Shown: positions 1 through 64,000 of the stretch, piece after piece
Layout: the number at the start of each line of letters is the position of its first letter
How positions within the stretch are numbered: position 1 is the first letter of the stretch
Position numbers and translations under genes: made by a program
Notes under the pieces: model-generated
What the model saw: the letters and a program-made list of their open reading frames with translations, nothing else
Database searches by the model: none
Told to the model about the DNA's origin: nothing
Assembly: GCA_964384025.1 (NCBI GenBank)
Contig: CAYLJJ010000006.1
Location: 4,492 to 68,491, forward strand
From: an uncultured Nannocystaceae bacterium
GTDB lineage: Bacteria; Myxococcota_A; Bradymonadia; UBA7976; UBA1532
DNA length: 64,000 nucleotides
Reading direction: 5' to 3'

Positions 1-1591
1 CTGCCAACCAGGCGTTCCAGCGGAGTTGGATCTCTGTAACGGGATCGATGATGACTGTGATGGAGAGATCGATGAGGATCATGAAGATCTCCCCTGTGGT
101 GTTGGGCTTTGCCAACGCTTTAGCGCCTGTGCGGGGGGTGTCTTCTATGAGTGCCAACCTGCCCGTTCTACCGTCGCCCAGGATCTGCTTTGTGATGGTC
201 TAGATGAGGATTGTGACGGGGAGATCGACGAGGATTATCAGCCCCAAGGTTGTGGCCTGGGGGTCTGCCTCGCCTCAGCGCAACGCTCAGCCTGTGTTGA
301 TGGCCTGGAGCAGCCCTGTGTTCCAGGCTCACCCCTGTCGGATGTTGATTTAAGCTGTGACGGGATCGATGATGATTGTGATGGAGAGATCGACGAGGAG
401 ATCCCTCCCCAGGCAGATGAGCAATGTGATGGGATCGATGATGACTGTGATGGAGAGATCGATGAGGATGTTCTGGGCTCTCTGGGAGAGCGGCGATTGA
501 CAGAGGCCGCAGAGAACTCCAGTAACCCAGAGATCCTCCCTAGAGAGGGGGGCTTTGACCTCATTTGGGCTGATCGTCGTCCCAGCGAGAGCGGCGCCAC
601 CCATTCACGTATCTTCTTCTGCCGCCTGGGCACTGATGGAGAGAAGATCATCCCGGATAGAGCGATCTCTCAGATGGGAGGCAACCACTTTGAGCCCAGC
701 TTCGCGGCGGGTCCTGGAGGCTACTTAGTGGCTTGGCATCGCCTCGGTCAAACTCATGGAGAGGTTGTCTTTAAGCGCATCGCCCTAGACGGGCTCACGC
801 TCCAAGATGAGGTTCGCGTGGAAGCTCCTGGAGATGCCCGTAATGTTCAGGTCGCGGGGGATGAGCTGGGCTGGGCTCTGGCTTGGACAGGCAGCGGTCA
901 GGGCAAAGAGATCTATCTGCTCAGGATCGACGCCGAGGGACAGGCTCAGGGCGAACCCCAGGTGGTCAGCCAGCGCCCTGACGGCGTCCAAGGAGAGGCT
1001 TCTGTGGTGAGCCTGATTGCCCGAATCGGGGGCTGGGCCATCGCCTACAATGAGATGGAGTTGGAGCAGCACCATCTGAACATCTACTTCCAACTCTTGG
1101 ACTCAGAGGGACAACCAGAAGGAGCCCGAAGGGGGGTAGCTACAGGGCCAAGCGCCTCTAACTCCGCCAGCTTGACCAAGACCCAAGGGGGCTTTGCGCT
1201 GGCTTGGTACGACTTACGGGATGGCAACGCGGAGATCTACAGCGCCATCCTGGATGCTGAAGGAGGGTTGCTCCATGAGCATCGAATCACAGAGGAGCTA
1301 CGCAGCTCAACAGGTCCAGTGTTACGGCCTAGGGGTGATGGCTTTGGTCTGAGTTGGCAAAACCTCATCGATGCCAGCAACTACGAGATCTTCTTCCAGC
1401 ACCTGGATGCCCAGGGTGCCCCTTGGGGAGAGCCGCTTCGCCTCAGCCAAGGGGCGGGAGGCTCCTTCGCTCCTGTCTCAGCTTGGAACGGTCAGGAGTG
1501 GGGGGTCGCTTGGCACGATCTACGCGACTCAGAGAATCGCGAACTCTACTTCGCCCAAGGCCCAATGGGCTGTCCTGCGCGCAGACCGTGA
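1..1591 (+). CDS. Secreted Cys/Asp-rich repeat protein (MopE-type putative metal-binding CxDGxDDDCDGEIDE repeats) with C-terminal W-x-D-x-R-D-G-x-x-EIY beta-propeller-like repeats. The 5' end probably runs off the window; the first in-frame start in the track is TTG at 26.
   Basis: Translation shows four or more CDGIDDDCDGEIDE units, then repeated LAWxDLRDGNAEIY-like units. ORF is open to the window edge. Confidence 0.5.
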   Translation, partial: CQPGVPAELDLCNGIDDDCDGEIDEDHEDLPCGVGLCQRFSACAGGVFYECQPARSTVAQDLLCDGLDEDCDGEIDEDYQPQGCGLGVCLASAQRSACVDGLEQPCVPGSPLSDVDLSCDGIDDDCDGEIDEEIPPQADEQCDGIDDDCDGEIDEDVLGSLGERRLTEAAENSSNPEILPREGGFDLIWADRRPSESGATHSRIFFCRLGTDGEKIIPDRAISQMGGNHFEPSFAAGPGGYLVAWHRLGQTHGEVVFKRIALDGLTLQDEVRVEAPGDARNVQVAGDELGWALAWTGSGQGKEIYLLRIDAEGQAQGEPQVVSQRPDGVQGEASVVSLIARIGGWAIAYNEMELEQHHLNIYFQLLDSEGQPEGARRGVATGPSASNSASLTKTQGGFALAWYDLRDGNAEIYSAILDAEGGLLHEHRITEELRSSTGPVLRPRGDGFGLSWQNLIDASNYEIFFQHLDAQGAPWGEPLRLSQGAGGSFAPVSAWNGQEWGVAWHDLRDSENRELYFAQGPMGCPARRP

Positions 1592-2252
1592 GCTTGATAT
1601 CGCTCCCGCTGGGGGCAAGCGATCATGTTTGCGCTTTTTGGTCTGACTACAGCGATACTCTGCGCGCTCAAGAGTCAGCGTCCATCACTTTCTTAAGCGC
1701 CTTGAGTATCACAGCTCTGGCCCTCATGGTGACGCTCAACATCTCGACACATCACTGTGTTCAGCGGTAACCTGTTCAACAGATTCTGCTCCCAGGGATC
1801 TGTACCCTGATCACCCTGCTCCATCTGCCCCAACCTCTCCTGGGCTTCTATCCCAACTATAGCGATGATCATCCTCTCGATTGATCACGCCAAGGCGGTC
1901 CATGGCCCGAGCTATATCGGGTTACACATACAGGGCTGAGCGCTGATGAACGAGACCAAGCAGAATAACATACGCGGTTAACAAAGCTCTATCTATGGCT
2001 CCCACTTAAGCAGATGGCGCCTAAAAATTTTCCTGGAGGCCAATATTCAGAAGAGCGCCCTCAAGCTTTCGATGGCTTGCTTCGAGCCATTATGATAACT
2101 TTGATAGGAATTGCGCAGCTGAATCGTCAAGCACCTGAAATTATTGTTGAATGCGGATTCCAATTAAACGGCTGTGATTTCAGGTGGTTACCAGATAAAC
2201 TAAGCAAGTTTCTTCATAAAGAAGCTCCCTCATCTAGCTGAGGATACCACTG

Positions 2253-4259
2253 GTGGATTTGAACACCTTTGATGATATTTCTTCATCCACAGAATACCCC
2301 GTCGATGCTCCAATGCTGCTTCGGAGAGCTCGGGCTGGCGGTTTCATTCGCACAAACGCAGCTTTCCGCATCCGGGTAGATGTCGATGATTTCGAGCTTG
2401 CAGCTGAGCCCTTTTGCAAATGGGTTCATCCAGCTGATGTTGAGGACGCCCGTATCATGCTCAGAGACAAGCAGACGTCTTGCCAGCTGAGACACCGAAC
2501 ACGGGATGGGGACTATCTGCCGCTGCAAGCGCGGGTCATGGAACATGGGGGCGACCTCATCATCCTCGCACATGGTATTGAAGCGCGCCCAGATTCGATT
2601 GGCCTCGATGATGCCGATGACGAAGCTACTGTGAGCGGCACGCTCCACACCATTGCGCAGATCGTGGAGGAGCAAAACCCAGGCTACAAGTGCTCTATCT
2701 TACTCGTTGCGGATGGGCGCTTCGTTCGTGGTGCGGGGCCCAGCTTGCCTGAGGAGTACAACGCAGCCATCGACGGCTTTGCTGTTGGGCCTACAGTAGG
2801 CTCCTGTGGTACAGCCATCTACTGGAACGTTCCAGTCATCGTTGAGGACATCCAGGAAGATCCACTCTGGGCGCCCTTTGCAGGGCTCGCCAAGGAGGCG
2901 GGGGTCGCCGCATGTTGGTCCTATCCCTTCGCCAGCAAGACAGGCCGCGTGCTCGGCGCCCTGGCGTTGTACTCGCCAGTGCCTCGCGCACCCACCTTGG
3001 AGCAGCTGGGACGACTGAGAGCGGCCGCGCGCATGACGGGTCTGGCGGTTGAGCGCGGTCGCGCCGAGGAGGCTCTGCGGATTCAGAGGCAACGGGAGCT
3101 GGAGTTGGAAGAGCAGCTTCGGCAAGCAGCCAAGATGGAGGCCCTTGGTGTCCTCGCTGGCGGTATCGCCCACGACTTCAATAACATCTTGGCGACCATT
3201 CTCGCTAACGCTGAGTTCATCCATGAGTTTCTGCCTGTGGGCTTGGATGTTCAGGAGATGTTGGCGAACATCATCGGTGCCAGCCAGCGCGCGGGCCAAT
3301 TCTGTCAACAGATGCTTGCCTACGCGGGCCGCGGTTTACTCAGGAGTTCAAGGATCGAGCTCGGAGAGCTGCTGCCCCAAGTTGATCGCCTCGTACAAGC
3401 CGCAGTTTCAAAGAAAACACGCCTCGAATATGTGCTTGGAGATGAGCCTGTTTATGTACAAGGCGATGAGAATCAGCTCCTCCAAGTGATCATGAACCTC
3501 GTTATCAACGCAGCAGAATCCATCGGAGAGGCTGACGGCAAAATCACCGTGAGATCCGACCACACCTACTGCGATGAGCAGGCATTTCGGCGTATGGCTC
3601 TACACGCCAAGCTGCCCGCTGGGGAGTATGCGCACCTGAGTGTGAGTGACACCGGTTCAGGCATGGATGCTAAGACAATTGCCCGGATCTTTGATCCGTT
3701 CTTTACAACTAAGTCTACTGGCCGCGGTCTCGGCCTGTCCGCTGTGCGAGGCATCATCAGCAAGCACGGTGGAGCGATCCAGATCGAGAGCACATTGGGG
3801 AAGGGCACGACGTTCACGGTGGTGCTTCCCTGCGTCGGCGGGTCAGAAGCTACGGAGCCAAAAACCTCTTCGCCCGTGGGTGGTGTCAGCGCCAAACGCA
3901 TCCTCGTCGTCGATGACGAACAGGCGCTGCGCACGATCCTCAGCAGACGCTTAAAACACAGCGGGTTTGATGTCATTGAGGCTGAAGATGGACAGGTGGC
4001 GATAGATATCTTTATCGAGTGTGGTGATTCGATTGACTGTATACTGCTGGACCTCAGTATGCCCAAACGCAACGGTGAAGAGGTGCAACGAGAGATCCAC
4101 GCGATGCGCGATGATGTGCCCATCGTGCTTATGAGCGGATATGGCGAGCAGGAACTCTTTGATCGTTTCAGCAAGGGCAGGCTCGTGGAGATTCTGCAAA
4201 AACCCATCGTGGGAAAGACACTGATGAAGGCGATTCATAAGGCCATTGCAACCGGATAG
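2253..4259 (+). CDS. Hybrid sensor histidine kinase (N-terminal GAF/PAS-like sensor, HisKA, HATPase_c, C-terminal receiver)
   Basis: H-box GGIAHDFNNILATI. ATPase motifs NLVINAAESI, DTGSGMD, GRGLGLSAV. C-terminal REC domain ILVVDDEQ...LLDLSMP...VLMSGYG. GTG start is possible. Confidence 0.85.
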   Translation: MDLNTFDDISSSTEYPVDAPMLLRRARAGGFIRTNAAFRIRVDVDDFELAAEPFCKWVHPADVEDARIMLRDKQTSCQLRHRTRDGDYLPLQARVMEHGGDLIILAHGIEARPDSIGLDDADDEATVSGTLHTIAQIVEEQNPGYKCSILLVADGRFVRGAGPSLPEEYNAAIDGFAVGPTVGSCGTAIYWNVPVIVEDIQEDPLWAPFAGLAKEAGVAACWSYPFASKTGRVLGALALYSPVPRAPTLEQLGRLRAAARMTGLAVERGRAEEALRIQRQRELELEEQLRQAAKMEALGVLAGGIAHDFNNILATILANAEFIHEFLPVGLDVQEMLANIIGASQRAGQFCQQMLAYAGRGLLRSSRIELGELLPQVDRLVQAAVSKKTRLEYVLGDEPVYVQGDENQLLQVIMNLVINAAESIGEADGKITVRSDHTYCDEQAFRRMALHAKLPAGEYAHLSVSDTGSGMDAKTIARIFDPFFTTKSTGRGLGLSAVRGIISKHGGAIQIESTLGKGTTFTVVLPCVGGSEATEPKTSSPVGGVSAKRILVVDDEQALRTILSRRLKHSGFDVIEAEDGQVAIDIFIECGDSIDCILLDLSMPKRNGEEVQREIHAMRDDVPIVLMSGYGEQELFDRFSKGRLVEILQKPIVGKTLMKAIHKAIATG

Positions 4260-4373
4260 ATTGTTCAATAATACGGAATAATTTTCAAACAAGCGGTTCC
4301 TATGACTGGCTCATGCCAGGGTGATATTATAAGAACTTTTCAGAAAGCTGGGCTGCGTTAAAACATACCATAC

Positions 4374-6077
4374 CTAGATTTCCAACCTCATCCAGAGTCC
4401 AAACTGAGCGATGACAGGCGGTAGTTCAAATAGGGGCTCGTTCTCTCCAAGGCTGGGTGGCTCTGCTTGAAAGCGCAGCTCCCCTGCTCTATCTCCGAAA
4501 TGAACCCCCAGATAGGGCTCTAAAGAGAGCCGTTGAAAGATCTCCTGACTCCAGAGAATCCGCGTCAATCCTGATCCATCCGAGAGGTTCTGGATGGCGG
4601 TAAAGAGGATCTGGCTATCCTGCCACCCCCCCGGCTGAGGCAGCAGGAGATAGAGGGCGAGGTAGTGACGCCCCAGGTAGAGAGGCTGAGCCTCCCCTTG
4701 AGCGTAGAGCCAGAGATAGAGATCGCTCTCCTCATAGCCTCCATCGTTGAAGAGGTACTCCATTCCCAAGAAGAGCCTCTGTTCTGCTCCATAGCTTATC
4801 GGCCACTCAAAGCCCAAGAGGAGCTGTCCGCTCCACTCCTGTTCCTCCAGCTCAGGGCTGAACTGAGGATCTCCAGCCATCGCCTCCCAAAAGTGAGCCG
4901 GCTCATAGCCCCCCTTCTGCCAACGCCAGTTCTCCTTGTAGTTCAGGACTCCCTCTCCATAGAGATCTAGAGGCCCCAAACCAGAGGAGAGATCCAGCGC
5001 CAGAGAGAGGGGCTGCTCCCCTTGGCCTCGTAGGCTGATGCTCAATTCTGTTGCTTCTTGAGCCCATTCAAAGCGCAAAGCCAGCCCCAACTCTCCCAGG
5101 CGATCAGCCCCCTCAGTCAAAGCCAAGATTTGAAAGTTAGCGCCCCAGCTCTCCAAAGGGATCTGAAGCTTTGCAGCGGAGATCCCTCCACGCAGATCTA
5201 CAAAGTTCAGCGGATCTCGACGCTCCTGGTTGAGCAGATCGCTGGGATTCCAAACTCGACCGCTGCCCCAACGGATGGGCAGCACTCCTGCGGTCAACCA
5301 AGCTTTATCATTTAGGTTTAGGTTGAGCCAAAGCTGATCCAGCTCTGGAGCAATCTGCTCCTCCTGGCTGGGATCGAGGCTCATCCTGAGCTGAGAGAAG
5401 AGCCGCAGCGCCTCTTTTGGGCGAGCATCCAGATAGAGGTCTAAGAGGTGAGGACTCCTCAACGTCTGATCTTCGATATCCCGCTCTTCGGTCCACCACA
5501 CATCATGGCGTAGATAGAGGCGACCACCCAACTCCAGCTCCTCTTTGGCTTGATCGCTGAGCCTGGACCGAGAGCCTGGAGTCGGCTGAGAGCCTGAAGT
5601 TGGCGGAGAGGCTGGGGCGCCAAACATCTCTTCTTCTCGAAGATCTTTGCGTGGAGAGGGTACCGAGGGCTTGAGCTGTCCAAAACCGCTGCTCTGCTCT
5701 GAGGAGCCCTCGACACAGCCAGGATCTTGGAGGGGGAGTGTGTTGGGGCTCTCTAAATGTTGAATTTCATCACCGGCTGAGAGCGAAGTGGGGGCTTCTC
5801 CAGGCAGCACCTCCAGGCGACCTTTGCGGAAGAAGATCCCCGCGTCCTTTTGAAGAAGCACTCGAAACATAAGGCTGAGTCGGACCCCATCGCAGCCCTC
5901 CTCCGCCCCCAGCGCTTCCAGTTGCCCCACAGCTTGGGTGCCATAGAAGATCTTAAGGCCCTCGCTGAGCGCTCCCTGCTCTGGAAAGAGCGCAGAGAGC
6001 CGATAGGGAGCGATCAAGGGGAGAGGAGCAGGCTGAGGGCTGGGGATCTCGGCCAAGAGGAGCAGCAGGAGCATCAT
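4374..6077 (-). CDS. Hypothetical secreted or outer-membrane protein (signal peptide, amphipathic beta-strand-like C-terminal half)
   Basis: N-terminal hydrophobic leader MMLLLLLLAEIP. Alternating aromatic/hydrophilic pattern in the C-terminal 300 aa. No recognisable catalytic motif. Confidence 0.45.
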   Translation of the reverse strand: MMLLLLLLAEIPSPQPAPLPLIAPYRLSALFPEQGALSEGLKIFYGTQAVGQLEALGAEEGCDGVRLSLMFRVLLQKDAGIFFRKGRLEVLPGEAPTSLSAGDEIQHLESPNTLPLQDPGCVEGSSEQSSGFGQLKPSVPSPRKDLREEEMFGAPASPPTSGSQPTPGSRSRLSDQAKEELELGGRLYLRHDVWWTEERDIEDQTLRSPHLLDLYLDARPKEALRLFSQLRMSLDPSQEEQIAPELDQLWLNLNLNDKAWLTAGVLPIRWGSGRVWNPSDLLNQERRDPLNFVDLRGGISAAKLQIPLESWGANFQILALTEGADRLGELGLALRFEWAQEATELSISLRGQGEQPLSLALDLSSGLGPLDLYGEGVLNYKENWRWQKGGYEPAHFWEAMAGDPQFSPELEEQEWSGQLLLGFEWPISYGAEQRLFLGMEYLFNDGGYEESDLYLWLYAQGEAQPLYLGRHYLALYLLLPQPGGWQDSQILFTAIQNLSDGSGLTRILWSQEIFQRLSLEPYLGVHFGDRAGELRFQAEPPSLGENEPLFELPPVIAQFGLWMRLEI

Positions 6078-6823
6078 CGGCTCTTACTCTCCAACCAAGC
6101 TTTGGTGAAGAGGTTGGCGGAGAGGGGTTTTAGGTCCACCTCTTTGAGCAGCGCTGTGCTGCGTTTGCCCTTCTCTATCTCATCATAGATTCGAATCTCT
6201 CGAGGGTAGTAGAGGAAGGCCCCCTTCGATGCGCTGAAGATCTTCTCCCAGCGAGGGTAGTAGAGCGTGCGCATCAAACGACCGCTTAGAGCCATCTCCT
6301 GGATCTTAAGAACATTTTCGCTCTCTGCATCTATCCAGATCTCTACCTTTGGATGGGGCAACTTGACCTCTTCATGGACCATCAATGCGAAGTGGTGTAC
6401 CTGAAAGCGCCCGAGCTTCTTTAGGCCCAAGTAGCGATGGTCAAAGTCACGGATGAGATGAAGGGGCTTAAAGTCGCTCATACGCGCCTCACTGCCCCCC
6501 AATCCCTCCCGCTCTGTACGTCGCTCCCATCTGCCTACGCCGGGATCATACATCCAGAGATTACGCTGGATCTTTAGATAGCCCTTGCCCGCCTCAGCCT
6601 TGGGCGCCAAGAAGAGCATCATAAATTTATCGTCTCGATCCCGGCGATATATCCGCGCCTCATAGACCAGATCTTCTTTGTCTGGTGCTCGAGACTCGAT
6701 GTAGGCCAGGGCCTGATAATCCCCAGTGCTCTTCATACGCCCATCGATACGGCGCAGCAGAGCTTCTTGAGCAGGGAGATCCAGGGAGGACAGGAGCGTT
6801 GATAGAAGGAGGAGTGTATACAT
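6074..6823 (-). CDS. LolA-like outer-membrane lipoprotein-sorting family protein (putative)
   Basis: Signal peptide, about 250 aa, overall resemblance to LolA-like/DUF4292-type proteins. Overlaps the upstream gene by 4 nt (coupled). Confidence 0.45.
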   Translation of the reverse strand: MYTLLLLSTLLSSLDLPAQEALLRRIDGRMKSTGDYQALAYIESRAPDKEDLVYEARIYRRDRDDKFMMLFLAPKAEAGKGYLKIQRNLWMYDPGVGRWERRTEREGLGGSEARMSDFKPLHLIRDFDHRYLGLKKLGRFQVHHFALMVHEEVKLPHPKVEIWIDAESENVLKIQEMALSGRLMRTLYYPRWEKIFSASKGAFLYYPREIRIYDEIEKGKRSTALLKEVDLKPLSANLFTKAWLESKSR

Positions 6824-6855
6824 AGGCTCTCAACTCTCTAAAGCTGATTGTCTCG

Positions 6856-7545
6856 ATGAAACTTACAGTGCTCTACCAAGATGAGTCGATCATCGCCATC
6901 CACAAGCCCTCAGGTCTGCTTGTCCACCGCAATGAGCATGCTCCCCACGCGGCTACCGTCCTCCAAAGTTTGCGGGATCAGATCGGCCAGCGCCTCTATC
7001 CAGTACATCGCCTGGATCGCCCCTGCTCTGGGCTCCTGCTCTTAGCTCTCAACTCCAAGACAGCCAGCGCCTTGGGGGCACAGCTTCGAGAGCGCAAGAT
7101 CATCAAGAGTTATCTGGCCTGGGTTCGGGGCTGGCCTCCCGACGAGGGGGAGATTCAGCGCCCACTCAGGGGGCGTCCCGCCTCTACCCGCTTTAAGACC
7201 CAACTCAGGGTGGAGCTGCCTGAGCCGGTAGGTCGTCACCCCAGCGCCCGTTATGCTCTTCTTAAACTGTGGCCCAAGAGCGGACGGCGGCATCAGCTCC
7301 GGCGTCATCTCGCGGGCCTCGCGTATCCCATCTTGGGAGACACCAGCCATGGAGATGGCCGCCACAACCGCTTCTTTAGAGGCCGCTTTGGCCTCAACCG
7401 TCTGATGCTTCACGCCCTTGAGTTAAGCTTTGAGCAGCCTCAGAGCGGAGAAATACTGAACTTAGAAGCTCCCGTTGATGGGGTCTGGCGGCGGGTTCGA
7501 GCTGAATGTCAGCCCTGGATTCAGGATCTCTTAGAGGAGATCTGA
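6856..7545 (+). CDS. RluA-family pseudouridine synthase (TruC-like)
   Basis: IAIHKPSGLLVH and catalytic HRLDRPCSGLLLLA motif. ATG at 6856 verified. Confidence 0.8.
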   Translation: MKLTVLYQDESIIAIHKPSGLLVHRNEHAPHAATVLQSLRDQIGQRLYPVHRLDRPCSGLLLLALNSKTASALGAQLRERKIIKSYLAWVRGWPPDEGEIQRPLRGRPASTRFKTQLRVELPEPVGRHPSARYALLKLWPKSGRRHQLRRHLAGLAYPILGDTSHGDGRHNRFFRGRFGLNRLMLHALELSFEQPQSGEILNLEAPVDGVWRRVRAECQPWIQDLLEEI

Positions 7546-8444
7546 GTCACCCGAAGGGTGTTGCCTTCACGAACCCAAGATTCAACGACAAATTGAGTCG
7601 TGGAGGTCAACTTCGCAGGGAAGCTCTGGAAGGCTTCGATAAGGCCCCTAGAGGAGAGAAAGGAAAGTTCAATGTTCAGTTCGTTTGGAAGCTGATTTGG
7701 GTCTTCTGGTCTGGCTCTGAAAGGCTTATCCTTGATCGGTTTTGCTTTCCGAAGCCGCGTTCTCGTAGTCTGCCAAATCTTCCATGCTTGACCGGCTGAA
7801 TGACACACGATGCTAAAGCGCGCAGGGGGTTCTACTACTCTGGTTTTTGCCGGTGGGGCGATAGAAGGCTTGAGCTCTTGCATTTTCACCGGTTCTTGAG
7901 GTGGGGCCTTTAACAATCTCTCTCGAGCGACGCGGATCGCATGAAGCTTACGACCAAATCCTGGCCGCGCAGCTTGGCCTCGGCGAGCCTGATGCCTCGC
8001 TCCTCCTCTATGCCCCTGATGCCTCGCTCCTCCTCTATGCCCCTGATGCTTCGCCCCTCCTCTATGCCCCTGATGCCTCGTTCCTCCTCTATGCCCCTGA
8101 TGTTGCGGCCTCGCTCGAGGGAGGTTGCCGATCTTTTGATGGTAGATCACAAGGCGGCGCAGCCACCCCAACTCCAAGCTGAGCTGACGGCCGGTGATAT
8201 CAGGGTCTTTATAGAGGCGGTTCTCTAACCAGACACCTACCTCTGTCAGAGCTGCTCTCTCGTTCTCTCGGTTCGCAAAGGCAGAGCCAAACATCTTGAT
8301 CAGCAGCTCAAGGGCAGCGATGGGATCATCAAGGTTACGTTTGATCTGGGTGAGCGCTTCGCTGAGGTAATGTGCATGGTTCTTCGTCGCCAGATGACTG
8401 GAGACCCCCAGCAGCTCTCGGTGAGTTGAGCTGTCCAGATGCAT
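7521..8444 (-). CDS. Terminal gene of the type III-like operon. Hypothetical protein with helical N-terminus and four HQGHRGG(A/T)(R/K) tandem repeats. The track ORF extends to 8528, but the ATG at 8444 sits 1 nt after the upstream stop.
   Basis: Minus strand reads ...TAA a ATG CAT CTG GAC (stop at 8448..8446, ATG at 8444..8442). A 27-nt in-frame tandem repeat encodes HQGHRGGxR four times. Confidence 0.5.
   Translation of the reverse strand: MHLDSSTHRELLGVSSHLATKNHAHYLSEALTQIKRNLDDPIAALELLIKMFGSAFANRENERAALTEVGVWLENRLYKDPDITGRQLSLELGWLRRLVIYHQKIGNLPRARPQHQGHRGGTRHQGHRGGAKHQGHRGGARHQGHRGGARHQARRGQAARPGFGRKLHAIRVARERLLKAPPQEPVKMQELKPSIAPPAKTRVVEPPARFSIVCHSAGQAWKIWQTTRTRLRKAKPIKDKPFRARPEDPNQLPNELNIELSFLSSRGLIEAFQSFPAKLTSTTQFVVESWVREGNTLRVTQISSKRS
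7988..8110. repeat. 27-nt in-frame tandem repeat (about 4.5 copies) inside CDS 7521..8444
   Basis: Repeated unit gatgcctcgctcctcctctatgcccct visible on the + strand. No spacers, so not CRISPR. Confidence 0.8.
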
Positions 8445-8445
8445 A

Positions 8446-9423
8446 TTACCAGCCCCCGATTTTGTGGATTTGAAGGAGCTTTTCTTCACCTGCTTTGTGA
8501 TAATCCGGCGAACCGGTGAAAGCAACACGCCAAGCTAGAAGGTCAAGAGCAGCCTGACGCCGAGCGCTGTCTTTCAGGTTTATCGTGGTTCGAGATGGTT
8601 TGATGCGTCCAAAACCCAGCGGTTTGCCTGCTCCTACCTTTAGACTGCTCCCCGGTTTGACGCCCAAGGCTGAGAGCAGCCCTCCAAGCTCAGCCCTGTT
8701 GAAGTTACTGAAGCGCACATAGCCCACGAGCCTTGAACCGATGGGAATCACCTCTACCGGCTGCTTACTCCCCGGGGCGGAGGGCCCTCGCCCTCCATGA
8801 AATTTGCGACCATGGATCTCAGTGAGCGTCAGCTTCTGCCCTGTGTGATTGCTCTCATAGTCGCCGCAGTGGTGTAGACGCGGTCCAAACTGGGCTGGCA
8901 TCTCTTCCAATCCAGCCTGAGCATCAGTCACAAAATCATCGAAGATGACTCGGCTGCGATGACCCATCAACCCAAAGAGAGCGCAAGCGGAGCAGATCCT
9001 GGGTGGACCATTACCCTGAGCACGACAAGCTTTGAAAAGATCTTGGGCTTTGAGTCGTGGGGAGAGTTCAACATCCCAGCGGTTATATGTGTTGGAGGTG
9101 ATTTTTCTCTGACTGCCTCCCATCGGCGCTTCAGGGAGGCAGGAGCAGGTGATCGCCTCATACCGGGCGCGTACCATCCCCTTAAAGCTGGAGCCAGGGA
9201 TGATAAGCTGTTCCCCTCGCCGCATAGCGCTCCGAGCGACCCTTCCATTGATGAGAATCTTGGCGCCAGAGCCAACATGTATAGCTTGCTCTGCGGTGTA
9301 GGTGAGCTGCATACGCCCAAAGAAGTGGCCCTTGCAGCGACGATCAAAGCGAACCTGCTCCCGCTTGGCTCGATTGACCCGAGTCGGTAAAGGCGTAAAA
9401 AGGTAACCTTGCTCAGAAGACAT
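8446..9423 (-). CDS. cas7: Cas7-family RAMP protein (Csm3/Cmr4/Cmr6-like), type III effector subunit
   Basis: IIPGSSFKGMVRA motif, CSACALFG zinc-finger-like motif, C-terminal G-rich loop VGAGKPLGFGRIKP. Start ATG overlaps the upstream stop (TGATG). Confidence 0.75.
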   Translation of the reverse strand: MSSEQGYLFTPLPTRVNRAKREQVRFDRRCKGHFFGRMQLTYTAEQAIHVGSGAKILINGRVARSAMRRGEQLIIPGSSFKGMVRARYEAITCSCLPEAPMGGSQRKITSNTYNRWDVELSPRLKAQDLFKACRAQGNGPPRICSACALFGLMGHRSRVIFDDFVTDAQAGLEEMPAQFGPRLHHCGDYESNHTGQKLTLTEIHGRKFHGGRGPSAPGSKQPVEVIPIGSRLVGYVRFSNFNRAELGGLLSALGVKPGSSLKVGAGKPLGFGRIKPSRTTINLKDSARRQAALDLLAWRVAFTGSPDYHKAGEEKLLQIHKIGGW

Positions 9424-10370
9424 CAGAGCAGCTCCTGGAGGCTCACCTCTGCCCGCCTTAATAGCTCAGCAGCACGCTCCCCCTGGAAGTCAAAGCGCTG
9501 GCCAAAGCCTCGGGTTCGATGCTCCTCGGCCTTAGGTTTAAGCAGATCCACTTCAGGCAGCAGCTTATAGCGTGCAGCTTCATCAGCCTTGATCAGGCGA
9601 GCAACGCCCTGAGGAGAAGAAGCTCTCCCTGACTGCTCAATGACGATCTGCTCCACCTTGGCCCGCACCACCCCAAAACCTCGAGTCTTAGTAGAGCCCA
9701 ACTGAACAAAGCCATCATCGAGATCTTGAAGGGCGATGGCGAGCAAGCCAAGCTGCCAAGCTTGAAAGTTGCTCAGCGCGATATCTCCATAAAAGCTACA
9801 GCCTGTGGGGATCATCTCCAGATCATAGAGCACTCCCCTCCGCACAGAACCCGCTACTCGATCGATCGCGATGCCGTTGCGCACCTCGGTTCGGTTTGCC
9901 TGTAGGTAGTTTTGATCTGGAGCCCTGGCACCAGCCAGGAAGGGGAAAAGGTCACGCACTGAAGCCCGGCCCCGAAGCCCAGTAGAGCCAAAGGTACGAC
10001 AGGCAAGACAGTGCAGAGCGTGGATCTTGCTGGTCTTGGCCTTTAGGTTGGAGTGCTGGTTACATCCCCTTTCATGATCAAGAGGATCACAGGCAGGTTC
10101 ACCCGCGAAGCCTTTGATCCTCTGGCCTCGAAGCATCGCCTCGCCAGCCGAACGAATGACTCCCTTGAAGCTGGAGCCTGGAATATAGACCGTCAGCCCC
10201 TGAAAGTCTGGATCTACAGCCTTGTTGGCGAAGAGCGCATAGCGAGTCCGTACACAGGAGAGATCAGAGCGTGAAGGATCCAAACCTGTATCACCTGCTC
10301 GGATCAGGAGAGGGGCAGCGGTCGTAATTTTCAGCCGGATGCTGGTCCGGTTGAGGCTCTTCTTAAACAT
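9423..10370 (-). CDS. cas7: Cas7-family RAMP protein (paralog of 8446..9423)
   Basis: YIPGSSFKGVIRS, CLACRTFGSTG, RNGIAIDR, LGSTKTRGFGVV. The internal ATG at 10370 shares one nt with the upstream stop (TGATG). The track start at 10427 is GTG. Confidence 0.75.
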   Translation of the reverse strand: MFKKSLNRTSIRLKITTAAPLLIRAGDTGLDPSRSDLSCVRTRYALFANKAVDPDFQGLTVYIPGSSFKGVIRSAGEAMLRGQRIKGFAGEPACDPLDHERGCNQHSNLKAKTSKIHALHCLACRTFGSTGLRGRASVRDLFPFLAGARAPDQNYLQANRTEVRNGIAIDRVAGSVRRGVLYDLEMIPTGCSFYGDIALSNFQAWQLGLLAIALQDLDDGFVQLGSTKTRGFGVVRAKVEQIVIEQSGRASSPQGVARLIKADEAARYKLLPEVDLLKPKAEEHRTRGFGQRFDFQGERAAELLRRAEVSLQELL

Positions 10371-11179
10371 CAGCTCGCTCCCTCCACCATCCGTTGGCGC
10401 AAAGCTTCCATCCAGCGTTCCCGACACTGGGTGAACAGATGGTCTGCATCCTTGGGCAGCTCACCGCCTGTCTCTAATAAACGCTTGGGTTCAAAGTCCG
10501 TCACGGTGTCCCACTCAATGCCAACCCGTCCAAGTCCCCGCGAAGTAAAGCCGCCGATGGCCGTAAACCCCTCGGCGATCTGCTCAAAGCCGATCACCAA
10601 CACTCCAAGCTCCCAATCCTCTAAATTGTCAGCGAAGAGCTCCAAGCCAAAGCCGGTGCCTGCTGAGACGACTTGGAAATCATATTTGTTGGCGCCATAC
10701 ACCTTGCCCAGGTCACGATCGATGGCGACACCATCTCGAAGCTCAATAGGTGGTTTACGAGCACGGCTCTCTAAGCAAAGGGCATCACTGATGCGTACAT
10801 GGCTCGCCACCACTTGACTTCCAAACAATCGACACGCGGTGCAGTGAGCTGCTTGTAGAGCCGCCTCTCGTCCTCCAGACCCATGTTGACCACAGCCCTT
10901 TCCCAAGGGATCGCAAGCCCAGAGTCGATCTACAGCACCCTCACCTGGATCAACCGCTCGGAGCAGAGACTCGATGGTTGAGCGCAAGACCCCCTTGATG
11001 GAGGCCCCAGGCAGAAATGGAAAACCTTGGGCGTCACGTAAGACAGGGAGATCGACTGCGTCAATGTGGCTACCAGCGCCACCCCCGATCCGGAGCCCTG
11101 TATGACAGCGCACCGTAGCGAGCATGCGTACTCGGCGCTTCAGTATATGAAAGTCGTTGATCGATCCATGCCCAGTCAC
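10370..11179 (-). CDS. csm3: Csm3/Cmr4-like Cas7 backbone RAMP protein
   Basis: FLPGASIKGVLRS, CTACRLFGS, RDGVAIDRDLG, IGGFTSRGLGRVGIEW. The GTG start overlaps the upstream TGA (GTGA). Confidence 0.75.
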   Translation of the reverse strand: MTGHGSINDFHILKRRVRMLATVRCHTGLRIGGGAGSHIDAVDLPVLRDAQGFPFLPGASIKGVLRSTIESLLRAVDPGEGAVDRLWACDPLGKGCGQHGSGGREAALQAAHCTACRLFGSQVVASHVRISDALCLESRARKPPIELRDGVAIDRDLGKVYGANKYDFQVVSAGTGFGLELFADNLEDWELGVLVIGFEQIAEGFTAIGGFTSRGLGRVGIEWDTVTDFEPKRLLETGGELPKDADHLFTQCRERWMEALRQRMVEGAS

Positions 11180-13383
11180 GCTGTTCTCCCTGTCCTCTGA
11201 TATCTATTAACCGCGTCCATATAGGTAAATCGCCGTGACATATAGGTTGCATATCTACGCCATAGCTCCATCCTATCTGATTCACCAAAATAGGTTTCGA
11301 CGATCTTCTCAAAAGTCTCGATGGTATTGCTGACCATCTGGAGAGTCCAAGAGGGGCTGCGACGACCACATTGATAGCGCAGGTAGTTGCTCACCTCCTC
11401 ATGGCAGACAGCTTCCTGTGTTACGCCAACCAGCTGCGAGAGCTGACTCTTGCTGAGCTTGCCCTTTATATCCCTCCTCTTAAACGCCTGATCGATAACC
11501 CTCTCAGCAGCCAACACCAACTCTCTGATCCTTCTATCTTCCATATTGTTTTTATCCTTCAAGGGTGCTGCATCAGGCACTGGGTTGCAGAAGGCGGGAT
11601 CGAAGGCCAACACGCGGCCAAAACCCTGAACTGTCCGATCACCTACCCCATCCATCTCTAACTTACTCAAGCGCTCAAGGAGCGGTTCGTTCTCTTTGGT
11701 CCACTTGAAGAGAAAAACCGAGCCTGCCTTCACGCTGCGTTGGAACATGCGCAGACCAGCTCGTTGGTCCCAGCCATTCTCAAGCCCAAAGCGTCGCACC
11801 TTTAAGCAGCAGGCCTCAGGTGCTACTCCCAAAGCCTCAGCCAAGGCAGCAGTGCCATCATCTTCAGCTTCAAGGAGCAGAGGTGTCAGGCAGGTCAGAG
11901 GGACAAGCTGCGCTGCGATTTTGCGTGATGGAAAGCCATCTAAGGTCTCGCGCGCTTGAGCTTCAAACTTGGACCGGCGGCTCTGGAGATCGGGTAGGGC
12001 CCCATCGCGGATGGGGGAGAGCTTGATTCGGCCCCAACCCAAGGAGCGCCCTCGACCCAGAGAGAGTGGCAGCGCCAAGCCCTGAGTAAGGCGATGGCCA
12101 GGGTTGCTCTCCCCCTCCCTTGGCGGCACCCGACGAACACTCCCTACAAAGCGAGTCTCCTCCTGAAGGAGCTGAATCGAGAAGAGCATCTTCTCCTTCG
12201 CCGAGCGTGTTGTTCGGTCACGAGCGATCCGAGTCACGGTACGTGTCTTAACTCCGGTGTGTTGGCCTCGGAGCAGACGGCGGGGTTTTAGGGGAGCACC
12301 ACAGCATCCACACTTCTCAGCCAGGAGACGCTGAGCGCGGACCAGCATCTCTACATCTTGGCCTGCCAACGCGATTGCCAAGCGAGCAAAGAAGTCATCA
12401 ACAGCGAACTCTGAGGGCTTGTGCTTACAGGCGCGGGCGGTCAGCGGCCAAGGGCCGACGACACCATCGATCCCGCTTCCATCACCGCAGAGGTATAGGA
12501 AATCAAAGATCGCGCCTCTCTCAGCATCGACCAGGGTCTGAAAGGCTTGATCTGTATCTGCACTCTCGCCCAAAAGCTCAGCGAGCCCAAAGCCCACCGC
12601 GCCTCGCAGCGCTGCTCCAGGCACTTCGGTACGGGTAGACCGCATGTTATCATCGGAGAGTGGCGTACCGATGTTCGCGGGCCGCTCCAACACAACTTCG
12701 AAATGTTGATGTTCAGCGCTGGGCTCAAACCGAAGCTCTGACGAGGGCTCACAGGGAAAGACGCTCAGCTCAACACGCCCCATACCGCGGCTCTGACCGC
12801 CGCCTATATGAGTTGTGAGGGTCGCTGCAGCCTTTAACAAATCGAACAGCTTTTCTGTGTCACGGATTAAGCGTCCCTCCGCACGGAATCGAAGTTCCTG
12901 TCCAGCGGCAGGCAATAGTGCATTAAACAGGAGACCTTCCTGTGCAGATCGACTGCGACGATCCAGGGAGACCCCATGCCGCTCAACATCTGGTCGAGCT
13001 TCCCCTTCCAGCAAGGCATCACCCAAAATCAAAGCGGAGAGATGACTCGCGCGTTCTCCCCCGACCTCCGCCCTCCCAAACAGCCGACAGGCGTCACAGG
13101 GTTGCTCATCCTCCCCTAAGATACATTCGATATAGGGCTCGTCAGGTTGATGGCTTGCTGAGAGTCCTGTGCCTCGGACACAGGCTCCCTTCCCAGCCGC
13201 TCGAAGCACAGCCTCGAGGTTCTCTCGAAGAGCGCCACGCAGGCTGGTTGCGGGGATCAGCGAGCGCCCATTTTTGTCGCGAGCGTGGGTTTGATCATAA
13301 CCAAGAGGTGTTTTGGAATATCCTCCAATCGCGATGGTGCCCTGCGGGACAACGGCGACCAGATCAAAGAATCGTGTTGCCAT
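11176..13383 (-). CDS. Large multi-RAMP fusion protein (three G-rich loops; Cas5/Cas7-Cas7 fusion with a helical C-terminal tail, possibly a fused small subunit)
   Basis: IPATSLRGALR...CDACRLFG...HIGGGQSRGMGRVEL. Then EVPGAALRGAVGFG...LSLGRGRSLGWGRIKL. Then GDRTVQGFGRVLAF. Then about 130 aa of helical-looking tail. ATG at 13383 lies 5 nt after the upstream stop. Confidence 0.65.
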   Translation of the reverse strand: MATRFFDLVAVVPQGTIAIGGYSKTPLGYDQTHARDKNGRSLIPATSLRGALRENLEAVLRAAGKGACVRGTGLSASHQPDEPYIECILGEDEQPCDACRLFGRAEVGGERASHLSALILGDALLEGEARPDVERHGVSLDRRSRSAQEGLLFNALLPAAGQELRFRAEGRLIRDTEKLFDLLKAAATLTTHIGGGQSRGMGRVELSVFPCEPSSELRFEPSAEHQHFEVVLERPANIGTPLSDDNMRSTRTEVPGAALRGAVGFGLAELLGESADTDQAFQTLVDAERGAIFDFLYLCGDGSGIDGVVGPWPLTARACKHKPSEFAVDDFFARLAIALAGQDVEMLVRAQRLLAEKCGCCGAPLKPRRLLRGQHTGVKTRTVTRIARDRTTRSAKEKMLFSIQLLQEETRFVGSVRRVPPREGESNPGHRLTQGLALPLSLGRGRSLGWGRIKLSPIRDGALPDLQSRRSKFEAQARETLDGFPSRKIAAQLVPLTCLTPLLLEAEDDGTAALAEALGVAPEACCLKVRRFGLENGWDQRAGLRMFQRSVKAGSVFLFKWTKENEPLLERLSKLEMDGVGDRTVQGFGRVLAFDPAFCNPVPDAAPLKDKNNMEDRRIRELVLAAERVIDQAFKRRDIKGKLSKSQLSQLVGVTQEAVCHEEVSNYLRYQCGRRSPSWTLQMVSNTIETFEKIVETYFGESDRMELWRRYATYMSRRFTYMDAVNRYQRTGRTA

Positions 13384-13388
13384 CAGTT

Positions 13389-14903
13389 TCAACTCCCTGC
13401 ACGTTGGGTTTGCTCCTCAATCCGAGCGATCTCCAACTCCGCGTGGGTGGGCAGCGCTCTCTCAAGCCGTCGAGCGTCGGTCCAAGACTCTCCAAAGAAG
13501 CTCTGCCATTTCAGGCTGCGCGCGACCTGATAGCGCAGTTGATTTAAAGCTTCTGCTTGGGTGATCCCTTGCTGTCTCTCATACAGCAGTCGAGCGAGAA
13601 GCGCGCGCTGGCTTGAGGGCACCCCAAGATCAAGGAGGCGTCGGGCTCGTTCGAGCGCCTGGCTCAGCGAGGGTCTCTCTCCGCTGCCTGCGATCTCAAG
13701 TCGATGATCAGCCATGACATTTCCACCCCCCGCGACCAACTCCTCGCCGCTGCGCATAAACGCGAAATCCAGCGCTGAGCGAGCCTTACCTGAACCGCAG
13801 ATCTGCTTAGCGGAGATCTCAAGAGCGTGGGCAAAGCCGATCAGCGCTGAAGCAGGGTAGCTGGCTGGGCCGATGACCAGCCCGATACCGATACCGATGC
13901 CCTCCAAGGCCTCAGCAAGCTTAGGGGGAGGCTGCCAGTGTCTGGATAGATCCTGTGTTCCTTTATGGAGAGCCTGAGCGAGGCGCTCCATGCGCTCAAA
14001 GACCCCTTCAGGCTGTACAAAGAGCCGAATATCATCTCCACCGACAACAGGCGCGACAAAATCCCCTTTGTCCAGATCGCAGGTCGCGGCGTCGAGAGCG
14101 TGCTTAAACAGGAGACTCACCGCTTGGCTGGCGAGGGCTCGATCTTCTATCGTCGGTAGAGAGGCAAAAAAGCGTCCCATCTCGTTTCCATCACCAGAGA
14201 TCACCGCAATTTTGTTGAGTTGAGATGAGAGTTCAGAGAGCGTGGCCTTGCCTCCAGCTTGACTCCTCGCCTCAGTTTGTCCCTGCTCAAGGATCGGCAA
14301 GCAGGTCTTACAGACCTCATATCGCTCGCCAGCGTGGCAAAAGGATCGTGTGGTGTTCCTTGGAGCAGCTTTACAAGCGACACAGCGCTGATTGGGTAGG
14401 ACGACCTTGGAGAGCAGCTGAGATCGAGGTGGCATCGCCTCATCTTTGGCGATGCTCATTCTTGCCCGAAGAGCTGTGAGCGCTCGCGCTTCAGCCTCCT
14501 GCCCTGCTTCTCCACTACAGGGAACCGCCTCAACCGCTAGACTCTCACCGCCTGTCAGCTTCGCGTATCTCTGGGGTAAGCTCTTGAGGAGCCTGGAGCG
14601 ATCTTGGGCAGAGATCCAAAATAGACCTCTGCCACCCCCATTAAAGATGGCACCCCTTTCCTCTTGTGCCTCTTTATCAAATTTCTTAACGATATCGCTG
14701 GCCCCACGCAGATAGGGCAACATTCGGCTTCGTGTTACAAAGCTTTGAATTCCATTTGCATCATATTGGAGCAGCCACCCATCTGCTCCAACTGCAGCCC
14801 GTGCTTTGGCAACAGATCTCTGGATATTTCCAGGATTAAACCCATCTAGATAGCTCAAGAACCCTCCTCCATGCTTGCCACAACCAAGAATAGAATGGAC
14901 CAA
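13389..14903 (-). CDS. cas10: Cas10-like large subunit lacking an HD domain (Palm1 GIQxF, treble-clef Zn finger, Palm2 with GDGN and GGDD)
   Basis: LLQYDANGIQSFV (Csm1-type GIQxF), CVACK...CHAGERYEVCKTC, IAVISGDGNEMGRFF, VVGGDDIRLFV. Protein is only 504 aa and the start is TTG in the track. Confidence 0.7.
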   Translation of the reverse strand: MVHSILGCGKHGGGFLSYLDGFNPGNIQRSVAKARAAVGADGWLLQYDANGIQSFVTRSRMLPYLRGASDIVKKFDKEAQEERGAIFNGGGRGLFWISAQDRSRLLKSLPQRYAKLTGGESLAVEAVPCSGEAGQEAEARALTALRARMSIAKDEAMPPRSQLLSKVVLPNQRCVACKAAPRNTTRSFCHAGERYEVCKTCLPILEQGQTEARSQAGGKATLSELSSQLNKIAVISGDGNEMGRFFASLPTIEDRALASQAVSLLFKHALDAATCDLDKGDFVAPVVGGDDIRLFVQPEGVFERMERLAQALHKGTQDLSRHWQPPPKLAEALEGIGIGIGLVIGPASYPASALIGFAHALEISAKQICGSGKARSALDFAFMRSGEELVAGGGNVMADHRLEIAGSGERPSLSQALERARRLLDLGVPSSQRALLARLLYERQQGITQAEALNQLRYQVARSLKWQSFFGESWTDARRLERALPTHAELEIARIEEQTQRAGS

Positions 14904-15244
14904 ATCCTACCATCTTCAATTACATAACATTCATATCAACACCAAATCTAAAGTGATGATATGACCCCAATCGGAGTATTCAAAATACCAGAAAACCTAA
15001 TTCAGAAAGCCTGCAATTTGCTCCGATTGTCAGGATGACAGACACCCCTACATTCCTCAACCACCATCTGAAAAAAATGGAAAGTCGATACTCTCCGACC
15101 AACAATCTAAGATCCTGAGGAGGAACTGTGGGCTATGCTGAGTAGGGCACTTTAGGGTTTGAGTCCAAACAACAGGGTTTCTTTTTTCATTTTCAGCTTG
15201 ACGGAGGAGCAAAATTTCAATAAACAGATCCAACGCTGTCAACG
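14904..15244 (-). promoter_or_regulatory. AT-rich 340-nt non-coding leader and presumed promoter region of the type III-like operon
   Basis: Locally low GC relative to the flanks, no ORF, and directly upstream of the first coupled gene. No sigma-54 or ECF consensus found by eye. Confidence 0.3.
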
Positions 15245-15316
15245 GGCTGTTGGCTCAATGGTAGAGCAGCGGACTTTTAATCCGACGGTTCTGGGTTCGA
15301 GCCCCAGGCGGCCCAT
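15245..15316 (+). tRNA. tRNA-Lys (anticodon TTT)
   Basis: Acceptor GGGCTGT/GCGGCCC, D-arm GCTCAATGGTAGAGC, anticodon loop CTTTTAA, T-arm CTGGGTTCGAGCCCCAG. Confidence 0.9.
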
Positions 15317-15320
15317 TTGG

Positions 15321-15395
15321 TCCCCATCGTCTAGTCAGGTCCAGGACACCGGCCTTTCAAGCCGGCAACACGGGTTCAAAGCCCGTTGGGGATAC
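15321..15395 (+). tRNA. tRNA-Glu (anticodon TTC)
   Basis: Near-identical architecture to E. coli tRNA-Glu: GTCCCCATCGTCTAG...CCGGCCTTTCAAGCCGG...GGGTTCAAAGCCCGTTGGGGATA. Confidence 0.9.
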
Positions 15396-15403
15396 AAAAA
15401 AAG

Positions 15404-15438
15404 CCTCAGAGTTTAAGCTCTGAGGCTTTTTCTTTTTG
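15404..15438. terminator. Bidirectional rho-independent terminator (A-run, GC hairpin, T-run)
   Basis: aaaaaaaGCCTCAGAGtttaaGCTCTGAGGCtttttcttttt. Serves the tRNA pair on + and the convergent lipoprotein gene on -. Confidence 0.7.
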
Positions 15439-15457
15439 AGCTCAAAGAGCGCTCACT

Positions 15458-16183
15458 TTATTTAACCGCATCGGTGGACTCTTTGGCGTCATTCACGGAC
15501 TTGTCTACCGCACCCTTGGTGGCGTCGGCAGCGCCCATATCCACGCCGAGATCGGTGAGCGCCTTGGCAAACTTACTGATCGCCGCCGGGGCTTTCCCAG
15601 GTACGCCCATCACCTTAGCCTTGGTCTCATCGATCGACTTAAGGACATCCGCCTGAAGCTGATCAACGCCTGCGCTCTGCGCCTTAGCGGCCTCTTTCTC
15701 CTTCTTGCTGTTCAGGGGGTTGTTGGCCGCGACCTCAGCCTCGGTCTTCGCCTTGGTGCCCAGGACAGGAACCTTGGCGCTCTGCTCGACGCAGGTCTGG
15801 ATCAGAGCGGTGGCGTTGTCAGGGGTCGCGTAGAGGTTCTTCTTGTAATCAGCGATCTCGGTCATCAGACCCTTGAACTCTGCCTTGCCCTTCTCATCCA
15901 TGGAGCCAGGAACGGTGACCTCGCCCTTGATGGCGGAGCTGAGCGCCGCGCTCATATCTTTAGGCTCCAGCTTGAACTTGGCAGGAGCCTCAGTGATCTT
16001 GGCGACTATCGCGTCAACACCGTCGATAGGTTGCATCAGCGCAGCAAGCTTACTATCCAACTCAGCAGGGACTCCCTTGAGCTGATCATAGGCGCTGGCA
16101 TCACCGCCACCCTTACCACCGCCGCCTCCACAGGCGAACATAAAGATAGAAACAGAGCTGAGCATCATGATCATCGCACGCAT
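15458..16183 (-). CDS. Secreted lipoprotein, Ala/Lys-rich, unknown function
   Basis: Probable start MRAMIMMLSSVSIFMFAC (lipobox) followed by a GGGGGKGGG linker. The track ORF extends to 16261. Confidence 0.5.
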   Translation of the reverse strand: MRAMIMMLSSVSIFMFACGGGGGKGGGDASAYDQLKGVPAELDSKLAALMQPIDGVDAIVAKITEAPAKFKLEPKDMSAALSSAIKGEVTVPGSMDEKGKAEFKGLMTEIADYKKNLYATPDNATALIQTCVEQSAKVPVLGTKAKTEAEVAANNPLNSKKEKEAAKAQSAGVDQLQADVLKSIDETKAKVMGVPGKAPAAISKFAKALTDLGVDMGAADATKGAVDKSVNDAKESTDAVK

Positions 16184-16327
16184 TCGAAATTCCCCCCGCC
16201 TCAGTTGCTTCAACATGCACTGGGCGTATCGGTCGTTGAAATCTTGTGGGAAGCTCTCCACAGCTTCCGGTTTAGTGGTTCAATCTCAGCCCACTGTCAA
16301 GGAAATGTGGCATAAGGAGAGATAAAA

Positions 16328-17182
16328 TTGCAGAACATCAGGGAGAAAGACCTCTCTCAGGCGAGGGAGTTCATCCGGGACAAAGGGGTCCAACTCCTTG
16401 AACTGCTCCACGAGGAGCCCGCCGAGGGAAAGAGTTGGCGATTCTATAGCCATGGTGCCCTGCTTCAACTCAAGAGCAGTCCTCGTTTTGAGCGTCTGCT
16501 GCTCCTCCTCCTCCGCCCCACCGCCTATGACAGCAACCGCTTTAAAGCTTGGGCTGAACTCCGCTTGAAGAGTTTGGGACGTTTTATGGAGGCCAGCTCC
16601 AGCGGTCGCCTCCTTCAGTTTCAGATTCAAGAACGCAGTGCCATCGCCATTCTTTTACGCTTGGAGGGTCGAGATCCGGGTGATCCTCAGGCGGAGTTGC
16701 CCCCTCCCGAGGCCCTGCCCCAACTCTTGATCCAACTCTCCCTAGATCTAGAGCGGCATCTACACTGGATGCGAGATCCTGAGCTGCGCTATCTTCAGGC
16801 GTTGCGCCTTGTAAAGCTCCCCAACGGCAGGCTGCGAATATTCCTAGATACTCTCCCCACCGTCATCGGTCATGCTGATGAGCCGATCCCGATTCAGGCC
16901 AGCGTGCTGCTCAGAGGGGTCGCAGGAGAGCTGCTGGAGCGGACACAGGAGGAGCTCTTAGAGCTGCGTGTGAGTCACAGGGGAGAGGGGCGGCGGTTGG
17001 CCCGTAAATTGAGAGCCTTAGAGCGGGGCTTAGAGCCCATCCTGAAGCGAATCGATGAGGGAGAGAGCGATCTAAAAAAGATCCGGAGGCTCCTACGAGA
17101 ACTCAAGCCGCGGCGCTGGCTGCTCTGGCTTCTCCTGAGCTTGTTGGCCCTGCTCCTTCTCTCCACCCCACTCTTTCTGTAG
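16328..17182 (+). CDS. Hypothetical protein with C-terminal transmembrane anchor
   Basis: C-terminal WLLWLLLSLLALLLLSTPLFL. No recognisable motifs. Confidence 0.4.
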   Translation: MQNIREKDLSQAREFIRDKGVQLLELLHEEPAEGKSWRFYSHGALLQLKSSPRFERLLLLLLRPTAYDSNRFKAWAELRLKSLGRFMEASSSGRLLQFQIQERSAIAILLRLEGRDPGDPQAELPPPEALPQLLIQLSLDLERHLHWMRDPELRYLQALRLVKLPNGRLRIFLDTLPTVIGHADEPIPIQASVLLRGVAGELLERTQEELLELRVSHRGEGRRLARKLRALERGLEPILKRIDEGESDLKKIRRLLRELKPRRWLLWLLLSLLALLLLSTPLFL

Positions 17183-17222
17183 AGTCTCGCCGGACCAACC
17201 CTCCATCTCTCTGGAGCAAGCT

Positions 17223-18107
17223 GTGTTTGTTTGGAATATCGATCCAGATCTCTTTCATCTCCCTGCCTTCTTGGGCGGGCGGGGGATCCGCTACTATGGC
17301 GTCCTCTTTGCCCTGGCCTTGATGGGCTCCTTCTACCTCTGGCAGCGCCAAGTGATGCGTGTGGGTCGCAGTAAAGAGGAGGCAGAGAAGTTCCTGACCA
17401 TCTCCGTTATCGCCACCATCCTGGGCGCCCGCCTGGGGCACTGCTTTTTTTATGAGCCTGCGCGTTATCTCAAAGATCCCATCTCGATCATCAAGTTCTG
17501 GCAAGGGGGGTTGGCGAGCCATGGAGCTTCTCTCGGCCTCATTATTGGGATCATCTACTACTCACGAAAATATAAGATGGGCTTGGAGGAGGCCTTTGAT
17601 CGCTTCGCCATGCCGGTTGCCTTTACAGCAGCGATGGTTCGCCTGGGCAACTTTATGAACTCGGAGATCGTTGGCCGCGTCACCGATCTTCCTTGGAAGG
17701 TCAAGTTCCCTCGCCACGATAGACGCCTCTTAGATCTCTGCGATCAGTGCGGTCAGGTAGCCTCAGATGTTTGCACAGAGATCAGCGGCAGATGCTACAG
17801 CTTGGCGCAGGTCCCCTGGCGGCACCCCAGCCAGCTCTACGAGGCGGCGATGGCCTTTAGCATCCTGGGTATCCTCTATCTGGTGGATCGCAAATATGGA
17901 GAGAAACGCCCCCTGGGGCTGATGGCCGCCATTTTCTGCTTCACCTACTTCAGCGCTCGCTTCCTGGTCGAATTTGTAAAAGAGTATCAGAGCCTAGAGA
18001 GCGGCGGCTTGACGATGGGGCAGTTCCTCTCTCTTCCCTTTATCATCGCTGGGATCATCTGGTTTGTTCGCGTCTTCACCCGCCTCCAAGCCGAGAAGGC
18101 CGCCTGA
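17223..18107 (+). CDS. lgt: Prolipoprotein diacylglyceryl transferase
   Basis: Lgt signature RLGNFMNSEIVGR...LPW, multiple TM helices, N-terminal YYGVLFALA. Confidence 0.85.
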   Translation: MFVWNIDPDLFHLPAFLGGRGIRYYGVLFALALMGSFYLWQRQVMRVGRSKEEAEKFLTISVIATILGARLGHCFFYEPARYLKDPISIIKFWQGGLASHGASLGLIIGIIYYSRKYKMGLEEAFDRFAMPVAFTAAMVRLGNFMNSEIVGRVTDLPWKVKFPRHDRRLLDLCDQCGQVASDVCTEISGRCYSLAQVPWRHPSQLYEAAMAFSILGILYLVDRKYGEKRPLGLMAAIFCFTYFSARFLVEFVKEYQSLESGGLTMGQFLSLPFIIAGIIWFVRVFTRLQAEKAA

Positions 18108-18236
18108 ACGCCCAGAAACTGAACGCCCTGGACAACTTAGAAAGCACTGGTTCTAGGTAAGTCGCCATTTTCTTGTTGGCATACTCTGAGCAAATAGCGC
18201 CCCATAGAAACGCAGAGATATCCTCTGTGTTAACTC

Positions 18237-18767
18237 ATGGAGCACTATATGCTACCGATCCTCCTCAGTGTTTTCAGCCTCTTTCAAACAGCTCAAGTTT
18301 TACAGCTGAACGCTCCGGTTCAAGTCAAAGAATCGGAGGTCAAGGTCGATAAACCAAAGACCCACCCAGACAAACAGAAGGAACAAGAAGCGAAAGCTCA
18401 AAATAAGGCAGTTTTTGATGGCTGTGGAGCCGACCGCTACGAGCCCAACGACAAACGGGGGCGCGCCAAGAGTATGCGGGGAAAGCCCGTAGAGGCGATC
18501 TCCTGCCACGGGGATACAGACTGGTTTCGCTATGACTTTAAGGAAGGGCAGGAGATCCAGATTAAGCTTGAGCATCAGCAGCCCTGCGAGCTGAGCCTCT
18601 TTGCCCCAAGGCGTCGCAAGCCGGTGGGAGAGTCGCTCCTCAATCCAGAGTGGAGCGCGGTAAAGCTTAAGGTAGAGAAGAGCGGGCGCTATCGCTTCCG
18701 TGTACAGTGTCCCCAAAAGAGCCCTAACTCCTACCGACTCCAGGTGGAGATCAGCAAGGGCCTTTGA
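18237..18767 (+). CDS. Small secreted protein consisting of a PPC (pre-peptidase C-terminal) domain
   Basis: Signal peptide, then YEPND...CHGDTDWFRYDF...G pattern typical of PPC domains. Confidence 0.55.
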   Translation: MEHYMLPILLSVFSLFQTAQVLQLNAPVQVKESEVKVDKPKTHPDKQKEQEAKAQNKAVFDGCGADRYEPNDKRGRAKSMRGKPVEAISCHGDTDWFRYDFKEGQEIQIKLEHQQPCELSLFAPRRRKPVGESLLNPEWSAVKLKVEKSGRYRFRVQCPQKSPNSYRLQVEISKGL

Positions 18768-18772
18768 GTTCC

Positions 18773-20422
18773 TCAACTGGAGCCTTCGATCCCGTAGATA
18801 TTTAGCTTGCGGTAGAGGTTACGACGCGAGATCCCCAAGAGCTGCGCTGCGCGGGTCTTGTTCCAACGGGTCTTGATGAGCATCTCCAAGATCTCCTGTT
18901 TCTCCTGAGCCCTCCATTCTGCTCGAGTAGAGATCGGGCTGCGCTGTAGAGCTTGGGGAGGAGTTTTATTGGATTTTAAATTTAGGTGATTGAGCGCTTC
19001 AGGCTCCAGACCAAGATCATCGATCTCGATGATGGGGCCTCGACAGAGGATGGCGCTGGACTTGATCAGGTTCTCCAGCTCTCGGACGTTACCAGGCCAG
19101 GGTCGTCGCATAAGAGCTTGGAGAGCTTCAGGAGAGAGCCTCATGCTCTTTAACTTGAGTTCCTTGACGAAGCGCTCCAAGAAGTGCTCCGCCAACAGGG
19201 GGATATCTTCGGCGCGTTCTCGAAGAGGAGGCAGGCTGATCTCCACCACCTTAAGGCGGTAGTAGAGATCCTCCCGGAAAAGTCCTTCGCGGATATGCTC
19301 TAGAAGATCGCGGTGGGTAGCGGTGATGATGCGGGCTTGAAAAGGGATCGCTTGATTGCTCCCCAGGGGCAGCACCTCTTGCTCCTGCACCACTCTCAGC
19401 AGCTTGACCTGCAACTCCAAGGGCATCTCCCCAATCTCATCCAGGAAGAGGGTCCCATTCCTCGCGGCGACGAAGAGTCCCTGTTTGTCCTTGTCAGCTC
19501 CCGTAAAGGCTCCCTTCTTAAAACCAAAGAGTTCGCTCTCTAAGAGAGTCGCGGGCATCGCAGCACAGTTGATCGCCAAAAAGGGGGCTTGGGCACGCTC
19601 ACCCCCTTGATGAAGGGCACGCACAATCAGCTCTTTGCCGGTCCCACTCTCTCCTGTGATGAGGATAGGGATGGAGTAGTCCATCACCTGATCGAGGATC
19701 TCAAAGACCTTATAAATCTGGGGACTCCTCCCAACGATATTCTGAAAAGCATAGCGCAGGGTCCGAGCGCGGTTTCTGGCCCCAAGGGAGTGCTCAAACT
19801 GCCGGATCTCCGTTGAGGTATTGGGTGACTCCTCCTGAAAACTGTGTCCCTCTAAGCTGCCCTGAGTACGCCTCAGCGCCTCTTGCCTGCGCAGCTGTTG
19901 AAGCTCTCTCAGGTGACTCAAGAAGCCTCCTGTCAGCTCAGCCATATCTTGAGCGAGACGCAGATCATCTACCAGGAGGGGTTGTCGTCCATCGTGTAAG
20001 CGCGCCAATAGAAAGGCGCCCAAGGGCTTGTTTTGTCCTGGAATACAGGCCGCCAATACGCTGCGGAGCGGAGCGCTGGCCGAGTTTGGCTCCTGGATCC
20101 TAGAGTCCACGCTGAGATCGGCGGAGAGGAAAGGTTCCTCCTCTCTGAGGACATGATCAGCGATGCGTCGGTAGGCTCGATAACGGGGACTATGGAGGGC
20201 GCGTTGCTGAAGCTTGTAGATCGCCTTAACGCGGGGTCGGCCCCCTTCACGGATCAGGAAGAAGCCATGATCTGCCTTACTCAGCTCGACGATGCTCTCC
20301 AGGGCCTTGCGTAAGAGGCCGTTCTGATTCTCCTCAAAGGCCAAGCGCTTGCTCAATGAGATCCAGCGCTCTAGGCGAGTGACCCGATCAGTTTGGCTCA
20401 AAAATCCTCCCCGCTTGATCAA
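18773..20422 (-). CDS. Sigma-54-dependent transcriptional activator with N-terminal GAF domain and C-terminal Fis-type HTH
   Basis: ILITGESGTGKELIVRALH, GAFTGA, ESELFGF, C-terminal RAAQLLGISRRNLYRKL. Confidence 0.85.
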   Translation of the reverse strand: MIKRGGFLSQTDRVTRLERWISLSKRLAFEENQNGLLRKALESIVELSKADHGFFLIREGGRPRVKAIYKLQQRALHSPRYRAYRRIADHVLREEEPFLSADLSVDSRIQEPNSASAPLRSVLAACIPGQNKPLGAFLLARLHDGRQPLLVDDLRLAQDMAELTGGFLSHLRELQQLRRQEALRRTQGSLEGHSFQEESPNTSTEIRQFEHSLGARNRARTLRYAFQNIVGRSPQIYKVFEILDQVMDYSIPILITGESGTGKELIVRALHQGGERAQAPFLAINCAAMPATLLESELFGFKKGAFTGADKDKQGLFVAARNGTLFLDEIGEMPLELQVKLLRVVQEQEVLPLGSNQAIPFQARIITATHRDLLEHIREGLFREDLYYRLKVVEISLPPLRERAEDIPLLAEHFLERFVKELKLKSMRLSPEALQALMRRPWPGNVRELENLIKSSAILCRGPIIEIDDLGLEPEALNHLNLKSNKTPPQALQRSPISTRAEWRAQEKQEILEMLIKTRWNKTRAAQLLGISRRNLYRKLNIYGIEGSS

Positions 20423-20438
20423 GCTTTCTCAAGTGAAT

Positions 20439-21839
20439 ATGGTCCGCAGCTCTAACTCGCAGCCACGCTCACAGGGCTGCGATCTCACCAGCCTCAAGGA
20501 GCCAACAGTGTCCCAGAAGCCGCCCATCTCCCAGAGCGTCTATATCGAGACCTACGGCTGCCAGATGAACGAAGCCGACACCGAGCTGATGTATGGACTG
20601 CTCAGACGCCAAGGCTACACCATCGTGGAGACAGATAAGGAGGCTGATGTGGTGCTCCTTAACACCTGCACGGTCAGAGAGCGCGCAGAGGAGCGTGTCT
20701 TTGGTCGCTTGGGTTGGCTTAAATCCCTCAAGGCGCGACGCCCAGGGATGATCTTGGGCGTCACCGGTTGTATGGCTGAGCGTATGAAGGCTGATCTCCT
20801 CAAGCGCGCACCCTATGTTGATCTTGTATTGGGGCCAGACTCCTACCGTCGTCTCCCAGATCTTCTCCAGCAGATCCCCGAGGCTGATAACTCCCTGATC
20901 GATGTGCGCTTGGACCGTCGAGAGCGTTACGAGGGCTTGGAACTGGATCGAACGGCGGGGATCAGTGGCTGGCTGCCCATCCAACGAGGCTGTGACAAGT
21001 TCTGCACCTTCTGTATCGTACCCTTTGTGCGTGGACGAGAGCGCAGCCTGCCCCCCGATGAGGTAGAGGCGCAAGCGCGGCAGATGGTGGAGCGCGGCTT
21101 TCTAGAGATCAGCCTCTTGGGCCAAAGCGTCTCCAGTTACTATGAGCGGGGCTGTGACTTCGCTGACCTTCTACGCAGAGTTCACGCCATTGAGGGTCTG
21201 GAGCGCCTGCGTTTTATATCTCCCTACCCCAACGACTTCTCCCCTCGCCTGATCGATGCTTTGGCGGAGCTGCCTCGGCTGGGGCGCCATCTCCATCTGC
21301 CCCTTCAGAGTGGAAGCAGTCGTATCCTCAAGGAGATGCGTCGGGGCTACACCGCTGAGGCATATCGAGAGCAGGTGGCCCTGATCCGTAAGCGTCTCAA
21401 AGGCTGGGCTCTGAGCACAGATATCATCGTAGGTTACCCAGGGGAGAGAGATGAAGATTTTCAACAGACCCTGGAGATCATGGAGGCGCTGCGCTTTGAC
21501 AGCGCCTTTATGTTCCGCTACAGCGAGCGAGAGGGGACCTTCGCGGCTCGTCAACACAAAGATGATGTTTCTGACGAACTCAAGCGGGAGCGGCTCCAGG
21601 CGCTCATCAAGCTTCAGGAGTCAATCAGCAAAGAGCGTTACCGCGCCCAGATCGGGCGACGGCATGAGATCCTCATCTCAGGACCCTCACGCCGTAACCC
21701 CAAACAGGTGATCGGTCGCAGCAGTTGCTTTCGCACCACCATCTTGGAGGGCAACCATCAACCGGGAGATCTGGTCAAAGTAGAGATCTATGACGCCACC
21801 AGCCACACTCTCTTTGGAGAGCCCATCAAGGAGGGTTAA
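20439..21839 (+). CDS. miaB: tRNA-i6A37 methylthiotransferase MiaB
   Basis: YIETYGCQMNEAD, radical-SAM CDKFCTFCIVP, C-terminal TRAM domain. ATG at 20439 verified; the true start could be further downstream. Confidence 0.85.
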   Translation: MVRSSNSQPRSQGCDLTSLKEPTVSQKPPISQSVYIETYGCQMNEADTELMYGLLRRQGYTIVETDKEADVVLLNTCTVRERAEERVFGRLGWLKSLKARRPGMILGVTGCMAERMKADLLKRAPYVDLVLGPDSYRRLPDLLQQIPEADNSLIDVRLDRRERYEGLELDRTAGISGWLPIQRGCDKFCTFCIVPFVRGRERSLPPDEVEAQARQMVERGFLEISLLGQSVSSYYERGCDFADLLRRVHAIEGLERLRFISPYPNDFSPRLIDALAELPRLGRHLHLPLQSGSSRILKEMRRGYTAEAYREQVALIRKRLKGWALSTDIIVGYPGERDEDFQQTLEIMEALRFDSAFMFRYSEREGTFAARQHKDDVSDELKRERLQALIKLQESISKERYRAQIGRRHEILISGPSRRNPKQVIGRSSCFRTTILEGNHQPGDLVKVEIYDATSHTLFGEPIKEG

Positions 21840-22470
21840 GGGCTTCCTTGAGAGCCTCAAGGACCAGAGGATCTTTCTCTCTTTCTTGACGCTCTTTGAG
21901 AGCCTTATATACCTGCTTTTGCTCTTGATAGGGGCTCAAGGCTTTGATCGCGGAGATCCTGATTTGAAGATCAGGATCTTCTAAGCTCTGCTGTGCTGCG
22001 TTCCAGACTGGCTCCTGATCAAGAAAACTGTGGATGAGGGCGCGTAACGCACCCCGGCGAAGACTAAGCTCTTTGGCGTTGAGCAGAGGCAACAGCGCTT
22101 CAACCGCTCCAGGGCTCTTACGAATAGAGAGCCCTGCCATCGCTCGCTGCTTGCGGATCAAGCTTCCCTCAGCCCTGAGCGCAGCCAACAACGCAGTGTC
22201 TGCCTCTTTGGGCAGACTCCGCCATTGATCCTCTCTGGGGAGCCCTCTCCAACTCAACAGCTTCTCTACGTTGAGAGCGCCTTTGGGTGCATGTGAGGGC
22301 TTCAGCATAGCCAACCCTGGTCCAGACTTCAGGCCCTTAAAGTTGGGCATTGAAGCGGACTTAAGAGGCTGGCACTTCTGGCTTGAGGTCAGCTTAGGAG
22401 GGACCTTTGGGGGCGGACCCGCACAAGCTAGGAGAAGCAGGAGCGGGTAGAGAGTGGCTGAGATCTTCAT
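21826..22470 (-). CDS. HEAT-repeat lipoprotein
   Basis: MKISATLYPLLLLLAC lipobox. Repeated LRRGALRALIH and DPDLQIRISAIKAL HEAT-like units. Confidence 0.5.
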   Translation of the reverse strand: MKISATLYPLLLLLACAGPPPKVPPKLTSSQKCQPLKSASMPNFKGLKSGPGLAMLKPSHAPKGALNVEKLLSWRGLPREDQWRSLPKEADTALLAALRAEGSLIRKQRAMAGLSIRKSPGAVEALLPLLNAKELSLRRGALRALIHSFLDQEPVWNAAQQSLEDPDLQIRISAIKALSPYQEQKQVYKALKERQEREKDPLVLEALKEALNPP

Positions 22471-22825
22471 AAAGCCATATCTACCTGATCGTCTGCTGCT
22501 GCATAAGAGAATCTGAACAGAAATTTGAGGCAACTTTGATCAAAGAATCTCAATAGGAGCTGCGCAATTGAATCGATAAACCCCTGTATTTATCAATGTT
22601 TACACGCTTCAACAAGGAATCATGAGAAGATACTCGATCAAAAAATCTTTCCGTGTTGGGCTGAACGATTATTGAATGTTTTCCGCGTCAGCCCTGGCTG
22701 AGAGGAGCGCGGGTGGCAGTATCGAGACACCCTCCAATTTGGCAAAGGCATCATCTCTTTCTCTCTGGGGTGACTTTTGGGGAGGAGCCGAGTACCTTTC
22801 TGCCTCCCGAGGAGGGTTTTAGATC

Positions 22826-23275
22826 ATGAAAGCAGTCCACGTAATCGCAGCAGTTGGCGCGGTTTTGATCATCGCGATAACAGCTTGGTACTTTTATATG
22901 CAATATTCCGAGGTGGATACTGAGCCTCAGGCCAAGACCCGAGGACTCCAGATCAACGGGCGAGTGCTTAAGTTGGATCATCGGCTTAAGCAGCGGCAGG
23001 CGGAGATCAGTCGCAATGCAAAAGCTCAGCTTCAACCTAAGGCTGGAGCGAAAGATCAGAAGGTTGCAGTTCCCGAAGTCAAAGCTCCTCAGCCCCCTGT
23101 AAAGGCTGAGGTCAAGGACAAGGCGCCTCAGCCCCCTGTAAAGGCTGAGGGCAAGGGCAAGACGCCTCAGCCCCCTGTAAAGGCTGAGGGCAAGGGCAAG
23201 ACGCCTCAGCCCCCTGTAAAGGCTGAGGGCAAGACCCCACCCAAGGTTAAACCTGAGCCCGCCCCCAAGCCCTAA
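22826..23275 (+). CDS. Membrane-anchored protein with a tandem PQPPVKAEGKGKT repeat tail
   Basis: N-terminal TM helix AVHVIAAVGAVLIIAITAWYFY. 39-nt tandem repeats at 23081..23240. Confidence 0.5.
   Translation: MKAVHVIAAVGAVLIIAITAWYFYMQYSEVDTEPQAKTRGLQINGRVLKLDHRLKQRQAEISRNAKAQLQPKAGAKDQKVAVPEVKAPQPPVKAEVKDKAPQPPVKAEGKGKTPQPPVKAEGKGKTPQPPVKAEGKTPPKVKPEPAPKP
23081..23240. repeat. 39-nt in-frame tandem repeats (about 4 copies) encoding (A/T)PQPPVKAEGKGK
   Basis: Directly visible: aaggctgagggcaagggcaagacgcctcagccccctgta repeated. Confidence 0.8.
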
Positions 23276-23283
23276 GAGTTTCC

Positions 23284-24834
23284 ATGCGCTCCTTCAAGAT
23301 AGGCCTCTCTCTCAGCCTGCTCTGTGGGCTGCTCTATCTGCTGTTTCTCTTTGGACAGTATGATCCTGGAGCGCGCTATACCCGCGCTCCCAAAGAGGCT
23401 CTCTCAGTGGAAGAGAGCAGCTCCGTCGCTCCTCAGGAGCTTCCAGAAGAGGAGGAGGTAGCTTGGCCTGAAGATGCACCCCGAGGCGTTTATGGGCAGG
23501 TCCTGGATCTGGATGGAGCGCCGATCATGGGCGCTAAGCTTTCAATCCTTTATCCAAACGCCAAAGAGCGTAGTGCTCAGAGCAGCGCCAAGGGAGATTT
23601 TCGTCTCGATCATCTTGCTCCAGGCTTCCAGGAGGTTCAGATCGAGGCACGGGGCTATCTGCCACAGCTTCATCAAGAGCTGCCCTTTCCCGCCCGAGCA
23701 CGTCTACGCTGGGACTTTTACTTGGAACTCAAGTCGGGCATCACAGGGATCGTTCTTGGAGATCAGGGAGCTGCTTCAGAGGCCAGGGTCTTTTTGAGGC
23801 GGGTGGGGCATCAACAACCCCTTGGTTTTAGCCGCGCCGATGCGACGGGGCGTTTCGCCCTGGAGTGGCCAGAGGAGGGCGGGGCGTTAGAACTTTGGGC
23901 TCATCACGGTCAATCTGGAGAGACCTCTCTTCAGATCGAAGAGCCTGGAGAGTATCAGTTGCGCCTCCCTGGAGGAGGGTTTCTCAGCGGCTCGGTGATC
24001 GACGAGCAGGGGGATCCAGTGATCTCCTTCTCCATCACCGCCTCTCCCCTGCTCTCGGGCGGAGGTCCTCCCGCTCAATCTTTTGAGGATGAGTTGGGCC
24101 GTTTTCAGCTCGGACCCCTGGCGCCTGGTCGAGTTCGGCTTTGGGTCGCCGCCGAGGGGTATCAACCGACAGATCTCCATGACATCTTGCTGGCCTCGGG
24201 GGAGGAGACCAGCGAGATCCTCCTGCGCATGAAGAGATCCCTCACTCTTCAAGGGCGGGTGAGCGATGCCCACACAGGTCGAGCGATCGAGGGAGCTCAG
24301 ATCATCCCCGCTGAATGGCGAGCACAGGCTCTGGCTGAGTCGGTGGGCGCCTACAGCGATGAACAGGGCCGCTACCACCTCAGCGCCCTCCCTGGAGATC
24401 GCAGCAGCCTGCGAGTTGAAGCAGAGGGGTATCAATCTCTGCTCTTGGGGGGAGTTCAAGGGAAGCCTGGAGCGAGCTTACGGCGAGACTTTAGCCTTGA
24501 GCCTCTCCAGGCAGGGCAGCGAGGGGGCGCCCAACTCACCGGCATCGGGGCGGTGCTGCTCAGCCACCGTGAGGGGGTCTCTATCCAGAAAGTCGTCTCA
24601 GGAGGGCCTGCCGAGGGCAGACTTCAGCGGGGCGATTTGATCCTCCAGGTGGGCTTGCGATCGGCCAAAAAGCTGGGCCTCCAGCGGGTGGCTCAGGCGA
24701 TCCGAGGAGAGGAGGGCAGTGAGGTTGAGTTGCTCGTTCGCCGTCGGGGCCAGCGGGAACCACTCTCAATCCTGCTTACGCGCTCTCGGGTGAGGATGCC
24801 GGAGGTTCGCCGCCGTCGCAGGAGTCCACATTGA
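23284..24834 (+). CDS. Secreted protein with carboxypeptidase-regulatory-like beta-sandwich repeats and a C-terminal PDZ domain
   Basis: Signal or TM segment. Repeated GxVxDxxGxP(I/V) units. PDZ-like GIGAVLLSHREGVSIQKVVSGGPAEGRLQRGDLILQVG. Confidence 0.5.
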   Translation: MRSFKIGLSLSLLCGLLYLLFLFGQYDPGARYTRAPKEALSVEESSSVAPQELPEEEEVAWPEDAPRGVYGQVLDLDGAPIMGAKLSILYPNAKERSAQSSAKGDFRLDHLAPGFQEVQIEARGYLPQLHQELPFPARARLRWDFYLELKSGITGIVLGDQGAASEARVFLRRVGHQQPLGFSRADATGRFALEWPEEGGALELWAHHGQSGETSLQIEEPGEYQLRLPGGGFLSGSVIDEQGDPVISFSITASPLLSGGGPPAQSFEDELGRFQLGPLAPGRVRLWVAAEGYQPTDLHDILLASGEETSEILLRMKRSLTLQGRVSDAHTGRAIEGAQIIPAEWRAQALAESVGAYSDEQGRYHLSALPGDRSSLRVEAEGYQSLLLGGVQGKPGASLRRDFSLEPLQAGQRGGAQLTGIGAVLLSHREGVSIQKVVSGGPAEGRLQRGDLILQVGLRSAKKLGLQRVAQAIRGEEGSEVELLVRRRGQREPLSILLTRSRVRMPEVRRRRRSPH

Positions 24835-25709
24835 TATTCCTGGCTCTCTTGGCGTTTTTGAGCTTTTCAGAGGAACAGAGCATCCTCCAAGCCCCCCCTG
24901 AGGTGAAGCGTTGGGAACCCAGTGGCGCCCTGGTGCGAGGAGATCAGCTCTGGGTGGTGAGCGATCGAGGGGGCTGGCTCGCTCGCTACCCTCTGCCTCT
25001 ACACCCTGGAGTCAATCTACCGCGCTGGGCCCAACCCATCACTCTGCCTCAGCCCCGCATCAAGTGGGAGGCTCTAGCCCCTGGGCCAGGAGAGGTGTTC
25101 TATCTCCTGGAGGCTTGGGAGCGCGCAGTCTGGCGCTGTGGTGGACCCAGCTGTCCAGAGCCTAAGCGCTTGAGCTTTTCGGAGATCGAAGCCCTGGCGC
25201 CAGGGAGCCCTTGGCTCTCTCTAGAGGCTCTAGCCCTCCAGGGGGATCAGCTCTGGCTGGGCAGTCGAGGCAGGCTCCAGGGAGACTCGTTTCTGCCCTG
25301 GGGGCGGATCCTAGAGCGAGACAAAGGGATGATCGCCCCCTGGGGACCTCAGCTGCATGAGGGCCGCGCTTATGGCCTCAGCGGGATGGTTGTTGAGGCT
25401 GAGGAGATCTGGATGACCTGGAGTTATGAGGATGAGGGCCATAGCCAAGAGAGCGTTGCCGGCCTCCTGATGCTGAGCCGGATGGACCCCAAGGGGGGTG
25501 CCTGGGGAAAACCTCAGCTCTGCGAGGCCCTGGAGGGTAAGCCGGAGGGGATCGCCCTCTGGCGTGACCAGTTGATCATCGTCTTTGACCAGGATCGAGA
25601 TCGAAAGGGTGGCCCTGAGGGTTTTCCCTTGCGGCCTGACCAGGATTTTGCGCTTACCCGCCCCAGGCGCTGCTCTCCAAACCTCGCTCCTTCTTGGTTT
25701 GGCCCTTGA
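24831..25709 (+). CDS. Hypothetical secreted protein
   Basis: Signal-like N-terminus, coupled start (overlaps the upstream stop). No motifs recognised. Confidence 0.4.
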   Translation: MIFLALLAFLSFSEEQSILQAPPEVKRWEPSGALVRGDQLWVVSDRGGWLARYPLPLHPGVNLPRWAQPITLPQPRIKWEALAPGPGEVFYLLEAWERAVWRCGGPSCPEPKRLSFSEIEALAPGSPWLSLEALALQGDQLWLGSRGRLQGDSFLPWGRILERDKGMIAPWGPQLHEGRAYGLSGMVVEAEEIWMTWSYEDEGHSQESVAGLLMLSRMDPKGGAWGKPQLCEALEGKPEGIALWRDQLIIVFDQDRDRKGGPEGFPLRPDQDFALTRPRRCSPNLAPSWFGP

Positions 25710-25769
25710 GAGACAGATGACCCTGGTGTTTTCACTGGCTCTCTTAGGCGAAGAACTCTGTTAAGCTCC

Positions 25770-26462
25770 TTGGCGATGATCTGGCGACTCCTCCTCAAGC
25801 GCTCTCTGTTGCGGCTCAGCTTGGGCCTGCTCTTGGTGCTGAGCTTGCCCCTTTGGCTCCCCGAGTCTCTCCAACAGCGACTCTGGATCTTGAGCTTTCT
25901 GGGATTGCTCTCTCCCTGGCTGGTGCTGGGCCGAGATCAGGCGCGGCGGCGAGAGGGCTGGCGCGCTCTGCTTCAGCGTGCGCCGCGCGCTCGTCGTCTG
26001 ATCTTGGGAGAGCAGCTCCTCCCTCTGCTGATTCTGGCCCTGGGCGCTTGGTTGGGGACAGAGCAGGCTTGGCGTCCCAGTCTAGCGCTCCTGAGCTGGA
26101 GTGGCTGCTTGATGCTCTGGGCGGATGCCCTGGATCGAAGCAGCTCAGATCCAGGCACTGCTTGGCTCCCGCTCTCTTTAGGGATCATCCTGATCGTGGG
26201 CGCGCCTCTCTGGCTCTCTCCTCTCTTTGGGCTGCCCGCTTGGCGCCCCTGGATCGCAACCCTGGCGGTGGGCCTACATCCAGCAGCCTCAGCCTTAGCT
26301 GCGGCTCAACTCTCTACTTTACAAGATCCCTGGTTTTACACCCTGACCCTCAGCGGCATCCTGGAGGTTCGCCCTCTTGATTGGAGTTGGGGGTTCATCT
26401 TTTACAGTGGCCTTGGCTTCTTAGGGCTCTTAAGCGCCCAAGGTGCCGCGCGCCGCCCTTGA
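25770..26462 (+). CDS. Hypothetical polytopic membrane protein
   Basis: Multiple Leu/Trp-rich hydrophobic segments. Confidence 0.4.
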   Translation: MAMIWRLLLKRSLLRLSLGLLLVLSLPLWLPESLQQRLWILSFLGLLSPWLVLGRDQARRREGWRALLQRAPRARRLILGEQLLPLLILALGAWLGTEQAWRPSLALLSWSGCLMLWADALDRSSSDPGTAWLPLSLGIILIVGAPLWLSPLFGLPAWRPWIATLAVGLHPAASALAAAQLSTLQDPWFYTLTLSGILEVRPLDWSWGFIFYSGLGFLGLLSAQGAARRP

Positions 26463-27552
26463 GGAGTTTCTGATGATGAGAAGTCTGAGCCTTCTGCTCC
26501 TGCTCTCCGCTCCCGCGCTGAGCCAGACCCCTGCCGCCCCCCTTGATCCTCAGCTCATCGCCAAGGCGAAGAAGAGCACCGACAAGGGGCTGCGCTTCTT
26601 GCGAAGCCAACAGAATGAAGATGGCTCCTATGGTAAGCATGTGGGCCTCACCTCGATCGCCCTCCTAGCCTTCGCGGAGAGCCATCGAGACTATAAGGTT
26701 GATGATGGCCCCTTTATCAGCGCTGCGGTGAGGTGGCTTCAGGCGCAGATTCGTGAAGATGGCGCGATCACAGGAGACTCAACCCCCACCTACAACACCG
26801 CCCTGGCGATCCTCGCTTTTCAAGCTTTGGATCCCAAAAAATTCAAGAATGAGATCAAGGGAGGGCAGAAGTTCCTGCTCAGGTTCCAGAGCGATGAGGA
26901 GCAAAAGTATAAGAAGGGCGACAAGTTCTACGGAGGCATCGGCTATGGTGGCGATGAGCGCCCCGATCTCTCCAATCTGCAATATGCCCTGGAGGCTCTT
27001 AAGAAGAGCGACTATGACCCCAAGAGCGATGTGTGGAGCAAGGCGGAGATCTTCATCAACCGCTGTCAGAACCGCAGTGAGTCCAACGACCAACCTTGGG
27101 CAGGTGATGACGGCGGCTTTGTCTACGCTCCAGGCCAAAGCCCTGTAGGGGGCACTCAGAGCTATGGCTCCATGACCTTCGCGGGCCTCAAGAGCCTGAT
27201 CTTTGTTCGTGCCAAAAAGGATGATCCTAGAGTTCAAGCAGCCTGGAGCTGGATCCAGAAGCACTATGATTTCAACGAACACCCTGGCTTTGGCACCACA
27301 GGCTACTTCTACTATCTCCAAACCGCTGCAGGCGCCTTGGAGGCCTTCGGCGAGGCTTATGTCCCCGATCCCAAAGGGCGTAAGCGGGATTGGCGTTTGG
27401 ACTTGGCTGAGAAGTTGATCAGCCTTCAGGGGAAGGATGGCTCCTGGATCAACAAAGATCCCAAATACTGGGAGGGGAACGCTACCCTGAGCACCGCCCG
27501 CGCGGTGACCAGCATCAACCACATCTTGCGGGCCACAGGCGCCATCAAATAG
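26443..27552 (+). CDS. Secreted prenyltransferase/squalene-oxidase-repeat (terpenoid cyclase-like alpha/alpha toroid) protein
   Basis: Signal peptide. Repeated QNEDGSYG...ALLAF and REDGAITGD...TALAILAF units. Confidence 0.5.
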   Translation: MPRAALEEFLMMRSLSLLLLLSAPALSQTPAAPLDPQLIAKAKKSTDKGLRFLRSQQNEDGSYGKHVGLTSIALLAFAESHRDYKVDDGPFISAAVRWLQAQIREDGAITGDSTPTYNTALAILAFQALDPKKFKNEIKGGQKFLLRFQSDEEQKYKKGDKFYGGIGYGGDERPDLSNLQYALEALKKSDYDPKSDVWSKAEIFINRCQNRSESNDQPWAGDDGGFVYAPGQSPVGGTQSYGSMTFAGLKSLIFVRAKKDDPRVQAAWSWIQKHYDFNEHPGFGTTGYFYYLQTAAGALEAFGEAYVPDPKGRKRDWRLDLAEKLISLQGKDGSWINKDPKYWEGNATLSTARAVTSINHILRATGAIK

Positions 27553-27558
27553 TGATCC

Positions 27559-29001
27559 TTGAAGAGCCTCCTAACCCTCCTCCTCCTCTCCATCGCCTGG
27601 GGCAACCGCCCCCCTCAGCTTGAGGCGGTTGGAGATGGGGGGACGTTGAGCCTAAAGCTTAGAAACTCCCAGGTCTATGAGCTTAATCTGCGCGCAGGGG
27701 CTGCTTTGGCGCTCAACTTGGAGCGTCGTGTTGGCGGATATCAGGAGGCGAGCTTCGCTCTGCAATGCCTGGGGGAGCCCAGCCCCAGCCTGAGCCTCAA
27801 GCTGGAGGGGCAACCCCAGATCCTCGCCACTGAGCCCCTCGCTTTCCCCAAGGGTCCCCCAGCCCTCTGGATCAGCTCTGCTCACCAGGGCCGTGCTGCC
27901 TTGGAGGCGCTCCTCCCCGATGGCCTCAAGCTCAAGCATCTCTCTCTAGAGGAGGTCCCTGCTGAGTTTGGGGCTCTACGCTTTGCTCCTCTGATTCTCC
28001 TACAGTTGGGGGACTATCTTCAGCTCTCCGAAGAAGCACAACGCGCCCTTAAAGGGGCGATGGCCTCGGGGGTCACTTTGCTTATCGCGACAGGAGAGGA
28101 TGAAGGCAGCGCTGAAGCCCTCTCTTCGATGGCCCCCGTCCATCTGGGACCCTCAGCGCGGGTTGGACCTCAGCTGGGGCAGGCTCTGGAGCGGATCTCC
28201 AAACGGCGCAGCTTGAAAGCCCCTCAAGAGTTTGTCCGCCTAGAAGCAGATGGAGCCCCGGTACTCCTTGAGTTGCCCTATGGAATCGGTCGATTGCGGG
28301 TGCTCTCGTTGAACCTCTCAGTACTCAGCCCTGGCGTGGTGGCAAAAGCAGCGCTTAAGTCCAGCGATAACCTCGGGCCGGTGCTGCGTTGGCTCGCAGC
28401 AGCTCCCCCGCCCAAGGAGAGAAGCCAGCGGCTCTTTCGAGGAGAGATCTGGCTCTCGCTGCTGCTCTTACTGCCGTTGATCTTGCTCTCTCGTCGTTGG
28501 CCTCGTTTGGCTTTGCTGCTGCTCCTGCCTCTTTTTGTCACCACTCTGCTGCTCTCTCCCAGCGAGGAGAGCTGCCATACAGAGCTGCTTCGAGCCCTGC
28601 TGATCCCTCTCCCAGAGGGGCAACTGTGGGTTGCCAGTGTTGACTTGGAGCTGCGACGGGGGGGGGGGCAAACCCTGATCTCAGGCCCAGGTTACAGCCT
28701 GGATGATGTTCGCCCGGGGGGCGCTTGCCTTCTCAGTGACAAAGAGGGGGCTGCGTGGCTCTTTGAGGGGGAGCCAGGAGATCATCGTCGCTTGAGTTTC
28801 TTTGCCTTCAGCTCAGAGCCGATGGAGGCTCCCAAGGGAGAGGTTCTAGAGCGGCTCCCGAACTGGCCCCCTGCGCCTCTCGCGGGGGCCAGCTTGGGCG
28901 CCCAGCGCTTCTCAATTCCCTGGGCTCCTTCAATCAAAGCTGAAGGCCGTGTGCTCTTAAGCCGAGCACCCAAAGAAAACAAGCGAAAGCACCTTGATTG
29001 A
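27559..29001 (+). CDS. Hypothetical membrane protein
   Basis: Signal peptide plus central hydrophobic pair LSLLLLLPLILLSRRWPRLALLLLLPLFVTTLLLS. Confidence 0.4.
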   Translation: MKSLLTLLLLSIAWGNRPPQLEAVGDGGTLSLKLRNSQVYELNLRAGAALALNLERRVGGYQEASFALQCLGEPSPSLSLKLEGQPQILATEPLAFPKGPPALWISSAHQGRAALEALLPDGLKLKHLSLEEVPAEFGALRFAPLILLQLGDYLQLSEEAQRALKGAMASGVTLLIATGEDEGSAEALSSMAPVHLGPSARVGPQLGQALERISKRRSLKAPQEFVRLEADGAPVLLELPYGIGRLRVLSLNLSVLSPGVVAKAALKSSDNLGPVLRWLAAAPPPKERSQRLFRGEIWLSLLLLLPLILLSRRWPRLALLLLLPLFVTTLLLSPSEESCHTELLRALLIPLPEGQLWVASVDLELRRGGGQTLISGPGYSLDDVRPGGACLLSDKEGAAWLFEGEPGDHRRLSFFAFSSEPMEAPKGEVLERLPNWPPAPLAGASLGAQRFSIPWAPSIKAEGRVLLSRAPKENKRKHLD

Positions 29002-29493
29002 GCTGTGTTCAGCTTAATTCAAACGGGGTGCTCGTCCGCCATGGCGGATGGAGTTAAGCAGCCAATTTCCTGGGCTTGAGCCTGCGGGTATCAGGAACGA
29101 CGATGAAATCCTTAAGAAAATCGGGGATGAGGGGATGGTTTCAGGGGTGACGATGCCTGCGACCTCTTCGAGGACCTTTGACCCAGGCGGAGAGGGAGAT
29201 GAGGAGAAGCTTGAGGGCTGGTGGGAGCGAGATTCTCATGGAGAGGAGAATTGGCTGGTAGCCAGCCCCTGGAGGGCTCATCATCGCTGTTTCTGACCTT
29301 TCAGAGTGGGCTGAATCATCGCCAGATGTCGAGATTGTAATCATCGAAAATCACGGCGGATTTCTGCACGATCCTATTTGTGTACAGGATGACATCTCCC
29401 ATGGCGGATGAGCACCCATTCAAACATTGAGATCGGCTTGCATCTCTTCTCATTTGAGCTAAACTGCCTCCACACAACTCGTTAAGGAACCCA

Positions 29494-30429
29494 ATGAGCA
29501 AAATTTTTTGGTCACTGATCATCGTGGCATTTTTAGGCTGCAGTGATGAACCAGATAAGATTGAACCTGCGAGGCTGGGATTGAGAGGAGAATCTTGTCT
29601 GGCACGCAACGATTGCGACTCAGATTTGGCCTGTATACGCAACATCTGCGCGTTGGATGATTTCGATATCGATTTGGAAGCAAAGAACTGTTTTGTGATT
29701 CAGTGCAAGCAGGAAAGTGATTGCGTAGAATTAAGCCCAGAGTGTCAACACCTGAGAGATGCATGCAACGAAGATATGTCTCGATGTGACATCTTTCATG
29801 AAGCTTGCAATTTTGGATGTGTGGATAATCTATGCATAAATCAGTGTACCAATGACGAGCAATGTAATGGAGTTTGCCACAATGGCGCCTGCGTCGAATG
29901 TACAGGGCCGACTCAGTGTGATGGTGATGAGATATGTCGTGACAATCGCTGTGAAGAGATCTGCAAGGTTGACTTCGATTGCCCGCTCTTCCAAACATGT
30001 AGTAATGGTCAATGTATAGAATCTGGATGTACAACTGATCGAGAGTGCATTGCGGCCTTTGATAACGTAGAAGCTATATGTGATGACAAAAAATGCAAGC
30101 AGCCTTGTGAGATGGATATCGAATGCGGTGACCCTAATGAATGGAATTTCATGTCCTGTGAAGATGGAACGTGCCAATATGTAGGCTGCCAGTCGGATTT
30201 GGAATGCCGAGCAGCTATTTTTGATTATGAATCCATCGATCTTGCTATTGATATAGAGTGTCGTGATGGGGAACCTGGAGTAAATGCATTTGAACCGGTA
30301 TCTCCTGGACCAGTTGTCGGATGTGAAAGCAACCAATTTCAGTGTAGCAACGGAAATTGCATTAATCCAAGATGGCTGTGTGATGGTGATGATGACTGCG
30401 GTGATATGTCAGATGAAAGAGGATGCTGA
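29494..30429 (+). CDS. Cys-rich secreted lipoprotein ending in an LDL-receptor class A (LDLa) module; low-GC gene
   Basis: Lipobox AFLGCSDE, about 60 Cys. C-terminal [35 protein letters not shown]. Local GC about 44%. Confidence 0.6.
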
Positions 30430-30620
30430 ATCAGTCCACCACTGTCCCTTATGCTGTGACTGAGAGCAGAAACAGCTGATCCTCCCGCATTTTTTCAGAC
30501 CCTATCTACAGATCTCCAAAGAGAATATTTGGATTGAGTTCAGGCTAAACCCCTACTAAATTCTCCTGGAACGCTCCAAAAATCTCCTCTCAACATCAAC
30601 GTCATTTCACCGGAGGCCCC

Positions 30621-31637
30621 TTGCTCTTCAGATCAGCTCTCACTCTCCTGATCCCTCTGATCGGGCTCTCTGCTCAAGCTCAGGACTGTAAGCAGCCCTA
30701 CAAGAATCCTCAGCCCCTCTCAGAGGCGGAGCGCGCTCTCTTCTGGGGCTCTCCTGAGGACAGCGTCCCTGAGAAGCTTAACGCCACCCGTAAAGATCTG
30801 GAGGACCGACACTACCTCTCTGGTGATGAGCGCTATCTGGAGCTGTTCTACCCCCAAATCAAGGAGATCGGGGGGGGATATATGGGGGTTGGCTCTGATC
30901 AAGGTTACCTCTTTATGGGATGGATGAAGGCTGAGCTGGCTTGGTTTACAGACTATGACCCTTGGATCTCTTGGTTACACCTCTCCTACCACGCCTTCTT
31001 TGAGGTCTCTGAGGATATCGAGACCTTCCGCTCTTGGTGGAAGCCCAAGCGTTATAAGGAGGGGCGAGCGCTCCTCAAAAAGAGGTATGGTGCTCATCCC
31101 AAGTTGAGGAAAATCGAGAATGTCTATATCCGCGCTGCGATTAAGGTTAACCGCCGCCTGCGCAGGCTCCAGAGGCGTCTAAGCGCTGCGAAGATCCCCA
31201 GTTTTATCACCGACGAAGCTCAATACCGCTATGTACGCGAGATGGTGATGGTGGGGAGGGTACGCCCTATGCTGGGGAACCTCCTGGACAAAAAGGGCCT
31301 CCTGGGCGCCTCCAAGGTCGCCAAGACCCTCAAGGTGCCTATCCGAGTCCTCTATCCTTCTAACGCCGAGAGCTATTGGAGATTCTCAGAGCAGTTCCGC
31401 GAGAATATTCGAGGGCTTCACAGCGACGCCTGTGGCTGGGTCACTCGTACCATCGCCATCAAGCCGATCAATGGGGATTATGTATATAACCTGCAACCCA
31501 TCGAAAATTTTAAGCTTTGGTTGGCAGAGCCCTGGGTGAAGCGGGTCCGCCAAGTTGCCCCTATCGGTCATGTTGCAGAGGATCAATATCCCCTGACCCG
31601 AACGCTCAAGTTGCCTGAGAAGAAGAGTAAGAAGTAG
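30621..31637 (+). CDS. Hypothetical secreted protein
   Basis: Signal peptide LLIPLIGLSAQAQD. No motifs recognised. Confidence 0.45.
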   Translation: MLFRSALTLLIPLIGLSAQAQDCKQPYKNPQPLSEAERALFWGSPEDSVPEKLNATRKDLEDRHYLSGDERYLELFYPQIKEIGGGYMGVGSDQGYLFMGWMKAELAWFTDYDPWISWLHLSYHAFFEVSEDIETFRSWWKPKRYKEGRALLKKRYGAHPKLRKIENVYIRAAIKVNRRLRRLQRRLSAAKIPSFITDEAQYRYVREMVMVGRVRPMLGNLLDKKGLLGASKVAKTLKVPIRVLYPSNAESYWRFSEQFRENIRGLHSDACGWVTRTIAIKPINGDYVYNLQPIENFKLWLAEPWVKRVRQVAPIGHVAEDQYPLTRTLKLPEKKSKK

Positions 31638-31690
31638 AGATTAAGAAAGGGGGCTTCTCAGCCCTTTGTTCAGTCGGGAAATATCGAGAT

Positions 31691-32467
31691 ATGAGATCTT
31701 TGGTCCTCCTTAGCCTCTCCTTCTGTCTGGCTTATGCTGCCCCTCGCCCTCATCCTGAAAGGGCGACACAGCAGGCCCCAGACAGGGCAGATTTGAGCGG
31801 CTCGTTGTTTGAAACGCTCTACAATCTGGATTCTGAATTGAGACCCACACCTCTGAGGCCCAGGCCTAAGGAGTGTCACTATCGATCCCGAGATTGGAGC
31901 GTGGTCAAGAAGAAGACCATCTTGCGCAAACGGGTGAGCAAACCCTACTCCAAGGTCACCAAAGCAGAGAGGGCTCCCAAAGAACCTCGCTGTACGCTCT
32001 GCGAAGAGGATCAACGCAGCATCCAGATCGGAAAGCTTCCCACGGTCAAGATCTGTTACATCTATGCCCAACAGGTGGAAGACGCCCTCAGAGATCTTCT
32101 AAAAAATAAAGACTTTAAGATCACCAGCCTACAGGGTTATCGGGTGGGACGTACCCGAGGAGCGATTAAGAATGGGATGCGCTCTGAACTCTCCAACCAC
32201 TCCTTTGGCACCGCCATCGACATCAACCGAGGGCAGAACGGCCTCTATAAACGCTGCAAACTCAAGCACCCCGCGCCGCAGCGCGCAGAGGATCTCAAAG
32301 GCTGTCGTTTGGCTCATGGAGGCGCCTGGGATCCTCGAAGCCGCCCCAGGACCACCATCACCCGTGGAGGGCCAGTGTTTGAAGCTTTTAAGTCGTTCTG
32401 GAGATGGGGTGGGGAGATCCCAGGAGCTACTAAGGACTTTATGCACTTCTCTCTAACAGGAGAATAG
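31691..32467 (+). CDS. Peptidase M15 family (VanY-like D-Ala-D-Ala carboxypeptidase)
   Basis: Signal peptide and SNHSFGTAIDIN (SxHxxGxAxD signature). Confidence 0.7.
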   Translation: MRSLVLLSLSFCLAYAAPRPHPERATQQAPDRADLSGSLFETLYNLDSELRPTPLRPRPKECHYRSRDWSVVKKKTILRKRVSKPYSKVTKAERAPKEPRCTLCEEDQRSIQIGKLPTVKICYIYAQQVEDALRDLLKNKDFKITSLQGYRVGRTRGAIKNGMRSELSNHSFGTAIDINRGQNGLYKRCKLKHPAPQRAEDLKGCRLAHGGAWDPRSRPRTTITRGGPVFEAFKSFWRWGGEIPGATKDFMHFSLTGE

Positions 32468-33727
32468 ATGCGCCTCTTGCTTCTCTGGGGGCTCTCCCTT
32501 CTTTTGATCTGCTCTGCCCAGGCCAAGCGCCATAAGGTTCGCGCAGGAGAGAGCCTCTGGCCCATCGCGCGACGCTATGGCTGTACTGTCAACCAACTGC
32601 GTCACGCCAACGGCCTCAAGGAGGGTCAGGACCTCCTCCAGATCGGCCAGCGTCTGCGCATCCCCTGGTGTAAAGGGAAGCCAAAGAAGCTCGCGAAGAT
32701 CAAGGGTCGCGAGGAGCGCCGTAAGCGCCGCAAGAAGCGCCTCTCGCCCGGACGACATAAGACCGATACCGAGACCCTAGAGCGCCTGATGAGAGCTCAG
32801 GGATTTCGCCCTCCAAGCAACTTTAAGGCTCTGATCTTGGAGATCACCCTGAATCGAAAGCAGACGCGCATCCTCAGCGAACGCCCCTTCTCCTGGAAGA
32901 AGACCTATGATGATTGGCAGGGTTGGAACCCGGCCAGCACCGTCAAGCTCTACCCCGCCATCAGCGCCCTTGAGCGAGTGCGCGCTAAGGGTTTTAACCC
33001 CCTGAAGACTAAAGCCAGCTTCTTTGACCGTCGAGGGCGTCGGAAGCGCACATACTCCATCCGTGAGCTGGTTTTGGAGGCCTTGGATAAGAGCAATAAC
33101 ATCTTTTATAACCGCTTGGTTCAGCTCGCGGGCTATGCGCGTCTCAATGGCCAGTTTTTTACACGCCGTCGAGGCTTTCGTCACAGCGGCATCCACAAAC
33201 CCTATGAGCGCTCCAAGTGGGTGCCGATGACGGGACTCTCCCACTTCAGCAGGGCCCCCAAGATTCAACTCCATCAAGGGCGTCGAATGCGCAGCATCTA
33301 TGGAGGCAAGAGCAAAGGGAAGTTTCACTGTCCCTACAGCGGAGCCTGCACCAGCCTCGCGGATCTGACCTCGACGATGCGCCGCTTGATGCTCCATGAG
33401 CAGCTCCCCAAACGACAACGCTTTCGCCTGAAGCGCGCTGAGCTTGATCTGCTCCGCAGCGCCTTAGCGCGTCGTCATAAGCGGGGGATGGAGGTGGTCG
33501 ACACCTTCACCAAGGCTCTCAGGAAAGAGAGCAAAGGGAAGGTCGTTTTCTTTCATAAGCCGGGTTACTCCGAGGGCTGGATGAGCGACATCATCTATGT
33601 CTATCTCAAGGGAACTCGACGCCGCTGGATCGTCGCCTTGGCGGGCTATAAGGGGCGTGGAGCCCTAAACTCCGCTGCCCACCATATCGCTGCCCTCCTG
33701 GCAGATGATGCCTTTATTAAGGAATAG
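32468..33727 (+). CDS. LysM domain plus class A beta-lactamase / low-MW PBP-like serine hydrolase
   Basis: LysM HKVRAGESLWPIARRYGCTVNQLRHANGL, SxxK motif ASTVKLYP, KPG (KTG-like) near the C-terminus. Confidence 0.6.
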   Translation: MRLLLLWGLSLLLICSAQAKRHKVRAGESLWPIARRYGCTVNQLRHANGLKEGQDLLQIGQRLRIPWCKGKPKKLAKIKGREERRKRRKKRLSPGRHKTDTETLERLMRAQGFRPPSNFKALILEITLNRKQTRILSERPFSWKKTYDDWQGWNPASTVKLYPAISALERVRAKGFNPLKTKASFFDRRGRRKRTYSIRELVLEALDKSNNIFYNRLVQLAGYARLNGQFFTRRRGFRHSGIHKPYERSKWVPMTGLSHFSRAPKIQLHQGRRMRSIYGGKSKGKFHCPYSGACTSLADLTSTMRRLMLHEQLPKRQRFRLKRAELDLLRSALARRHKRGMEVVDTFTKALRKESKGKVVFFHKPGYSEGWMSDIIYVYLKGTRRRWIVALAGYKGRGALNSAAHHIAALLADDAFIKE

Positions 33728-34567
33728 ATGATGTACCTCGCCATACTCCTGCTCAGCGGTCTTTCCACTCCCTGTCAGGCTCCTCCAGAAGGAATGTCCT
33801 GTATCCCCGGCGGCGCCTTCCTCAGAGGTACAGATCGGGGGGATCCTCCTGCTCAACCTCAGAGCAGCGTTGAGGTCGGGACTTTTTATATGGATATCAA
33901 CGAGGTCAGCAACGCCGACTACCGCGTCTGCGTTAAAGCGAAGCGCTGCAAGAAGGCTGGCCCCAAATACAGCGACTTCAGCCGTCCCCAGCAGCCCATC
34001 AATGGCCTGAGTTGGTTTGATGCTCTTAACTACTGCGAGGCGATGGGCAAACACCTACCCACAGAGGCGGAGTGGGAGAAGGCCGCGCGCGGGGTGGATG
34101 GTCGCCGCTTCCCTTGGGGGGATGAGCCCGCCACTTGTAAGCGCGCGGTGATCAAGGACAAACGGGGGCGAAGCTGTGGAGTCAAGAAGGCCAGCGGCAT
34201 CAAACCGGAGACAGGGCGAGTCTGGCTCGTCGCTCAGAAACCAGCGGCGATTCACGGTCTCAGGGATATGGCAGGCAACAGCTACGAGTGGGTCTACGAC
34301 TGGTATAGCGAGAGCTGGGCTGAGTGTGGCGCTGCCTGCCAAGGACCCAATCCCAAAGGCCCCTGCGAAGGCAAGGCTCCCTGTAAAGGCCACCGAGAGC
34401 GAGTCGTCCGGGGGGGCTCATGGTACTGGCCAGGCTTTCATGCCACCACCTACCATCGCCGGGCTCATCTCCCCAGTAACCGCCCCTTTCACCACTTTGG
34501 CTTTCGCTGCGCGGCTTCGCTCGAGGAGGCCAAGGAGCTTAGGAGGGCACCCGCTTCCAATCCTTGA
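33728..34567 (+). CDS. Formylglycine-generating-enzyme (FGE/SUMF1) family domain protein
   Basis: [32 protein letters not shown] and RVVRGGSWY...HFGFRCAA. Confidence 0.75.
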
Positions 34568-35183
34568 GGAAGCTGGCTAGACCTGCATCTGTAAGAGGAT
34601 GCTTGACCAGCTTCATCATCACCTTAAAGGGGATCGTCACCACATGGGCGCCCTGCTGGGCAGCCTCCAGGACATGCAGAGGATGACGGACGCTGGCCAC
34701 CAACACCTCTGTATCAAACTCATAGTTTTCATAGATCTCCATGATCTGAGCGATCAGCTCCATCCCCTCATGACCAATATCATCCAAGCGTCCGATAAAG
34801 GGGCTGATGTAACTTGCCCCCGCTTTGGCTGCCAGGAGAGCCTGAAGGGGAGAGAAGCAGAGGGTCACATTGGTAGCGATCCCCTTCTTTGAACACCAGC
34901 GTGTCGCCTTGAGCCCCTCGGGGGTGAGGGGGATCTTGACTACGACGTTCTTATGCAGATCTGAGAGGGTCTGAGCTTCCTTGATCATCCCCTCATAATC
35001 CAAGGCTACCACCTCGGCGGAGATGGGGCCGTCAACCTCCTTACAGATCTCCATCAGGACCTCATGGAAGGGCCGCCCAGTTTGAGCGATAAGGCTGGGA
35101 TTGGTAGTCACACCGTCCAGGAGACCCAAGCTGGCGGCTTCGCGGATCTCCTCGATCTGAGCGGTGTCGATAAAGAACTTCAT
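34539..35183 (-). CDS. Transaldolase / fructose-6-phosphate aldolase (short type 3B)
   Basis: [33 protein letters not shown] and a Schiff-base lysine region VVVKIPLT. Confidence 0.8.
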
Positions 35184-35353
35184 GGCTCTTCCTTATTATC
35201 AACTGAAGAATGAGGGGGCGCACTCTAACAGGGCTCCAATCCAGGGGCCAGCCAACGAAAAGAGCAGGGCTCACAGAGAACAAAAAGAGATCTATCCGTG
35301 CTTTACCATCGGGTTTTGGGGTAGATCTCTCTTAAGCCGCCCCCGAGGTTAAG

Positions 35354-35977
35354 ATGAAGCCTGTAAAACAGAAAGCTCCAGAATATCCACAGCTCACCAC
35401 TTTCCATTTAGAGCGCCGAGAACTGCTGACTCTCTTCGCCAAGGGAGCTGCTTTCCTTGGGGTCTCTTCCAGTCTGGGCTGTGTCCTCCAACCTGAAGAG
35501 AGCGACGCGGGCGGCGCTGGGCCAGGGGTAGATGGGGGAGGGGTTCCTCCTCATGAGCCTCCCATCAGCGGCGAAGTTGATAGCCATCAGTATCCCGATA
35601 CAGGTGAGCCTCCCATGGGCGGCGGCATCGAGCCCTATCCATATCCAGACGCAGGTGGAGAACCTGAGCATCAATATCCAGATATGGGTGAGCCTCCCAT
35701 CGCGGGAGCAGAGCCTCTGCCTCTCGACGCGGGCGGCACTGATCCCTGCGAACTTCCTGAGCCAGGTGAGCCTCCTATGGCAGGGGATATCGCTCCCTAT
35801 GAGCCCCCCGATGCGGGTGAGCCTCCTATGGCAGGGGATATCGCTCCCTATGAGCCCCCCGATGCGGGTGAGCCTCCTGTAGCGGGCGGCGTTATCGATC
35901 CCCATGTATATCCCGACGCTGGCCTTCCTGACGCAGGTGAGCCCCCGATAGCGGGTGGAGATATGCCTTCCGAGTAA
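35354..35977 (+). CDS. Tat-signal secreted Pro/Tyr/Asp-rich tandem-repeat protein
   Basis: RRELLTLFAKGAAFLGV Tat-like leader. Repeats HQYPD, YPYPDAG, YEPPDAGEPPMAGDIAP (two copies), VYPDAG. Confidence 0.5.
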   Translation: MKPVKQKAPEYPQLTTFHLERRELLTLFAKGAAFLGVSSSLGCVLQPEESDAGGAGPGVDGGGVPPHEPPISGEVDSHQYPDTGEPPMGGGIEPYPYPDAGGEPEHQYPDMGEPPIAGAEPLPLDAGGTDPCELPEPGEPPMAGDIAPYEPPDAGEPPMAGDIAPYEPPDAGEPPVAGGVIDPHVYPDAGLPDAGEPPIAGGDMPSE

Positions 35978-36029
35978 AGCCTCTGACCTGCAACACCTGA
36001 TCTTAACTCCCACCCCCTGAAAGCCGATC

Positions 36030-37139
36030 ATGCCTCCCTCTAATGTCCTCTCTCTCTCGCTTAATCACCGCTGCAACCTCCGCTGTCGTTACTGCTATGC
36101 GGGTCCCAAGTTTCAACGGGCGATGCCCCTCTCGGTCGCCAGGAAGGCCCTGAAGCTGGCTTTTGATCGCCCAGGCCCCCTACTGGACCTGCTCTTCTTT
36201 GGAGGAGAGCCGCTGATGGAGCTGGAGCTGATCGAGCAGATCTCCAGTGAGGCTCGCGCCCTGGCTGAGGCTCAGAAGCGCCAGCTCCGTGTCAGCCTGA
36301 CGACCAATGGGACCCTGATCGGTGATGAGCAGATCGCTCTCATCAAGCGTCATCAGATCTATGTGACGGTGAGCATCGATGGCTGCGCTGAGGCGCATGA
36401 TCCCTGGAGGATCTATCCCGATGGTCGGGGCTCTCATGCAGCGACCGTAGAGGGCATTCAGCGCCTGATGGCGGCGGGGATCAGCTTAAAGACGATGGGG
36501 GTGGTGCATCCGGGCAACCTCGCCTTGCTTCCAGACTCCTTTGAGTTTGTTACCTCTCTGGGGCTTAAGCACTTTAAGATCAACATCGATCATGACGCTC
36601 ACTGGAGCGAGCACCTGCTTGATGAGTTGGAAGCGGCGATGGAGGCCACAGCTCAACGCCTGATGGAGCATCTCCGTCGTGGGGAGGATTTTCGTCTGGA
36701 TCCCTTTGATGGTCGCATCCTCAGCCATCTTCATGGAGGCCGCTGTATCGGCTGCGCTTTTGGAGATGGAGAGATTGCGGTGGCCCCCTCTGGGAATATC
36801 TATCCCTGCGAGCGCCTCATCGGAGAGGATGGTCCTGAGCAGGAGGATGTCCTCATTGGACATGTGAGCTTGGGGGTGCTTAAGGATCGTCTGTTGGAGG
36901 TCAACCGGGGGAAGAATACAGTCAACCCCGAGTGCACTGACTGCGACTATCTCAAGCGCTGTGTTTGGTGGTGCGGCTGCGTCAACCGCGCCCATACAGG
37001 CAAGCCCGGAGAGATCGATGAGGTTCTCTGTCGTATGGAGCAGATCAGCATCTCCATCTCAGATCGGATGGCCAGCGCTCTCTTTGCAGAGAAGAACCCC
37101 AGCTTCTTGGCGCGCTATTACAAGCTCAAGCTGGCTTAA
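36030..37139 (+). CDS. Radical SAM / SPASM-domain maturase (anaerobic sulfatase-maturase-like family)
   Basis: CNLRCRYCYAG (CxxxCxxC) and C-terminal Cys cluster CTDCDYLKRCVWWCGCVNRAH. Confidence 0.8.
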   Translation: MPPSNVLSLSLNHRCNLRCRYCYAGPKFQRAMPLSVARKALKLAFDRPGPLLDLLFFGGEPLMELELIEQISSEARALAEAQKRQLRVSLTTNGTLIGDEQIALIKRHQIYVTVSIDGCAEAHDPWRIYPDGRGSHAATVEGIQRLMAAGISLKTMGVVHPGNLALLPDSFEFVTSLGLKHFKINIDHDAHWSEHLLDELEAAMEATAQRLMEHLRRGEDFRLDPFDGRILSHLHGGRCIGCAFGDGEIAVAPSGNIYPCERLIGEDGPEQEDVLIGHVSLGVLKDRLLEVNRGKNTVNPECTDCDYLKRCVWWCGCVNRAHTGKPGEIDEVLCRMEQISISISDRMASALFAEKNPSFLARYYKLKLA

Positions 37140-37654
37140 TAGGGGTTATAGACGGGGATCTTGGGGGGCACGATGGGCTTGGTGGGGGGCCTAAAGTCAA
37201 AGAAGAGGTAGTTGCCATCCTGGCGCAGATCATAGCCCACGATCTCTCTCATCTTGATGATCACCCGGACGATGTTGCCTCGGCGTTGGTTGGCGTCGAT
37301 CCAGGAGATCGCGCTGGGGAACCAGCCCGCTTCAAGGCGCCGCCCATCATTGTGACTCTGAAGTCGGCTGTTGAGGAGATCGATGACGATCTGGTCTTCC
37401 GGACCTGAAACCAGCTCATATTTGGGCCTCTTACTGTTTTGGATAAAGACCCGCCCTCCTTGGCCCAGCATCTGAAAGCCGACCCAAGTGACGATGTTTC
37501 TCTTCCCTTTGCGCTTGATGCGCTTGCCTGGAGCGACCTCCTTGGTGCCTGGCTGAACTCCAAGATAGGGGCCTGTGCGGATCGGCTCCTTTTCTTTGGC
37601 CAGGGTGGTGCTGGAGAGCAAGCTGAGGATCAAGAAGAGAGAGAGTCGAAGCAT
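37136..37654 (-). CDS. Small secreted hypothetical protein
   Basis: Signal peptide MLRLSLFLILSLLSSTTLA. Confidence 0.4.
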   Translation of the reverse strand: MLRLSLFLILSLLSSTTLAKEKEPIRTGPYLGVQPGTKEVAPGKRIKRKGKRNIVTWVGFQMLGQGGRVFIQNSKRPKYELVSGPEDQIVIDLLNSRLQSHNDGRRLEAGWFPSAISWIDANQRRGNIVRVIIKMREIVGYDLRQDGNYLFFDFRPPTKPIVPPKIPVYNPY

Positions 37655-37728
37655 TCCTGGCTCCTGGGCTTTTCCCTGGTTCTCACATTTGGTACCACAG
37701 CCCCAGCTCTCCGTCGAGAATGGGGTGA

Positions 37729-39009
37729 TTGATGTTGTGGCGTTCAGATTGGAGCTTAAAGTTGGAGGACCTCGCCCAGCAGGCCCTGACTTGGCACTTG
37801 GGGAGCTATGTAGAGTGGCTCTTCAGCGCTGGAGCAGAGCCTCGTTTGGCTCTGATCCTGATCTCTCAGGGAGCCAAGCAGCGCTTCTTTGGGCAGCTGG
37901 CAGAGGAGGGAGTTGAGTTGGTGCATACGCCCGCAACCCTCACTAAACCTCTTCATCCCCTGATTCAGAATCATCAGGGAGATCACTTCAACCGCCGCCT
38001 CTTTGTCGTGGATGGCTTTGAGACGGGAGAGCCGGGAGTGATCTGGGCTGCGCTGGAGCGCTCAAGAGATCAGCTGCGACGCACGGCGACTTGGGTCGCG
38101 CTCCTGATCGAGTCGCCCTCCAGTCTGGAGTCCTTTGAACAGCAGGCGCCTCAGCTTCAGAAGCTGCTCCAGTGGCGTTGCCTCGCTCTGAGCCCTGAGT
38201 TGCCTCAACACCCCGCCCTCTTGCCTGAGCATCGGCATCGCTGGCGTCGAAACCGACGCTTCGCAGAGCTTTGTTTTCACTCTGCCATGACGCGCGCTGA
38301 GCCTGCGATAGAGGATTTTGGTCGCCTTGTTAGGAGCGGCTATGCCACCTGTCTGCCTCCCTGCAAAGGGTCTTGGGGCGCGCTTCAGCGTTTCTGGGCA
38401 GGGGAGCCTGTTGAAGCTGAGGGTCCGGTGCTGGCCCGCGCCCTGGCTTTAAGGATGCCCCAGCCTGATCCCAATGAGCTGCCTCTGAGAGAAGCGCCCA
38501 GGCTTCGCGCTGAGTTGGGGATGGAGGTCCCTGAGGATCCTCAACTTCAGGCCCTCTCTCGATTGATCCGTGAGGCTCGGGGGGAGGCGGTCCCCCGCGC
38601 TGTGCTCCCAGAGGGTGATCCTGAGATACGCGCCTTAGGCGCCCTCGCGCTGGCTGCTATACGGGCTCAAGAGGGTGATCTAGAGGGCTTCTCTGAGGCT
38701 CTCTCCTCAGCTGAGGCGGCGGCTCCTGATGCAGCTCCAGAGCTGCACTTTGAGATCTTGGAGAAGAGCCTCTCTCTGGCTGCGTTTCAGGGAGATCGAA
38801 GCAGAGGACGACAGCACCTGGACAGCTTAGCGAAGCTCTGGCATCAGCTCCAGTCCCCCTACTTTCATGCACGCTTTCTCTTAGCGCGGGCGGAATGGAC
38901 CGCGCCCTTAGATCCTCAGAGAGCAGCGAGCGACTTTGAGGCCGCTGAGGGTCTCTTTAAGGCTCTGGGTTATCCAGACTGGGTAGAGCAGGTCCAGGAT
39001 AGGCGATGA
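37729..39009 (+). CDS. Hypothetical protein (helical, Ala/Leu-rich)
   Basis: ORF only. Coupled to the downstream gene by ATGA overlap. Confidence 0.4.
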   Translation: MMLWRSDWSLKLEDLAQQALTWHLGSYVEWLFSAGAEPRLALILISQGAKQRFFGQLAEEGVELVHTPATLTKPLHPLIQNHQGDHFNRRLFVVDGFETGEPGVIWAALERSRDQLRRTATWVALLIESPSSLESFEQQAPQLQKLLQWRCLALSPELPQHPALLPEHRHRWRRNRRFAELCFHSAMTRAEPAIEDFGRLVRSGYATCLPPCKGSWGALQRFWAGEPVEAEGPVLARALALRMPQPDPNELPLREAPRLRAELGMEVPEDPQLQALSRLIREARGEAVPRAVLPEGDPEIRALGALALAAIRAQEGDLEGFSEALSSAEAAAPDAAPELHFEILEKSLSLAAFQGDRSRGRQHLDSLAKLWHQLQSPYFHARFLLARAEWTAPLDPQRAASDFEAAEGLFKALGYPDWVEQVQDRR

Positions 39010-39902
39010 AGAGGGCTTTGCTGCTGCTCTCGCTTCTGCTCCTGAGCTGTTCTCGGAGCCCCAAAGGACCTCCAGAGAGAGAGGAGAAGCTGCTCAAGGT
39101 GCAGCTCACGGGGTTGAAGGTTCTGGATATGACTCCATCAGAGTACCGCCCTATCCAGATCCCTCAAGAGGCGTTAATGGAGATGCTGCTGACGCAGCTT
39201 AAACTCAGAGGCTTTACTCTTAACCCTCAAGCTTCAAAACAGCACTGGCGCCTTCAGATTGAGGCGGAGCTGAGCTATGGTATTGCCACCGACACAGGGC
39301 TCTCTAAAAAATCACAGCCAGGACGCAGCAAGGCGATCCTTAAAGCTGAGTTGCGCCTCAAAAGCCCTAAGCAGGGCGAAAATCTCAAGCTCTATCTGGA
39401 GCAAGAAGCAGAGGCGCTCTTTTCAGGCGAGGGAGCAAAGCGAGCCATTAAGGCGCGCCTTAAGGAGGTCTCTCGGAAGGGAGCAGAGGAGATCAGCGCT
39501 CTGAGCGAGGTCTATAGCCTAGAACAGGAGCCCTTCTTGGAGATCCTTCGAGAGGGTACCCCCGCTCTAAGGATGGCAGCGATAGAGCGCCTCGCGATGC
39601 TCCGTGAGCATCAGAGTGTCTCTATCTTGGTTCAAAGACTCCAAGGGGAGGAGCGTCGAGAGATCAAGTTGAGGATCATCGGCGCGTTGGCGGAGCTTGG
39701 CCAAGCAGAAGCAGCCCCAGCGCTTATCGATCAGGTCGATCCAAAAGATCGAGAGATGCTCCGAGCCCTCCTGGAGGCCCTCTCGATCATCGGAGGGGAG
39801 CGAGTGACAGATCTCTTGGAGATCCTGCAAAATCACGACAGCCCCGATGTGCGCGAGATGGTGAAGCGGGCTAGTGAGCGCTTGAAGCAGAAGCGGCGGT
39901 GA
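39006..39902 (+). CDS. HEAT-repeat lipoprotein
   Basis: LLLSCSRSP lipobox and C-terminal HEAT-like repeats PALRMAAIERLAMLREHQSV...IIGALAELG. Confidence 0.5.
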   Translation: MKRALLLLSLLLLSCSRSPKGPPEREEKLLKVQLTGLKVLDMTPSEYRPIQIPQEALMEMLLTQLKLRGFTLNPQASKQHWRLQIEAELSYGIATDTGLSKKSQPGRSKAILKAELRLKSPKQGENLKLYLEQEAEALFSGEGAKRAIKARLKEVSRKGAEEISALSEVYSLEQEPFLEILREGTPALRMAAIERLAMLREHQSVSILVQRLQGEERREIKLRIIGALAELGQAEAAPALIDQVDPKDREMLRALLEALSIIGGERVTDLLEILQNHDSPDVREMVKRASERLKQKRR

Positions 39903-40263
39903 TTTGAGGATCTGAGAGCCAAGAGCTGCAGCTGGGGATTCGAGGTGCTCGGCTATGAGCAGCCTGTGGACACAGAGACCGCGACCATCACCACGCCATC
40001 AGCGTTCATCGCTGCCATGGTTTTGGCCCGTCTAATCTCCAGGTGATCATATTCATGGAGGACGCTGATCGCGTCCTTCACAGATGAGGACTTCCCGCTC
40101 CCTCGCCGGGGATGGTGGTATACAAGCCTCCAGACTGTTCAAAGGCTCAGGAGCTATTGAGAGCAAGATCGAACACTCATCGCATCGAAACATGATCAAA
40201 GCTTTGAAGCTCGCTCGAGGCTGGATCTTTCCTTCCCAGCTGCATCCCGTTATCTTGAGCGCC

Positions 40264-40674
40264 ATGAGAACTCTGCTCCTTCTGCTCCTCTGGAGCGCGG
40301 CTCTGAGTGCCCAGGCCAAGGGGAAGACCCCTAAGGTGCTGGAGGCCCCCCAAGGCCAGCTCAACCGCGCTGCCTTTTCCCAGGTCCTCAAAGCAGGCCC
40401 TCAACGCTTTATCGCCAGCCTACGGGTAGATGCTCACCTAAAGGAGGGCCGCTTTGTCGGCTTTCGACTTCTTCAATTTCTGCCCAACTCCAGCTTGATC
40501 AATAACGGGGCTGTACGCCCTGGGGATGTGATCCTCTCAGTGAACAAAGAGCGACTGGAGCGCCCAGATCAGTTTATGCGCATCTGGGAAAAGCTCGAGG
40601 AGGCTCAACAGCTGGAGGTTCTCCTTCTGAGAGGGACACAGCGACACCGCTATCGCTGGATCATCGAGCCTTGA
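40264..40674 (+). CDS. Small secreted PDZ-like protein (GspC-like)
   Basis: Signal peptide MRTLLLLLLWSAALSAQA and GAVRPGDVILSVNKERL PDZ-like segment. Confidence 0.4.
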   Translation: MRTLLLLLLWSAALSAQAKGKTPKVLEAPQGQLNRAAFSQVLKAGPQRFIASLRVDAHLKEGRFVGFRLLQFLPNSSLINNGAVRPGDVILSVNKERLERPDQFMRIWEKLEEAQQLEVLLLRGTQRHRYRWIIEP

Positions 40675-41228
40675 GGCTCCTCTCAGCAGCTCTCGCGGTG
40701 CAACTGATTCTCTTCCAAGCTGAAACCCTCGATCTGATGGCGCTGCCGGTGGTGCTTTTGGGGATCTATGCTTACCGACAACGCTGGGCTTTGGGGCTCT
40801 TGCTGGGCCTGCCGCTGCTCTGGTTCCCTCAACTCCTCGCTGGAGAGCCCCCCGCGCTGCCACTGCTGATCAGCCTCCTCTCCTATCTGATACTCGCCGC
40901 TCAGTTCCTGAGTCCGACCGAAACTCAGATCGACTGGGAGCAGGCACGACCAGCAACTCTTGAGCCTCTGCCCTGGCTGGCGGGACTCCTGGTGCTGGCG
41001 GGGAGTTTGGGGGTTCTGGCTTGGTCACCGATCCAGGAGGCGCTCAATTGGGGTTTTCCTGAGCAGCGCTCCAACGCTGCGATCTTCCTGATCCTGCTCT
41101 CAGCGCTCCTGGGACTTTGGGCGGTCTGGGGGCTCGCATACCGTCGTCCTCGGCGAGGGAGCTGGCTGCGTTTAAGCCTCTTGAGTCTCCTGGGGCTTCT
41201 CTTCTTGGGTGGAGGTTGGCTGTGTTGA
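40671..41228 (+). CDS. Polytopic membrane protein
   Basis: Four or five hydrophobic helices. ATGA overlap with the upstream gene. Confidence 0.4.
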   Translation: MRLLSAALAVQLILFQAETLDLMALPVVLLGIYAYRQRWALGLLLGLPLLWFPQLLAGEPPALPLLISLLSYLILAAQFLSPTETQIDWEQARPATLEPLPWLAGLLVLAGSLGVLAWSPIQEALNWGFPEQRSNAAIFLILLSALLGLWAVWGLAYRRPRRGSWLRLSLLSLLGLLFLGGGWLC

Positions 41229-41391
41229 TGAAGGGCCTGGGAATCTTGGCCCTCCTGGGCACGATCCCCCCTCTCTGGTTCGCTTTGAGGGCCCTAGGCG
41301 GGCGAGAGTATGTCACCGCTGCTCTCTCCCTCTTAGCGGTCTTTCTACTTGGACAGATGGGCCTAGAGTTGCTGGCCCTATATAGAAAGGA

Positions 41392-42303
41392 GTGAGCATG
41401 AACGCCCTGCTCTTCCTCTCCCTTTGGCCCTTTGCTCAAGAGCTACCCGATGATCAGATCGTGGCCCGTGCTCAGGGTCCCACAGGGGAGATTCAGATCA
41501 GCGCTGCGCGCCTCAGGAGCTATGCTCTGCAACACCCTCAGGAATCTCCGCGTAAGTTGGCTCAAGACCTCTTGGACTTTGAGCTGTTGGCGGCTGAGGC
41601 TAAGCAGAGCCTTAAGGAGGAGAAGGAGCTGCTCTGGATCGAGAGTCTGCCCATCCTCGCACGCCTCTACCTCAAGAAGTTCTTTGAGTTGCATTGGAAC
41701 AAAGCAGCCATCTCTCAGGAGGACTTGCGTAAGAGCTACCAACACAACATCCGTCTCTTTCGCCACCCTGATTTGAGGAAGGCGGATCACTTTCTGATCA
41801 CCTTGGATGACAAATTCCCTCCAGACCATCTGGAGGAGAAGGCTGAGGCTCTGGCTAAAGAGATCCGTGCGGCGCTGTTGGCTGCTCCTCCAAAAGATGC
41901 TGCAGAGTTCTTGGAGAGGGCCGCTGAGTTTCGAGAGAGGGTCGCTGCGACAGGCTTAACCTTGAAGGTTCAGCCGCTGGGATATTTCTCTCGCAAAGGC
42001 AACTATGTAGAGCCCTTTAAGGAGGCTTGCTTCACGATCACGACACCGGGTCAGCTCAGCCCTGTCTTTAGCACCCGCTTTGGTTTTCATGTTGCCCGTG
42101 TTGATGTGGTCAAGCCTGCCATCGATAGAAAGTTTGAGGAGGTAGAGGCGGAGCTTCGAGATAAGCTGCTCCCTGGGGTAAGAACTCGAGAGTTACACAA
42201 ACTCTTAACACAGCTCTCAGAATTGCATACCTGGAGCAATGAAGCTCCCCTAGAGGCTCTTGAACTACGACGCGGAACAGAGGCGATCCATAATGAGCCT
42301 TAA
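41392..42303 (+). CDS. Parvulin-type peptidyl-prolyl cis-trans isomerase (SurA/PrsA-like)
   Basis: Signal peptide. PpiC domain GYFSRKGNYVEPFKEACF...FSTRFGFHVARV. Confidence 0.7.
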   Translation: MSMNALLFLSLWPFAQELPDDQIVARAQGPTGEIQISAARLRSYALQHPQESPRKLAQDLLDFELLAAEAKQSLKEEKELLWIESLPILARLYLKKFFELHWNKAAISQEDLRKSYQHNIRLFRHPDLRKADHFLITLDDKFPPDHLEEKAEALAKEIRAALLAAPPKDAAEFLERAAEFRERVAATGLTLKVQPLGYFSRKGNYVEPFKEACFTITTPGQLSPVFSTRFGFHVARVDVVKPAIDRKFEEVEAELRDKLLPGVRTRELHKLLTQLSELHTWSNEAPLEALELRRGTEAIHNEP

Positions 42304-42439
42304 GGAGTCATCTTTCTGTTCTTAAAAAGAAAAGCGCCGCCTGGAGTGGGCAGGTACTCCAGACGGCAACCCGCCGGTAGGGTGGCGGGCCTGGCTACCT
42401 GGGCAGGGAAGGCAACCAGGGGGTCAGTGTAGCTGATTT

Positions 42440-43156
42440 TTGAGCCCAGTCAAGGTTCTTTTTTCCCCAAAAGCTCGGAAAACATCCCTTGGTTTCAAGA
42501 GAAAATTTATCGATCATCTAAGCATGGATGAGAAAAACAATCTGCGCTTTGTCGAGAGAGTGCGGCTGGAGAAAACCGGGAAAAAGAGCGGCAAAGCCCT
42601 CTGTGATCCTGAGACCTTGAGTCGCTTGATGAGGGAGGGGGATCTGGAGGCCCTCGATCGTCTAAGCCGCTGCTATGGACAGCGTCTCCTCCACGTGGGC
42701 CGACATCGGTGTGGAGATGAACACCGTGCTCAAGATGCGGTCCAAGATGCTCTGCTCTCGGCAGGAACACATCTCCAAGACTTTCGCGGAGAAGGGAGCA
42801 TCGAGGGCTGGTTGATGCGCATGGTCACCAACGCCTGCCATCGTATGCGTCGAGGGCGCAAGAATGATCCTCAGCTTCACTCAGATCTGGATATGGAGAT
42901 GGCCGAGGAGGAGCCGTCCAGCCCTGAAGAGAAGGCTCTGCGTCTTCAGATGGCTGAGAAGCTGGCAGAGGCTCTTGAGAAGCTCTCTCCCCTGGATCGC
43001 AGCCTCTTGTTGCTGGCTGAGAGTCAGGATTGGAGAGGGCCGGAGCTGGCTCAAGAGCTGAATATGACCCCTGCCGCGATACGCACTCGCCTCAGCCGCA
43101 TTCGTCGTCGGATGCGTGATCGCCTGGGACCCCTCTGGGCGGAGTTCTCGGCCTGA
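42440..43156 (+). CDS. ECF-family RNA polymerase sigma factor
   Basis: Region 2 QDALLSAGTHLQDFRGEGSIEGWLMRMVTNA. Region 4 ELAQELNMTPAAIRTRLSRIRRRMRD. Start may instead be at Met 42524. Confidence 0.8.
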   Translation: MSPVKVLFSPKARKTSLGFKRKFIDHLSMDEKNNLRFVERVRLEKTGKKSGKALCDPETLSRLMREGDLEALDRLSRCYGQRLLHVGRHRCGDEHRAQDAVQDALLSAGTHLQDFRGEGSIEGWLMRMVTNACHRMRRGRKNDPQLHSDLDMEMAEEEPSSPEEKALRLQMAEKLAEALEKLSPLDRSLLLLAESQDWRGPELAQELNMTPAAIRTRLSRIRRRMRDRLGPLWAEFSA

Positions 43157-43158
43157 AA

Positions 43159-43941
43159 TCAGCGCTGAGCCAAGCTCTCTGATTCAAGCTTTGGGCGGGC
43201 CGCTACCAGCTCATCAAGGCGAGCAGACATCTTCTGAATCAGCTTCTCAGAGGCGGCCACTAAGAGCTTCTCTTTGAGTCGACGACTCTTGCGCTCCTGA
43301 TGCCAGATATTGGAGTCCAAGGCCCCTTGAGTTCTTTCAAAGATGGTGAAGAGCAGAGTCCCTGTCTTGACATCAAAGAGCGTCGCCTCCAAGACCCCAA
43401 CGCTCTCCAAGGTGCTGGCTGGAGCGAAGAACCAACCCAAGATGGTCGGGTAGGTCCAGCCCCAAGCGTTGAGGAAGCTGCGATCAACAAAGCGCTGCCG
43501 ATAGAGCAGGAGGTACTCTGCGCGATAACGCGCGGCGATCTCTCGAAGGCCAGAGACGCTGCGACCTCCTGGCCAACCGGTGGTAACCTCACTGGCGATC
43601 TTAAAGTAGCCGCTCTGGCTGAGCTTGAGGCTAAGGGCACCGGTGATCTCCTCTAGGGGGAGTTGATGATCAAGCTCATAGCCTTCCACCACAGGGACCA
43701 CTCCGATCCGTGCCCCTCGCTCCAGATAGACTGGAGCTGCGAGGATCTCGCGCATCGCCGCCTCATTGAGACCCTGTATACGATCCCTCTTGAAGTGATT
43801 TTGAAGTTTGGGGGTTTGGGGCCTCCTCTGGGCGCTGGGTGCCTGTGATTGGATTGTGGGGCGTGAAGCCCCTCCACAGGCGCTCAAGATCAAGAGCATG
43901 GAGAGCTTGAGCAGGAGCCCTGGGTTTTGAGTAGACAACAT
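43159..43941 (-). CDS. Hypothetical lipoprotein
   Basis: LLILSACGG lipobox. Confidence 0.45.
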   Translation of the reverse strand: MLSTQNPGLLLKLSMLLILSACGGASRPTIQSQAPSAQRRPQTPKLQNHFKRDRIQGLNEAAMREILAAPVYLERGARIGVVPVVEGYELDHQLPLEEITGALSLKLSQSGYFKIASEVTTGWPGGRSVSGLREIAARYRAEYLLLYRQRFVDRSFLNAWGWTYPTILGWFFAPASTLESVGVLEATLFDVKTGTLLFTIFERTQGALDSNIWHQERKSRRLKEKLLVAASEKLIQKMSARLDELVAARPKLESESLAQR

Positions 43942-44086
43942 TGGAGATCCCCCTTTCCTCTAAAGTCAGCTTGCCAGAGCTCTAAGAGGGATGCATTGAG
44001 GTCTTATCATGCCTCTGTCATGCTTTCATCACGAAGCGCAGGGTGGCGGTTGAAGATGAGGCAGAGTCAGAGTAGAGAAGGGTTCT

Positions 44087-45319
44087 ATGTCACGCCTGTT
44101 TCTCTCTCTCTTGCCCCTCTGGCTCTCCAGCGCTCAAGCGCAACCTGAGAGCCTCGTCGATCACCTCTCTGAGCGGGCGCAGAGCAGCTTGAGCGCTCCT
44201 CCTGATCCGCCCAAATTTCGCCCTCTCTTGCCTCTTAAAGAGGATGGAAAGATTCGCCTTCTGGGAGCACGGATGCTGGCGCCTCTTGAGGGAGACCTAG
44301 AGCAGATCGAGATCGCGGTGGAGATGAAAGCTGAGGGACCCAGGCTGCTTTTGGTTGACTCAGGGCTGGTTTTCCGGGGAGCTTCAGCGGATTATTTGCC
44401 TGTCCCCAACCAGAGCTTCGTCATCGAGAGCGAACACCAAATCCTAAAGCTTGAAGCCCTTCCCTTAAAGCCTCTTCAGGCTCGCCCCACCCCCGGCAGC
44501 CTCCTCAAGGTGTTGCGCTCTAACGATCCAGGTGTCCTCTCAATCCTGAGGGTTATCCAGCACATCGAGTCCCAAGATGTTCACCGTCTCAAGCGCTATC
44601 TCAAGGAGGAAGCGGGCATTTTCAAACCCGACACCCCTCTCCATAATCGAGATGTCTCCCTGCTGCGGTGGATCTCTTGGCAACACAACAGCGTTGGGGT
44701 TTTAAAGGCTCGCCTTGATCGAGATCCCATCCGCTTTGCCCTCTTTGCAGTCACAGCCAACTACACCATCCGAGAGACCGCTGACTGGCTGCGCCTCAAG
44801 AGGGGGATGAAGATGGAGGCCGCTGTTGAGGCTGCTCAGCGCCTCTCCATCTGTATCAGTTATCTGTTAGAGCGGGCTCGCCTGAACTATCGCGTCTTCA
44901 GCCCAGAGTATGCTGATTATCATTTTAACCGTGGTGTTCAAGCCTATAGAAGAGGTGCTTTAGAGGAAGCGCGAGAGGCTTTCGAGGAGGCTCTCAAACG
45001 CAACCCTGATCTGGTTGAGGCACGCTATAATGTTGGGGTCACTCAGTATCGCGCGGGGCTCTATAAGAAGGCTGCTTCTGCATTCCTCCTGGCTGCAGGC
45101 CAAGAACGAACCTTTGCTGATCTTCATTACAACCGTGCCGCGACCCTGTATCGCATTGGAAAAAAGCTGAACGCAGCTCGCTCCTTCCGTAGGGTCCTCA
45201 AACAAAATCCTCGTGATAAAGAGGCTCAGCGCTGGTTGAAGCAAGCTGATCCAGAGGGCAAGACTGCTCCAAAAAAGCCCAAAAAGCGCCGCAAGAGACG
45301 CAGAGGAAAGAGGAGATGA
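44087..45319 (+). CDS. Secreted TPR-repeat protein with Lys/Arg-rich C-terminal tail
   Basis: Signal peptide, TPR units (AYRRGALEEAREAFEEALKRNPD...), terminal KKPKKRRKRRRGKRR. Confidence 0.6.
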   Translation: MSRLFLSLLPLWLSSAQAQPESLVDHLSERAQSSLSAPPDPPKFRPLLPLKEDGKIRLLGARMLAPLEGDLEQIEIAVEMKAEGPRLLLVDSGLVFRGASADYLPVPNQSFVIESEHQILKLEALPLKPLQARPTPGSLLKVLRSNDPGVLSILRVIQHIESQDVHRLKRYLKEEAGIFKPDTPLHNRDVSLLRWISWQHNSVGVLKARLDRDPIRFALFAVTANYTIRETADWLRLKRGMKMEAAVEAAQRLSICISYLLERARLNYRVFSPEYADYHFNRGVQAYRRGALEEAREAFEEALKRNPDLVEARYNVGVTQYRAGLYKKAASAFLLAAGQERTFADLHYNRAATLYRIGKKLNAARSFRRVLKQNPRDKEAQRWLKQADPEGKTAPKKPKKRRKRRRGKRR

Positions 45320-45551
45320 GATCGCTGCTTTTTGTGCTGTTGATGTCGCTCTTGAGCTGTGGGGGCGATCCTGTGGTGCCAGTCAAATTCCTGGCTCCTC
45401 CCCTCCTCATCGGCCCCAAGGCCAGTCCTGAGGAGGTCTCTGGAGAGTTGCCTGCGCTGCGACCCATCCGAGGTTCCCGCGCCTTGGTCCCTGAGAAGCT
45501 CGTCCCCCCCGCTCCTCCTCCCGATCCGATCCCCGATTTTAAACGTCAGCC

Positions 45552-46151
45552 TTAGAACTCTCCAAAGAGGCTGTTTAGAGGAACCCTCAGGGCAACAGCG
45601 ATCTTATAAAGGCTGCTCACGCTGGCGCTGGATTCAGCGCGCTCGATCTGGCTGAGGAGGCTGACTGAGAGGCTGGTCCGCCGAGAGAGCTGCTTGAGGG
45701 TCAGACCGCCGCCCTTGCGCAGCTGCCGGATGGTCTGTCCAATCGCTTTATGAAGCTTCTCTTCTGGATCCATCAAGAGGCCCTTTTTACGGAGAACATC
45801 AGTGATGCTCTGCCGGAAGTCATCCAGGTCAAAGGGCTTCTTGATGTAATCAGAGATGTTCAGTTTGAGCGCATCTACTGCTGTCTCTACCGAGGGGTAG
45901 CCGGTGAAGATCATGATGGCGATGTCATTGTCCATCTTGCGAATCTGCCGGATCAGCTCAATGCCGTCGATCTTAGGCATCATCAGGTCGATGATCAGGA
46001 GATGGTACTCTTCTTTGCGGATCTCAGAGATGGCCTGGCTTGGATCTGAGAGGGTTGTAACAGAGTAGCCAGTGGCCTCCAGCATGGTCTTCATATATTC
46101 GCAGATGTCTTGATCGTCATCAATGATCAGAATATTGATATAGATCGCCAT
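45552..46151 (-). CDS. Response regulator: receiver domain fused to an XRE-type HTH
   Basis: ILIIDDDQD...LLIIDLMMPKIDG...IMIFTGY, C-terminal LTLKQLSRRTSLSVSLLSQIERAE. Confidence 0.7.
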   Translation of the reverse strand: MAIYINILIIDDDQDICEYMKTMLEATGYSVTTLSDPSQAISEIRKEEYHLLIIDLMMPKIDGIELIRQIRKMDNDIAIMIFTGYPSVETAVDALKLNISDYIKKPFDLDDFRQSITDVLRKKGLLMDPEEKLHKAIGQTIRQLRKGGGLTLKQLSRRTSLSVSLLSQIERAESSASVSSLYKIAVALRVPLNSLFGEF

Positions 46152-46289
46152 TTCTTCCTCTTCTTCTTTGGTTCCTATCAGATTTTCATAGGTATATAAA
46201 AAAAGGTCAAGAGACTCCAGATGCTCTTTCAGAACTCAACGCAGACTTATATTCCTGAGTTTGAAAGATCCCAGGCTCAGCGACTCAAC

Positions 46290-47624
46290 TCAACCTTCTC
46301 TTTCATGTAGGTTTCTAAAGTGGGTCCACTCACGAAAGAACCTGAGTCGAACGGTCCCGATGGGTCCATTTCTCTGTTTGGCTATGATGACCTCAGCGAT
46401 ATTCTTCTCTTCTGTCTCTGAATTGTACACCTCATCTCGATATACAAACATGATCACATCGGCGTCCTGCTCGATTGCTCCAGATTCTCGCAGATCTGAC
46501 ATCATCGGGCGCTTGTCACTGCGGCTCTCCAAGCTACGGTTAAGCTGAGAGAGCGCGATCACAGGGAGGTTAAGCTCCTTGGCGAGGGCCTTGAGGTTAC
46601 GACTGATCTCGCTGATCTCCTGCTCGCGGCTTCGAACATTACCGCTCCCACGCATCAATTGAAGATAGTCGATGATGATCAGCCCCAAGGGAGGGATATT
46701 CTTGTCTGTGGCGAGGCGGCGGCACTTGGCCCTCAACTCCATAGAGCTGATCCCAGCAGTGTCGTCCATAAAGATAGGCCAAGGCTTCATCACCTTACTG
46801 GTTTGAAGAATCCGACCGATCTCCTCTATAGAAACCTGCCCTGTCCTCATCCGCTCCCCTCCGATCTGAGCCTCTGTGCCCAACATCCTTGAGGCCAACT
46901 GAACCGTGGGCATCTCCAAACTAAAGAAAGCCACGCTGCGACCACTCTGGGTCGCTCCGTTGGTGGCGAGATTGAGAGCCAAGGCGGTCTTTCCCATAGA
47001 GGGGCGCGCAGCCAAGATGATCAGATCACCCGGCTGAAAGCCTGCGGTCATATCGTCCAGATCGTAATAGCCGCTGGGTATCCCGGTGATCGCCGATTTG
47101 GCTTCATAGGCAGCTTGAACCTTGTCTACAACCTCCTTGAGAGCCGCTGCCATATTTGTGAACTGTTTGCCCTGCCGTCGCTCACTGATCTCATAGACAG
47201 CCTGTTGAGCTTCATCAAAGAGCCGTGTGCTGTCCTCATAATCCCCCCCATGAGCCTTGCTGATGATATTCTGGCAGGCGTCGATCAGGCGTCGCACCTC
47301 AGCCGCATCCTGAATCAACTTGGCGTGGTGCTCGATGTTGACCGTGCTCGCGGTCGAGCCTGCAAGAGCGAGGAGGTAATCTATCCCTCCCAACTCTCTC
47401 AGCTCTCCCTTATGCGCTAAAGCGGAGGCCATCGTTATTGGATCGATAGGGAGGCTCTCCTCCGCTAAGCGCAGCATAGAGGCATAAACGCATTGGTGCC
47501 GGGGAGCATAAAAATCCTCAGCTTTGATGAGGACGGCGACCTGTTCAATGACCACATTGTCCAGGAAGATCCCTCCCAATACGGAGCGCTCCGCTTCCTG
47601 CGCTTCGAGGTGTTGAGCGTTCAA
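46290..47624 (-). CDS. dnaB: Replicative DNA helicase DnaB
   Basis: GDLIILAARPSMGKTALALN (Walker A), IIIDYLQLM, FFSLEMP. Confidence 0.9.
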   Translation of the reverse strand: MNAQHLEAQEAERSVLGGIFLDNVVIEQVAVLIKAEDFYAPRHQCVYASMLRLAEESLPIDPITMASALAHKGELRELGGIDYLLALAGSTASTVNIEHHAKLIQDAAEVRRLIDACQNIISKAHGGDYEDSTRLFDEAQQAVYEISERRQGKQFTNMAAALKEVVDKVQAAYEAKSAITGIPSGYYDLDDMTAGFQPGDLIILAARPSMGKTALALNLATNGATQSGRSVAFFSLEMPTVQLASRMLGTEAQIGGERMRTGQVSIEEIGRILQTSKVMKPWPIFMDDTAGISSMELRAKCRRLATDKNIPPLGLIIIDYLQLMRGSGNVRSREQEISEISRNLKALAKELNLPVIALSQLNRSLESRSDKRPMMSDLRESGAIEQDADVIMFVYRDEVYNSETEEKNIAEVIIAKQRNGPIGTVRLRFFREWTHFRNLHEREG

Positions 47625-47728
47625 GGCGAACTCTACTCTTATTTTTTATAGAAGTTGTGCAGGATGGAGCCCTTTGAAGAGGGCGTCAAGCGCTCCTTGA
47701 GGATCGGAGGGCTCGCTCAAAGATCTCT

Positions 47729-48181
47729 TTAGGCTTCTACCTTAGGGAAGACCTGAACTCGGATCTCAGCCACAACATCACGGTGCAGCTTGATGGAAAC
47801 CTTATGCTCGCCGAGGGACTTAATCGGCTCCTCAAGGTGGATCTTTCGGCGGTTGATCTCATAGCCCTTCTCTCGAAGAAGCGCCTCGATCTCCATAGAG
47901 GTCACCGAGCCAAAGAGCTTCTCGTTCTCGCCAGCGGCCTTCTCCACCTGGAGAATCACCTTGTTCAGACGAGCCCTAACACCTTCAGCACCTGTGCGCT
48001 GTTTGGCGATCCGCGCCTCAACCCGACGCAGCTCATGCTGCATCCGGCGCACCTGACGCTCATCAGCCTGTACAGCGAGGCCCTTGGGCAAGAGATAGTT
48101 GCGGGCATAGCCCGGCTTGACATTGACAACATCGCCCACCTCACCGAGGTGAGCTACATCCTCCTGAAGGATGATCTGCAT
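47729..48181 (-). CDS. rplI: 50S ribosomal protein L9
   Basis: MQIILQEDVAHLGEVGDVVNVKPGYARNYLLPKGLA. Confidence 0.9.
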   Translation of the reverse strand: MQIILQEDVAHLGEVGDVVNVKPGYARNYLLPKGLAVQADERQVRRMQHELRRVEARIAKQRTGAEGVRARLNKVILQVEKAAGENEKLFGSVTSMEIEALLREKGYEINRRKIHLEEPIKSLGEHKVSIKLHRDVVAEIRVQVFPKVEA

Positions 48182-48191
48182 GATCTGCTCC

Positions 48192-48497
48192 TCAGTGGGC
48201 CTTGACGGTTGTGAAAGGCATGAGCGCGACCATACGTGCTCGCTTGATCGCGCGGGTCACCTTGCGTTGATTCTTAGCGCAAAGTCCAGTCACCCGGCGA
48301 GGAACGATCTTGCCACGCTCGGTGATGAAATACTTGAGGACGGAGGGGTCCTTGTAGTCGATCACGAGGGTCTTGTCCGCCAAGAAGCGATCTACCTTGC
48401 GGCGACCGCCACCACCACCACCGCCACGACGACGACCGCCGCCATTGCCACCGGCACTGTTACCATTACTGCCACCACCAAACCTAGGCATCCTCAA
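48192..48497 (-). CDS. rpsR: 30S ribosomal protein S18 with Gly/Arg-rich N-terminal extension
   Basis: Core [42 protein letters not shown], preceded by [28 protein letters not shown]. Confidence 0.85.
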
Positions 48498-48870
48498 CCT
48501 CCTTCTGATCGACCTCTTGAGGCTCCTCTGGCTCTAGAATCTCAACGAGGGTCTCAGGATCGATCCCCTCTTCGAGCTTGATGGTCATAAAACGGATGCA
48601 GTTGTCGAGCATACGCAGGATGCGCTCGATCTCCTGAGTCAGACCAGGCGCTCCTACGATAACGAGATAATAGTAGTAGCCCTTGTTCTGTTTGCGAATT
48701 TCATAGGCCAGCTTACGCTTACCCCACTCCTCTTTCTTGAGGTAGGCGCCGCCCATGGACTCAACAACGCGGTCCACGCGCTCAGCGACCTTATTTCGCT
48801 CTTCTTCCGTTGCTTCTGGCTGAACGATGTAGATCAGCTCATACTTGCGTAGTTTTTGCTTTGCCAAGGC
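48484..48870 (-). CDS. rpsF: 30S ribosomal protein S6
   Basis: [17 protein letters not shown]...[12 protein letters not shown]. Start uncertain (TTG after GAGGGAG, or ATG at 48900). Confidence 0.75.
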
Positions 48871-48997
48871 TCCCTCTGGTTTTCTATAGCCCACAAGCAT
48901 TTTCGTGAGCAGGGAGTGATTGCCACGCCAAAAAGGCGCGGCAAGATATGAGGAGAGGGGCAAAATTGCAAGGGCTGAGTTAAGCCCAGGGGAAAGC

Positions 48998-51109
48998 TCA
49001 GACGAGGAGGGGAGCGATCACCAGAGCGACGACGCTCATAAGCTTGATCAGGATGTTCAGGGCAGGTCCGGCGGTGTCCTTAAAAGGATCCCCCACGGTG
49101 TCACCGATGACCGCAGCTTTATGAGCCTCAGAGCCCTTACCGCCATGCTCTCCACCCTCGATGAACTTCTTGGCGTTGTCCCAAGCGCCACCTGCGTTGG
49201 ACATAAAGATCGCCATCATGACACCACCCACGGTGGTCCCTACGAGGAGGCCGCCCAGAGCCTCCAGAGAAAAGATACCGACGATCACAGGGCTGAGGAT
49301 AGCGAGGAGACCCGGCAGGACCATCTCACGGATGGCGGCAGCGGTGGAGATCTCTACACATTTCTGATGGTCAGCTTTGGCGTTGCCCTCTTTAAGACCC
49401 TTGATCTCTCGGAACTGGCGGCGCACCTCTTCGATCATGCTGAAGGCCGCACGACCTACCGCCTTCATCGCCATCGCGCTGAAGAGGAAGGGCAGCATAC
49501 CTCCCACAAAAACCCCAGCCATCACGTTGGGGTTCATCACGTTGATGCCAGTCAGCTTTGCCTTGGTGGCGAAAGCGCTAAAAAGGGCTAGAGAGGTCAG
49601 CGCGGCGGAGGCGATGGCGAAGCCCTTGCCTATCGCGGCGGTGGTGTTGCCTACCGCATCGAGCTTGTCGGTGCGCTCTCGAACGATGGGCTCCAGGTGA
49701 GACATCTCAGCGATCCCTCCTGCGTTGTCAGCGATGGGTCCATAAGCGTCCACGGCGAGCTGAATCCCTGTGGTGCTCAACATCCCCAAGGCGGCCATAG
49801 CGATGCCATAGAGTCCAGCGTTGGCGTAGGCCAGGATGATGGCGCCCGCGATGAGCAGGGTGGGCAGCGCGGTGGAGAGCATCCCTACAGAGAGACCAGA
49901 GATGATATTGGTGGAGGGACCCGTGAGGCTCTCCTGGGCGATGTTATGGACCGGCTTACGATGATCACTGGTGAAGTGCTCGGTGACGACCCCCACCAGG
50001 ATGCCTGCCACCAGACCACCGACGGTGGCGTAGAAGACGCCCATGGCGCTGTAGCTGTAAGAACCCCCACTCAGACCTGTGATCTGAAAGGTATCTGGGC
50101 CCAGGAAACCTCGAATCATGAAGAAGCTGATCAGGAGCATTACCGCGCCCGCTCCAAAGGTGCCCGTATCCAAGGCTCGCTGAGGGTTGCCCCCCTCTTG
50201 GGTCTTAACAAAGAAGGTCCCGATGATGCTCACGATGATACCCGCAGCGGCGATAAAGAGCGGCAGGATTACAGGGTTAAGGGCGTCGATGCTGCTCTCT
50301 GGAGCGAGGCCATGTCCCCAAGCAACGCCCAGAATCATAGAACCTAAGATGGCGCCGACATAGGACTCAAAGAGGTCTGCACCCATACCGGCCACATCAC
50401 CTACGTTGTCGCCTACGTTATCCGCGATGGTAGCAGGGTTGCGGGGATCATCTTCAGGAATACCTGCCTCAACCTTACCCACCAGATCTGCGCCTACATC
50501 AGCCGCTTTAGTGAAGATGCCTCCCCCCACACGAGCGAAGAGGGCGATAGAGCTGGCCCCTAAGCTAAAGCCCGCTAGGACATTGAGGACTCGATCTAAC
50601 TTCAACGCGACCAGAGCGCCGCTCCCCAAAATGTCAGTTTGACCGTAGATCAGAAAGAGCAGGCCCAAGCCCAAGACCCCCAGACCCACGACACTCATCC
50701 CCATCACTGCGCCACCGCCAAAGGCTACGTCTAGGGCCTGTGAGAGCCCTGTCCGCGCTTGGTGGGTGGTGCGCACGTTGGCCGCTGTCGCGACCCGCAT
50801 CCCAAAGTAGCCTGCCAGACCAGAGGAGATGGCGCCTACCACAAAGGAGAGGGCGATGAGGGGATGGCTGTCGCTCTGCCCTTTGTTGAGGATGGCGAGG
50901 AGAACAGCGACCACAACGACAAAGATCCCAAGGATCTTGTACTCCCGTTTAAGGAAGGCCATAGCACCGTCACGGATCGCTTGAGAGATCTCACGCATCT
51001 CGGGCGTGCCAACCTCTTTTTGGTTGATCCATTTGGACTTCAAAAAGGCATAAACCAGAGCGGCTATACCTGAAAGAGGGATGATCCAGCTATATTTCAT
51101 CATACTCAA
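48998..51109 (-). CDS. hppA: Membrane-bound proton-translocating pyrophosphatase
   Basis: About 16 TM helices and [22 protein letters not shown] motifs. Confidence 0.9.
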
Positions 51110-51207
51110 TCCTCCTTACTTCCGGTCTTTCAGCATTACATCGTCATTTTGATTCATCTTAAGCAATCCACTTAAAATAATCTTGTTCCTTAGAACGTTC
51201 GGAATAT

Positions 51208-51774
51208 TCAGCGTACATTGACACTGTTCATCGCTTTTTGTAGGCCATCATCGAGCACTTGGAGGATGGCATCTCGTGTACGTTCCAGGAGATCCGGCAA
51301 CCACTCTCGCTCTTCTGTGTTGAAATTGGAGAGCACAAAGTCACTCGCATCTCCCCGGCTTGGACGACCAATGCCCAGACGCAAACGAACAAACTCTCGA
51401 CTCCCCAAAGATTGAATGGTGGAGCGTAGACCATTGTGCCCCCCATGACCCCCACCACGCTTGAGGCGTAGAGTCCCAAAGCTTAGATCCAGCTCATCAT
51501 GGAGCACGATGATCTGTTCTGGAGAGATGTTAAAGAAACTGCAAGCAGCCTGGATTGAGCGACCACTCAGGTTCATAAAGGTCTGGGGCAGGAGGAAAAT
51601 CACAGAACGATCCCGTAATTTCCCCTTATTATAAAAGCCCTTGAACTTAGAGCGGTTGATTGAAACACCCGCCTCTTGAGCGAGCAGTTTCAGAGCCATA
51701 AAGCCTACATTATGCCGATTGCTTGCATAGCTTGGGCCAGGATTACCCAGTCCCACCAAAAGCGTGTTCTGCAT
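51208..51774 (-). CDS. pth: Peptidyl-tRNA hydrolase
   Basis: LLVGLGNPGPSYASNRHNVGFMAL. The track ORF extends 32 codons upstream. Confidence 0.85.
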   Translation of the reverse strand: MQNTLLVGLGNPGPSYASNRHNVGFMALKLLAQEAGVSINRSKFKGFYNKGKLRDRSVIFLLPQTFMNLSGRSIQAACSFFNISPEQIIVLHDELDLSFGTLRLKRGGGHGGHNGLRSTIQSLGSREFVRLRLGIGRPSRGDASDFVLSNFNTEEREWLPDLLERTRDAILQVLDDGLQKAMNSVNVR

Positions 51775-51987
51775 CGTTAAAGGCCTATCCAAAAATAACA
51801 GACGCGATTCTGAAAGCCGATGCATCTCATCTGCTGCGTTGTATCTCCTCAGAATAGCAACGCTATTCATCGTCGAGACGCTTTACATATGAGCGCCTCA
51901 TCATCCAGATTCACATCATTGATTACTGAACAAGCCCTGAAGCTTTTCCTTTAAGGGATCTGGAGCTTGGCTAGAGAGTGGAGCCGC

Positions 51988-52614
51988 TCAGGCTTCAGCC
52001 TCAGTCTCTTCAGCATCCTCAGTTTCCTCACCATCTTCCATCTCTGCATCCTCATCCAAGAGTCCGCGAGGAGGCTGGACCTTGACCACCAGATAATCGT
52101 GCTCGTAGACCGCCTTGATGCCCTCAGGCAGGTTCAGCTCGCTGGCGAGCACCCCCTGATTGTGGTCCAGTTCGGTGACATCAACGATCACCTGGGCGGG
52201 AATCTCAGCGGGGAGACTGGAAAGCTTGATCTCCCGGTAGGGGATCCGCAGTTTCCCGCCTGTCTCTACCCCGACCGCGCGGCCCTCGGCGACCACAGGG
52301 ACCTCAGCCACCAAAAACTTCTCTAAATCAGGGGAGATGAAGTCCAGGTGAATGATCTTCCGAGAGATGGGATGGCGCTGAAGCTCCCGCGCTAAGACCT
52401 GATAGTGTTCCTGTCCAACCTTCAGATCGACCAGAGCGTTCTTGCCCTTGGGATCTTGAAGGATTCGATCCAGATCCCTGGGATCGATGTCGATGGAGAT
52501 TGAGGACTCGATACCGTGACCGTAGATGACGGCGGGGAGTCGGCCTCGAACGCGGATATCACGAGCACCGCCCTTGCCAGTAGCCTCACGACGATTGGTG
52601 TTGATGGATTGCAT
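51988..52614 (-). CDS. rplY: 50S ribosomal protein L25 / general stress protein Ctc
   Basis: MQSINTNRREATGKGGARDIRVRGRLPAVIYGHG and acidic C-terminal tail. Confidence 0.85.
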   Translation of the reverse strand: MQSINTNRREATGKGGARDIRVRGRLPAVIYGHGIESSISIDIDPRDLDRILQDPKGKNALVDLKVGQEHYQVLARELQRHPISRKIIHLDFISPDLEKFLVAEVPVVAEGRAVGVETGGKLRIPYREIKLSSLPAEIPAQVIVDVTELDHNQGVLASELNLPEGIKAVYEHDYLVVKVQPPRGLLDEDAEMEDGEETEDAEETEAEA

Positions 52615-52634
52615 GAACTTCTCCTCTTGCAGGA

Positions 52635-53573
52635 TCAATCAAAAAGAATACTGATGGAGTCGAGGTCATGGATCCGACGGAGCGCCTCACCGAAGAGTTC
52701 AGCGACAGAGAGTATATGAAACCTCTTGCTCTCCTTCGCGGCAGCTTTGAGGGGAATCGTGTTGGTGACGATGATCTCCTCAATCGGGCTTTGCTCTAGG
52801 CGCTTGATCGCCTCACCTGAGAGCACCGCGTGTGTCGCGGCGGCGAAAATACGCCGAGCTCCAAAGTGTTTAAGGGCCTGAGCGCTCTGGCTGATGGTTC
52901 CTGCCGTGTCGATCATATCATCGACGATGACCACGTCGCAGTCAGCAACATCGCCGACAATGTGCATAATCTGGGCGACGTTGGGAGAGGGTCGACGCTT
53001 GTCAATGATGGCGAGGGTCGCCCCCAGGCGCTTGGCGAAGGCTCGAGCCCGCTCCACTCCTCCTGCGTCGGGGCTCACCACGACGAGGTTATGGAGTGCC
53101 TTCTCTTTGAGGTGTTTGACCATGACAGGGGAGGCGTAGAGGTGGTCCACAGGGCCGTTGAAGAAGCCCTGAATCTGCCCTGCGTGTAACTCCATGCTGA
53201 TCAGGCGCCCAGCACCCGCAGCTCGAAGAAGATCAGTCACCAAACGCGCAGAGATGGGCGCTCGAGGTGCTGTCTTGCGGTCCTGACGCCCGTAACCAAA
53301 ATAGGGGATGACCGCCGAGATGCTCCCTGCTGAAGCCCGTTTGAGGGCGTCCAGCATGATAAGCAGCTCCATGATGCTGTCGTTTACAGGTGCACAGGTG
53401 CTCTGGATCACATAAACATCGGCGCCTCGCACCGACTCGTTGATCTCGACCCAGATCTCCCCATCTGAAAAACGCTTGATCTCGGCGTTCCCCAACTCAA
53501 TGTCGATGTGACCGCAGATCTCCCGAGCGAGCTGGGGGTTTGAGTTCCCCGAGAAGATCTTGACGGCGGGCAT
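52635..53573 (-). CDS. prs: Ribose-phosphate pyrophosphokinase
   Basis: MPAVKIFSGNSNPQLAREI, PRPP-binding VIVDDMIDTAGT. Confidence 0.9.
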   Translation of the reverse strand: MPAVKIFSGNSNPQLAREICGHIDIELGNAEIKRFSDGEIWVEINESVRGADVYVIQSTCAPVNDSIMELLIMLDALKRASAGSISAVIPYFGYGRQDRKTAPRAPISARLVTDLLRAAGAGRLISMELHAGQIQGFFNGPVDHLYASPVMVKHLKEKALHNLVVVSPDAGGVERARAFAKRLGATLAIIDKRRPSPNVAQIMHIVGDVADCDVVIVDDMIDTAGTISQSAQALKHFGARRIFAAATHAVLSGEAIKRLEQSPIEEIIVTNTIPLKAAAKESKRFHILSVAELFGEALRRIHDLDSISILFD

Positions 53574-53591
53574 CGGCTGTCCTCCGGAATC

Positions 53592-53663
53592 CAGGAGCGG
53601 TAGGATTCGAACCTACGATAACGAGAACCAAAATCTCGTGGCTTACCACTAGCCCACGCCCCT
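53592..53663 (-). tRNA. tRNA-Gln (anticodon TTG)
   Basis: Minus-strand read AGGGGCG TG GGCT AGTGGTA AGCC A CGAGA TTTTGGT TCTCG TTATC GTAGG TTCGAAT CCTAC CGCTCCT G. Sits upstream of prs as in many bacteria. Confidence 0.85.
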
Positions 53664-53989
53664 TTATTTGCCGAAAGCAAAAGGCCCCCTCTTTTCAGGG
53701 AGACTGTGGATTTGGGCGGCTCAATAACACGAGGCACAGAGGTCGTCAATCCTGAAAATGAAGGAAGATGATCTATCGCCTCAAGCCGCAAAGATTCTCC
53801 CTGGTGATGAGTTGTCCCAAAGCTGGTATGAAGAGCTATGGAACTGCCCATTACGCTTCTGCTCTTGGCCCTGCTGCTGTTTTTGGCTTGGCTTTCTCCT
53901 CATCTCGTCGCTTTCCTTTTTATCCTCAGCTTGGCTTTTATGGGCTACAGCGTGGGCATGGCGCTGCTCAGTCGTAGGGATGATCCCCG

Positions 53990-56065
53990 TTGAGCCTCAA
54001 GGCTGAAGCGCTGAAGCCTCGCTGGCTGGCGCTCTCACTCCTGTTCCCTGGCTTGTTCCTGATCTGGGGCTTGGCTCCTGGTCTAAGCTGGTTGGATGCA
54101 GGGGAGTTGGGCGCTGCTGGCTGGGAATTGGGCATCGCTCACCCTCCTGGATATCCCCTCTTCAGCCTCTTTCATAAGGGGGGCATGCTTCTGGGTTTGG
54201 GGGATGTAGCTTTTCGAGGAAATCTGGCCTCAGCGCTCCTGGGGATCCTGGCTTTGGCCCTGGCTGGGGCTTGTGGAGGGCGCTTAGGCGCTGGCCCCCT
54301 CAGCCTCTTTATCGCTTTGATTTTGGCCGCCACCAGCCCCCTCTTTGCCCTTCATGCTCTCACGATAGAGGTCTATACAGGGGCCAGCCTCCTGGCCCTC
54401 GCTGGACTCTGGGCCTGGATCCGCTTTCGTCAAAGCGCAGATCTTCGCTTTGTCCCCTTGATCGCTTTTGGGATGGGCCTCGCCGCTGGACATCACGCTG
54501 AGCTGCGGCTCCTGATCGTGCCGCTGCTCTTGGCGCTGCTCTGGAACCTGAGATCTCAACCTCGAGCGCTGCTCCTCAGCCTCCTGGCTGGGCTCTTTGG
54601 GCTCCTCTGCCTCCTCTATCTGCCCATCCGCTCTTTGGGAGAGCCTTGGCGAGACTGGGGTTCACCGCAGAGCTTAGAGGCGCTCTGGCGACATCTCAGT
54701 GGGGCTCGTATTCGAGCAGCTTACACACAGCAAATTTTCTCTCTGGATTGGGAGAGCGTTCAACTCCTGGGGGTTCAACTCCTAAAGAGCCCTCTGCTGC
54801 TGCTCTTGGGTATCCCAGGGCTGGTACGTCTGGCCCTCAAGCCGGGAGGGGCGATGCTGGGGATCTTCTGGCTCTTGGACCTCTTCTACTCTCTGAGCCT
54901 AAATCCGATGGGCCTCATCGATCAGCAGAACGGAACTCCAGGGATTCTGTTCTTGGCGGTGGGGGCTGCTTTTAGCCTAGAGCGGCTCTTCTGGCGCCTC
55001 CCTCCAGTCCTCTTTCCCTCTGATCTGCTGCGGAGAGAACATCCTCTCCTTGGCGCTTCTACGGATCCTCAGGCTTTGAACTCCAAGCTCTACCTCCTCC
55101 TCCTGGGGCTGATTTTAGGGATCACAGCTCTGAGCCTAAGCGCGCTCCGCCGACCTAGATTGAGAGCCGACAGAGGGCTCCCAGAGCTGTTGATGCAGGG
55201 CGCTGCCTTGCCTCCAGAGACCCTGCTCCTGCTCATCTCAGACAGCCAAGCGGCGGGCTGGGCCTTTGCTCAGACTGTAGAGGGCTTTCGTCCAGACGTA
55301 GCTGTGGTGGTGCGCCAACATATCTGGGACCTTTCTTCGATGCGCGCGACCCTGCGACGCTGTCCAGCGGCGCTCAAGGGCTGGAGAGGAGAGTTGAGCG
55401 ATCTGCTGAAGCTGAAGGAGGACTGGCCCCTGGCCTGGGAGTGGGGGTCTGGCTATGATTCAGCTGCTCGCCCTCCGCATCTAGAACCTCAATTTCCCTA
55501 CTTCTCACGCTTCCATGCACCCAAGAAACAGGACTTTTTACGGGAGCTAAAGGCCCTCCTTCAGAGGCTCCCTGAAGGGGCCCTAGAGGCTCCAGTGATC
55601 AAGCGCAGCGTCGCTGGATTAAGCATCGATCTGGCTCGCCAGCAGATCTATCTGCGCCCTGAGTATGCCCTCCAAGCTGCGCGAGCGGCGATAGAGCTTT
55701 GGCCCAGCCCTGAATCTTGGTCTGCGATGGCTTGGGCGCTCTCAGAGCGGGGCCTCTTTAAAGCCGCCCTTGAGGCGATCCAAGAGGCGCTGCGTCTGCG
55801 CCCTGGCTATCGGCAGGATCAGATCAATCTGATCCGTTTTGCTCTGCAACTCAAGCGGCTGGATCTTGCTCTAAAAGAGATCGAGGCTCTCCTCCTTGAA
55901 GATTCAGAGGATCCAGAGGCTCGAGGACTGCGGGGAGTGGTTCGAGGAAACCAGGGAGATTTAAGAGGGGCAGAGGAGGACTTTAGAGCTGCCTTGAGGA
56001 GAGATCCAAAGCAACCTGAAGCGCGGGCGGGGCTGCAGGTGCTTAGGCGACGAGCTTCCCCTTGA
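53990..56065 (+). CDS. DUF2723-type (PMT/GT39-like) polytopic membrane glycosyltransferase-like protein with C-terminal TPR repeats
   Basis: N-terminal WLDAGELGAAGWELGIAHPPGYPLFSL, more than 10 TM helices, then TPR-like helical repeats. Confidence 0.6.
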   Translation: MSLKAEALKPRWLALSLLFPGLFLIWGLAPGLSWLDAGELGAAGWELGIAHPPGYPLFSLFHKGGMLLGLGDVAFRGNLASALLGILALALAGACGGRLGAGPLSLFIALILAATSPLFALHALTIEVYTGASLLALAGLWAWIRFRQSADLRFVPLIAFGMGLAAGHHAELRLLIVPLLLALLWNLRSQPRALLLSLLAGLFGLLCLLYLPIRSLGEPWRDWGSPQSLEALWRHLSGARIRAAYTQQIFSLDWESVQLLGVQLLKSPLLLLLGIPGLVRLALKPGGAMLGIFWLLDLFYSLSLNPMGLIDQQNGTPGILFLAVGAAFSLERLFWRLPPVLFPSDLLRREHPLLGASTDPQALNSKLYLLLLGLILGITALSLSALRRPRLRADRGLPELLMQGAALPPETLLLLISDSQAAGWAFAQTVEGFRPDVAVVVRQHIWDLSSMRATLRRCPAALKGWRGELSDLLKLKEDWPLAWEWGSGYDSAARPPHLEPQFPYFSRFHAPKKQDFLRELKALLQRLPEGALEAPVIKRSVAGLSIDLARQQIYLRPEYALQAARAAIELWPSPESWSAMAWALSERGLFKAALEAIQEALRLRPGYRQDQINLIRFALQLKRLDLALKEIEALLLEDSEDPEARGLRGVVRGNQGDLRGAEEDFRAALRRDPKQPEARAGLQVLRRRASP

Positions 56066-56348
56066 GGGCAGCAGCGGGCTTAAAAGTCACGACCTTGGTG
56101 GCGGGAATCTGGATGGGATCGCCGGTGCGAGGGTTACGGCCTGTGCGCGCAGCACGAACCTTCATCTGGAAAGTGCCAAATCCGGGAATCAGCTGCTTGC
56201 CGACCTGCTTGTCACCGCTGGTGGCGAAGTCCGCCTCCAGGAGTTCCACCAGAGAGCCGAAGATCTGATCGATCGTGTTCGATATGGTCTGGGTGTTCAG
56301 ATCCCCAGTGACCGCCTGGACCTGCTGGACGAGGTTGTTCTTGGACAT
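56043..56348 (-). CDS. HU/IHF-family DNA-binding protein (paralog 2, N-terminally extended)
   Basis: IPGFGTFQMKVRAARTGRNPRTGDPIQIPATKVVTFKP. Confidence 0.75.
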   Translation of the reverse strand: MSKNNLVQQVQAVTGDLNTQTISNTIDQIFGSLVELLEADFATSGDKQVGKQLIPGFGTFQMKVRAARTGRNPRTGDPIQIPATKVVTFKPAAALKGKLVA

Positions 56349-56357
56349 CTTCGCTCC

Positions 56358-56636
56358 TTAATTGATGGCTTTCTTGAGCTCTGGGGCCACCTTAAAGGTC
56401 ACACCCTTAGAGGCAGGGATATCTAGTTTTTCACCCGTTCGGGGGTTCCGACCAACACGGGCTGGGCGCACCTTCACTGTGAAGGTGCCAAAGCCAGGCT
56501 GAACGTAACGCTCCTGCTCTTGCAGGACCTGGGCGATGCCGATGAAGGTCGCGTTAAAGACCTCACCGATCTGTTTCTTGCTCAGCTCTCCGGCGAAAGC
56601 TTTGTGGACAGAGGCGAGGAGATCTTTTTTGGACAT
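56358..56636 (-). CDS. HU-family nucleoid protein
   Basis: MSKKDLLASVHKAFAGELSKKQIGEV...GFGTFTVKVRPARVGRNPRTGEKLDIPAS. Confidence 0.8.
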   Translation of the reverse strand: MSKKDLLASVHKAFAGELSKKQIGEVFNATFIGIAQVLQEQERYVQPGFGTFTVKVRPARVGRNPRTGEKLDIPASKGVTFKVAPELKKAIN

Positions 56637-56794
56637 GGCCTGCTCACTTTATGAGGTCAATCACCGAGGGAAGATAGCTTCGTAAAATTTGGGGTGTCAA
56701 AAGAAAAGTAGAGCTCAGCTCTTAAGATCCTGCGCTCTCCTCTCAAAAAAAACTATCCTGAGAAGCTTTGTTTGGAAAATATAGGGAGAGAGAG

Positions 56795-57745
56795 ATGCCT
56801 GTACTTCTCACAGGTGCAGCTGGTTTTATCGGTTCCAACCTTTGTGAGCGCTTGCTTTTGCAAGGACATCAAATTGTCGGGATAGATAACTTTAATTCGT
56901 TTTATTCTCCGAAAATCAAAGAGAAAAACACCAAAAAATCGTTAAAGCACAGAAATTTCAGCCTTGTGAAAGGAGATATTCTTGATCGAGAGCTATTAAA
57001 TAAGATTTTTGCAGATTATGAATTCAAAAAAGTGATTCATTTGGCCGCGTGGGCTGGAGTCCGCCCATCGATAGAGAACCCATCTGTTTACCAGAAAACA
57101 AACTTAGAAGGAACTGTAAATCTTTTGGAGTGCTGTAGGAATAGCGGGGTTGAAAAATTCATCTTCGCTTCCTCTTCATCAGTATATGGAAATCAAGAAA
57201 AAGTGCCGTTTTCAGAAAGTGATCCGGCAAATGAGCCAATTTCTCCATATGCAGCAACAAAAAGGGCTGGAGAATTGCTCTGCTACACATGGCACAAGCT
57301 CTTTGGATTGGACATAAGCTGTCTACGCTTTTTTACCGTCTATGGGCCGAGGCAAAGACCAGAGATGGCGATTCATAAGTTCTGTCGAGCCCTCAGCCGA
57401 GGCGAGAGGATCAGGCTCTTTGGGGATGGTCTCAGCAGCCGAGATTACAGCTATATTGAAGACATCACGGCGGGTATAGAGGCCGCATTGGAGCGCTGTC
57501 AGGGCTACAGGATCTACAATCTGGGAGGATCTAAGACCACCTCTCTCTTGGAGCTGGTGCAGCTCCTCTCCAGGGCTCTCAACTGCACGCCTGAGGTTGA
57601 ACACCTCCCCCACCAGCCTGGCGATGTACAGCGAACCTATGCCGATATTCGCCGGGCTCAGGAGGAGCTGGGCTATGCCCCACAGGTGAACATAGAGGAG
57701 GGGATCAGACGTTTTGTAGAGTGGTTTCGAGCTCTAGACGGGTAG
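56795..57745 (+). CDS. NAD-dependent sugar-nucleotide epimerase/dehydratase (UDP-glucuronate 4-epimerase-like)
   Basis: MPVLLTGAAGFIGSNLCERLL Rossmann motif and YAATKRAGE (YxxxK). Confidence 0.8.
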   Translation: MPVLLTGAAGFIGSNLCERLLLQGHQIVGIDNFNSFYSPKIKEKNTKKSLKHRNFSLVKGDILDRELLNKIFADYEFKKVIHLAAWAGVRPSIENPSVYQKTNLEGTVNLLECCRNSGVEKFIFASSSSVYGNQEKVPFSESDPANEPISPYAATKRAGELLCYTWHKLFGLDISCLRFFTVYGPRQRPEMAIHKFCRALSRGERIRLFGDGLSSRDYSYIEDITAGIEAALERCQGYRIYNLGGSKTTSLLELVQLLSRALNCTPEVEHLPHQPGDVQRTYADIRRAQEELGYAPQVNIEEGIRRFVEWFRALDG

Positions 57746-59086
57746 AGCTTGGCCGCGACCTATAGCAAAATACTCAAAGCCTCGAGCGGTCATACGCTCA
57801 GGGTCGTAGAGGTTGCGACCATCAAAGATCAACTTGCGCTTGAGGCGCCGAGCCAGCTCCTCAAAGTCAGGGCGGCGAAAGAGGCTCCACTCTGTGACCA
57901 GGATAAGAGCCTCAGCTCCATCCAGGCAGGCGTAATGATCATCCATCAGCTCCACTCCCTCTGGAAAGATCTCCCGGGCGTTCCTCATCGCTTCGGGATC
58001 GTAGGCGCGAAGCTGTGCCCCCGCCGCGAGCAAGCCTCGGATAAGGGGAAGGCTGGGAGCTTCCCGCATATCATCGGTCCTGGGCTTAAAAGAGAGCCCC
58101 CAGATGGCGAAGCTCAACCCGCTGAGATCCTCTCCCAGATGAGCAAGCACCTTCTTGAGCAGGATCTGCTTCTGATCTTGGTTAACAGCGTCCACCGCTT
58201 GGAGAATCCGTAGGGGGTGCCCCACCGATTCTCCCGTATGGAGGATCGCCTTGACATCTTTGGGAAAACAGGAGCCGCCATAGCCCGCCCCTGGAAAGAG
58301 GAACTGATAACCGATGCGAGGATCGGAGCCGATACCCACCCGGATCTTCTCAATATCCGCGCCGACTCGCTCCGCCAAACAGGAGAGATCATTCATAAAG
58401 CTGATCTTGGTCGCCAATAGAGCGTTGGCGGCATATTTGCTCAGCTCGCTGGAGCGCACATCCATAAACAGGATGCGATCTCGAGTGCGGCAGAAGGGCT
58501 CATAGAGCTCCTTGAGGACCCGCTTAGCGCGCTCTCCAAGTTCACCCTCTGGAGTGCCGATGATCACCCGATCAGGCTTAAGGAAGTCGCTGATGGCGTC
58601 CCCCTCTTTAAGGAACTCTGGGTTAGAGCAGACCACGAAGGGCAGGCGAGCTTCTTTGGAGATGATCTCTCGGACATGATCAGAGGTGCCCACCGGCACG
58701 GTTGATTTGCTGAGGATGATCTTCAGCCCATCGATGAGGAGGTTCTCTCCTCCAGAGAGCACCTCTCCAATGCTGCCAGCGACCTCCTCTACATAGCGCA
58801 GTTCAGCAGAGCCATCATCTCCCTGTGGAGTCCCTACTGCGATAAAGATCACCGCGCCATCACGGCAGGCTTGCTCCACCTGGGTGGTAAAACTGAGGCG
58901 CCCTGCCTCCAGGTTGCGCTTCACTAGGGCGCCCAAGCCGGGTTCGAAGAAGGGAACCTCAGCCGCTTTAAGCGCCTTGATCTTGGCCTCGTCAATATCG
59001 ACACAGATCACCTGGTTGCCCACATCAGCCAGACAGGCTCCCGCCACAAGGCCCACATAGCCGCTGCCGATCACCGTAATGCGCAT
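57734..59086 (-). CDS. ugd: UDP-glucose 6-dehydrogenase
   Basis: MRITVIGSGYVGLVAGACLADVGNQVICVDID and catalytic GGSCFPKD. Confidence 0.85.
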   Translation of the reverse strand: MRITVIGSGYVGLVAGACLADVGNQVICVDIDEAKIKALKAAEVPFFEPGLGALVKRNLEAGRLSFTTQVEQACRDGAVIFIAVGTPQGDDGSAELRYVEEVAGSIGEVLSGGENLLIDGLKIILSKSTVPVGTSDHVREIISKEARLPFVVCSNPEFLKEGDAISDFLKPDRVIIGTPEGELGERAKRVLKELYEPFCRTRDRILFMDVRSSELSKYAANALLATKISFMNDLSCLAERVGADIEKIRVGIGSDPRIGYQFLFPGAGYGGSCFPKDVKAILHTGESVGHPLRILQAVDAVNQDQKQILLKKVLAHLGEDLSGLSFAIWGLSFKPRTDDMREAPSLPLIRGLLAAGAQLRAYDPEAMRNAREIFPEGVELMDDHYACLDGAEALILVTEWSLFRRPDFEELARRLKRKLIFDGRNLYDPERMTARGFEYFAIGRGQALPV

Positions 59087-59212
59087 TCTCTTTCCTTCCG
59101 CTCAGCGAGCCTGCTGGCTCTCGACACTCCCATATGCAGTTTTTCTTCCCAGAGGAAGTAAGAAAAGAGGGAGGAGTCACTTGAGCCTCGAAGATTTCGC
59201 TATATTCCCCCT

Positions 59213-62200
59213 TTGGCTCAAAGGAGATCGAGCATGTGGCGACGCCTTGGACTTCTGCTCCTCCTCTCTTTTTCTGCTTGTGACGGCAGCAGGGATGAAG
59301 GAGACACGGCGCTACCCACACCGGATTGTTGTGAGCAAGAGCCAGGGGCTTGCGCGGATGGCCTGGACAATGATGAGAATGGCCTCATCGATCTCGATGA
59401 TCCTGGCTGTGAGGGACCCGATGATCCAGAGGAGGCCTCCAAGCAGTGCACCAACAGCCTGGACGATGATGGAGATGGGCGTATCGATCTGAGGGATCCA
59501 GGCTGTAGCAATGCTGAAGATGATGATGAGTCTGACGAGCCCCTCGCGGCCTGCTCTGATGGCTTGGACAACGACGGGGATGAGCGTATCGATTTCCCTG
59601 ATGATCCGGGCTGTGGCTCGCTCATGGATGGAGATGAGCTGGATGAAACCACAGCTCAACGCGCCTGCGCCGATGGCTTGGATAATGATGGAGATCACCT
59701 CATCGATCTGGAGGACCCTGGCTGTGCTCATGAGATGAGCCCCCGAGAGCTGGATCCAGATCCTCTCCCCCAATGCTCCAATCAGGAGGATGATGATGAG
59801 GATGGTCTGATCGACTTTCCTCTGGAGCCAGGCTGTGTCTCAGCGGGAGATGATGATGAGAGAAACCCTGAGCAGGCTCCCCGCTGCGCCAACGGCTTAG
59901 ATGATGATCAAGATGGCCGCGCAGATTACCCCGTAGATCCAGGCTGTCTCGCTGTAGGCGATGACTCTGAGCTGGATCCAGAGCAGCCCCCAGCCTGCGC
60001 CGATGGCTTGGATAATGATCGGGATGGCCGCTTTGACTATCCCGAAGATCGAGGATGTCGCAGCGCCTCGGATGGAGGAGAGCGGGTCGCTTGTGGGGAC
60101 CTTGATGTGGTGGAGTTGCCGGGCTCGCTGGTTCGAGGAGATACAAGAGGAGGGCGCTTTGAAGCTGCTGGGAGCTGTGGAGGCGCGGGTTCGGCAGAGA
60201 TCGTCTATCTCTACCATCTGAGTGAGAGCGTAGAGGCGCTCAGCTTTCGCAGTCGAGGTGAGCTGGAGAGCACCCTCTACCTCCGTGAACGCTGCGCCGC
60301 TCCTCAAAGCGAGCTTGCCTGTCATCAAGGGGCCCTGGAGGGCAGAGAGGAGAATCAGATCAGCCTGAGCTGGCCTCCCCCTGGAGACTACTTTCTCTTC
60401 GTAGATGGAAGCTCTGGGCGTGGGGGCGCCTTTGAGCTGGAGCTGGAGCTGCTCTCTCTGGCGGAGTGCCGCAACCATCACGATGATGATGAGGATGGTC
60501 TCATTGACTACCCCTTTGATCCAGGCTGTGAGTCGCATGAGGATCGCAGCGAGTCCGACCCTGAGATCCCCCCTCTCTGCGCTGATGGTGAGGACAACGA
60601 CGCGGATGGCTTGACCGACTTTCCTTTTGATCAGGGCTGTCAGGACGCTGCGGATCAAGATGAGCTGGATCTCTGTGGTCAGGGGGTTCCTGTTCGCAGC
60701 ATCGATCTGGGGGGCTTTGAGGGGCGGGTGGAGCCTCGCAGCAGCAGCCTGCGGGGAAGCTGTGGCCGCAACAATCAGGGGGAGCATATCTTCCACTACA
60801 TCAACCCCTTTAACGCCCGCCTGAGCTTCGCTCTAGAAGGAGCCAGCAGCGAACTGAGCCTCTATCTGCGCTCCAGCTGCTTGCTCAACAGCAGTGAGCT
60901 GGGTTGTCGGCTGATCATGCCAGGGTTGATGAGCAGCTTGCAGGTTGAGCGCGTGGCGCCCGGAGACTATTTCATCATCATCGATCAGCTTCAAGGCGCC
61001 CAGGAGTTGAAGCTCTCTATCCACTCTGAGCGTCTGCCTCCAGGCTGCCGGGACGGGATCGATAACGATGAAGATGGCTTTATCGATGCTGATGACCCGG
61101 GCTGCCGTGAGCCAGATGATGAGGATGAGCGAGATGAGGGAGTGTCCGTCTGTAACAACGGCTTGGATGATGACGAAGATGGGCTCATCGACTTCCCGAT
61201 GGATCCCGGCTGTATCTGTCGAGGGGCGCTCGATGAGAGCAACCCTGTGGTCTCTCCCAGCTGCCTTAACGGCCTGGATGATGATGATGATGGTCTGGTG
61301 GACTATCCCGAAGATGAGGGCTGCTATGGCGCGGGGGATCTGGATGAGGAGAGCGAGGGGCGACCTCAATGTAGCAACCGCATCGACGATGATGAGGATG
61401 ATCTCCTGGACTACCCCTTTGATCCCGGCTGCGCCGCCCCAGGGGGGCTGAGTGAGGCTGATCCTGAGCTTCTACCGGAGTGCGCCGATGGCCTGGATAA
61501 TGATCGGGATGGCCTCCTGGATTTTCCCTTTGAGCCCGGTTGCCGCTCGGCAGGGGATGACTCAGAGCATGATCCTCAGCCCCCCGCGCGCTGTAGCAAT
61601 GATCGAGATGATGATGAAGATGGGATCATCGACTTCCCCAGGGATCCAGGCTGTAGTCACGCAGGAGATGGAGATGAAGAGGATCCCGCCTTTCAGCCTC
61701 AGTGTGGCAACGGCCTAGATGATGATCGCAATGGCCGTATTGACTTCCCTGATGATCCAGGCTGCAGTTTTGCGGCTGATGCCCGTGAAGATGGCCTGGG
61801 TGCTCCCCCAAGACGCTGCGCTGATGGAGTGGACAATGATGACGATGGCAGCATCGATCTGGCTGATCCAGGCTGCGCCACGCCTCGGGATGACGATGAA
61901 GAGGATCTGGAGATCGAGCCCTACTGCGCGGATGGGATCGACAATGATGAAGATGGTCAGGTGGACTGGCCCGAGGATGAGGGTTGCACCGCGCGAGGAG
62001 ATCTCTGTGAAGAGCGGGGCTATGGTTTTTGTGAGTCGGGTTGTTTGGATATCCAAGCAGATCCAGAGAACTGTGGCCGATGTGAGCACCGCTGCAATCC
62101 AGGCGTAGAGTGCATTGATGGCTTCTGTGGTGGGCTCTTTGTGTTTGAAGGGATTCGCCAGGACATAGATGAAGAACTCTTGGGAGGCTGGCGACGCTGC

Positions 62201-62596
62201 CATCAAGACACCTACGCTGATCAGGGGAGCTTGGCTCAGATTCAAGCGCGCTGTGATGGTGAGTATGTGATGTACGGTTGTCGGCAGGTGGGCAGCGAGG
62301 AGTGGGCTCTCTTGGCGATGGGGAGGCGGGAGATGGTTTTTCGTGATACCGGCCCCCGCAACGATCTGACCCGCGAAAACGGCGTAGATTGGTATTTTAG
62401 TCAGCAGGCCAGCATCGGCTTTGTGCCTGTGGGTACTGGAGTCGAGCGAAACACCTGCGACACCCTCCAGATCCAAGCTGAGCTGCGACTCTGTTGGCAC
62501 AGCAACGGAGGGCAGATCTCCTCAGGTTATCGCTGTGGAGCCAACAGCCTCAATGGAGATCGGGGTTGGGAGCGAGGGATCTTTACCAACGATTGA
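59213..62596 (+). CDS. 1127-aa secreted lipoprotein with about 25 Cys-bracketed Asp-rich CADGLDNDxDGxIDxPxDPGC repeats, two interspersed beta-sandwich modules and a Cys-rich C-terminal domain
   Basis: Lipobox LLLLSFSACDG. Repeats read directly from the translation. DxDxDG resembles calcium-binding loops. Confidence 0.6.
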   Translation: MAQRRSSMWRRLGLLLLLSFSACDGSRDEGDTALPTPDCCEQEPGACADGLDNDENGLIDLDDPGCEGPDDPEEASKQCTNSLDDDGDGRIDLRDPGCSNAEDDDESDEPLAACSDGLDNDGDERIDFPDDPGCGSLMDGDELDETTAQRACADGLDNDGDHLIDLEDPGCAHEMSPRELDPDPLPQCSNQEDDDEDGLIDFPLEPGCVSAGDDDERNPEQAPRCANGLDDDQDGRADYPVDPGCLAVGDDSELDPEQPPACADGLDNDRDGRFDYPEDRGCRSASDGGERVACGDLDVVELPGSLVRGDTRGGRFEAAGSCGGAGSAEIVYLYHLSESVEALSFRSRGELESTLYLRERCAAPQSELACHQGALEGREENQISLSWPPPGDYFLFVDGSSGRGGAFELELELLSLAECRNHHDDDEDGLIDYPFDPGCESHEDRSESDPEIPPLCADGEDNDADGLTDFPFDQGCQDAADQDELDLCGQGVPVRSIDLGGFEGRVEPRSSSLRGSCGRNNQGEHIFHYINPFNARLSFALEGASSELSLYLRSSCLLNSSELGCRLIMPGLMSSLQVERVAPGDYFIIIDQLQGAQELKLSIHSERLPPGCRDGIDNDEDGFIDADDPGCREPDDEDERDEGVSVCNNGLDDDEDGLIDFPMDPGCICRGALDESNPVVSPSCLNGLDDDDDGLVDYPEDEGCYGAGDLDEESEGRPQCSNRIDDDEDDLLDYPFDPGCAAPGGLSEADPELLPECADGLDNDRDGLLDFPFEPGCRSAGDDSEHDPQPPARCSNDRDDDEDGIIDFPRDPGCSHAGDGDEEDPAFQPQCGNGLDDDRNGRIDFPDDPGCSFAADAREDGLGAPPRRCADGVDNDDDGSIDLADPGCATPRDDDEEDLEIEPYCADGIDNDEDGQVDWPEDEGCTARGDLCEERGYGFCESGCLDIQADPENCGRCEHRCNPGVECIDGFCGGLFVFEGIRQDIDEELLGGWRRCHQDTYADQGSLAQIQARCDGEYVMYGCRQVGSEEWALLAMGRREMVFRDTGPRNDLTRENGVDWYFSQQASIGFVPVGTGVERNTCDTLQIQAELRLCWHSNGGQISSGYRCGANSLNGDRGWERGIFTND

Positions 62597-62620
62597 GGCT
62601 GGGCTCAAACCAGGCTTCGA

Positions 62621-64000
62621 CTATCCAATGTTGCAGCTCTTGAGCATCTCAGCTTTGGAGAGAAAAAAGGCAAAGGGAGGCAGGTTATCCTCAAGCTGCT
62701 CCAGCCCCTCTAAGAGCTTAAGGAGTTGCTTAGGGGGTGCCTTTCCTGCAGTCATCCCTTCAGCCAAGCAGAGACGGAGTTGATCTGGCTCACGCTTCAG
62801 GAGCTGGAGAATCAGCGCCTGAGCACGTCCAGGCTCCAGGCCTGCTGGCGCAGACTTCAACGCCAAGCTGCGCCCTCCAAAGGGCTCTATCTCCAAGCCC
62901 AGGATCTTTAAAGCCTCTTTACGCTGCTCAAATTTGCGGTGCTGTGCCTCGCTCAACTCCAAACGGATGGGTTGCCCCAGGGGGATCGACATGGGTGCTT
63001 TCTGGAGACGCTCATAGAGCAACCGCGTAAAGGCTCGCTCAGCGTGGAGCATGAGTAAGCCATCAGCGGCGGCATAGAGCAGAAAGGGAGCCAAGTTGCC
63101 AACAGGCTTCAAGCGGTCAAAGGGGATCTTCCCCAGCTCAGGGCGATACCCCAGCTCAGGGAGATGGCGAGGCTCTTCAAAGGCAGGTAGGGGGAAGCTG
63201 CTGGGCTCCTCAAGGGCAGGCTGAGGGGGGCTCTGAGGGGTTGAGGCGCTCTTGGATTCAGCGGCCTCTTCTGAGGAACTCAGATCGAGCTGAACCTCTC
63301 CTGGGGGCTCAGAGCTTCGATTGAGGGGCGGCAGCGGGGGGGGAGACCAGCTTGTTCGAGGCGGCAGCTCCTCATGCTCCTCAGAGCCCCCCTCACGTTT
63401 CTCCATGATGCGCTCCATCACGTTGAAGATACGACGGCGGTGAGCTTCGAGCTGCTCACCCGACTCCTCAGGCATGATTGAAGGCGATTTAGAGTTCTCT
63501 CTCCAGGGCTCTTGCCGTAGACAGGCATCCAGGGTCTTATTGACCAAGCGGTGAATCAGCCCTGTCTCTACAAAGCGCACCTCGGTTTTAGCGGGGTGGA
63601 CGTTTACATCCACCGCCTCAGGGGGGATGTTCAGCTTGAGGACCACAAAGGGATGCCGCCCTCGCTCCAGGCGATTGCCATAGGCGGCCTGAACAGCAGC
63701 CATGATCACTCGATCGCGGACATAACGACCGTTAACAAATGTGTGATAGTGCCGTGGGCTGGCTCGTGCCGCCGAGGGGGGACCGATGAGGCCTTCGAGG
63801 CTCAGAGGACCAGAGCCACCCACCGCCTTAAGATCCTCCGAGAGCTTCCCCCGAAAGAGCGCCATGACTCGATCCAGAAGCTGCTTATGCCGGGGCAGAT
63901 CCAGGCTGCTGCGTCCATCCTTGATAAAGCGAAAAGCGACATCATGTCGGCTCAGAGCCATCCTCTGGATTATATCGAGGATATGGTTGCTCTCGGTGTT
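62621..64000 (-). CDS. mutL: DNA mismatch repair protein MutL (C-terminal two thirds; N-terminus beyond the window edge)
   Basis: DVNVHPAKTEVRF signature and RHYHTFVNGRYVRD. ORF is open at the window end. Confidence 0.8.
   Translation of the reverse strand, partial: NTESNHILDIIQRMALSRHDVAFRFIKDGRSSLDLPRHKQLLDRVMALFRGKLSEDLKAVGGSGPLSLEGLIGPPSAARASPRHYHTFVNGRYVRDRVIMAAVQAAYGNRLERGRHPFVVLKLNIPPEAVDVNVHPAKTEVRFVETGLIHRLVNKTLDACLRQEPWRENSKSPSIMPEESGEQLEAHRRRIFNVMERIMEKREGGSEEHEELPPRTSWSPPPLPPLNRSSEPPGEVQLDLSSSEEAAESKSASTPQSPPQPALEEPSSFPLPAFEEPRHLPELGYRPELGKIPFDRLKPVGNLAPFLLYAAADGLLMLHAERAFTRLLYERLQKAPMSIPLGQPIRLELSEAQHRKFEQRKEALKILGLEIEPFGGRSLALKSAPAGLEPGRAQALILQLLKREPDQLRLCLAEGMTAGKAPPKQLLKLLEGLEQLEDNLPPFAFFLSKAEMLKSCNIG

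Follow-up and report, generated by a model that had tools for sequence, protein, structure and literature searches.

A type III-D CRISPR-Cas effector operon with neither a CRISPR array nor Cas6 in the surrounding 74.7 kb

A six-gene operon on the minus strand of the 64-kb stretch of DNA analysed here (the window) raises two questions: whether it belongs to a known kind of CRISPR-Cas system, and how it could work with no CRISPR array or processing gene beside it. The earlier note had described it as a type III CRISPR-Cas-like effector operon that fits neither the canonical III-A nor the canonical III-B layout and is of unusual, possibly novel composition, which might use crRNAs made elsewhere in the genome or have been repurposed for a non-CRISPR role. 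From HMM, structure and synteny evidence, we conclude that the operon is a type III-D effector module and that, judged by its sequence, it encodes the complete protein set of an interference complex. Thus, the assignment to type III and the exclusion of III-A and III-B hold. However, the gene set is not unusual: an HD-less Cas10 with Csx10, Csx7 and TIGR03986 RAMPs is the norm in III-D (PMC11026444), and the same order was found in about 45 loci, this III-D arrangement being widespread in Myxococcota.

Subunits encoded by the operon

Six intact open reading frames occupy positions 7521-14903 (minus strand), and their tight coupling was as previously described. The cas10 gene and the second gene meet at TTGA, or with a 5-nt gap ahead of an ATG; the next three junctions are GTGA, TGATG and TGATG, and the last is TAAtATG, which had been given as TAAaATG, a trivial slip. 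The probable starts are at 14858 (TTG) for cas10, 10370 for the fourth gene and 8444 for the sixth. The GC content of the operon (0.55-0.59) is similar to that of the window, in agreement with the claim that it matches the host. The motifs reported earlier were also seen in the translations: GIQ and GGDD in the first product, (I/L)PG(S/A)S(F/I)KG in the third to fifth, CxxC..FG in the second to fifth, and G-rich loops, of which the second product has three and the third, fourth and fifth have one apiece. These proteins matched Cas profiles, namely PF22335 (first), PF03787 RAMPs (second to fifth, 1e-10 to 1e-27) and TIGR02581 (third and fourth); Cas5 and several Cas7 RAMP subunits are present, with PF03787 in four proteins and Csx7 above the curated cut-off in two. 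A sigma-70-like promoter candidate upstream of cas10 (14956..14983, minus strand; TTGAAT-16-TATCAT, 9/12 matches) is of low confidence, and the region has no more sites of this kind than expected from shuffled sequence.

The first gene (13389..14858, minus strand) encodes a short, HD-less Cas10 of the III-D type with 489 aa. The open reading frame could reach 14903; the TTG at 14858 is preceded by GGAGGAGGG, and the gene caller likewise gives a 489-aa product. This large subunit, with its palm (polymerase/cyclase) domains, matched PF22335 Cas10 palm2 with 33.9 bits (cut-off 27) and PADLOC Cas10 at 1e-24, and the top PDB match of the family profile was 8s9t_C, the III-Dv Cas10 (8e-13). The domain order is Palm1 (DANGIQ), a four-Cys zinc ribbon, Palm2 (SGDGN ... 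GGDD) and a C-terminal helical domain. In the family alignment, I52, Q53, C174, C177, C198, C201, D238 and GGDD 288-291 are invariant, and the window copy has all of them. The search found 51 cluster representatives below 1e-30, nearly all of 460-520 aa. No HD family match was obtained for the protein, which begins at Palm1, and no conserved N-terminal His-Asp motif was found in 23 aligned members; the HD-less state fits III-D, where it is typical if not universal.

The second gene (11176..13383, minus strand; ATG at 13383, alternative TTG start at 13392) encodes a protein of 735 aa, the residues of which are numbered here on the 738-aa open reading frame. The earlier note rightly counted three G-rich loops in it, but the protein does not consist of three RAMPs of unknown type; it is a Cas7-Cas5-Cas11 fusion, with one Cas7, a two-lobed Cas5 and Cas11, as in 8s9t. 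This feature of III-Dv was recognized from PADLOC and NCBIfam matches to its three parts and from matches to 8s9t_A ('Cas7-Cas5-Cas11'), which were weak with the single sequence and reached 2.6e-8 with the family profile. The Cas7 domain (aa 22-211; 12760..13329, minus strand) matched PADLOC Csm3 at 7e-22 and TIGR02581 at 1.7e-13, and PF03787 covers aa 28-208; in an N-terminal alignment, the Asp at the catalytic position is not kept across the family. The Cas5 domain, probably of the Csx10 type and with two G-rich loops (aa 231-595; 11608..12702, minus strand), matched TIGR02674 Csx10 at 6.9e-21 with 74.9 bits, which is under the curated cut-off of 177.3; it also matched PADLOC Cas5_IIId at 3e-23 and Cmr3 profiles at 6e-8, and JGI labels homologues as Csx10. 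The Cas11 domain, a Csm2-like small subunit (aa 631-731; 11200..11502, minus strand), matched PADLOC Csm2 profiles at 1.8e-8, 6.2e-8 (CAS-III-D effector_SS) and 7e-6; Pfam gave no match for this segment, which is a separate gene of about 170 aa in Sorangium and other relatives. For the fusion protein, 86 homologues were found, and an identical 735-aa protein is encoded on a 119-kb contig. The top PDB match of its family profile was 9wxh_D, a 1235-aa TIGR03986-family RAMP chain that we take to be the Cas7x3 of III-D2.

The next three genes each encode a Cas7 protein. The third gene (csx7, Csm3-like, 269 aa; 10370..11179, minus strand) matched TIGR02581 with 160.1 bits (cut-off 108) and PADLOC Csm3 at 1.4e-48. 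The fourth gene product, a second Csx7-type Cas7 of 315 aa from the ATG at 10370 (9423..10370, minus strand), matched TIGR02581 with 113 bits (cut-off 108), and its aligned relatives begin with MFKKSxNRA. Both keep an Asp at the catalytic position, which bears on the predicted RNA cleavage: that of the third product (VDLPV) is invariant in 20 relatives, and that of the fourth (SDLSCV) is found in 15 of the 18 true orthologues. The fifth gene product (325 aa; 8446..9423, minus strand) is TIGR03986-like (4.6e-21, below the cut-off) and akin to the Cas7 domain at the C-terminus of Cas7-11, as seen from matches to the Cas7-11e profile (4e-14), to Cas7-11 chains in the PDB (1.6e-8) and to the III-D Cas7 8bmw_J; in the alignment, its catalytic position is not occupied by Asp. 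These three genes are divided by stop codons, and two features of III-Dv, the Cas7-2x fusion and the insertion-bearing Cas7, are absent.

The sixth gene (307 aa; 7521..8444, minus strand) is kept in this place across the family, and its product has no matching profile in Pfam, NCBIfam or PADLOC. Structural modelling divides it into an N-terminal domain (aa 1-106), which appears to have the fold of a Cas11 small subunit, a basic linker that is disordered, and a C-terminal domain (aa ~205-307) that is small, weakly OB-like and possibly RNA-binding; fold matches include 8bmw chains. Cas11, for which the earlier note had seen no recognizable stand-alone form, is not missing: it is present at the C-terminus of the fusion protein (PADLOC Csm2, about 2e-8) and, by predicted fold, in the N-terminal domain of the sixth product. 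A paralogous relation between the two had no sequence support (hhalign probability 0.1). Identification of the sixth product as Csx19 was rejected, as the sequence profiles gave nothing and the fold searches returned no Csx19 chain; Csx19 (all1473), which is frequent in III-D and not universal, was not detected in the operon. A search with the single sequence found only the protein itself, for which its low-complexity linker is probably to blame; the alignment-based search found 9 proteins. The linker contains a 27-nt in-frame tandem repeat of 4.3 copies encoding HQGHRGGAR (7988..8102, minus strand; TRF score 209, 94% matches), which the alignment shows to be an insertion unique to the window sequence and missing from relatives. 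Its copy number varies between assemblies, the protein having 298 aa in one and 307 aa in another. This conserved gene, encoding an apparent Cas11-fold subunit with an extra domain in the place of Csx19, would be missed by annotation pipelines.

Relatives and known type III-D systems

The six-gene order is repeated in about 45 fetched loci (L003-L030 and L034-L050), mostly from Myxococcota. Among the approximately 30 non-redundant loci with enough flanking sequence, about two-thirds have a CRISPR array with 36-nt repeats 0.1-5 kb from the operon, and most carry Cas6, Cas1/Cas2 and cyclic oligoadenylate (cOA) sensors (TIR-SAVED, CHAT-SAVED, Card1, Csx3). Further neighbours are a Cas6-RT-Cas1 fusion, an APE2256 CARF protein, a SAVED-phosphoesterase and SIR2-SAVED-GT4. 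The recurring order, the nearby arrays, and the Cas6, adaptation and sensor neighbours indicate that the family is a genuine CRISPR-Cas system. The nearest relative of the window copy is approximately 45% identical to it.

The closest solved complex is that of III-Dv from Synechocystis sp. PCC 6803 (8s9t; PMC11026444), with which the family shares the HD-less GGDD Cas10, the Cas7-Cas5-Cas11 fusion as the second gene, a total of four Cas7 domains, and zinc fingers on the Cas7 domains. The solved complex has no repeated subunits, and its Cas10 makes cOA upon target binding in spite of the missing HD domain (PMC11026444); that complex was shown to hold each subunit once on a single crRNA, to cleave RNA through Asp residues of Cas7 and to make cOA when activated by a target, and the same may be expected here. 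However, the two Cas7 domains that follow the fusion are encoded here by separate genes and not by Cas7-2x, the last Cas7 (325 aa) has no large insertion domain, and the last place is filled by the Cas11-fold and OB-like protein instead of Csx19. Sequence similarity is low (no plasmid match by tblastn), and the Cas6-2a, adaptation genes, array and Csm6/Csx1 that Synechocystis carries in cis have no counterpart at the window locus.

The III-D1 complex of Saccharolobus solfataricus (SsoCsm, 8bmw; PMC9945777) likewise has several distinct Cas7 paralogues, each a protein of its own, and a free-standing small subunit, and 8bmw chains were matched by the fifth protein and by the family profile of the fusion protein, in addition to the fold of the sixth. 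It differs in that Cas5 and Cas11 are two individual proteins and in that Csx19 is described as typical; its Cas10, of 829 aa, only weakly matches the Cas10 profile (4e-5). III-D2 (Cas10, Cas7-5, Cas7x3 and CorA; PMC13294483) shares a Cas7-Cas5 fusion, an HD-less Cas10 and related Cas7 domains. However, the window and the relatives contain no Cas7x3 fusion, CorA or toxin-antitoxin module, and the relatives pair with SAVED or CARF sensors, implying cOA and not SAM-AMP. The present clade, with the fusion and three separate Cas7 proteins, stands between III-D1 and III-Dv and documents another step in the fusion series towards Cas7-11.

Absence of the array and its possible explanations

The operon had been reported to lack an array, cas6, adaptation genes and a sensor-effector in cis, and this was borne out across 74.7 kb, that is, the window and its flanks on the 124.5-kb source contig. 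TRF, repeat-family analysis and a k-mer scan all failed to reveal a CRISPR array in the window, and none was present in the 5.6 kb and 5 kb past its ends. Cas6, Cas1, Cas2, CARF and SAVED are absent from the called genes of the window, and none of its open reading frames encodes a homologue of the SAVED or Cas6 proteins seen in relatives. Relic repeats were sought with 10 repeat consensuses of relatives and the repeat of locus L027, all of which matched the window at the level of shuffled controls; metagenome contigs scanned for the L027 repeat also gave no matches. Carriage by mobile elements was rejected, as no relatives occurred in viral contigs or PLSDB plasmids. Thus, array and Cas6 are absent in cis within 74.7 kb, whereas most relatives with enough flank have them. 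Furthermore, the closest relatives (L027, L003/L028 and L035; 42-45% identity) still have Cas6 and SAVED or CARF genes, which points to secondary loss in the window lineage; as most loci of this III-D family have an adjacent array, the array-less state here would be a lineage-specific loss.

The best-supported explanation, which we regard as probable, is that the operon encodes an intact III-D complex relying on other parts of the genome for its crRNAs, Cas6 and effectors, as the earlier note had suggested for crRNAs. By its sequence, the window copy looks functional, with intact coupled open reading frames and the GGDD, the zinc ribbon and the Cas7 Asp residues kept. One copy each of Cas10, Cas7-Cas5-Cas11, the three distinct Cas7 proteins and the Cas11-like sixth subunit would form a complex around a single crRNA; Cas5 and Cas10 would hold its 8-nt repeat-derived tag, and the four Cas7 domains would display its guide. 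The conserved Asp residues of the two Csx7-type proteins would cut a complementary transcript at two sites, and a non-self 3' flank would activate the GGDD palm of Cas10 to make cOA. In relatives, this messenger would turn on adjacent SAVED or CARF effectors (TIR, CHAT protease, Card1 and others); the window copy would be without the array, Cas6, the adaptation genes and the sensor-effector in cis, either through loss or from the outset. According to the 2025 classification, array-less and cas6-less type III loci are common, most type III loci take Cas6 in trans, and many subtypes have no arrays (PMC12669027). The array-less loci that borrow crRNA and Cas6 (many III-B/C/F and III-G; PMC12669027) likewise consist of the effector module only, although they are of other subtypes and the window locus is also without a sensor-effector. 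The operon adds one further array-less type III locus and, such arrangements being common, is a largely ordinary finding.

An alternative possibility, which we consider unlikely, is that the operon is a remnant, stranded after loss of the array, Cas6 and the sensor-effector, and now decaying with its defence function lost. Everything needed besides the subunits is missing across 74.7 kb while most relatives have it adjacent, and the sixth gene is truncated in two other loci without an array or known sensor (L012 and L020), possibly a sign of erosion; the sixth gene of the window bears an unstable in-frame repeat insertion. However, this insertion lies in a linker that is disordered and length-variable in all relatives, the six open reading frames are intact with coupled starts, and all catalytic and invariant residues are kept. 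In addition, the window proteins match 89-100% of the positions with a conservation of 90% or more among relatives, which falls inside the range of the family members compared, array-linked loci included.

It is improbable that the locus is a split conventional one, with the array and cas6 on the same chromosome just past the examined sequence. The 74.7 kb covers part of the 124.5-kb contig, arrays in relatives lie 0.1-5 kb from the operon, and some loci (L030, L003 and L040) have no array within 10 kb, yet carry sensors or Cas6. However, housekeeping genes flank the operon on both sides, and the sequence covered extends some 13 kb past the sixth gene on the downstream side and some 54 kb past cas10 on the upstream side; the possibility of a standard array and cas6 immediately outside the window found no support there. 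An array further off would in practice mean supply in trans, so that this explanation merges with the preferred one.

Still less probable is repurposing of a III-D-derived complex so that it operates independently of CRISPR arrays. It might, for instance, carry a cellular RNA of non-CRISPR origin and act in gene regulation, or sense RNA and produce cOA for CBASS-type SAVED effectors located elsewhere. In favour of this, the operon is intact and conserved with array, Cas6 and effector missing in cis, it lies in a housekeeping setting beside tRNA genes, CBASS-like parts occur at the loci of relatives (SMODS and ThiF adjoin SAVED-CHAT in L027, and SMODS occurs in L005), and the sixth subunit has the extra domain described above. 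However, the family overall is array-linked, the array-less state is scattered and forms no clade, given that Cas6 and sensors persist in the closest relatives, and no family-specific change separates the window copy from array-linked ones. Neither a candidate guide RNA gene nor a structured RNA was found near the operon, Rfam searches of 6.5-16.5 kb at permissive thresholds giving two tRNAs and nothing more; we found no evidence supporting the non-CRISPR role raised earlier. Least probable is an intact III-D complex kept under selection as an array-independent RNA-guided or RNA-sensing device in a genome with no array, Cas6 or cOA effector, in which the sixth subunit might capture non-CRISPR RNA; should arrays and sensors really be missing from the whole genome, the locus would offer a natural example of what a type III effector does alone.

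Composition and subtype of the operon

The operon consists of six consecutive open reading frames on the minus strand (7521-14903, by translation), all of which are intact and coupled. Genes 1 and 2 meet at TTGA, or are separated by a 5-nt gap before ATG, genes 2 and 3 meet at GTGA, and TGATG occurs at the gene 3/gene 4 junction and again between genes 4 and 5. These four of the five junctions read as the earlier note had them, but the gene 5/gene 6 junction is TAAtATG and not TAAaATG. From comparison with relatives and public gene calls, the likely starts of genes 1, 2, 4 and 6 were placed on the minus strand at 14858 (TTG, preceded by GGAGGAGGG), 13383, 10370 and 8444, respectively. All of the motifs listed in the note were found in the translations, and at 0.55-0.59 the operon has the same GC content as the window.

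Gene 1, read as cas10 from its GIQ and GGDD motifs, does score against Cas10 profiles: its score for the second palm domain is above the Pfam cut-off, and the PADLOC Cas10 profiles match it at 1e-24. Among 1.84 billion cluster representatives, searched exhaustively, 51 relatives lay below 1e-30, nearly all of 460-520 aa; thus, the small HD-less format is a trait of the family. In an alignment of 23 members, the GIQ motif, the four cysteines of the zinc ribbon, the first aspartate of palm 2 and GGDD are invariant, and the window protein keeps every one of these positions. The best solved match of the family profile is 8s9t_C, the Cas10 of the Synechocystis III-Dv complex (8e-13).

Gene 2 (735 aa) is predicted from profile matches to be a three-part fusion of Cas7 (aa 22-211; NCBIfam and PADLOC profiles), Csx10-type Cas5 (aa 231-595; TIGR02674, 7e-21; PADLOC Cas5_IIId, 3e-23) and Csm2-type Cas11 (aa 631-731; 2e-8). 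Its three G-rich loops are accounted for by one in Cas7 and two in the two-lobed Cas5. Only one solved chain shares this architecture, 8s9t_A ("Cas7-Cas5-Cas11"); the family profile matches it at 2.6e-8, the single sequence weakly. We found 86 homologues of gene 2; in many related loci the Cas11 domain is encoded apart, as a gene of about 170 aa, and thus fusion and fission vary inside the family.

The RAMP genes also scored against Cas7 profiles. Genes 3 (160 bits) and 4 (113 bits) exceed the curated NCBIfam cut-off for Csx7 (108 bits), and gene 5 is, judged by its sequence, a putative TIGR03986-like Cas7, akin to the final Cas7 domain of Cas7-11 and to a III-D Cas7. The aspartate equivalent to D33 of Csm3 is invariant in gene 3 in the alignment with relatives and present in gene 4, but it is absent from gene 5 and not conserved in the Cas7 domain of gene 2; two RNA cleavage sites are therefore predicted for the window complex.

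Gene 6 had no match in Pfam, NCBIfam, PADLOC or PDB sequences, and is kept at the same operon position in about 30 related loci. AlphaFold2 with nine homologues modelled its five-helix N-domain confidently (pLDDT 85-93), followed by a disordered basic linker. Since profile-profile comparison of this domain with the fused Cas11 domain of gene 2 gave nothing, it is by the predicted structure that the N-domain appears to have a Cas11 fold. None of the tests run identified gene 6 as Csx19. The linker contains a 27-nt in-frame repeat in 4.3 copies (HQGHRGGAR; 7988-8102, minus strand), unique to the window sequence in the alignment. The ENA assembly of this population has one repeat unit fewer (298 aa against 307 aa), through either true variation in copy number or collapse during assembly. 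In two related myxobacterial loci (L012, 14472-15392; L020, 13708-15357) the homologue is cut down to about 115-126 aa, with only the Cas11-like domain left.

As published, III-D1 is defined by separate Cas7 subunits, III-Dv by Cas7-Cas5-Cas11, Cas7-2x, Csx19 and a Cas7 bearing an insertion, and III-D2 by Cas7-5 and Cas7x3 (PMC13294483, PMC11026444). By comparison with these, the clade of the window operon falls between III-D1 and III-Dv. III-D has already been recorded in myxobacteria (PMC11237760). The earlier note was thus right that this type III effector has neither an array nor Cas6, adaptation genes or a sensor in cis (none was found in the 74.7 kb that run from 5.6 kb beyond the left end of the window to 5 kb beyond its right end), but the composition is not novel, since profile assignments and relatives make the gene set III-D. 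Cas11, for which the note saw no recognisable stand-alone gene, is not missing; it is present twice, fused in gene 2 according to the profiles and probably as the N-domain of gene 6 according to the predicted structure. The points to be recorded are the intermediate III-D architecture of the clade and the unannotated sixth subunit with an apparent Cas11 fold.

Related loci and their neighbours

In scans of genome and metagenome collections the gene order recurred in 43 loci. Most belong to Myxococcota (Sorangium, Nannocystis, Paraliomyxa, Polyangiaceae, Kofleriaceae), a few to Desulforhopalus, Eisenbacteria and Acidobacteriota, and searches of viral contigs and plasmids gave no member of the family. 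Where there was enough flank, about two-thirds of the loci have a CRISPR array, usually 0.1-5 kb away from the operon, with repeats of 36 nt that often have the end ATTGAAGC, GTTGAAGC or ATTGAGAC. Neighbouring genes include Cas6, Cas1, Cas2 and a Cas6-RT-Cas1 fusion, together with Csx3, Card1, APE2256-type CARF, TIR-SAVED, CHAT-SAVED, SAVED-phosphoesterase, a SIR2-SAVED-GT4 fusion and SMODS. Because of these arrays, Cas6, Cas1 and Cas2 genes and SAVED or CARF neighbours, the family is a true CRISPR-Cas system that signals by cOA.

The Cas6, reverse transcriptase and Cas1 fusion is a single 996-aa frame upstream of the operon in an Eisenbacteria MAG (L017, 4009-6999). Directly after the sixth-gene homologue of another locus (L039, 8137-11751) lies the 1204-aa SIR2-SAVED-GT4 ("glycosyltransferase in conflict systems") fusion, a candidate for an unusual kind of cOA-activated effector. 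CBASS-like genes (SMODS nucleotidyltransferase, ThiF/E1-like, SAVED-CHAT) adjoin the III-D operons of two loci (L027, 3500-8175; L005, 16004-16840), which suggests that CBASS and type III signalling share or exchange sensor-effectors. In L027, the closest Cas6-bearing relative, the array is down to repeat-spacer-repeat (16925-17200); its first repeat ends GTTGAAAC, and the degenerate second repeat continues into an open reading frame that carries a YADD reverse-transcriptase motif and is followed by an integrase, as if a mobile element had inserted into the array.

The stripped copy in the window

No CRISPR array was found within the 74.7 kb, no relic of the relatives' repeats in the window, no Cas6, Cas1, Cas2, CARF or SAVED among the called genes of the 74.7-kb region, and no homologue of the relatives' SAVED, CHAT, TIR and Cas6 proteins among the window ORFs. 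A standard array with cas6 just outside the window, which would have made the locus a conventional split one, is absent from the 5.6 kb to the left and the 5 kb to the right. Over the 16,077 bases compared, the window shows no mismatch to a JGI metagenome contig of 124.5 kb (Ga0115649_1000349), which is carried by several metagenomes. The operon is surrounded by housekeeping genes, including DnaB, MutL and ribosomal proteins, and an RluA-type pseudouridine synthase gene converges on gene 6. On the strand opposite cas10, 340 nt upstream of it, are the genes for tRNA-Lys(ttt) and tRNA-Glu(ttc) (15244-15395), with a strong terminator-like hairpin after them (15398-15431). Integration at tRNA genes is common, but neither an integrase nor direct repeats were found here.

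The closest relatives (L027, L003/L028 and L035; 42-45% identity) keep Cas6 and a SAVED or CARF protein, which points to lineage-specific loss in the window copy and not to an old array-less clade. Within 10 kb, L012 and L020 likewise show neither an array nor a known sensor. According to the 2025 classification, most type III systems apparently rely on Cas6 supplied in trans, and many type III loci are without arrays (PMC12669027). Most likely, the crRNA, Cas6 and effector of the window complex are supplied from elsewhere in the genome.

One alternative explanation of the missing components is that the operon is a stranded relic of a type III-D effector. At sites at least 90% conserved in relatives, the window proteins match 51 of 55 positions in Cas10, 98 of 110 in the fusion, 40 of 41 in gene 3, 52 of 53 in gene 4, and all 28 and 22 in genes 5 and 6, inside the range of the compared family members, array-linked loci included; we consider a relic unlikely, though worth keeping in mind. 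An array farther along the chromosome, beyond the 74.7 kb, is improbable as a separate explanation, and it would merge with supply in trans. That the intact operon was repurposed as an array-independent device is more improbable still, and nothing points to the non-CRISPR role suggested in the note.

If the complex is supplied in trans, its action may be outlined from the work on III-Dv (PMC11026444) and from what is generally known of type III systems. A single crRNA would be held at its tag by Cas5 and Cas10 and along its guide by four Cas7 domains, and the minor filament would be formed by the C-terminal domain of Cas10 and two Cas11 domains. The products of genes 3 and 4 would cut complementary RNA, a non-self 3' flank would switch on the Cas10 palm to produce cOA, and SAVED or CARF effectors would execute the response.

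Further coding repeats occur in the window. Units of the Cys/Asp-rich sequence CxDGxDNDxDGxID, with a weak match to Cu-binding MopE, occur at 356-468 and 59348-61966 in large secreted-looking proteins at both window ends, and in-frame tandem repeats occur at 23087-23233 (39 nt, 3.8 copies, 97% matches) and at 35554-35895 (51-nt Pro/Glu-rich units).

Follow-up and report, generated by a model that had tools for sequence, protein, structure and literature searches.

[quoted passage not shown] This subunit is encoded on pSYSA (WP_011153735.1). Its residue D26 was found experimentally to be required, Csx19 is required for the assembly of the Synechocystis complex, and the Cas10 of type III-D has been reported to lack the HD domain as a rule. 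In type III-D2, a Cas7 is fused to a Csx10-type Cas5 (Cas7-5, 9WXH chain C; Mitsuda et al., Nat Commun 2026, PMC13294483), and the partners of this subunit are Cas7x3, a Cas10 that makes SAM-AMP and is catalytically inactive as the D347A/E348A mutant, and a CorA effector. The type III-E Cas7-11/gRAMP protein joins four Zn-cluster Cas7 domains and a Cas11 by linkers in one chain, has no Cas5 and works without Cas10.

We analysed a 64-kb stretch of DNA (hereafter the window) and identified a minus-strand gene whose 735-aa product is no new kind of protein but a distant new example of this known, structurally solved design. We consider it very likely (probability of about 0.88) that this single polypeptide unites three subunits of a III-D-like effector that are normally separate, namely the Cas7 that comes first in the backbone, a Csx10-type Cas5 and the small subunit Cas11. 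It matches the Synechocystis subunit in its three domains and their order and is similar to it in size (735 against 791 aa), at an identity of only about 15–16%. As in type III-D2, its Cas7 is fused to a Csx10-type Cas5; on the other hand, the III-D2 subunit has no Cas11 domain, while here one is present, the other Cas7s are single genes rather than a Cas7x3, the Cas10 carries GGDD, and the relatives use SAVED/CARF effectors. With type III-E it shares the Zn-cluster Cas7 and the linker-joined Cas11, and weak structural and profile matches were obtained, whereas the arrangement here is one Cas7 plus a Cas5, with Cas10 present. NF041225 (NCBIfam) did not match the fusion protein.

The ORF list showed an uninterrupted minus-strand ORF at 11176–13392, which gives 738 aa from a TTG codon. 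The 735-aa version starts with an ATG at 13383 and reads from 13383 to 11176, so that the gene occupies 11176–13383 (735 aa plus stop), with the TTG at 13392 as the alternative start. A Shine-Dalgarno sequence, GGGAG, lies 9 nt 5′ of the ATG and directly abuts the alternative TTG. We prefer the ATG, since it has this sequence 9 nt upstream and the public gene calls for the protein (P0001) are also 735 aa long. The exact product is on record in NCBI, ENA and Logan assemblies. A plus-strand gene at 11176–13383 was rejected, as the ORF check found stops throughout on that strand.

An earlier note, made from the letters of this DNA, had described the protein as a multi-RAMP fusion with three glycine-rich loops, a Zn-type cysteine element and an all-helical C-terminal tail, and all of these held. 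The three G-rich loops are HIGGGQSRGMGRVEL (aa 192–206 of the 735-aa protein), LSLGRGRSLGWGRIKL (aa 440–455) and GDRTVQGFGRVLAF (aa 581–594), each ending an RRM-like lobe. The two PGxxLRGA-type motifs are IPATSLRGALRE (aa 43–54) and VPGAALRGAVGF (aa 254–265), CDACRLFG is at aa 96–103, and the quoted tail runs from LSKSQLSQLVGV (643) to NRYQ (729). Across 70 homologues, the glycines of the loops, the R and G of both LRGA motifs, and C68, C87, C96 and C99 were invariant or at least 90% conserved. These motifs are thus not due to chance, as they are conserved in the 70 homologues and the profile E-values range from 1e-20 to 1e-23. Neither a single RRM fold nor a non-helical tail, both of which the earlier note had said would count against its reading, was found.

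In a domain-wise comparison with Cas5, Cas7 and Cas11, each domain matched its own profiles, and this established the identity and order of the domains: Cas7 profiles cover aa 22–211, Csx10/Cas5_IIId aa 231–595 and Csm2 aa 623–731. The Cas7 domain, a Csm3/Csx7-like RAMP (aa 1–212, 12748–13383), was matched by PF03787 (1.7e-20, 74.8 bits against a cut-off of 22.1, aa 28–208), PADLOC Csm3 (7.2e-22) and TIGR02581 Csx7 (1.7e-13). It carries D30-QTHAR-D36, the four-cysteine cluster C68/C87/C96/C99 and loop 1. D30 aligned with D26 of the Synechocystis subunit (D-QTHAR-D here, D-SVVQR-D there, a shared D-x4-R-D motif) and was also in register with the GTD of Csm3 4qts; judged from these alignments, D30 is a candidate catalytic residue. 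The Cas7-Cas5 linker (about aa 213–225, 12709–12747) lies in the AF2 model between the last Cas7 strand (205–211) and the first Cas5 strand (226–232).

The Cas5 domain (aa 226–597, 11593–12708) was matched as one unit over aa 231–595 by TIGR02674 Csx10 (6.9e-21), with a score of 74.9 bits that is below the NCBI equivalog cut-off of 177.3, and by PADLOC Cas5_IIId (3.3e-23, model positions 4–329 of 338), as well as by Cmr3 (5.7e-8); Foldseek matched it to Cmr3 3x1l_B (TMt 0.58). Its N-lobe (226–460) holds loop 2 and a C319/E325/C358/C361 site, where Glu (E325) stands in place of the His that is conserved in the C-H-C-C site of Cas5, and its C-lobe (461–597) holds loop 3. Since TIGR02674 and Cas5_IIId span 231–595 unbroken, and the secondary structure of the AF2 model is consistent with this, a single two-lobed Csx10-type Cas5 accounts for both loop 2 and loop 3. 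Of the Cas5/Cas7-Cas7-Cas11 fusion that the earlier note had proposed, the fusion and the Cas11 tail therefore stood, and the order has to be corrected to Cas7-Cas5-Cas11.

The Cas5-Cas11 linker (about aa 598–613, 11545–11592) is flexible, with disorder at aa 603–612 (pLDDT below 50). Split homologues terminate within it, and the linkers of the fused homologues are mutually non-homologous. Next comes the Csm2-like Cas11 (aa 614–735, 11179–11544), with five predicted helices (614–635, 645–657, 661–672, 681–699 and 704–731). The isolated tail matched PADLOC Csm2 (1.4e-10) and no other family, and all ten of the tails and stand-alone genes compared matched only Csm2/Cas11 profiles; in a profile search against PDB, Csm2 chains were the only ones matched by the tail, weakly (E of about 0.03). 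The other ORFs of the operon showed no Cas11/Csm2 match in Pfam, NCBIfam or PADLOC, in line with the claim that no separate small-subunit gene is present there.

The AF2 model of the whole fusion (pLDDT 89.8, pTM 0.82) shows three beta-alpha-beta lobes and the five-helix tail. In Foldseek against PDB, ranks 1–4 for the whole chain were chain A of 8S9X, 8S9T, 8S9V and 8S9U (E 6e-32 to 8e-30, TM 0.51–0.54), that is, the Synechocystis Cas7-Cas5-Cas11, followed by Cas7-11/gRAMP, Cas7-2x and Cmr3. A TM of about 0.53 with an rmsd of about 16 Å means that the domain folds agree and that their placement in the monomer model differs from that in the complex. The family profile also matched 8s9t_A (2.3e-15) and the III-D2 chain 9wxh_C (1.4e-13), while the direct pairwise match to the Synechocystis subunit was weak (phmmer E 0.003, about 15% identity). 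As the Cas11 family profile did not match the Synechocystis Cas11 domain significantly in hhalign, the link between these two domains rests on the Csm2 profiles and the whole-chain fold. The linkers are at nearly the same positions in both proteins (V221–P244 and K602–T624 in Synechocystis).

The operon encodes a Cas10 with GGDD and no HD domain, followed by the fusion, three Cas7s as single genes and one conserved seventh gene, all on the minus strand. Its order, cas10, fusion, Cas7, Cas7 and terminal Cas7, is that of the pSYSA operon, where the neighbouring Cas10 is also HD-less with GGDD. The short cas10 (13389–14903) was matched by PF22335 (3.9e-8), PADLOC Cas10 (1e-24) and Cas10d (5e-13). 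It has just 45 residues before Palm1, confirming its description as HD-less, and carries Palm1 YDANGIQ, a Cys-rich CVAC...CKTC element, Palm2 GDGNEMG, GGDD at aa 292–295 and a helical C-terminal domain; GGDD and the Palm motifs are conserved in a 13-locus alignment. Judging by its genes, the operon has the general signature of subtype III-D, a Csx10-type Cas5 together with an HD-less Cas10 whose cyclase motif is intact. It was not borne out that this arrangement is unusual, as it matches the 791-aa Synechocystis subunit and the III-D norm for Cas10.

Two Csx7-type genes follow, both above the TIGR02581 cut-off: cas7a (10370–11179; 5.8e-47), which matches the first half of the Synechocystis Cas7-2x and whose candidate catalytic Asp in VD-LPVLRD is invariant in 11 loci, and cas7b (9423–10427; 1.5e-32), which matches Cas7-2x and whose Asp in SD-LSCVRT is kept in most relatives. 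They are separate ORFs and gene calls here, unlike the Cas7-2x fusion of Synechocystis. The terminal Cas7, cas7c (325 aa, 8446–9423), matched TIGR03986 (4.6e-21), but covers it only as two stretches flanking the insertion of the profile (the N-terminal part and profile 459–522). Likewise, it matches only residues 150–213 and 636–674 of the Synechocystis Cas7-insertion protein, thus lacking the insertion of about 420 aa as well as the N-terminal extension. The alignment of loci showed no conserved Asp at its catalytic position.

The last gene, unkX (307 aa, 7521–8444), a further difference from Synechocystis, is an unrelated gene with syntenic homologues in seven loci. It has a predicted helical N-domain, a basic disordered linker with an HQGHRGG tandem repeat and a beta-rich C-domain. 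No match was found in Pfam, NCBIfam or PADLOC, the PDB sequence profile search gave low-complexity matches only, and homologue searches returned just 3 and 2 proteins. With hhalign, the probability was at most 0.2% against the Cas11 family, the Synechocystis Csx19 and the 371-aa gene after Cas7-insertion. We rejected unkX as Csx19, for which the probability was 0.1%, and no operon ORF matched Csx19 in NCBIfam or PADLOC. The AF2 model of unkX was of low confidence (pLDDT 60) and gave no significant Foldseek match; at rank 35 was a Csm2 (6mur_B, E 1.7), which is a hint only.

The same operon recurs in Myxococcota, Acidobacteriota and Eisenbacteria and is co-conserved in about 20 loci. It is this co-conservation that suggests that its products may assemble with crRNA into one complex. 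In Sorangium sp. So ce854 (CP150352.1, L003), the orthologous operon reads cas10, cas7-cas5, cas11, cas7a, cas7b, cas7c and unkX, and the proteins of such split myxococcal operons show 34–52% identity to those of the window. The tail of the fusion shares 40% identity (E 2e-25) with a separately encoded 173-aa protein of Sorangium (L003:11798–12319), whose gene lies between cas7-cas5 and cas7a, the same position in the operon. The split arrangement was also found in L006–L011 and L018, the stand-alone cas11 genes being 127–173 aa long. Altogether, 13 of 70 relatives carry a fused Cas11, and the tail is absent from 57 of the 70 aligned homologues. The fused forms are scattered among the split ones, which suggests that fusion or fission of Cas11 has been repeated.

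Many of these relatives, unlike the module here, have CRISPR arrays, Cas6 or SAVED/CARF effectors adjacent, including TIR-SAVED and CHAT-SAVED; their other genes also comprise RT-Cas1, Csm6 and Card1. The array repeats of the relatives are 33–37 nt long (26-nt core in L007), and repeats of about 36 nt there finish in an ATTGA(A/G)AC-like sequence. In the 64-kb window, we detected no CRISPR array (TRF, direct-repeat families, k-mer array scan and Rfam), no cas6, no adaptation genes (cas1/2) and no CARF/SAVED effector. Eight repeat consensi from relatives revealed no array in it with blastn-short, and the relatives' Cas6, RT-Cas1, Csm6, Card1, SAVED, CHAT and TIR proteins gave no tblastn match at E ≤0.1. 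The array searches returned coding tandem repeats and chance 9–12-mers only. Thus, the locus also differs from Synechocystis, with no array, cas6, cas1-2, Csm6 or Csx1 nearby. Its flanking genes are housekeeping ones (pseudouridine synthase, lgt and tRNAs), the module lying beside two tRNA genes. An exact-protein look-up past the ends of the window gave no record. Since array, cas6 and effector are all absent from the window, we infer that crRNA and Cas6 are supplied in trans.

We infer the architecture of the complex, its RNA cleavage and its cyclic oligoadenylate signalling by analogy with the III-Dv complex solved for Synechocystis. On this model, the first 6-nt segment of the guide would be covered by the Cas7 domain, with D30 positioned for cleavage of the target RNA. 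On its disordered tether of about 15 residues, the Cas11 bundle would turn back to the Cas7 filament and lie beside the helical C-terminus of Cas10, lining the target-RNA strand. Cas7a and Cas7b, which keep the Asp, and Cas7c, with neither Asp nor insertion, would extend and cap the filament. The outcome would be a complex of fixed stoichiometry with about three RNA cleavage sites, in which target binding would prompt the HD-less Cas10 to synthesise cyclic oligoadenylate with its GGDD cyclase.

The three G-rich loops and two PGxxLRGA-like motifs, together with the weak secondary matches to Cas7-11/gRAMP structures and profiles, could also be read as three tandem RAMPs (a Cas5/Cas7, a second Cas7 and a third RAMP) with a Cas11, on the way to a gRAMP/Cas7-11-type effector. 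However, 231–595 matches the Csx10, Cas5_IIId and Cmr3 models as one continuous unit, the loop 3 lobe has neither the PGxxLRG helix-start motif nor a thumb hairpin in the AF2 model, and the gRAMP matches are limited to the N-terminal Cas7 part; as the whole-chain Foldseek match to Cas7-Cas5-Cas11 is also at least 17 orders of magnitude better than that to any Cas7-11, we regard this reading as very improbable. It is hardly credible, too, that the fusion is an artefact in which loss of a stop codon, or a frameshift introduced in sequencing or assembly, joined cas7-cas5 to cas11. The data are metagenomic and most relatives encode these as two genes that lie only 0–13 nt apart or overlap, so that one error could fuse them, yet the identical 735/738-aa product is found in NCBI, ENA, Logan and JGI/IMG assemblies, twelve further fused homologues come from other samples, and the linker keeps the reading frame, free of any leftover stop, between two domains that fold confidently.

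More weight, though still well short of likely, is given to a true fusion in a decaying or domesticated remnant that has no CRISPR function here and is inert or repurposed. The missing array, cas6, cas1/2 and CARF/SAVED/TIR/CHAT genes, the housekeeping surroundings and the His-to-Glu change in Cas5 would fit such a remnant. Against it, none of the seven closely spaced operon ORFs is broken, GGDD and the Asp residues of the Cas7s persist, type III loci without arrays that draw on crRNA and Cas6 in trans have been described as common, the array-less relatives L003 and L004 retain SAVED effectors, and the window is only part of the genome. Tentatively, the operon may represent an undescribed III-D lineage of Myxococcota, Acidobacteriota and Eisenbacteria, with recurrent fusion or splitting of cas11, no Csx19, an insertion-less terminal Cas7 and unkX as last gene, possibly a new structural subunit, the module here being either wholly reliant on crRNA and effectors from elsewhere in trans or repurposed.

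For the preferred reading, a Cas7-Cas5(Csx10)-Cas11 subunit of a III-D-like effector, the consequence for annotation is that the ORF should carry this label instead of the generic 'RAMP protein'. Among the intermediates proposed to lead from multi-subunit type III effectors to the single-protein Cas7-11, the Cas7-Cas5-Cas11 fusion is one of the landmarks. Here a different bacterial lineage has this triple fusion, with about 15% identity, alongside unfused Cas7s and an insertion-less terminal Cas7. As close relatives include fused and split forms intermingled, type III-D subunits seem to fuse easily and recurrently rather than in a single historical step, and these natural fused and split pairs would allow the effect of Cas11 tethering on complex assembly to be tested.

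The 735-aa product comes from a genuine minus-strand gene at the coordinates given in the earlier note (11176-13383), and no open frame was found on the plus strand over the same coordinates, where stop codons occur throughout. A single minus-strand ORF spans 11176-13392 and would give 738 aa from a TTG start; the 735-aa length is that of the version starting with ATG at 13383. The ATG is the better start, as it is preceded 9 nt upstream by a GGGAG Shine-Dalgarno sequence, which immediately adjoins the TTG, and it is the one used by public gene calls (P0001, 735 aa). All the motifs quoted in the earlier note were found in the protein, with their key Gly, Arg and Cys residues invariant or at least 90% conserved in 70 homologues. 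It is unlikely that the fusion was created during assembly, since the identical product is on record in NCBI, ENA, Logan and JGI assemblies.

Three independent profile libraries agreed on the division of the fusion into three domains: a Csm3/Csx7-type Cas7 at aa ~22-211 (PF03787, 1.7e-20; PADLOC Csm3, 7e-22), a Csx10-type Cas5 forming one continuous unit at aa 231-595 (PADLOC Cas5_IIId, 3e-23; Cmr3, 6e-8; and TIGR02674, 6.9e-21, a match falling below the NCBI strict equivalog cut-off), and a Csm2/Cas11 domain at aa ~623-731, which returned only Csm2 models (1.4e-10) when the tail was scanned alone. The AlphaFold2 model, with an input alignment of 70 sequences, was confident (pLDDT 89.8, pTM 0.82) and showed the Cas7 part as an RRM with a long hairpin (strands 132-158), the middle region as two lobes, each passing from a helix through a G-rich loop to a final strand, and a disordered stretch (aa 603-612) followed by a five-helix bundle (614-731). 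The order of the domains is Cas7-Cas5-Cas11. Three successive RAMP units had been proposed for this protein; three RRM-like lobes are indeed present, but given the profile division and the two-lobed middle region of the model, the second and third are halves of a single Cas5. A C-H-C-C cluster in Cas5 (C319, His, C358 and C361) was found family-wide, in 66-67 of the 70 sequences. At its His position the fusion has Glu (E325, 12409-12411), with H321 nearby, while 66 of 70 relatives have His.

The top Foldseek ranks against the PDB were held by chain A of 8S9X, 8S9T, 8S9V and 8S9U, the Cas7-Cas5-Cas11 subunit of the type III-Dv system on pSYSA of Synechocystis PCC 6803 (PMC11026444), with E-values of 6e-32 to 8e-30, TM scores of 0.51-0.54 and 15-16% identity. 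The remaining matches (Cas7-11/gRAMP, Cas7-2x, type VII Cas7 and Cmr3) trailed by 17 or more orders of magnitude. In the family profile search, 8s9t_A was matched at 2.3e-15 and the III-D2 Cas7-5 chain 9wxh_C (PMC13294483) at 1.4e-13. The linkers of the fusion (~213-225 and 598-613) are close counterparts of those published for Synechocystis (V221-P244 and K602-T624), and its D30-QTHAR-D36 aligns with Synechocystis D26-SVVQR-D32, where a D26A mutant allowed one of the three RNA cleavage sites to be assigned. D30 (13294-13296) aligns with the catalytic Asp of Csm3 as well as with D26. In the family alignment, this position of the fused Cas7 is Asp in 25 of 70 sequences, His in 32 and Ser in 10. 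Judging from the residues, the first cleavage site may be inactive or differently catalysed in many relatives.

All genes of the operon lie on the minus strand. The short cas10 (13389-14903) has intact YDANGIQ, GDGNEMG and GGDD motifs and no HD domain, as only 45 residues precede Palm1. The fusion gene is followed by cas7a and cas7b, which score above the NCBIfam cut-off as Csx7-type and each retain the Asp, then by cas7c, which is TIGR03986-like without the insertion and without the Asp, and lastly by unkX (7521-8444), a conserved gene of unassigned function. Direct comparison with the pSYSA III-Dv operon revealed the same gene order, with cas7a and cas7b resembling the halves of Cas7-2x and cas7c matching only the flanks of Cas7-insertion. 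About 20 loci share this arrangement of seven genes; they come from Myxococcota (Sorangium, Polyangiaceae, Kofleriaceae, Nannocystaceae and Sandaracinaceae), Thermoanaerobaculia/Acidobacteriota and one Candidatus Eisenbacteria MAG. Many of these relatives adjoin CRISPR arrays with repeats mostly of 33-37 nt, those of several ending in ATTGAAGC, ATTGAGAC or similar, and other neighbours include Cas6, an RT-Cas1-Cas6 fusion, TIR-SAVED, CHAT-SAVED, a SAVED protein, Csm6 and Card1. Because of these arrays, Cas6, SAVED proteins, Csm6 and Card1, the family is a genuine type III CRISPR system, which most likely signals through cyclic oligoadenylate.

Two Thermoanaerobaculia loci with a fused Cas7-Cas5-Cas11 (L015:8276-9991 and L016:8275-9990) encode a Cas10 with GGDE, where the others have GGDD; the same D-E pair was the target of mutation in the III-D2 Cas10 that makes SAM-AMP. 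Despite the GGDE, a TIR gene (L015) or TIR-SAVED (L016) lies downstream of the operon. In the Candidatus Eisenbacteria MAG, a 996-aa Cas6-reverse transcriptase-Cas1 triple fusion (L010:4009-6999) is located upstream of the related operon and beside small arrays.

Within the whole 64 kb, no CRISPR array, cas6, cas1/2 or CARF, SAVED, TIR or CHAT genes were found. According to the current classification, type III loci that lack an array and draw on trans-supplied crRNA and Cas6 are common, so the missing array and cas6 are notable and not exceptional. A candidate array at 35.5 kb, flagged by a k-mer array scan, was rejected as coding tandem repeats (51 nt, several families, 35554-35895); these and another coding repeat at 23087-23233 (39 nt, 3.8 copies, 97%) sit in small Pro/Ala/Lys- or Pro/Glu-rich ORFs. 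In a 1127-aa ORF at 59213-62596 (+), a 45-nt unit occurs at least 8 times and codes for Cys...DNDxDGxxD-type motifs, and a similar pair of units is present at 356-468; by their sequence the motifs look like calcium-binding repeats and are unrelated to the CRISPR locus. On one side of the operon is a pseudouridine synthase gene, and on the other, across an AT-rich spacer (GC ~0.48), are tRNA-Lys(TTT) and tRNA-Glu(TTC) (15244-15395, +), which lie ~340 nt upstream of the start of cas10, and then lgt. tRNA genes are common integration sites, but the operon has the GC content of its flanks.

The orthologous operon of Sorangium sp. So ce854 (CP150352.1) has a 596-aa Cas7-Cas5, a 6-nt gap and a gene of its own for a 173-aa protein, with the Cas7 genes coming next. 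The 173-aa protein is 40% identical to the tail of the fusion (E 2e-25), and the split layout was also seen in related loci L006-L011 and L018. Ten of ten tails and stand-alone genes matched Csm2 profiles, and when a profile made from them was run against the PDB, Csm2 chains were the sole matches, at a weak E of ~0.03. The tail is present in 13 of the 70 aligned homologues, which form no single group: fused P0013 and P0022 are closest to split P0044 (67% identity) and P0066 (62%), respectively, the nearest sequences of P0008 and P0011 are split forms, and so are those of the present fusion over Cas7-Cas5 (45-46%). Linkers of the separate fused groups are non-homologous and of unequal lengths. 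Split cas7-cas5 and cas11 genes adjoin or overlap, therefore loss of a stop codon or a 1-nt shift suffices for fusion. Taken together, the scattering, the linkers and the gene adjacency suggest repeated fusion and/or fission of Cas11, a reading drawn from an NJ tree without bootstraps and from identities between nearest neighbours, and not a proven count.

The last gene, unkX (307 aa), occupies the position after the final Cas7 in this operon and in at least 7 related loci. Its product had no match in Pfam, NCBIfam, PADLOC or PDB sequences and no detectable relationship to Csx19 or Cas11. The model has a five-helix N-domain (pLDDT 73-88), a basic disordered linker and a low-confidence beta C-domain. 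The product may serve this III-D lineage as a new structural subunit. The linker contains a 27-nt tandem repeat (7988-8102; 4.3 copies, 94% match) encoding HQGHRGG(A/T)(R/K) units not present in homologues. One unit is missing from this locus in the ENA assembly (326-aa versus 335-aa ORF), so the number of copies is variable or was reduced by collapse during assembly.

By analogy with solved complexes, the Cas5 domain would bind both the crRNA 5' tag and Cas10, and the fused Cas7 would cover the first guide segment and cut target RNA at D30. The tethered Cas11 would fold back over the filament, beside the C-terminal helical domain of Cas10, with cas7a and cas7b products providing two further cleavage sites and that of cas7c capping the 3' end; target binding would switch on the GGDD cyclase.

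The fusion has all the features of the Cas7-Cas5-Cas11 class that could be tested. The locus itself is outside the III-Dv locus definition because it lacks the Cas7-2x fusion, csx19, the Cas7 insertion and an adjacent array or cas6, and it looks like a III-D1-style operon bearing a III-Dv-style triple fusion. Size and arrangement beside an HD-less Cas10, previously called unusual, follow the published III-Dv pattern, and a Cas10 without an HD domain is reportedly the usual form in III-D. The fusion is thus a highly divergent example of the already known Cas7-Cas5-Cas11 design. It is possible, though rather doubtful, that the family represents a separate branch of III-D in which Cas11 has been fused repeatedly and Csx19 has given way to a new seventh subunit.

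What the first reader, a model, noticed from the sequence alone, without database searches (positions are those of the whole stretch)
13389..14903. Cas10-like protein without HD nuclease but with intact cyclase GGDD motif
The 504-aa protein begins almost directly with the Palm1 region (LLQYDANGIQSFV, matching the Csm1 D-x-x-G-I-Q-x-F-I motif). It then has a four-Cys treble-clef element (CVACK...CHAGERYEVCKTC), the Palm2 entry motif ISGDGNEMGRFF and VVGGDDIRLFV, followed by about 170 aa of helical tail (D4-like). No N-terminal HD domain can fit. Under the established Cas10 paradigm this predicts cyclic-oligoadenylate synthesis without ssDNase activity, yet no cOA-sensing effector is encoded nearby.
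Basis: partly seen in the sequence, partly recalled or inferred. Interest (0 to 1): 0.7.

Follow-up and report, generated by a model that had tools for sequence, protein, structure and literature searches.

The report
HD-less Cas10 of type III-D CRISPR
This gene encodes a genuine but ordinary Cas10 signalling subunit of a type III-D CRISPR complex in a marine myxobacterium; such Cas10s normally lack the HD nuclease, and the only unusual thing is that this copy sits without a CRISPR array, a Cas6 or a signal-sensing effector nearby.

Summary
The ORF at 13389-14903 is real and lies on the minus strand. It is a true Cas10. Pfam, PADLOC and PDB profile searches all place it there, and an AlphaFold model (pLDDT 82) matches the Synechocystis type III-Dv Cas10 best (TM 0.71). 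It has Palm1, a four-Cys zinc finger, Palm2 with GGDD, and a helical C-terminal domain of about 95 aa. No HD domain is present, and an in-frame TAG two codons upstream rules out an extension.

It is the first gene of a six-gene operon: cas10, a cas7-cas5(csx10)-cas11 fusion, three cas7 genes and an unknown gene. This operon is conserved in at least 12 Myxococcota loci. There it sits beside SAVED-CHAT, SAVED-M48, SAVED-nuclease, Csx3 or TIR genes, CBASS cyclases, Cas6/Csb2 and CRISPR arrays.

HD-less, cyclase-positive Cas10 is the published norm for type III-D (HD in 3% of loci). Effector-less loci of this kind are also documented (133 loci).

About 75 kb of this contig holds no array, Cas6, CARF or SAVED gene. 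Yet the window Cas10 keeps every conserved catalytic residue.

The most likely reading is a cyclic-oligoadenylate (cOA) synthase that relies on parts encoded elsewhere. This is a new member of a known kind, of low-to-moderate interest.

The parts
13389..14903 (-). cas10: HD-less large subunit. 504 aa from the first TTG; the probable true start is TTG at 14858, giving about 489 aa.
   Evidence: ORF. Pfam PF22335. PADLOC Cas10, E 1e-24. PDB profile hits to Csm1 and III-Dv Cas10. AF2 pLDDT 82, pTM 0.83. Foldseek top hit 8s9t_C, TM 0.71.
14439..14780 (-). Palm1 domain (about aa 42-155), with the YDANGIQ motif (aa 47-53) and GGRG (aa 90-93).
   Evidence: Secondary structure of the model. HMMER aligns this stretch to T. 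onnurineus Csm1 residues 234-437. Y47, D48, I52, Q53 and G90-G93 are invariant in the ten closest homologues; among 56 representatives GGRG is kept in 46 and the Palm1 motif varies.
14259..14396 (-). Reduced D2/linker (about aa 170-215): a four-Cys zinc-ribbon element (C174, C177, C198, C201).
   Evidence: The four Cys are invariant in 55 of 56 family representatives. Beta-hairpin 185-198 plus helix 201-214 in the model.
13686..14222 (-). Palm2 domain (about aa 228-406), with the metal-binding D238 (GDGN) and the GGDD cyclase motif (aa 288-291, nt 14031-14042).
   Evidence: Pfam PF22335 covers aa 232-368. GGDD translation checked. GGDD in 55 of 56 and DGN in 53 of 56 representatives.
13395..13676 (-). 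C-terminal helical D4/CTD (about aa 410-503; Cas11-like helix bundle) with the invariant RYQVARS motif (aa 457-463).
   Evidence: Helices 413-503 in the model. Invariant columns. An analogous Cas11-like CTD is described for III-D2 Cas10 (PMC13294483).
11176..13392 (-). cas7-cas5(csx10)-cas11 fusion (738 aa). Its start overlaps the cas10 stop.
   Evidence: NCBIfam Csx7 (aa 24-209) and Csx10 (aa 231-595). PADLOC Cas5_IIId E 3e-23, Csm3 E 7e-22, Csm2/'CAS-III-D effector_SS' at aa 631-731. The tail is homologous to a separate 137-139-aa gene in L004 and L006, E 1e-16. Weak PDB hit to 8s9t_A 'Cas7-Cas5-Cas11'.
10370..11179 (-). cas7 (Csx7/Csm3-like, 269 aa) with the conserved D40/D43-L-P...D49 loop. 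It is the best candidate for the RNA-cleaving subunit.
   Evidence: NCBIfam TIGR02581 E 5.8e-47, above its cutoff. PADLOC Csm3 E 1.4e-48. Invariant Asp residues across 9 loci.
9423..10427 (-). cas7 (Csx7-like; 334-aa ORF, with a probable start at the conserved Met20, nt 10370).
   Evidence: TIGR02581 E 1.5e-32. Alignment across 9 loci starts at M20.
8446..9423 (-). Third stand-alone cas7 (325 aa; TIGR03986/gRAMP-like RAMP).
   Evidence: Pfam RAMPs E 8e-10. TIGR03986 E 4.6e-21. PADLOC Csm3/Cas7_IIId.
7521..8441 (-). Conserved sixth gene of the module (about 306 aa; ORF extends to 8528), of unknown family. It carries an in-frame 27-nt x4.3 repeat (7988-8102; HQGHRGGAR).
   Evidence: Homologous to the gene in the same position in 8 other loci (tblastn E 2e-36 to 2e-12). 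No Pfam, NCBIfam, PADLOC or PDB match. Tandem repeat.
14904..15243 (-). Non-coding leader between cas10 and tRNA-Lys. It holds a sigma-70-like site (14983-14956) and the SD sequence GGAGGAGGG before the alternative start.
   Evidence: Sequence. The promoter scan is not above chance. tRNAs at 15244-15395.

Best explanation
The gene encodes the Cas10 large subunit of a type III-D-variant, RNA-guided, RNA-targeting complex from a marine Myxococcota chromosome. The complex is Cas10, a Cas7-Cas5-Cas11 fusion, three Cas7 proteins and one unknown subunit.

This Cas10 is a cyclase-only version. It has Palm1, a zinc ribbon, Palm2 with GGDD and a helical CTD, and no HD nuclease.

Inferred mechanism: when the crRNA-loaded complex binds a complementary foreign transcript, the Palm1/Palm2 pocket polymerises ATP into a cyclic oligoadenylate. 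The product is probably cA3, because relatives pair with SAVED-CHAT. That signal activates SAVED- or CARF-type effectors. No ssDNA cleavage by Cas10 is expected.

In this genome the operon is a solo effector module. The crRNA source, the Cas6/Csb2 processing enzyme and the signal-sensing effector are not in the roughly 75 kb examined. They must be supplied from elsewhere in the genome if the module is active.

Shown: identity, architecture, absence of HD, conservation of catalytic residues, operon membership, and the effector associations of relatives. Inferred: cOA synthesis, the ring size, and in-trans use of other parts.
For: Identity:
- Pfam palm2; PADLOC Cas10, E 1e-24.
- Family profile against PDB: Csm1 at E 5e-10 and III-Dv Cas10 at E 5e-9.
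- AF2 model, pLDDT 82; Foldseek top hit 8s9t_C at TM 0.71/0.65, followed by dozens of Csm1 structures.

Catalytic integrity:
- GGDD, DGN, the four Cys and the Palm1 motifs are invariant in the ten closest homologues.
- The window protein deviates at 1 of 47 columns that are at least 90% conserved (L252I), which is the family median.

Operon:
- The ORFs abut or overlap. The neighbours are Csx10, Csx7 and Csm2-like.
- The same gene order occurs in L001, L004, L006, L011-L013, L015, L017 and L020, with truncated copies in L002, L014 and L016.

Signalling role, from relatives:
- SAVED-CHAT, SAVED-M48 or SAVED-PD(D/E)xK sits next to the module in 10 loci.
- Csx3 and a TIR protein sit next to it in L020.
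- The L006 SAVED-CHAT matches PDB 8tl0 at E 1e-31. I take 8tl0 to be the Haliangium cA3-activated SAVED-CHAT, from memory; the preprint does not give the code.
- CRISPR arrays occur in L004, L006, L012, L014 and L015.

Precedents:
- The HD-less III-Dv Cas10 makes cOA on target RNA binding (PMC11026444).
- HD is present in 3% of III-D loci, and 133 effector-less cyclase-positive loci are explained by in-trans signalling (PMC11229360).
- III-G loci lack arrays and are thought to borrow crRNAs in trans (PMC12669027).
Against: - No biochemical data exist for this clade.
- The window and about 11 kb of extra contig lack any array, Cas6, Csb2, CARF or SAVED gene.
- No repeat-like handle sequence occurs above chance.
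- All 11 relatives with adequate flanks keep signalling genes adjacent, so this locus is the exception and could be stranded.
- The rest of the genome, including about 45 kb of the same contig, could not be inspected.
- The ring size is inferred only from the effectors of homologues that share 32-41% identity.
Confidence: 0.62

Rival explanations
1. Stranded module. The operon is a recently orphaned type III-D effector cassette. It lost its array, Cas6 and SAVED effector, for instance through rearrangement beside the tRNA-Lys/tRNA-Glu genes. It currently has no guide and no output, and its genes are intact but awaiting decay.
For: No array, Cas6 or effector in about 75 kb. Every relative with adequate flanks keeps signalling genes adjacent. 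tRNA genes directly flank cas10 only in this locus. The sixth gene carries an expanding low-complexity repeat that homologues lack.
Against: All six ORFs are intact and abut or overlap. Cas10 deviates from family-conserved columns no more than the median member. The Cas7 proteins keep their invariant residues. Identical sequence was recovered from several independent samples. GC content matches the chromosome.
Confidence: 0.25
2. The Cas10 makes a different signal, such as SAM-AMP as in type III-D2 and B. fragilis III-B, or a linear oligoadenylate, rather than a cyclic oligoadenylate.
For: The III-D2 Cas10 has the same compact layout (Palm1 at the N-terminus, no HD, Cas11-like CTD) and makes SAM-AMP and SAM-AMP2 (PMC13294483). 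No sensor in the window constrains the product.
Against: No CorA gene was seen in the window or in the homologous loci, going by Pfam tables of called genes and targeted scans, not an exhaustive search. The relatives carry SAVED, Csx3 and TIR genes, which belong to cyclic-oligonucleotide signalling. The motif here is GGDD, not the GGDE of III-D2. The structurally closest solved Cas10 (III-Dv) makes cOA.
Confidence: 0.06
3. This is an RNA-cleavage-only system. The complex degrades target transcripts through Cas7, and Cas10 serves mainly as a structural cap, so no downstream effector is needed.
For: One Cas7 keeps the Csm3-type Asp loop. No effector is present locally.
Against: The cyclase residues are strictly conserved in this copy and in 55 of 56 family representatives. 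Subtypes that have given up signalling show replaced catalytic residues (PMC12669027).
Confidence: 0.06
4. It is not a Cas10 at all, but a GGDEF diguanylate cyclase, an mCpol or another stand-alone nucleotidyltransferase.
For: NCBIfam's Cas10/Csm1 model scores only 17 bits against a cutoff of 170. One NCBI homologue is annotated 'hypothetical protein'.
Against: No GGDEF or other family matches at E<=0.1. The whole-length fold matches Cas10 structures. The gene is translationally coupled to a Cas7-Cas5-Cas11 gene and conserved with it in every locus. Arrays lie adjacent in relatives.
Confidence: 0.01

Closest known systems
Synechocystis sp. PCC 6803 type III-Dv Cas10 (PDB 8s9t chain C; PMC11026444)
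   Same: It is the best structural match (Foldseek E 3.6e-15, TM 0.71/0.65) and a profile hit at E 5e-9. It is a short Cas10 (575 aa) with a truncated, non-functional HD region, keeps GGDD, and has been shown to make cOA. Its partner is a Cas7-Cas5-Cas11 fusion, as here.
   Different: Only about 16% identity. The window protein is shorter still (about 490 aa) and has no N-terminal remnant at all. The window operon has three separate Cas7 genes instead of Cas7-2x plus Cas7-insertion. An unrelated sixth gene replaces a recognisable Csx19. The Synechocystis effector is the CARF protein Csx1, whereas relatives of this locus use SAVED effectors.
Type III-D2 Cas10 of Gammaproteobacteria bacterium HyVt-522 (PMC13294483)
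   Same: The Cas10 begins directly with Palm1, has no HD, has a linker, carries the catalytic motif in Palm2, and has a Cas11-like five-helix CTD.
   Different: III-D2 has GGDE, makes SAM-AMP and SAM-AMP2, and works with CorA plus a toxin-antitoxin module. It uses Cas7x3 and Cas7-5 fusions. Here the motif is GGDD, no CorA is present, and relatives carry SAVED effectors.
Haliangium ochraceum type III-B/CBASS hybrid with SAVED-CHAT and PCaspase (bioRxiv 10.1101/2023.06.23.546230)
   Same: It is also from Myxococcota. Relatives of the window operon carry SAVED-CHAT (E 1e-31 to PDB 8tl0), a TPR-CHAT protease, an ECF sigma factor, a Ser/Thr kinase, Csb2-type Cas6 and CBASS cyclases. That matches the accessory set described there, which is driven by cA3.
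   Different: The Haliangium system uses a Cmr1-6 (III-B) complex, whereas this is a III-D-type module with a minimal Cas10. The window locus itself has none of these accessory genes.
Thermococcus onnurineus Csm1 (type III-A Cas10; PDB 6o75, 6mur, 4uw2)
   Same: Palm1, zinc finger and Palm2 align (E 5e-10). The DxxGIQxF and GDxxxxGxFF motifs and the GGDD position are shared.
   Different: Csm1 is about 780 aa, with an N-terminal HD nuclease of about 220 aa and a larger D2 domain. The fold match covers only about 40% of the Csm1 chain (TMt about 0.40).
Effector-less or array-less type III loci (133 loci in PMC11229360; subtype III-G in PMC12669027)
   Same: They have a nuclease-deficient, cyclase-positive Cas10 with no recognisable local effector, or effector modules with no array that are thought to borrow crRNAs in trans.
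   Different: III-G has an inactivated palm and an active HD, which is the opposite of this protein. This locus lacks array, Cas6, adaptation genes and effector all at once.

Membership tests
Cas10 (type III large subunit) | Two palm (cyclase/polymerase) domains forming a pseudo-dimer, with GGDD in Palm2. | tested here: met
   Pfam PF22335; PADLOC Cas10 over aa 44-386; AF2 model; whole-length Foldseek matches to Cas10 chains; GGDD at aa 288-291.
Cas10 (type III large subunit) | Four-Cys zinc-binding element between the palm domains, and a helical C-terminal D4 domain. | tested here: met
   C174, C177, C198 and C201 are kept in 55 of 56 representatives. Helices 413-503 in the model.
Cas10 (type III large subunit) | N-terminal HD nuclease domain (present in canonical III-A/III-B Cas10, optional across the family). 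| tested here: not met
   Only about 41 aa (about 26 from the probable start) precede Palm1. An in-frame TAG lies two codons upstream, and no HD ORF lies in the leader. This is typical of III-D, where HD occurs in 3% of loci.
Cas10 (type III large subunit) | Encoded with Cas5 and Cas7 RAMP subunits and a Cas11 small subunit. | tested here: met
   Csx10/Cas5_IIId, Csx7/Csm3 and Csm2-like domains lie in the next four genes. The gene order is conserved in 12 loci.
Cas10 (type III large subunit) | Target-RNA-dependent synthesis of a cyclic oligoadenylate. | not testable with these tools
   Inferred from intact catalytic residues and from SAVED, Csx3 and TIR neighbours in relatives.
Type III-D CRISPR-Cas (including the III-Dv variant) | Csx10-type Cas5. 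| tested here: met
   TIGR02674 Csx10, E 6.9e-21, below the curated cutoff. PADLOC Cas5_IIId, E 3.3e-23.
Type III-D CRISPR-Cas (including the III-Dv variant) | Multiple distinct Cas7 (Csx7/Csm3) genes or fusions; in III-Dv, a Cas7-Cas5-Cas11 fusion. | tested here: met
   Four Cas7 domains are present, one of them fused to Cas5 and Cas11. Weak hit to 8s9t_A.
Type III-D CRISPR-Cas (including the III-Dv variant) | Csx19 signature protein. | tested here: not met
   The sixth gene family matches nothing in Pfam, NCBIfam, PADLOC or PDB. A single-sequence AF2 model was unusable (pLDDT 47). It may be a divergent functional counterpart.
Type III-D CRISPR-Cas (including the III-Dv variant) | Associated CRISPR array and a crRNA-processing enzyme. 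| tested here: not met
   None in the window or in the extra 11 kb of contig. Present in relatives: arrays in L004, L006, L012, L014 and L015; Cas6 in L001 and L006; Csb2 in L004.
GGDEF diguanylate cyclase / mCpol stand-alone polymerase | A single GGDEF or palm domain, not embedded in a cas operon. | tested here: not met
   No such Pfam hit at E<=0.1. Two palm domains are present, and the gene is coupled to RAMP genes.
SAM-AMP-producing Cas10 (III-D2 / B. fragilis III-B) | Co-occurrence with the CorA effector (plus NrN or SAM-AMP lyase, or a TA module); GGDE in III-D2. | tested here: not met
   No CorA gene was seen in the window or in the homologous loci, going by Pfam tables of called genes and targeted scans, not an exhaustive search. 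The motif is GGDD.

The most novel reading that the evidence does not exclude
The intact, fully conserved six-gene module has been kept on a myxobacterial chromosome without its own array, Cas6, adaptation genes or effector because it has a new job. One possibility is that it is a dedicated in-trans signal generator feeding CBASS-type SAVED effectors elsewhere in the genome, making a CRISPR-to-CBASS relay. Another is that it is an RNA sensor loaded with non-CRISPR guide RNAs. The unknown, repeat-bearing sixth subunit might play a part in either case.
Probability: 0.12. Interest if true: 0.6.

Novelty: new member of a known kind. Interest (0 to 1): 0.25.

Why it matters
The main value is as a correction. 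A Cas10 without HD but with GGDD is not an anomaly. It is the standard form of the type III-D large subunit, and this one belongs to a Myxococcota clade of very compact Cas10s (about 450-545 aa).

NCBIfam's Cas10/Csm1 model scores far below its cutoff, one NCBI homologue is annotated 'hypothetical protein', and JGI split the gene. Recognising the clade therefore improves annotation.

The clade gives further natural examples of type III modules wired to CBASS parts (CD-NTase, SAVED-CHAT, SAVED-M48, SAVED-nuclease).

The window locus is a clean example of a solo effector module. If a complete genome were available, it could be used to test in-trans sharing of crRNAs and cOA effectors.

Tried and rejected
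- **CRISPR array.** I looked with TRF, a direct-repeat finder, my own k-mer spacing scan, Rfam and handle-motif searches. The only hits were protein-coding repeats and chance-level matches.
- **Effector remnants.** tblastn with 15 accessory proteins from relatives found nothing in the window.
- **Walking the 124.5-kb contig.** Only 5.7 kb before the window and 5 kb after it were reachable. One look-up failed. About 45 kb remains unseen.
- **The sixth gene.** Profile searches against PDB and Pfam were empty. The word-indexed homologue search returned only a 97%-identical variant. The single-sequence model was too poor for a fold search (pLDDT 47).
- **Possible pseudogenisation.** The JGI gene calls (303-aa cas10, fragmented cas7 genes) suggested it, but the DNA is 100% identical to the window, so this is a gene-calling artefact.
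- **Promoter scan.** Not above the shuffled expectation.
- **Subtypes III-H and III-I.** Both have reduced Cas10s, but III-H has an inactivated palm and III-I lacks the N-terminal palm domain. Here both palm domains and the catalytic residues are intact, so I rejected them.
Full report
**Observation.** The ORF at 13389-14903 exists, but on the minus strand (504 aa, TTG start). An in-frame TAG lies two codons upstream of the TTG. The 340-bp leader runs to tRNA-Lys and tRNA-Glu (15244-15395, plus strand) without any relevant ORF. An HD-encoding extension is therefore impossible.

The true start is probably the TTG at codon 16 (nt 14858). It follows GGAGGAGGG, and starting there gives an N-terminus that matches the homologues.

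**Identity.** Several independent searches agree.
- Pfam finds only PF22335, the Cas10/Cmr2 second palm domain (E 3.9e-8). No GGDEF or other family matches at E<=0.1.
- PADLOC's Cas10 models match aa 44-386 at E 1e-24.
- A profile of the protein and nine homologues hits T. onnurineus Csm1 (E 5e-10, covering Palm1 and the zinc finger). It also hits the Synechocystis type III-Dv Cas10 (E 5e-9).
- An AlphaFold2 model built on that alignment is confident (pLDDT 82, pTM 0.83).
- Foldseek against the PDB ranks the III-Dv Cas10 (8s9t_C) first, with TM 0.71/0.65. Dozens of Csm1 chains follow.

The model gives these domains: Palm1 at about aa 42-155, a reduced D2 consisting of a four-Cys zinc ribbon at about aa 170-215, Palm2 at about aa 228-406, and a helical CTD at about aa 410-503. 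The helical tail is thus about 95 aa, not about 170 aa.

**Family.** The word-indexed search found only nine homologues, at 32-40% identity and 472-541 aa. The exhaustive profile search found 2,722 proteins at E<=1e-3. These include 55 full-length cluster representatives of 440-545 aa and then the 550-650-aa III-D-type Cas10s.

In 56 full-length representatives, GGDD is kept in 55, the four Cys in 55 and the DGN metal site in 53. The window protein departs from columns that are at least 90% conserved at just one of 47 positions (L252I). That is the family median. I see no sign of decay.

**Context in the window.** cas10 is the first gene of a tightly packed minus-strand operon.
- A 738-aa Cas7-Csx10(Cas5)-Cas11 fusion. 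Its tail is homologous to a separate 137-139-aa gene in other loci.
- Three stand-alone Cas7 genes. One of them keeps a Csm3-type Asp loop.
- A conserved sixth gene with no detectable family.

This is a type III-D-style effector module, closest to the III-Dv layout.

The host is a marine Myxococcota or Bradymonadia-like bacterium, judged from DnaB. The surroundings are ordinary chromosome: ribosomal proteins, DnaB, PRPP synthetase and MutL. GC content is unremarkable.

**Relatives.** The same module occurs in Sorangium complete genomes and in Kofleriaceae, Polyangiales and other Myxococcota MAGs. In those loci it is flanked by signalling and CRISPR parts:
- SAVED-CHAT in L001, L002, L006, L011, L014 and L016. 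The L006 protein matches PDB 8tl0 at E 1e-31.
- SAVED-M48 peptidase in L006, L015 and L017.
- A Cap4-like SAVED-PD(D/E)xK nuclease in L004.
- Csx3 and a TIR protein in L020.
- CD-NTase cyclases in L001, L012, L015 and L017.
- Cas6 or Csb2 in L001, L004 and L006.
- CRISPR arrays in L004, L006, L012, L014 and L015, with repeats ending in ATTGA[AG][AG]C.

This mirrors the Haliangium type III-B/CBASS hybrid, in which cA3 activates SAVED-CHAT. All 11 relatives with adequate flanks have cyclic-oligonucleotide signalling genes next to the module.

**What is missing here.** Four lines of evidence show that the accessory genes are absent.
- Precomputed Pfam calls cover window 3.4-64 kb, 5.7 kb of the contig before the window and 5 kb after it. 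The two ORFs below 3.4 kb give no sign of such genes by inspection. There is no CARF, SAVED, Cas6, Cas1 or Cas2.
- tblastn with the relatives' accessory proteins finds nothing.
- Four different array searches are negative.
- Repeat-handle motifs occur only at chance level.

It extends to the array and the processing enzyme as well.

**Comparison with the literature.** The features that looked paradoxical are textbook for this subtype.
- The truncated Synechocystis III-Dv Cas10 was shown to make cOA and activate Csx1 (PMC11026444).
- The III-D2 Cas10 starts directly at Palm1 (PMC13294483).
- 133 loci with a nuclease-deficient, cyclase-positive Cas10 lack any effector. Such loci are 2.57 times more likely to share a genome with another type III locus, which suggests in-trans signalling.
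- Array-less III-G loci are thought to borrow crRNAs (PMC12669027).

**Mechanism and rivals.** The most likely reading (about 0.6) is a cyclase-only Cas10 in an RNA-guided complex. On binding target RNA it would make a cyclic oligoadenylate, probably cA3 given the SAVED-CHAT partners of relatives. In this genome it would rely on a guide, a processing enzyme and an effector encoded elsewhere.

The main rival (about 0.25) is a recently stranded, still-intact cassette. Against it stand the intact, closely packed ORFs, the full conservation of catalytic residues, and recovery of the identical sequence from several samples.

A different product such as SAM-AMP is unlikely (about 0.06). No CorA gene was seen, the motif is GGDD, and the relatives have SAVED neighbours.

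A purely RNA-cleaving role with a structural Cas10 (about 0.06) does not fit the conserved cyclase site.

A non-Cas10 identity is excluded for practical purposes.

**Verdict.** This is a new member of a known kind: a compact Myxococcota type III-D Cas10. The residual interest lies in three things. The module stands alone. The conserved sixth subunit is unknown. The clade is repeatedly embedded among CBASS components.

Noticed in passing
window 7521-8441 (-), repeat at 7988-8102: The conserved sixth gene of the module matches no known family. It carries an in-frame 27-nt tandem repeat (x4.3, HQGHRGGAR) that is absent from homologues. A 97%-identical variant on an ENA scaffold is 8 aa shorter (298 vs 306 aa), which suggests that repeat copy number varies between populations.
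   Followed up: partly
L001 5125-9800; L012 12960-13652; L015 and L017 8129-9875 and 17410-18234: In relatives the type III-D module is physically embedded among CBASS parts. A CD-NTase cyclase lies on one side and a SAVED-M48 or SAVED-CHAT effector on the other; L001 also has a ThiF/E1-like gene. These are further natural CRISPR/CBASS hybrids like the Haliangium III-B case, here with a III-D module.
   Followed up: partly
L003/L021 (100% identical to window 3389-24300): The public JGI gene calls truncate cas10 to 303 aa and fragment two cas7 genes (147 aa, 173 aa and so on), although the DNA has intact ORFs with TTG or GTG starts. NCBI annotates a homologue (P0006) as a hypothetical protein. 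The clade is under-annotated.
   Followed up: yes
L024 1-3156 (about 5 kb beyond the window end; contig Ga0115649_1000349): A 1223-aa NACHT-HEAT STAND NTPase lies next to mutL. It could be an Avs-like defence protein. I did not examine it further.
   Followed up: no
window 15244-15395 (+): tRNA-Lys(UUU) and tRNA-Glu(UUC) sit 340 bp upstream of cas10, where relatives have a SAVED effector gene. None of five relatives checked has a tRNA near the module. The site might mark a rearrangement or integration boundary.
   Followed up: partly
window 26-1591 (+), 23080-23233 and 35550-35900: There are several protein-coding tandem repeats: a Cys-rich CDGxDDDCDGExDE repeat protein, a 39-nt repeat and 51-nt Pro/Glu-rich repeats. 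One of them triggers naive CRISPR-spacing scans, but it lies in ORF 35354-35977 (207 aa, unannotated), and its 51-nt period and degenerate copies do not look like a CRISPR array.
   Followed up: partly
L020 11651-14473: One relative has a Csx3-domain protein (ring-nuclease family) and a TIR-domain protein in place of SAVED-CHAT. The clade may therefore not be tied to a single cOA species.
   Followed up: no
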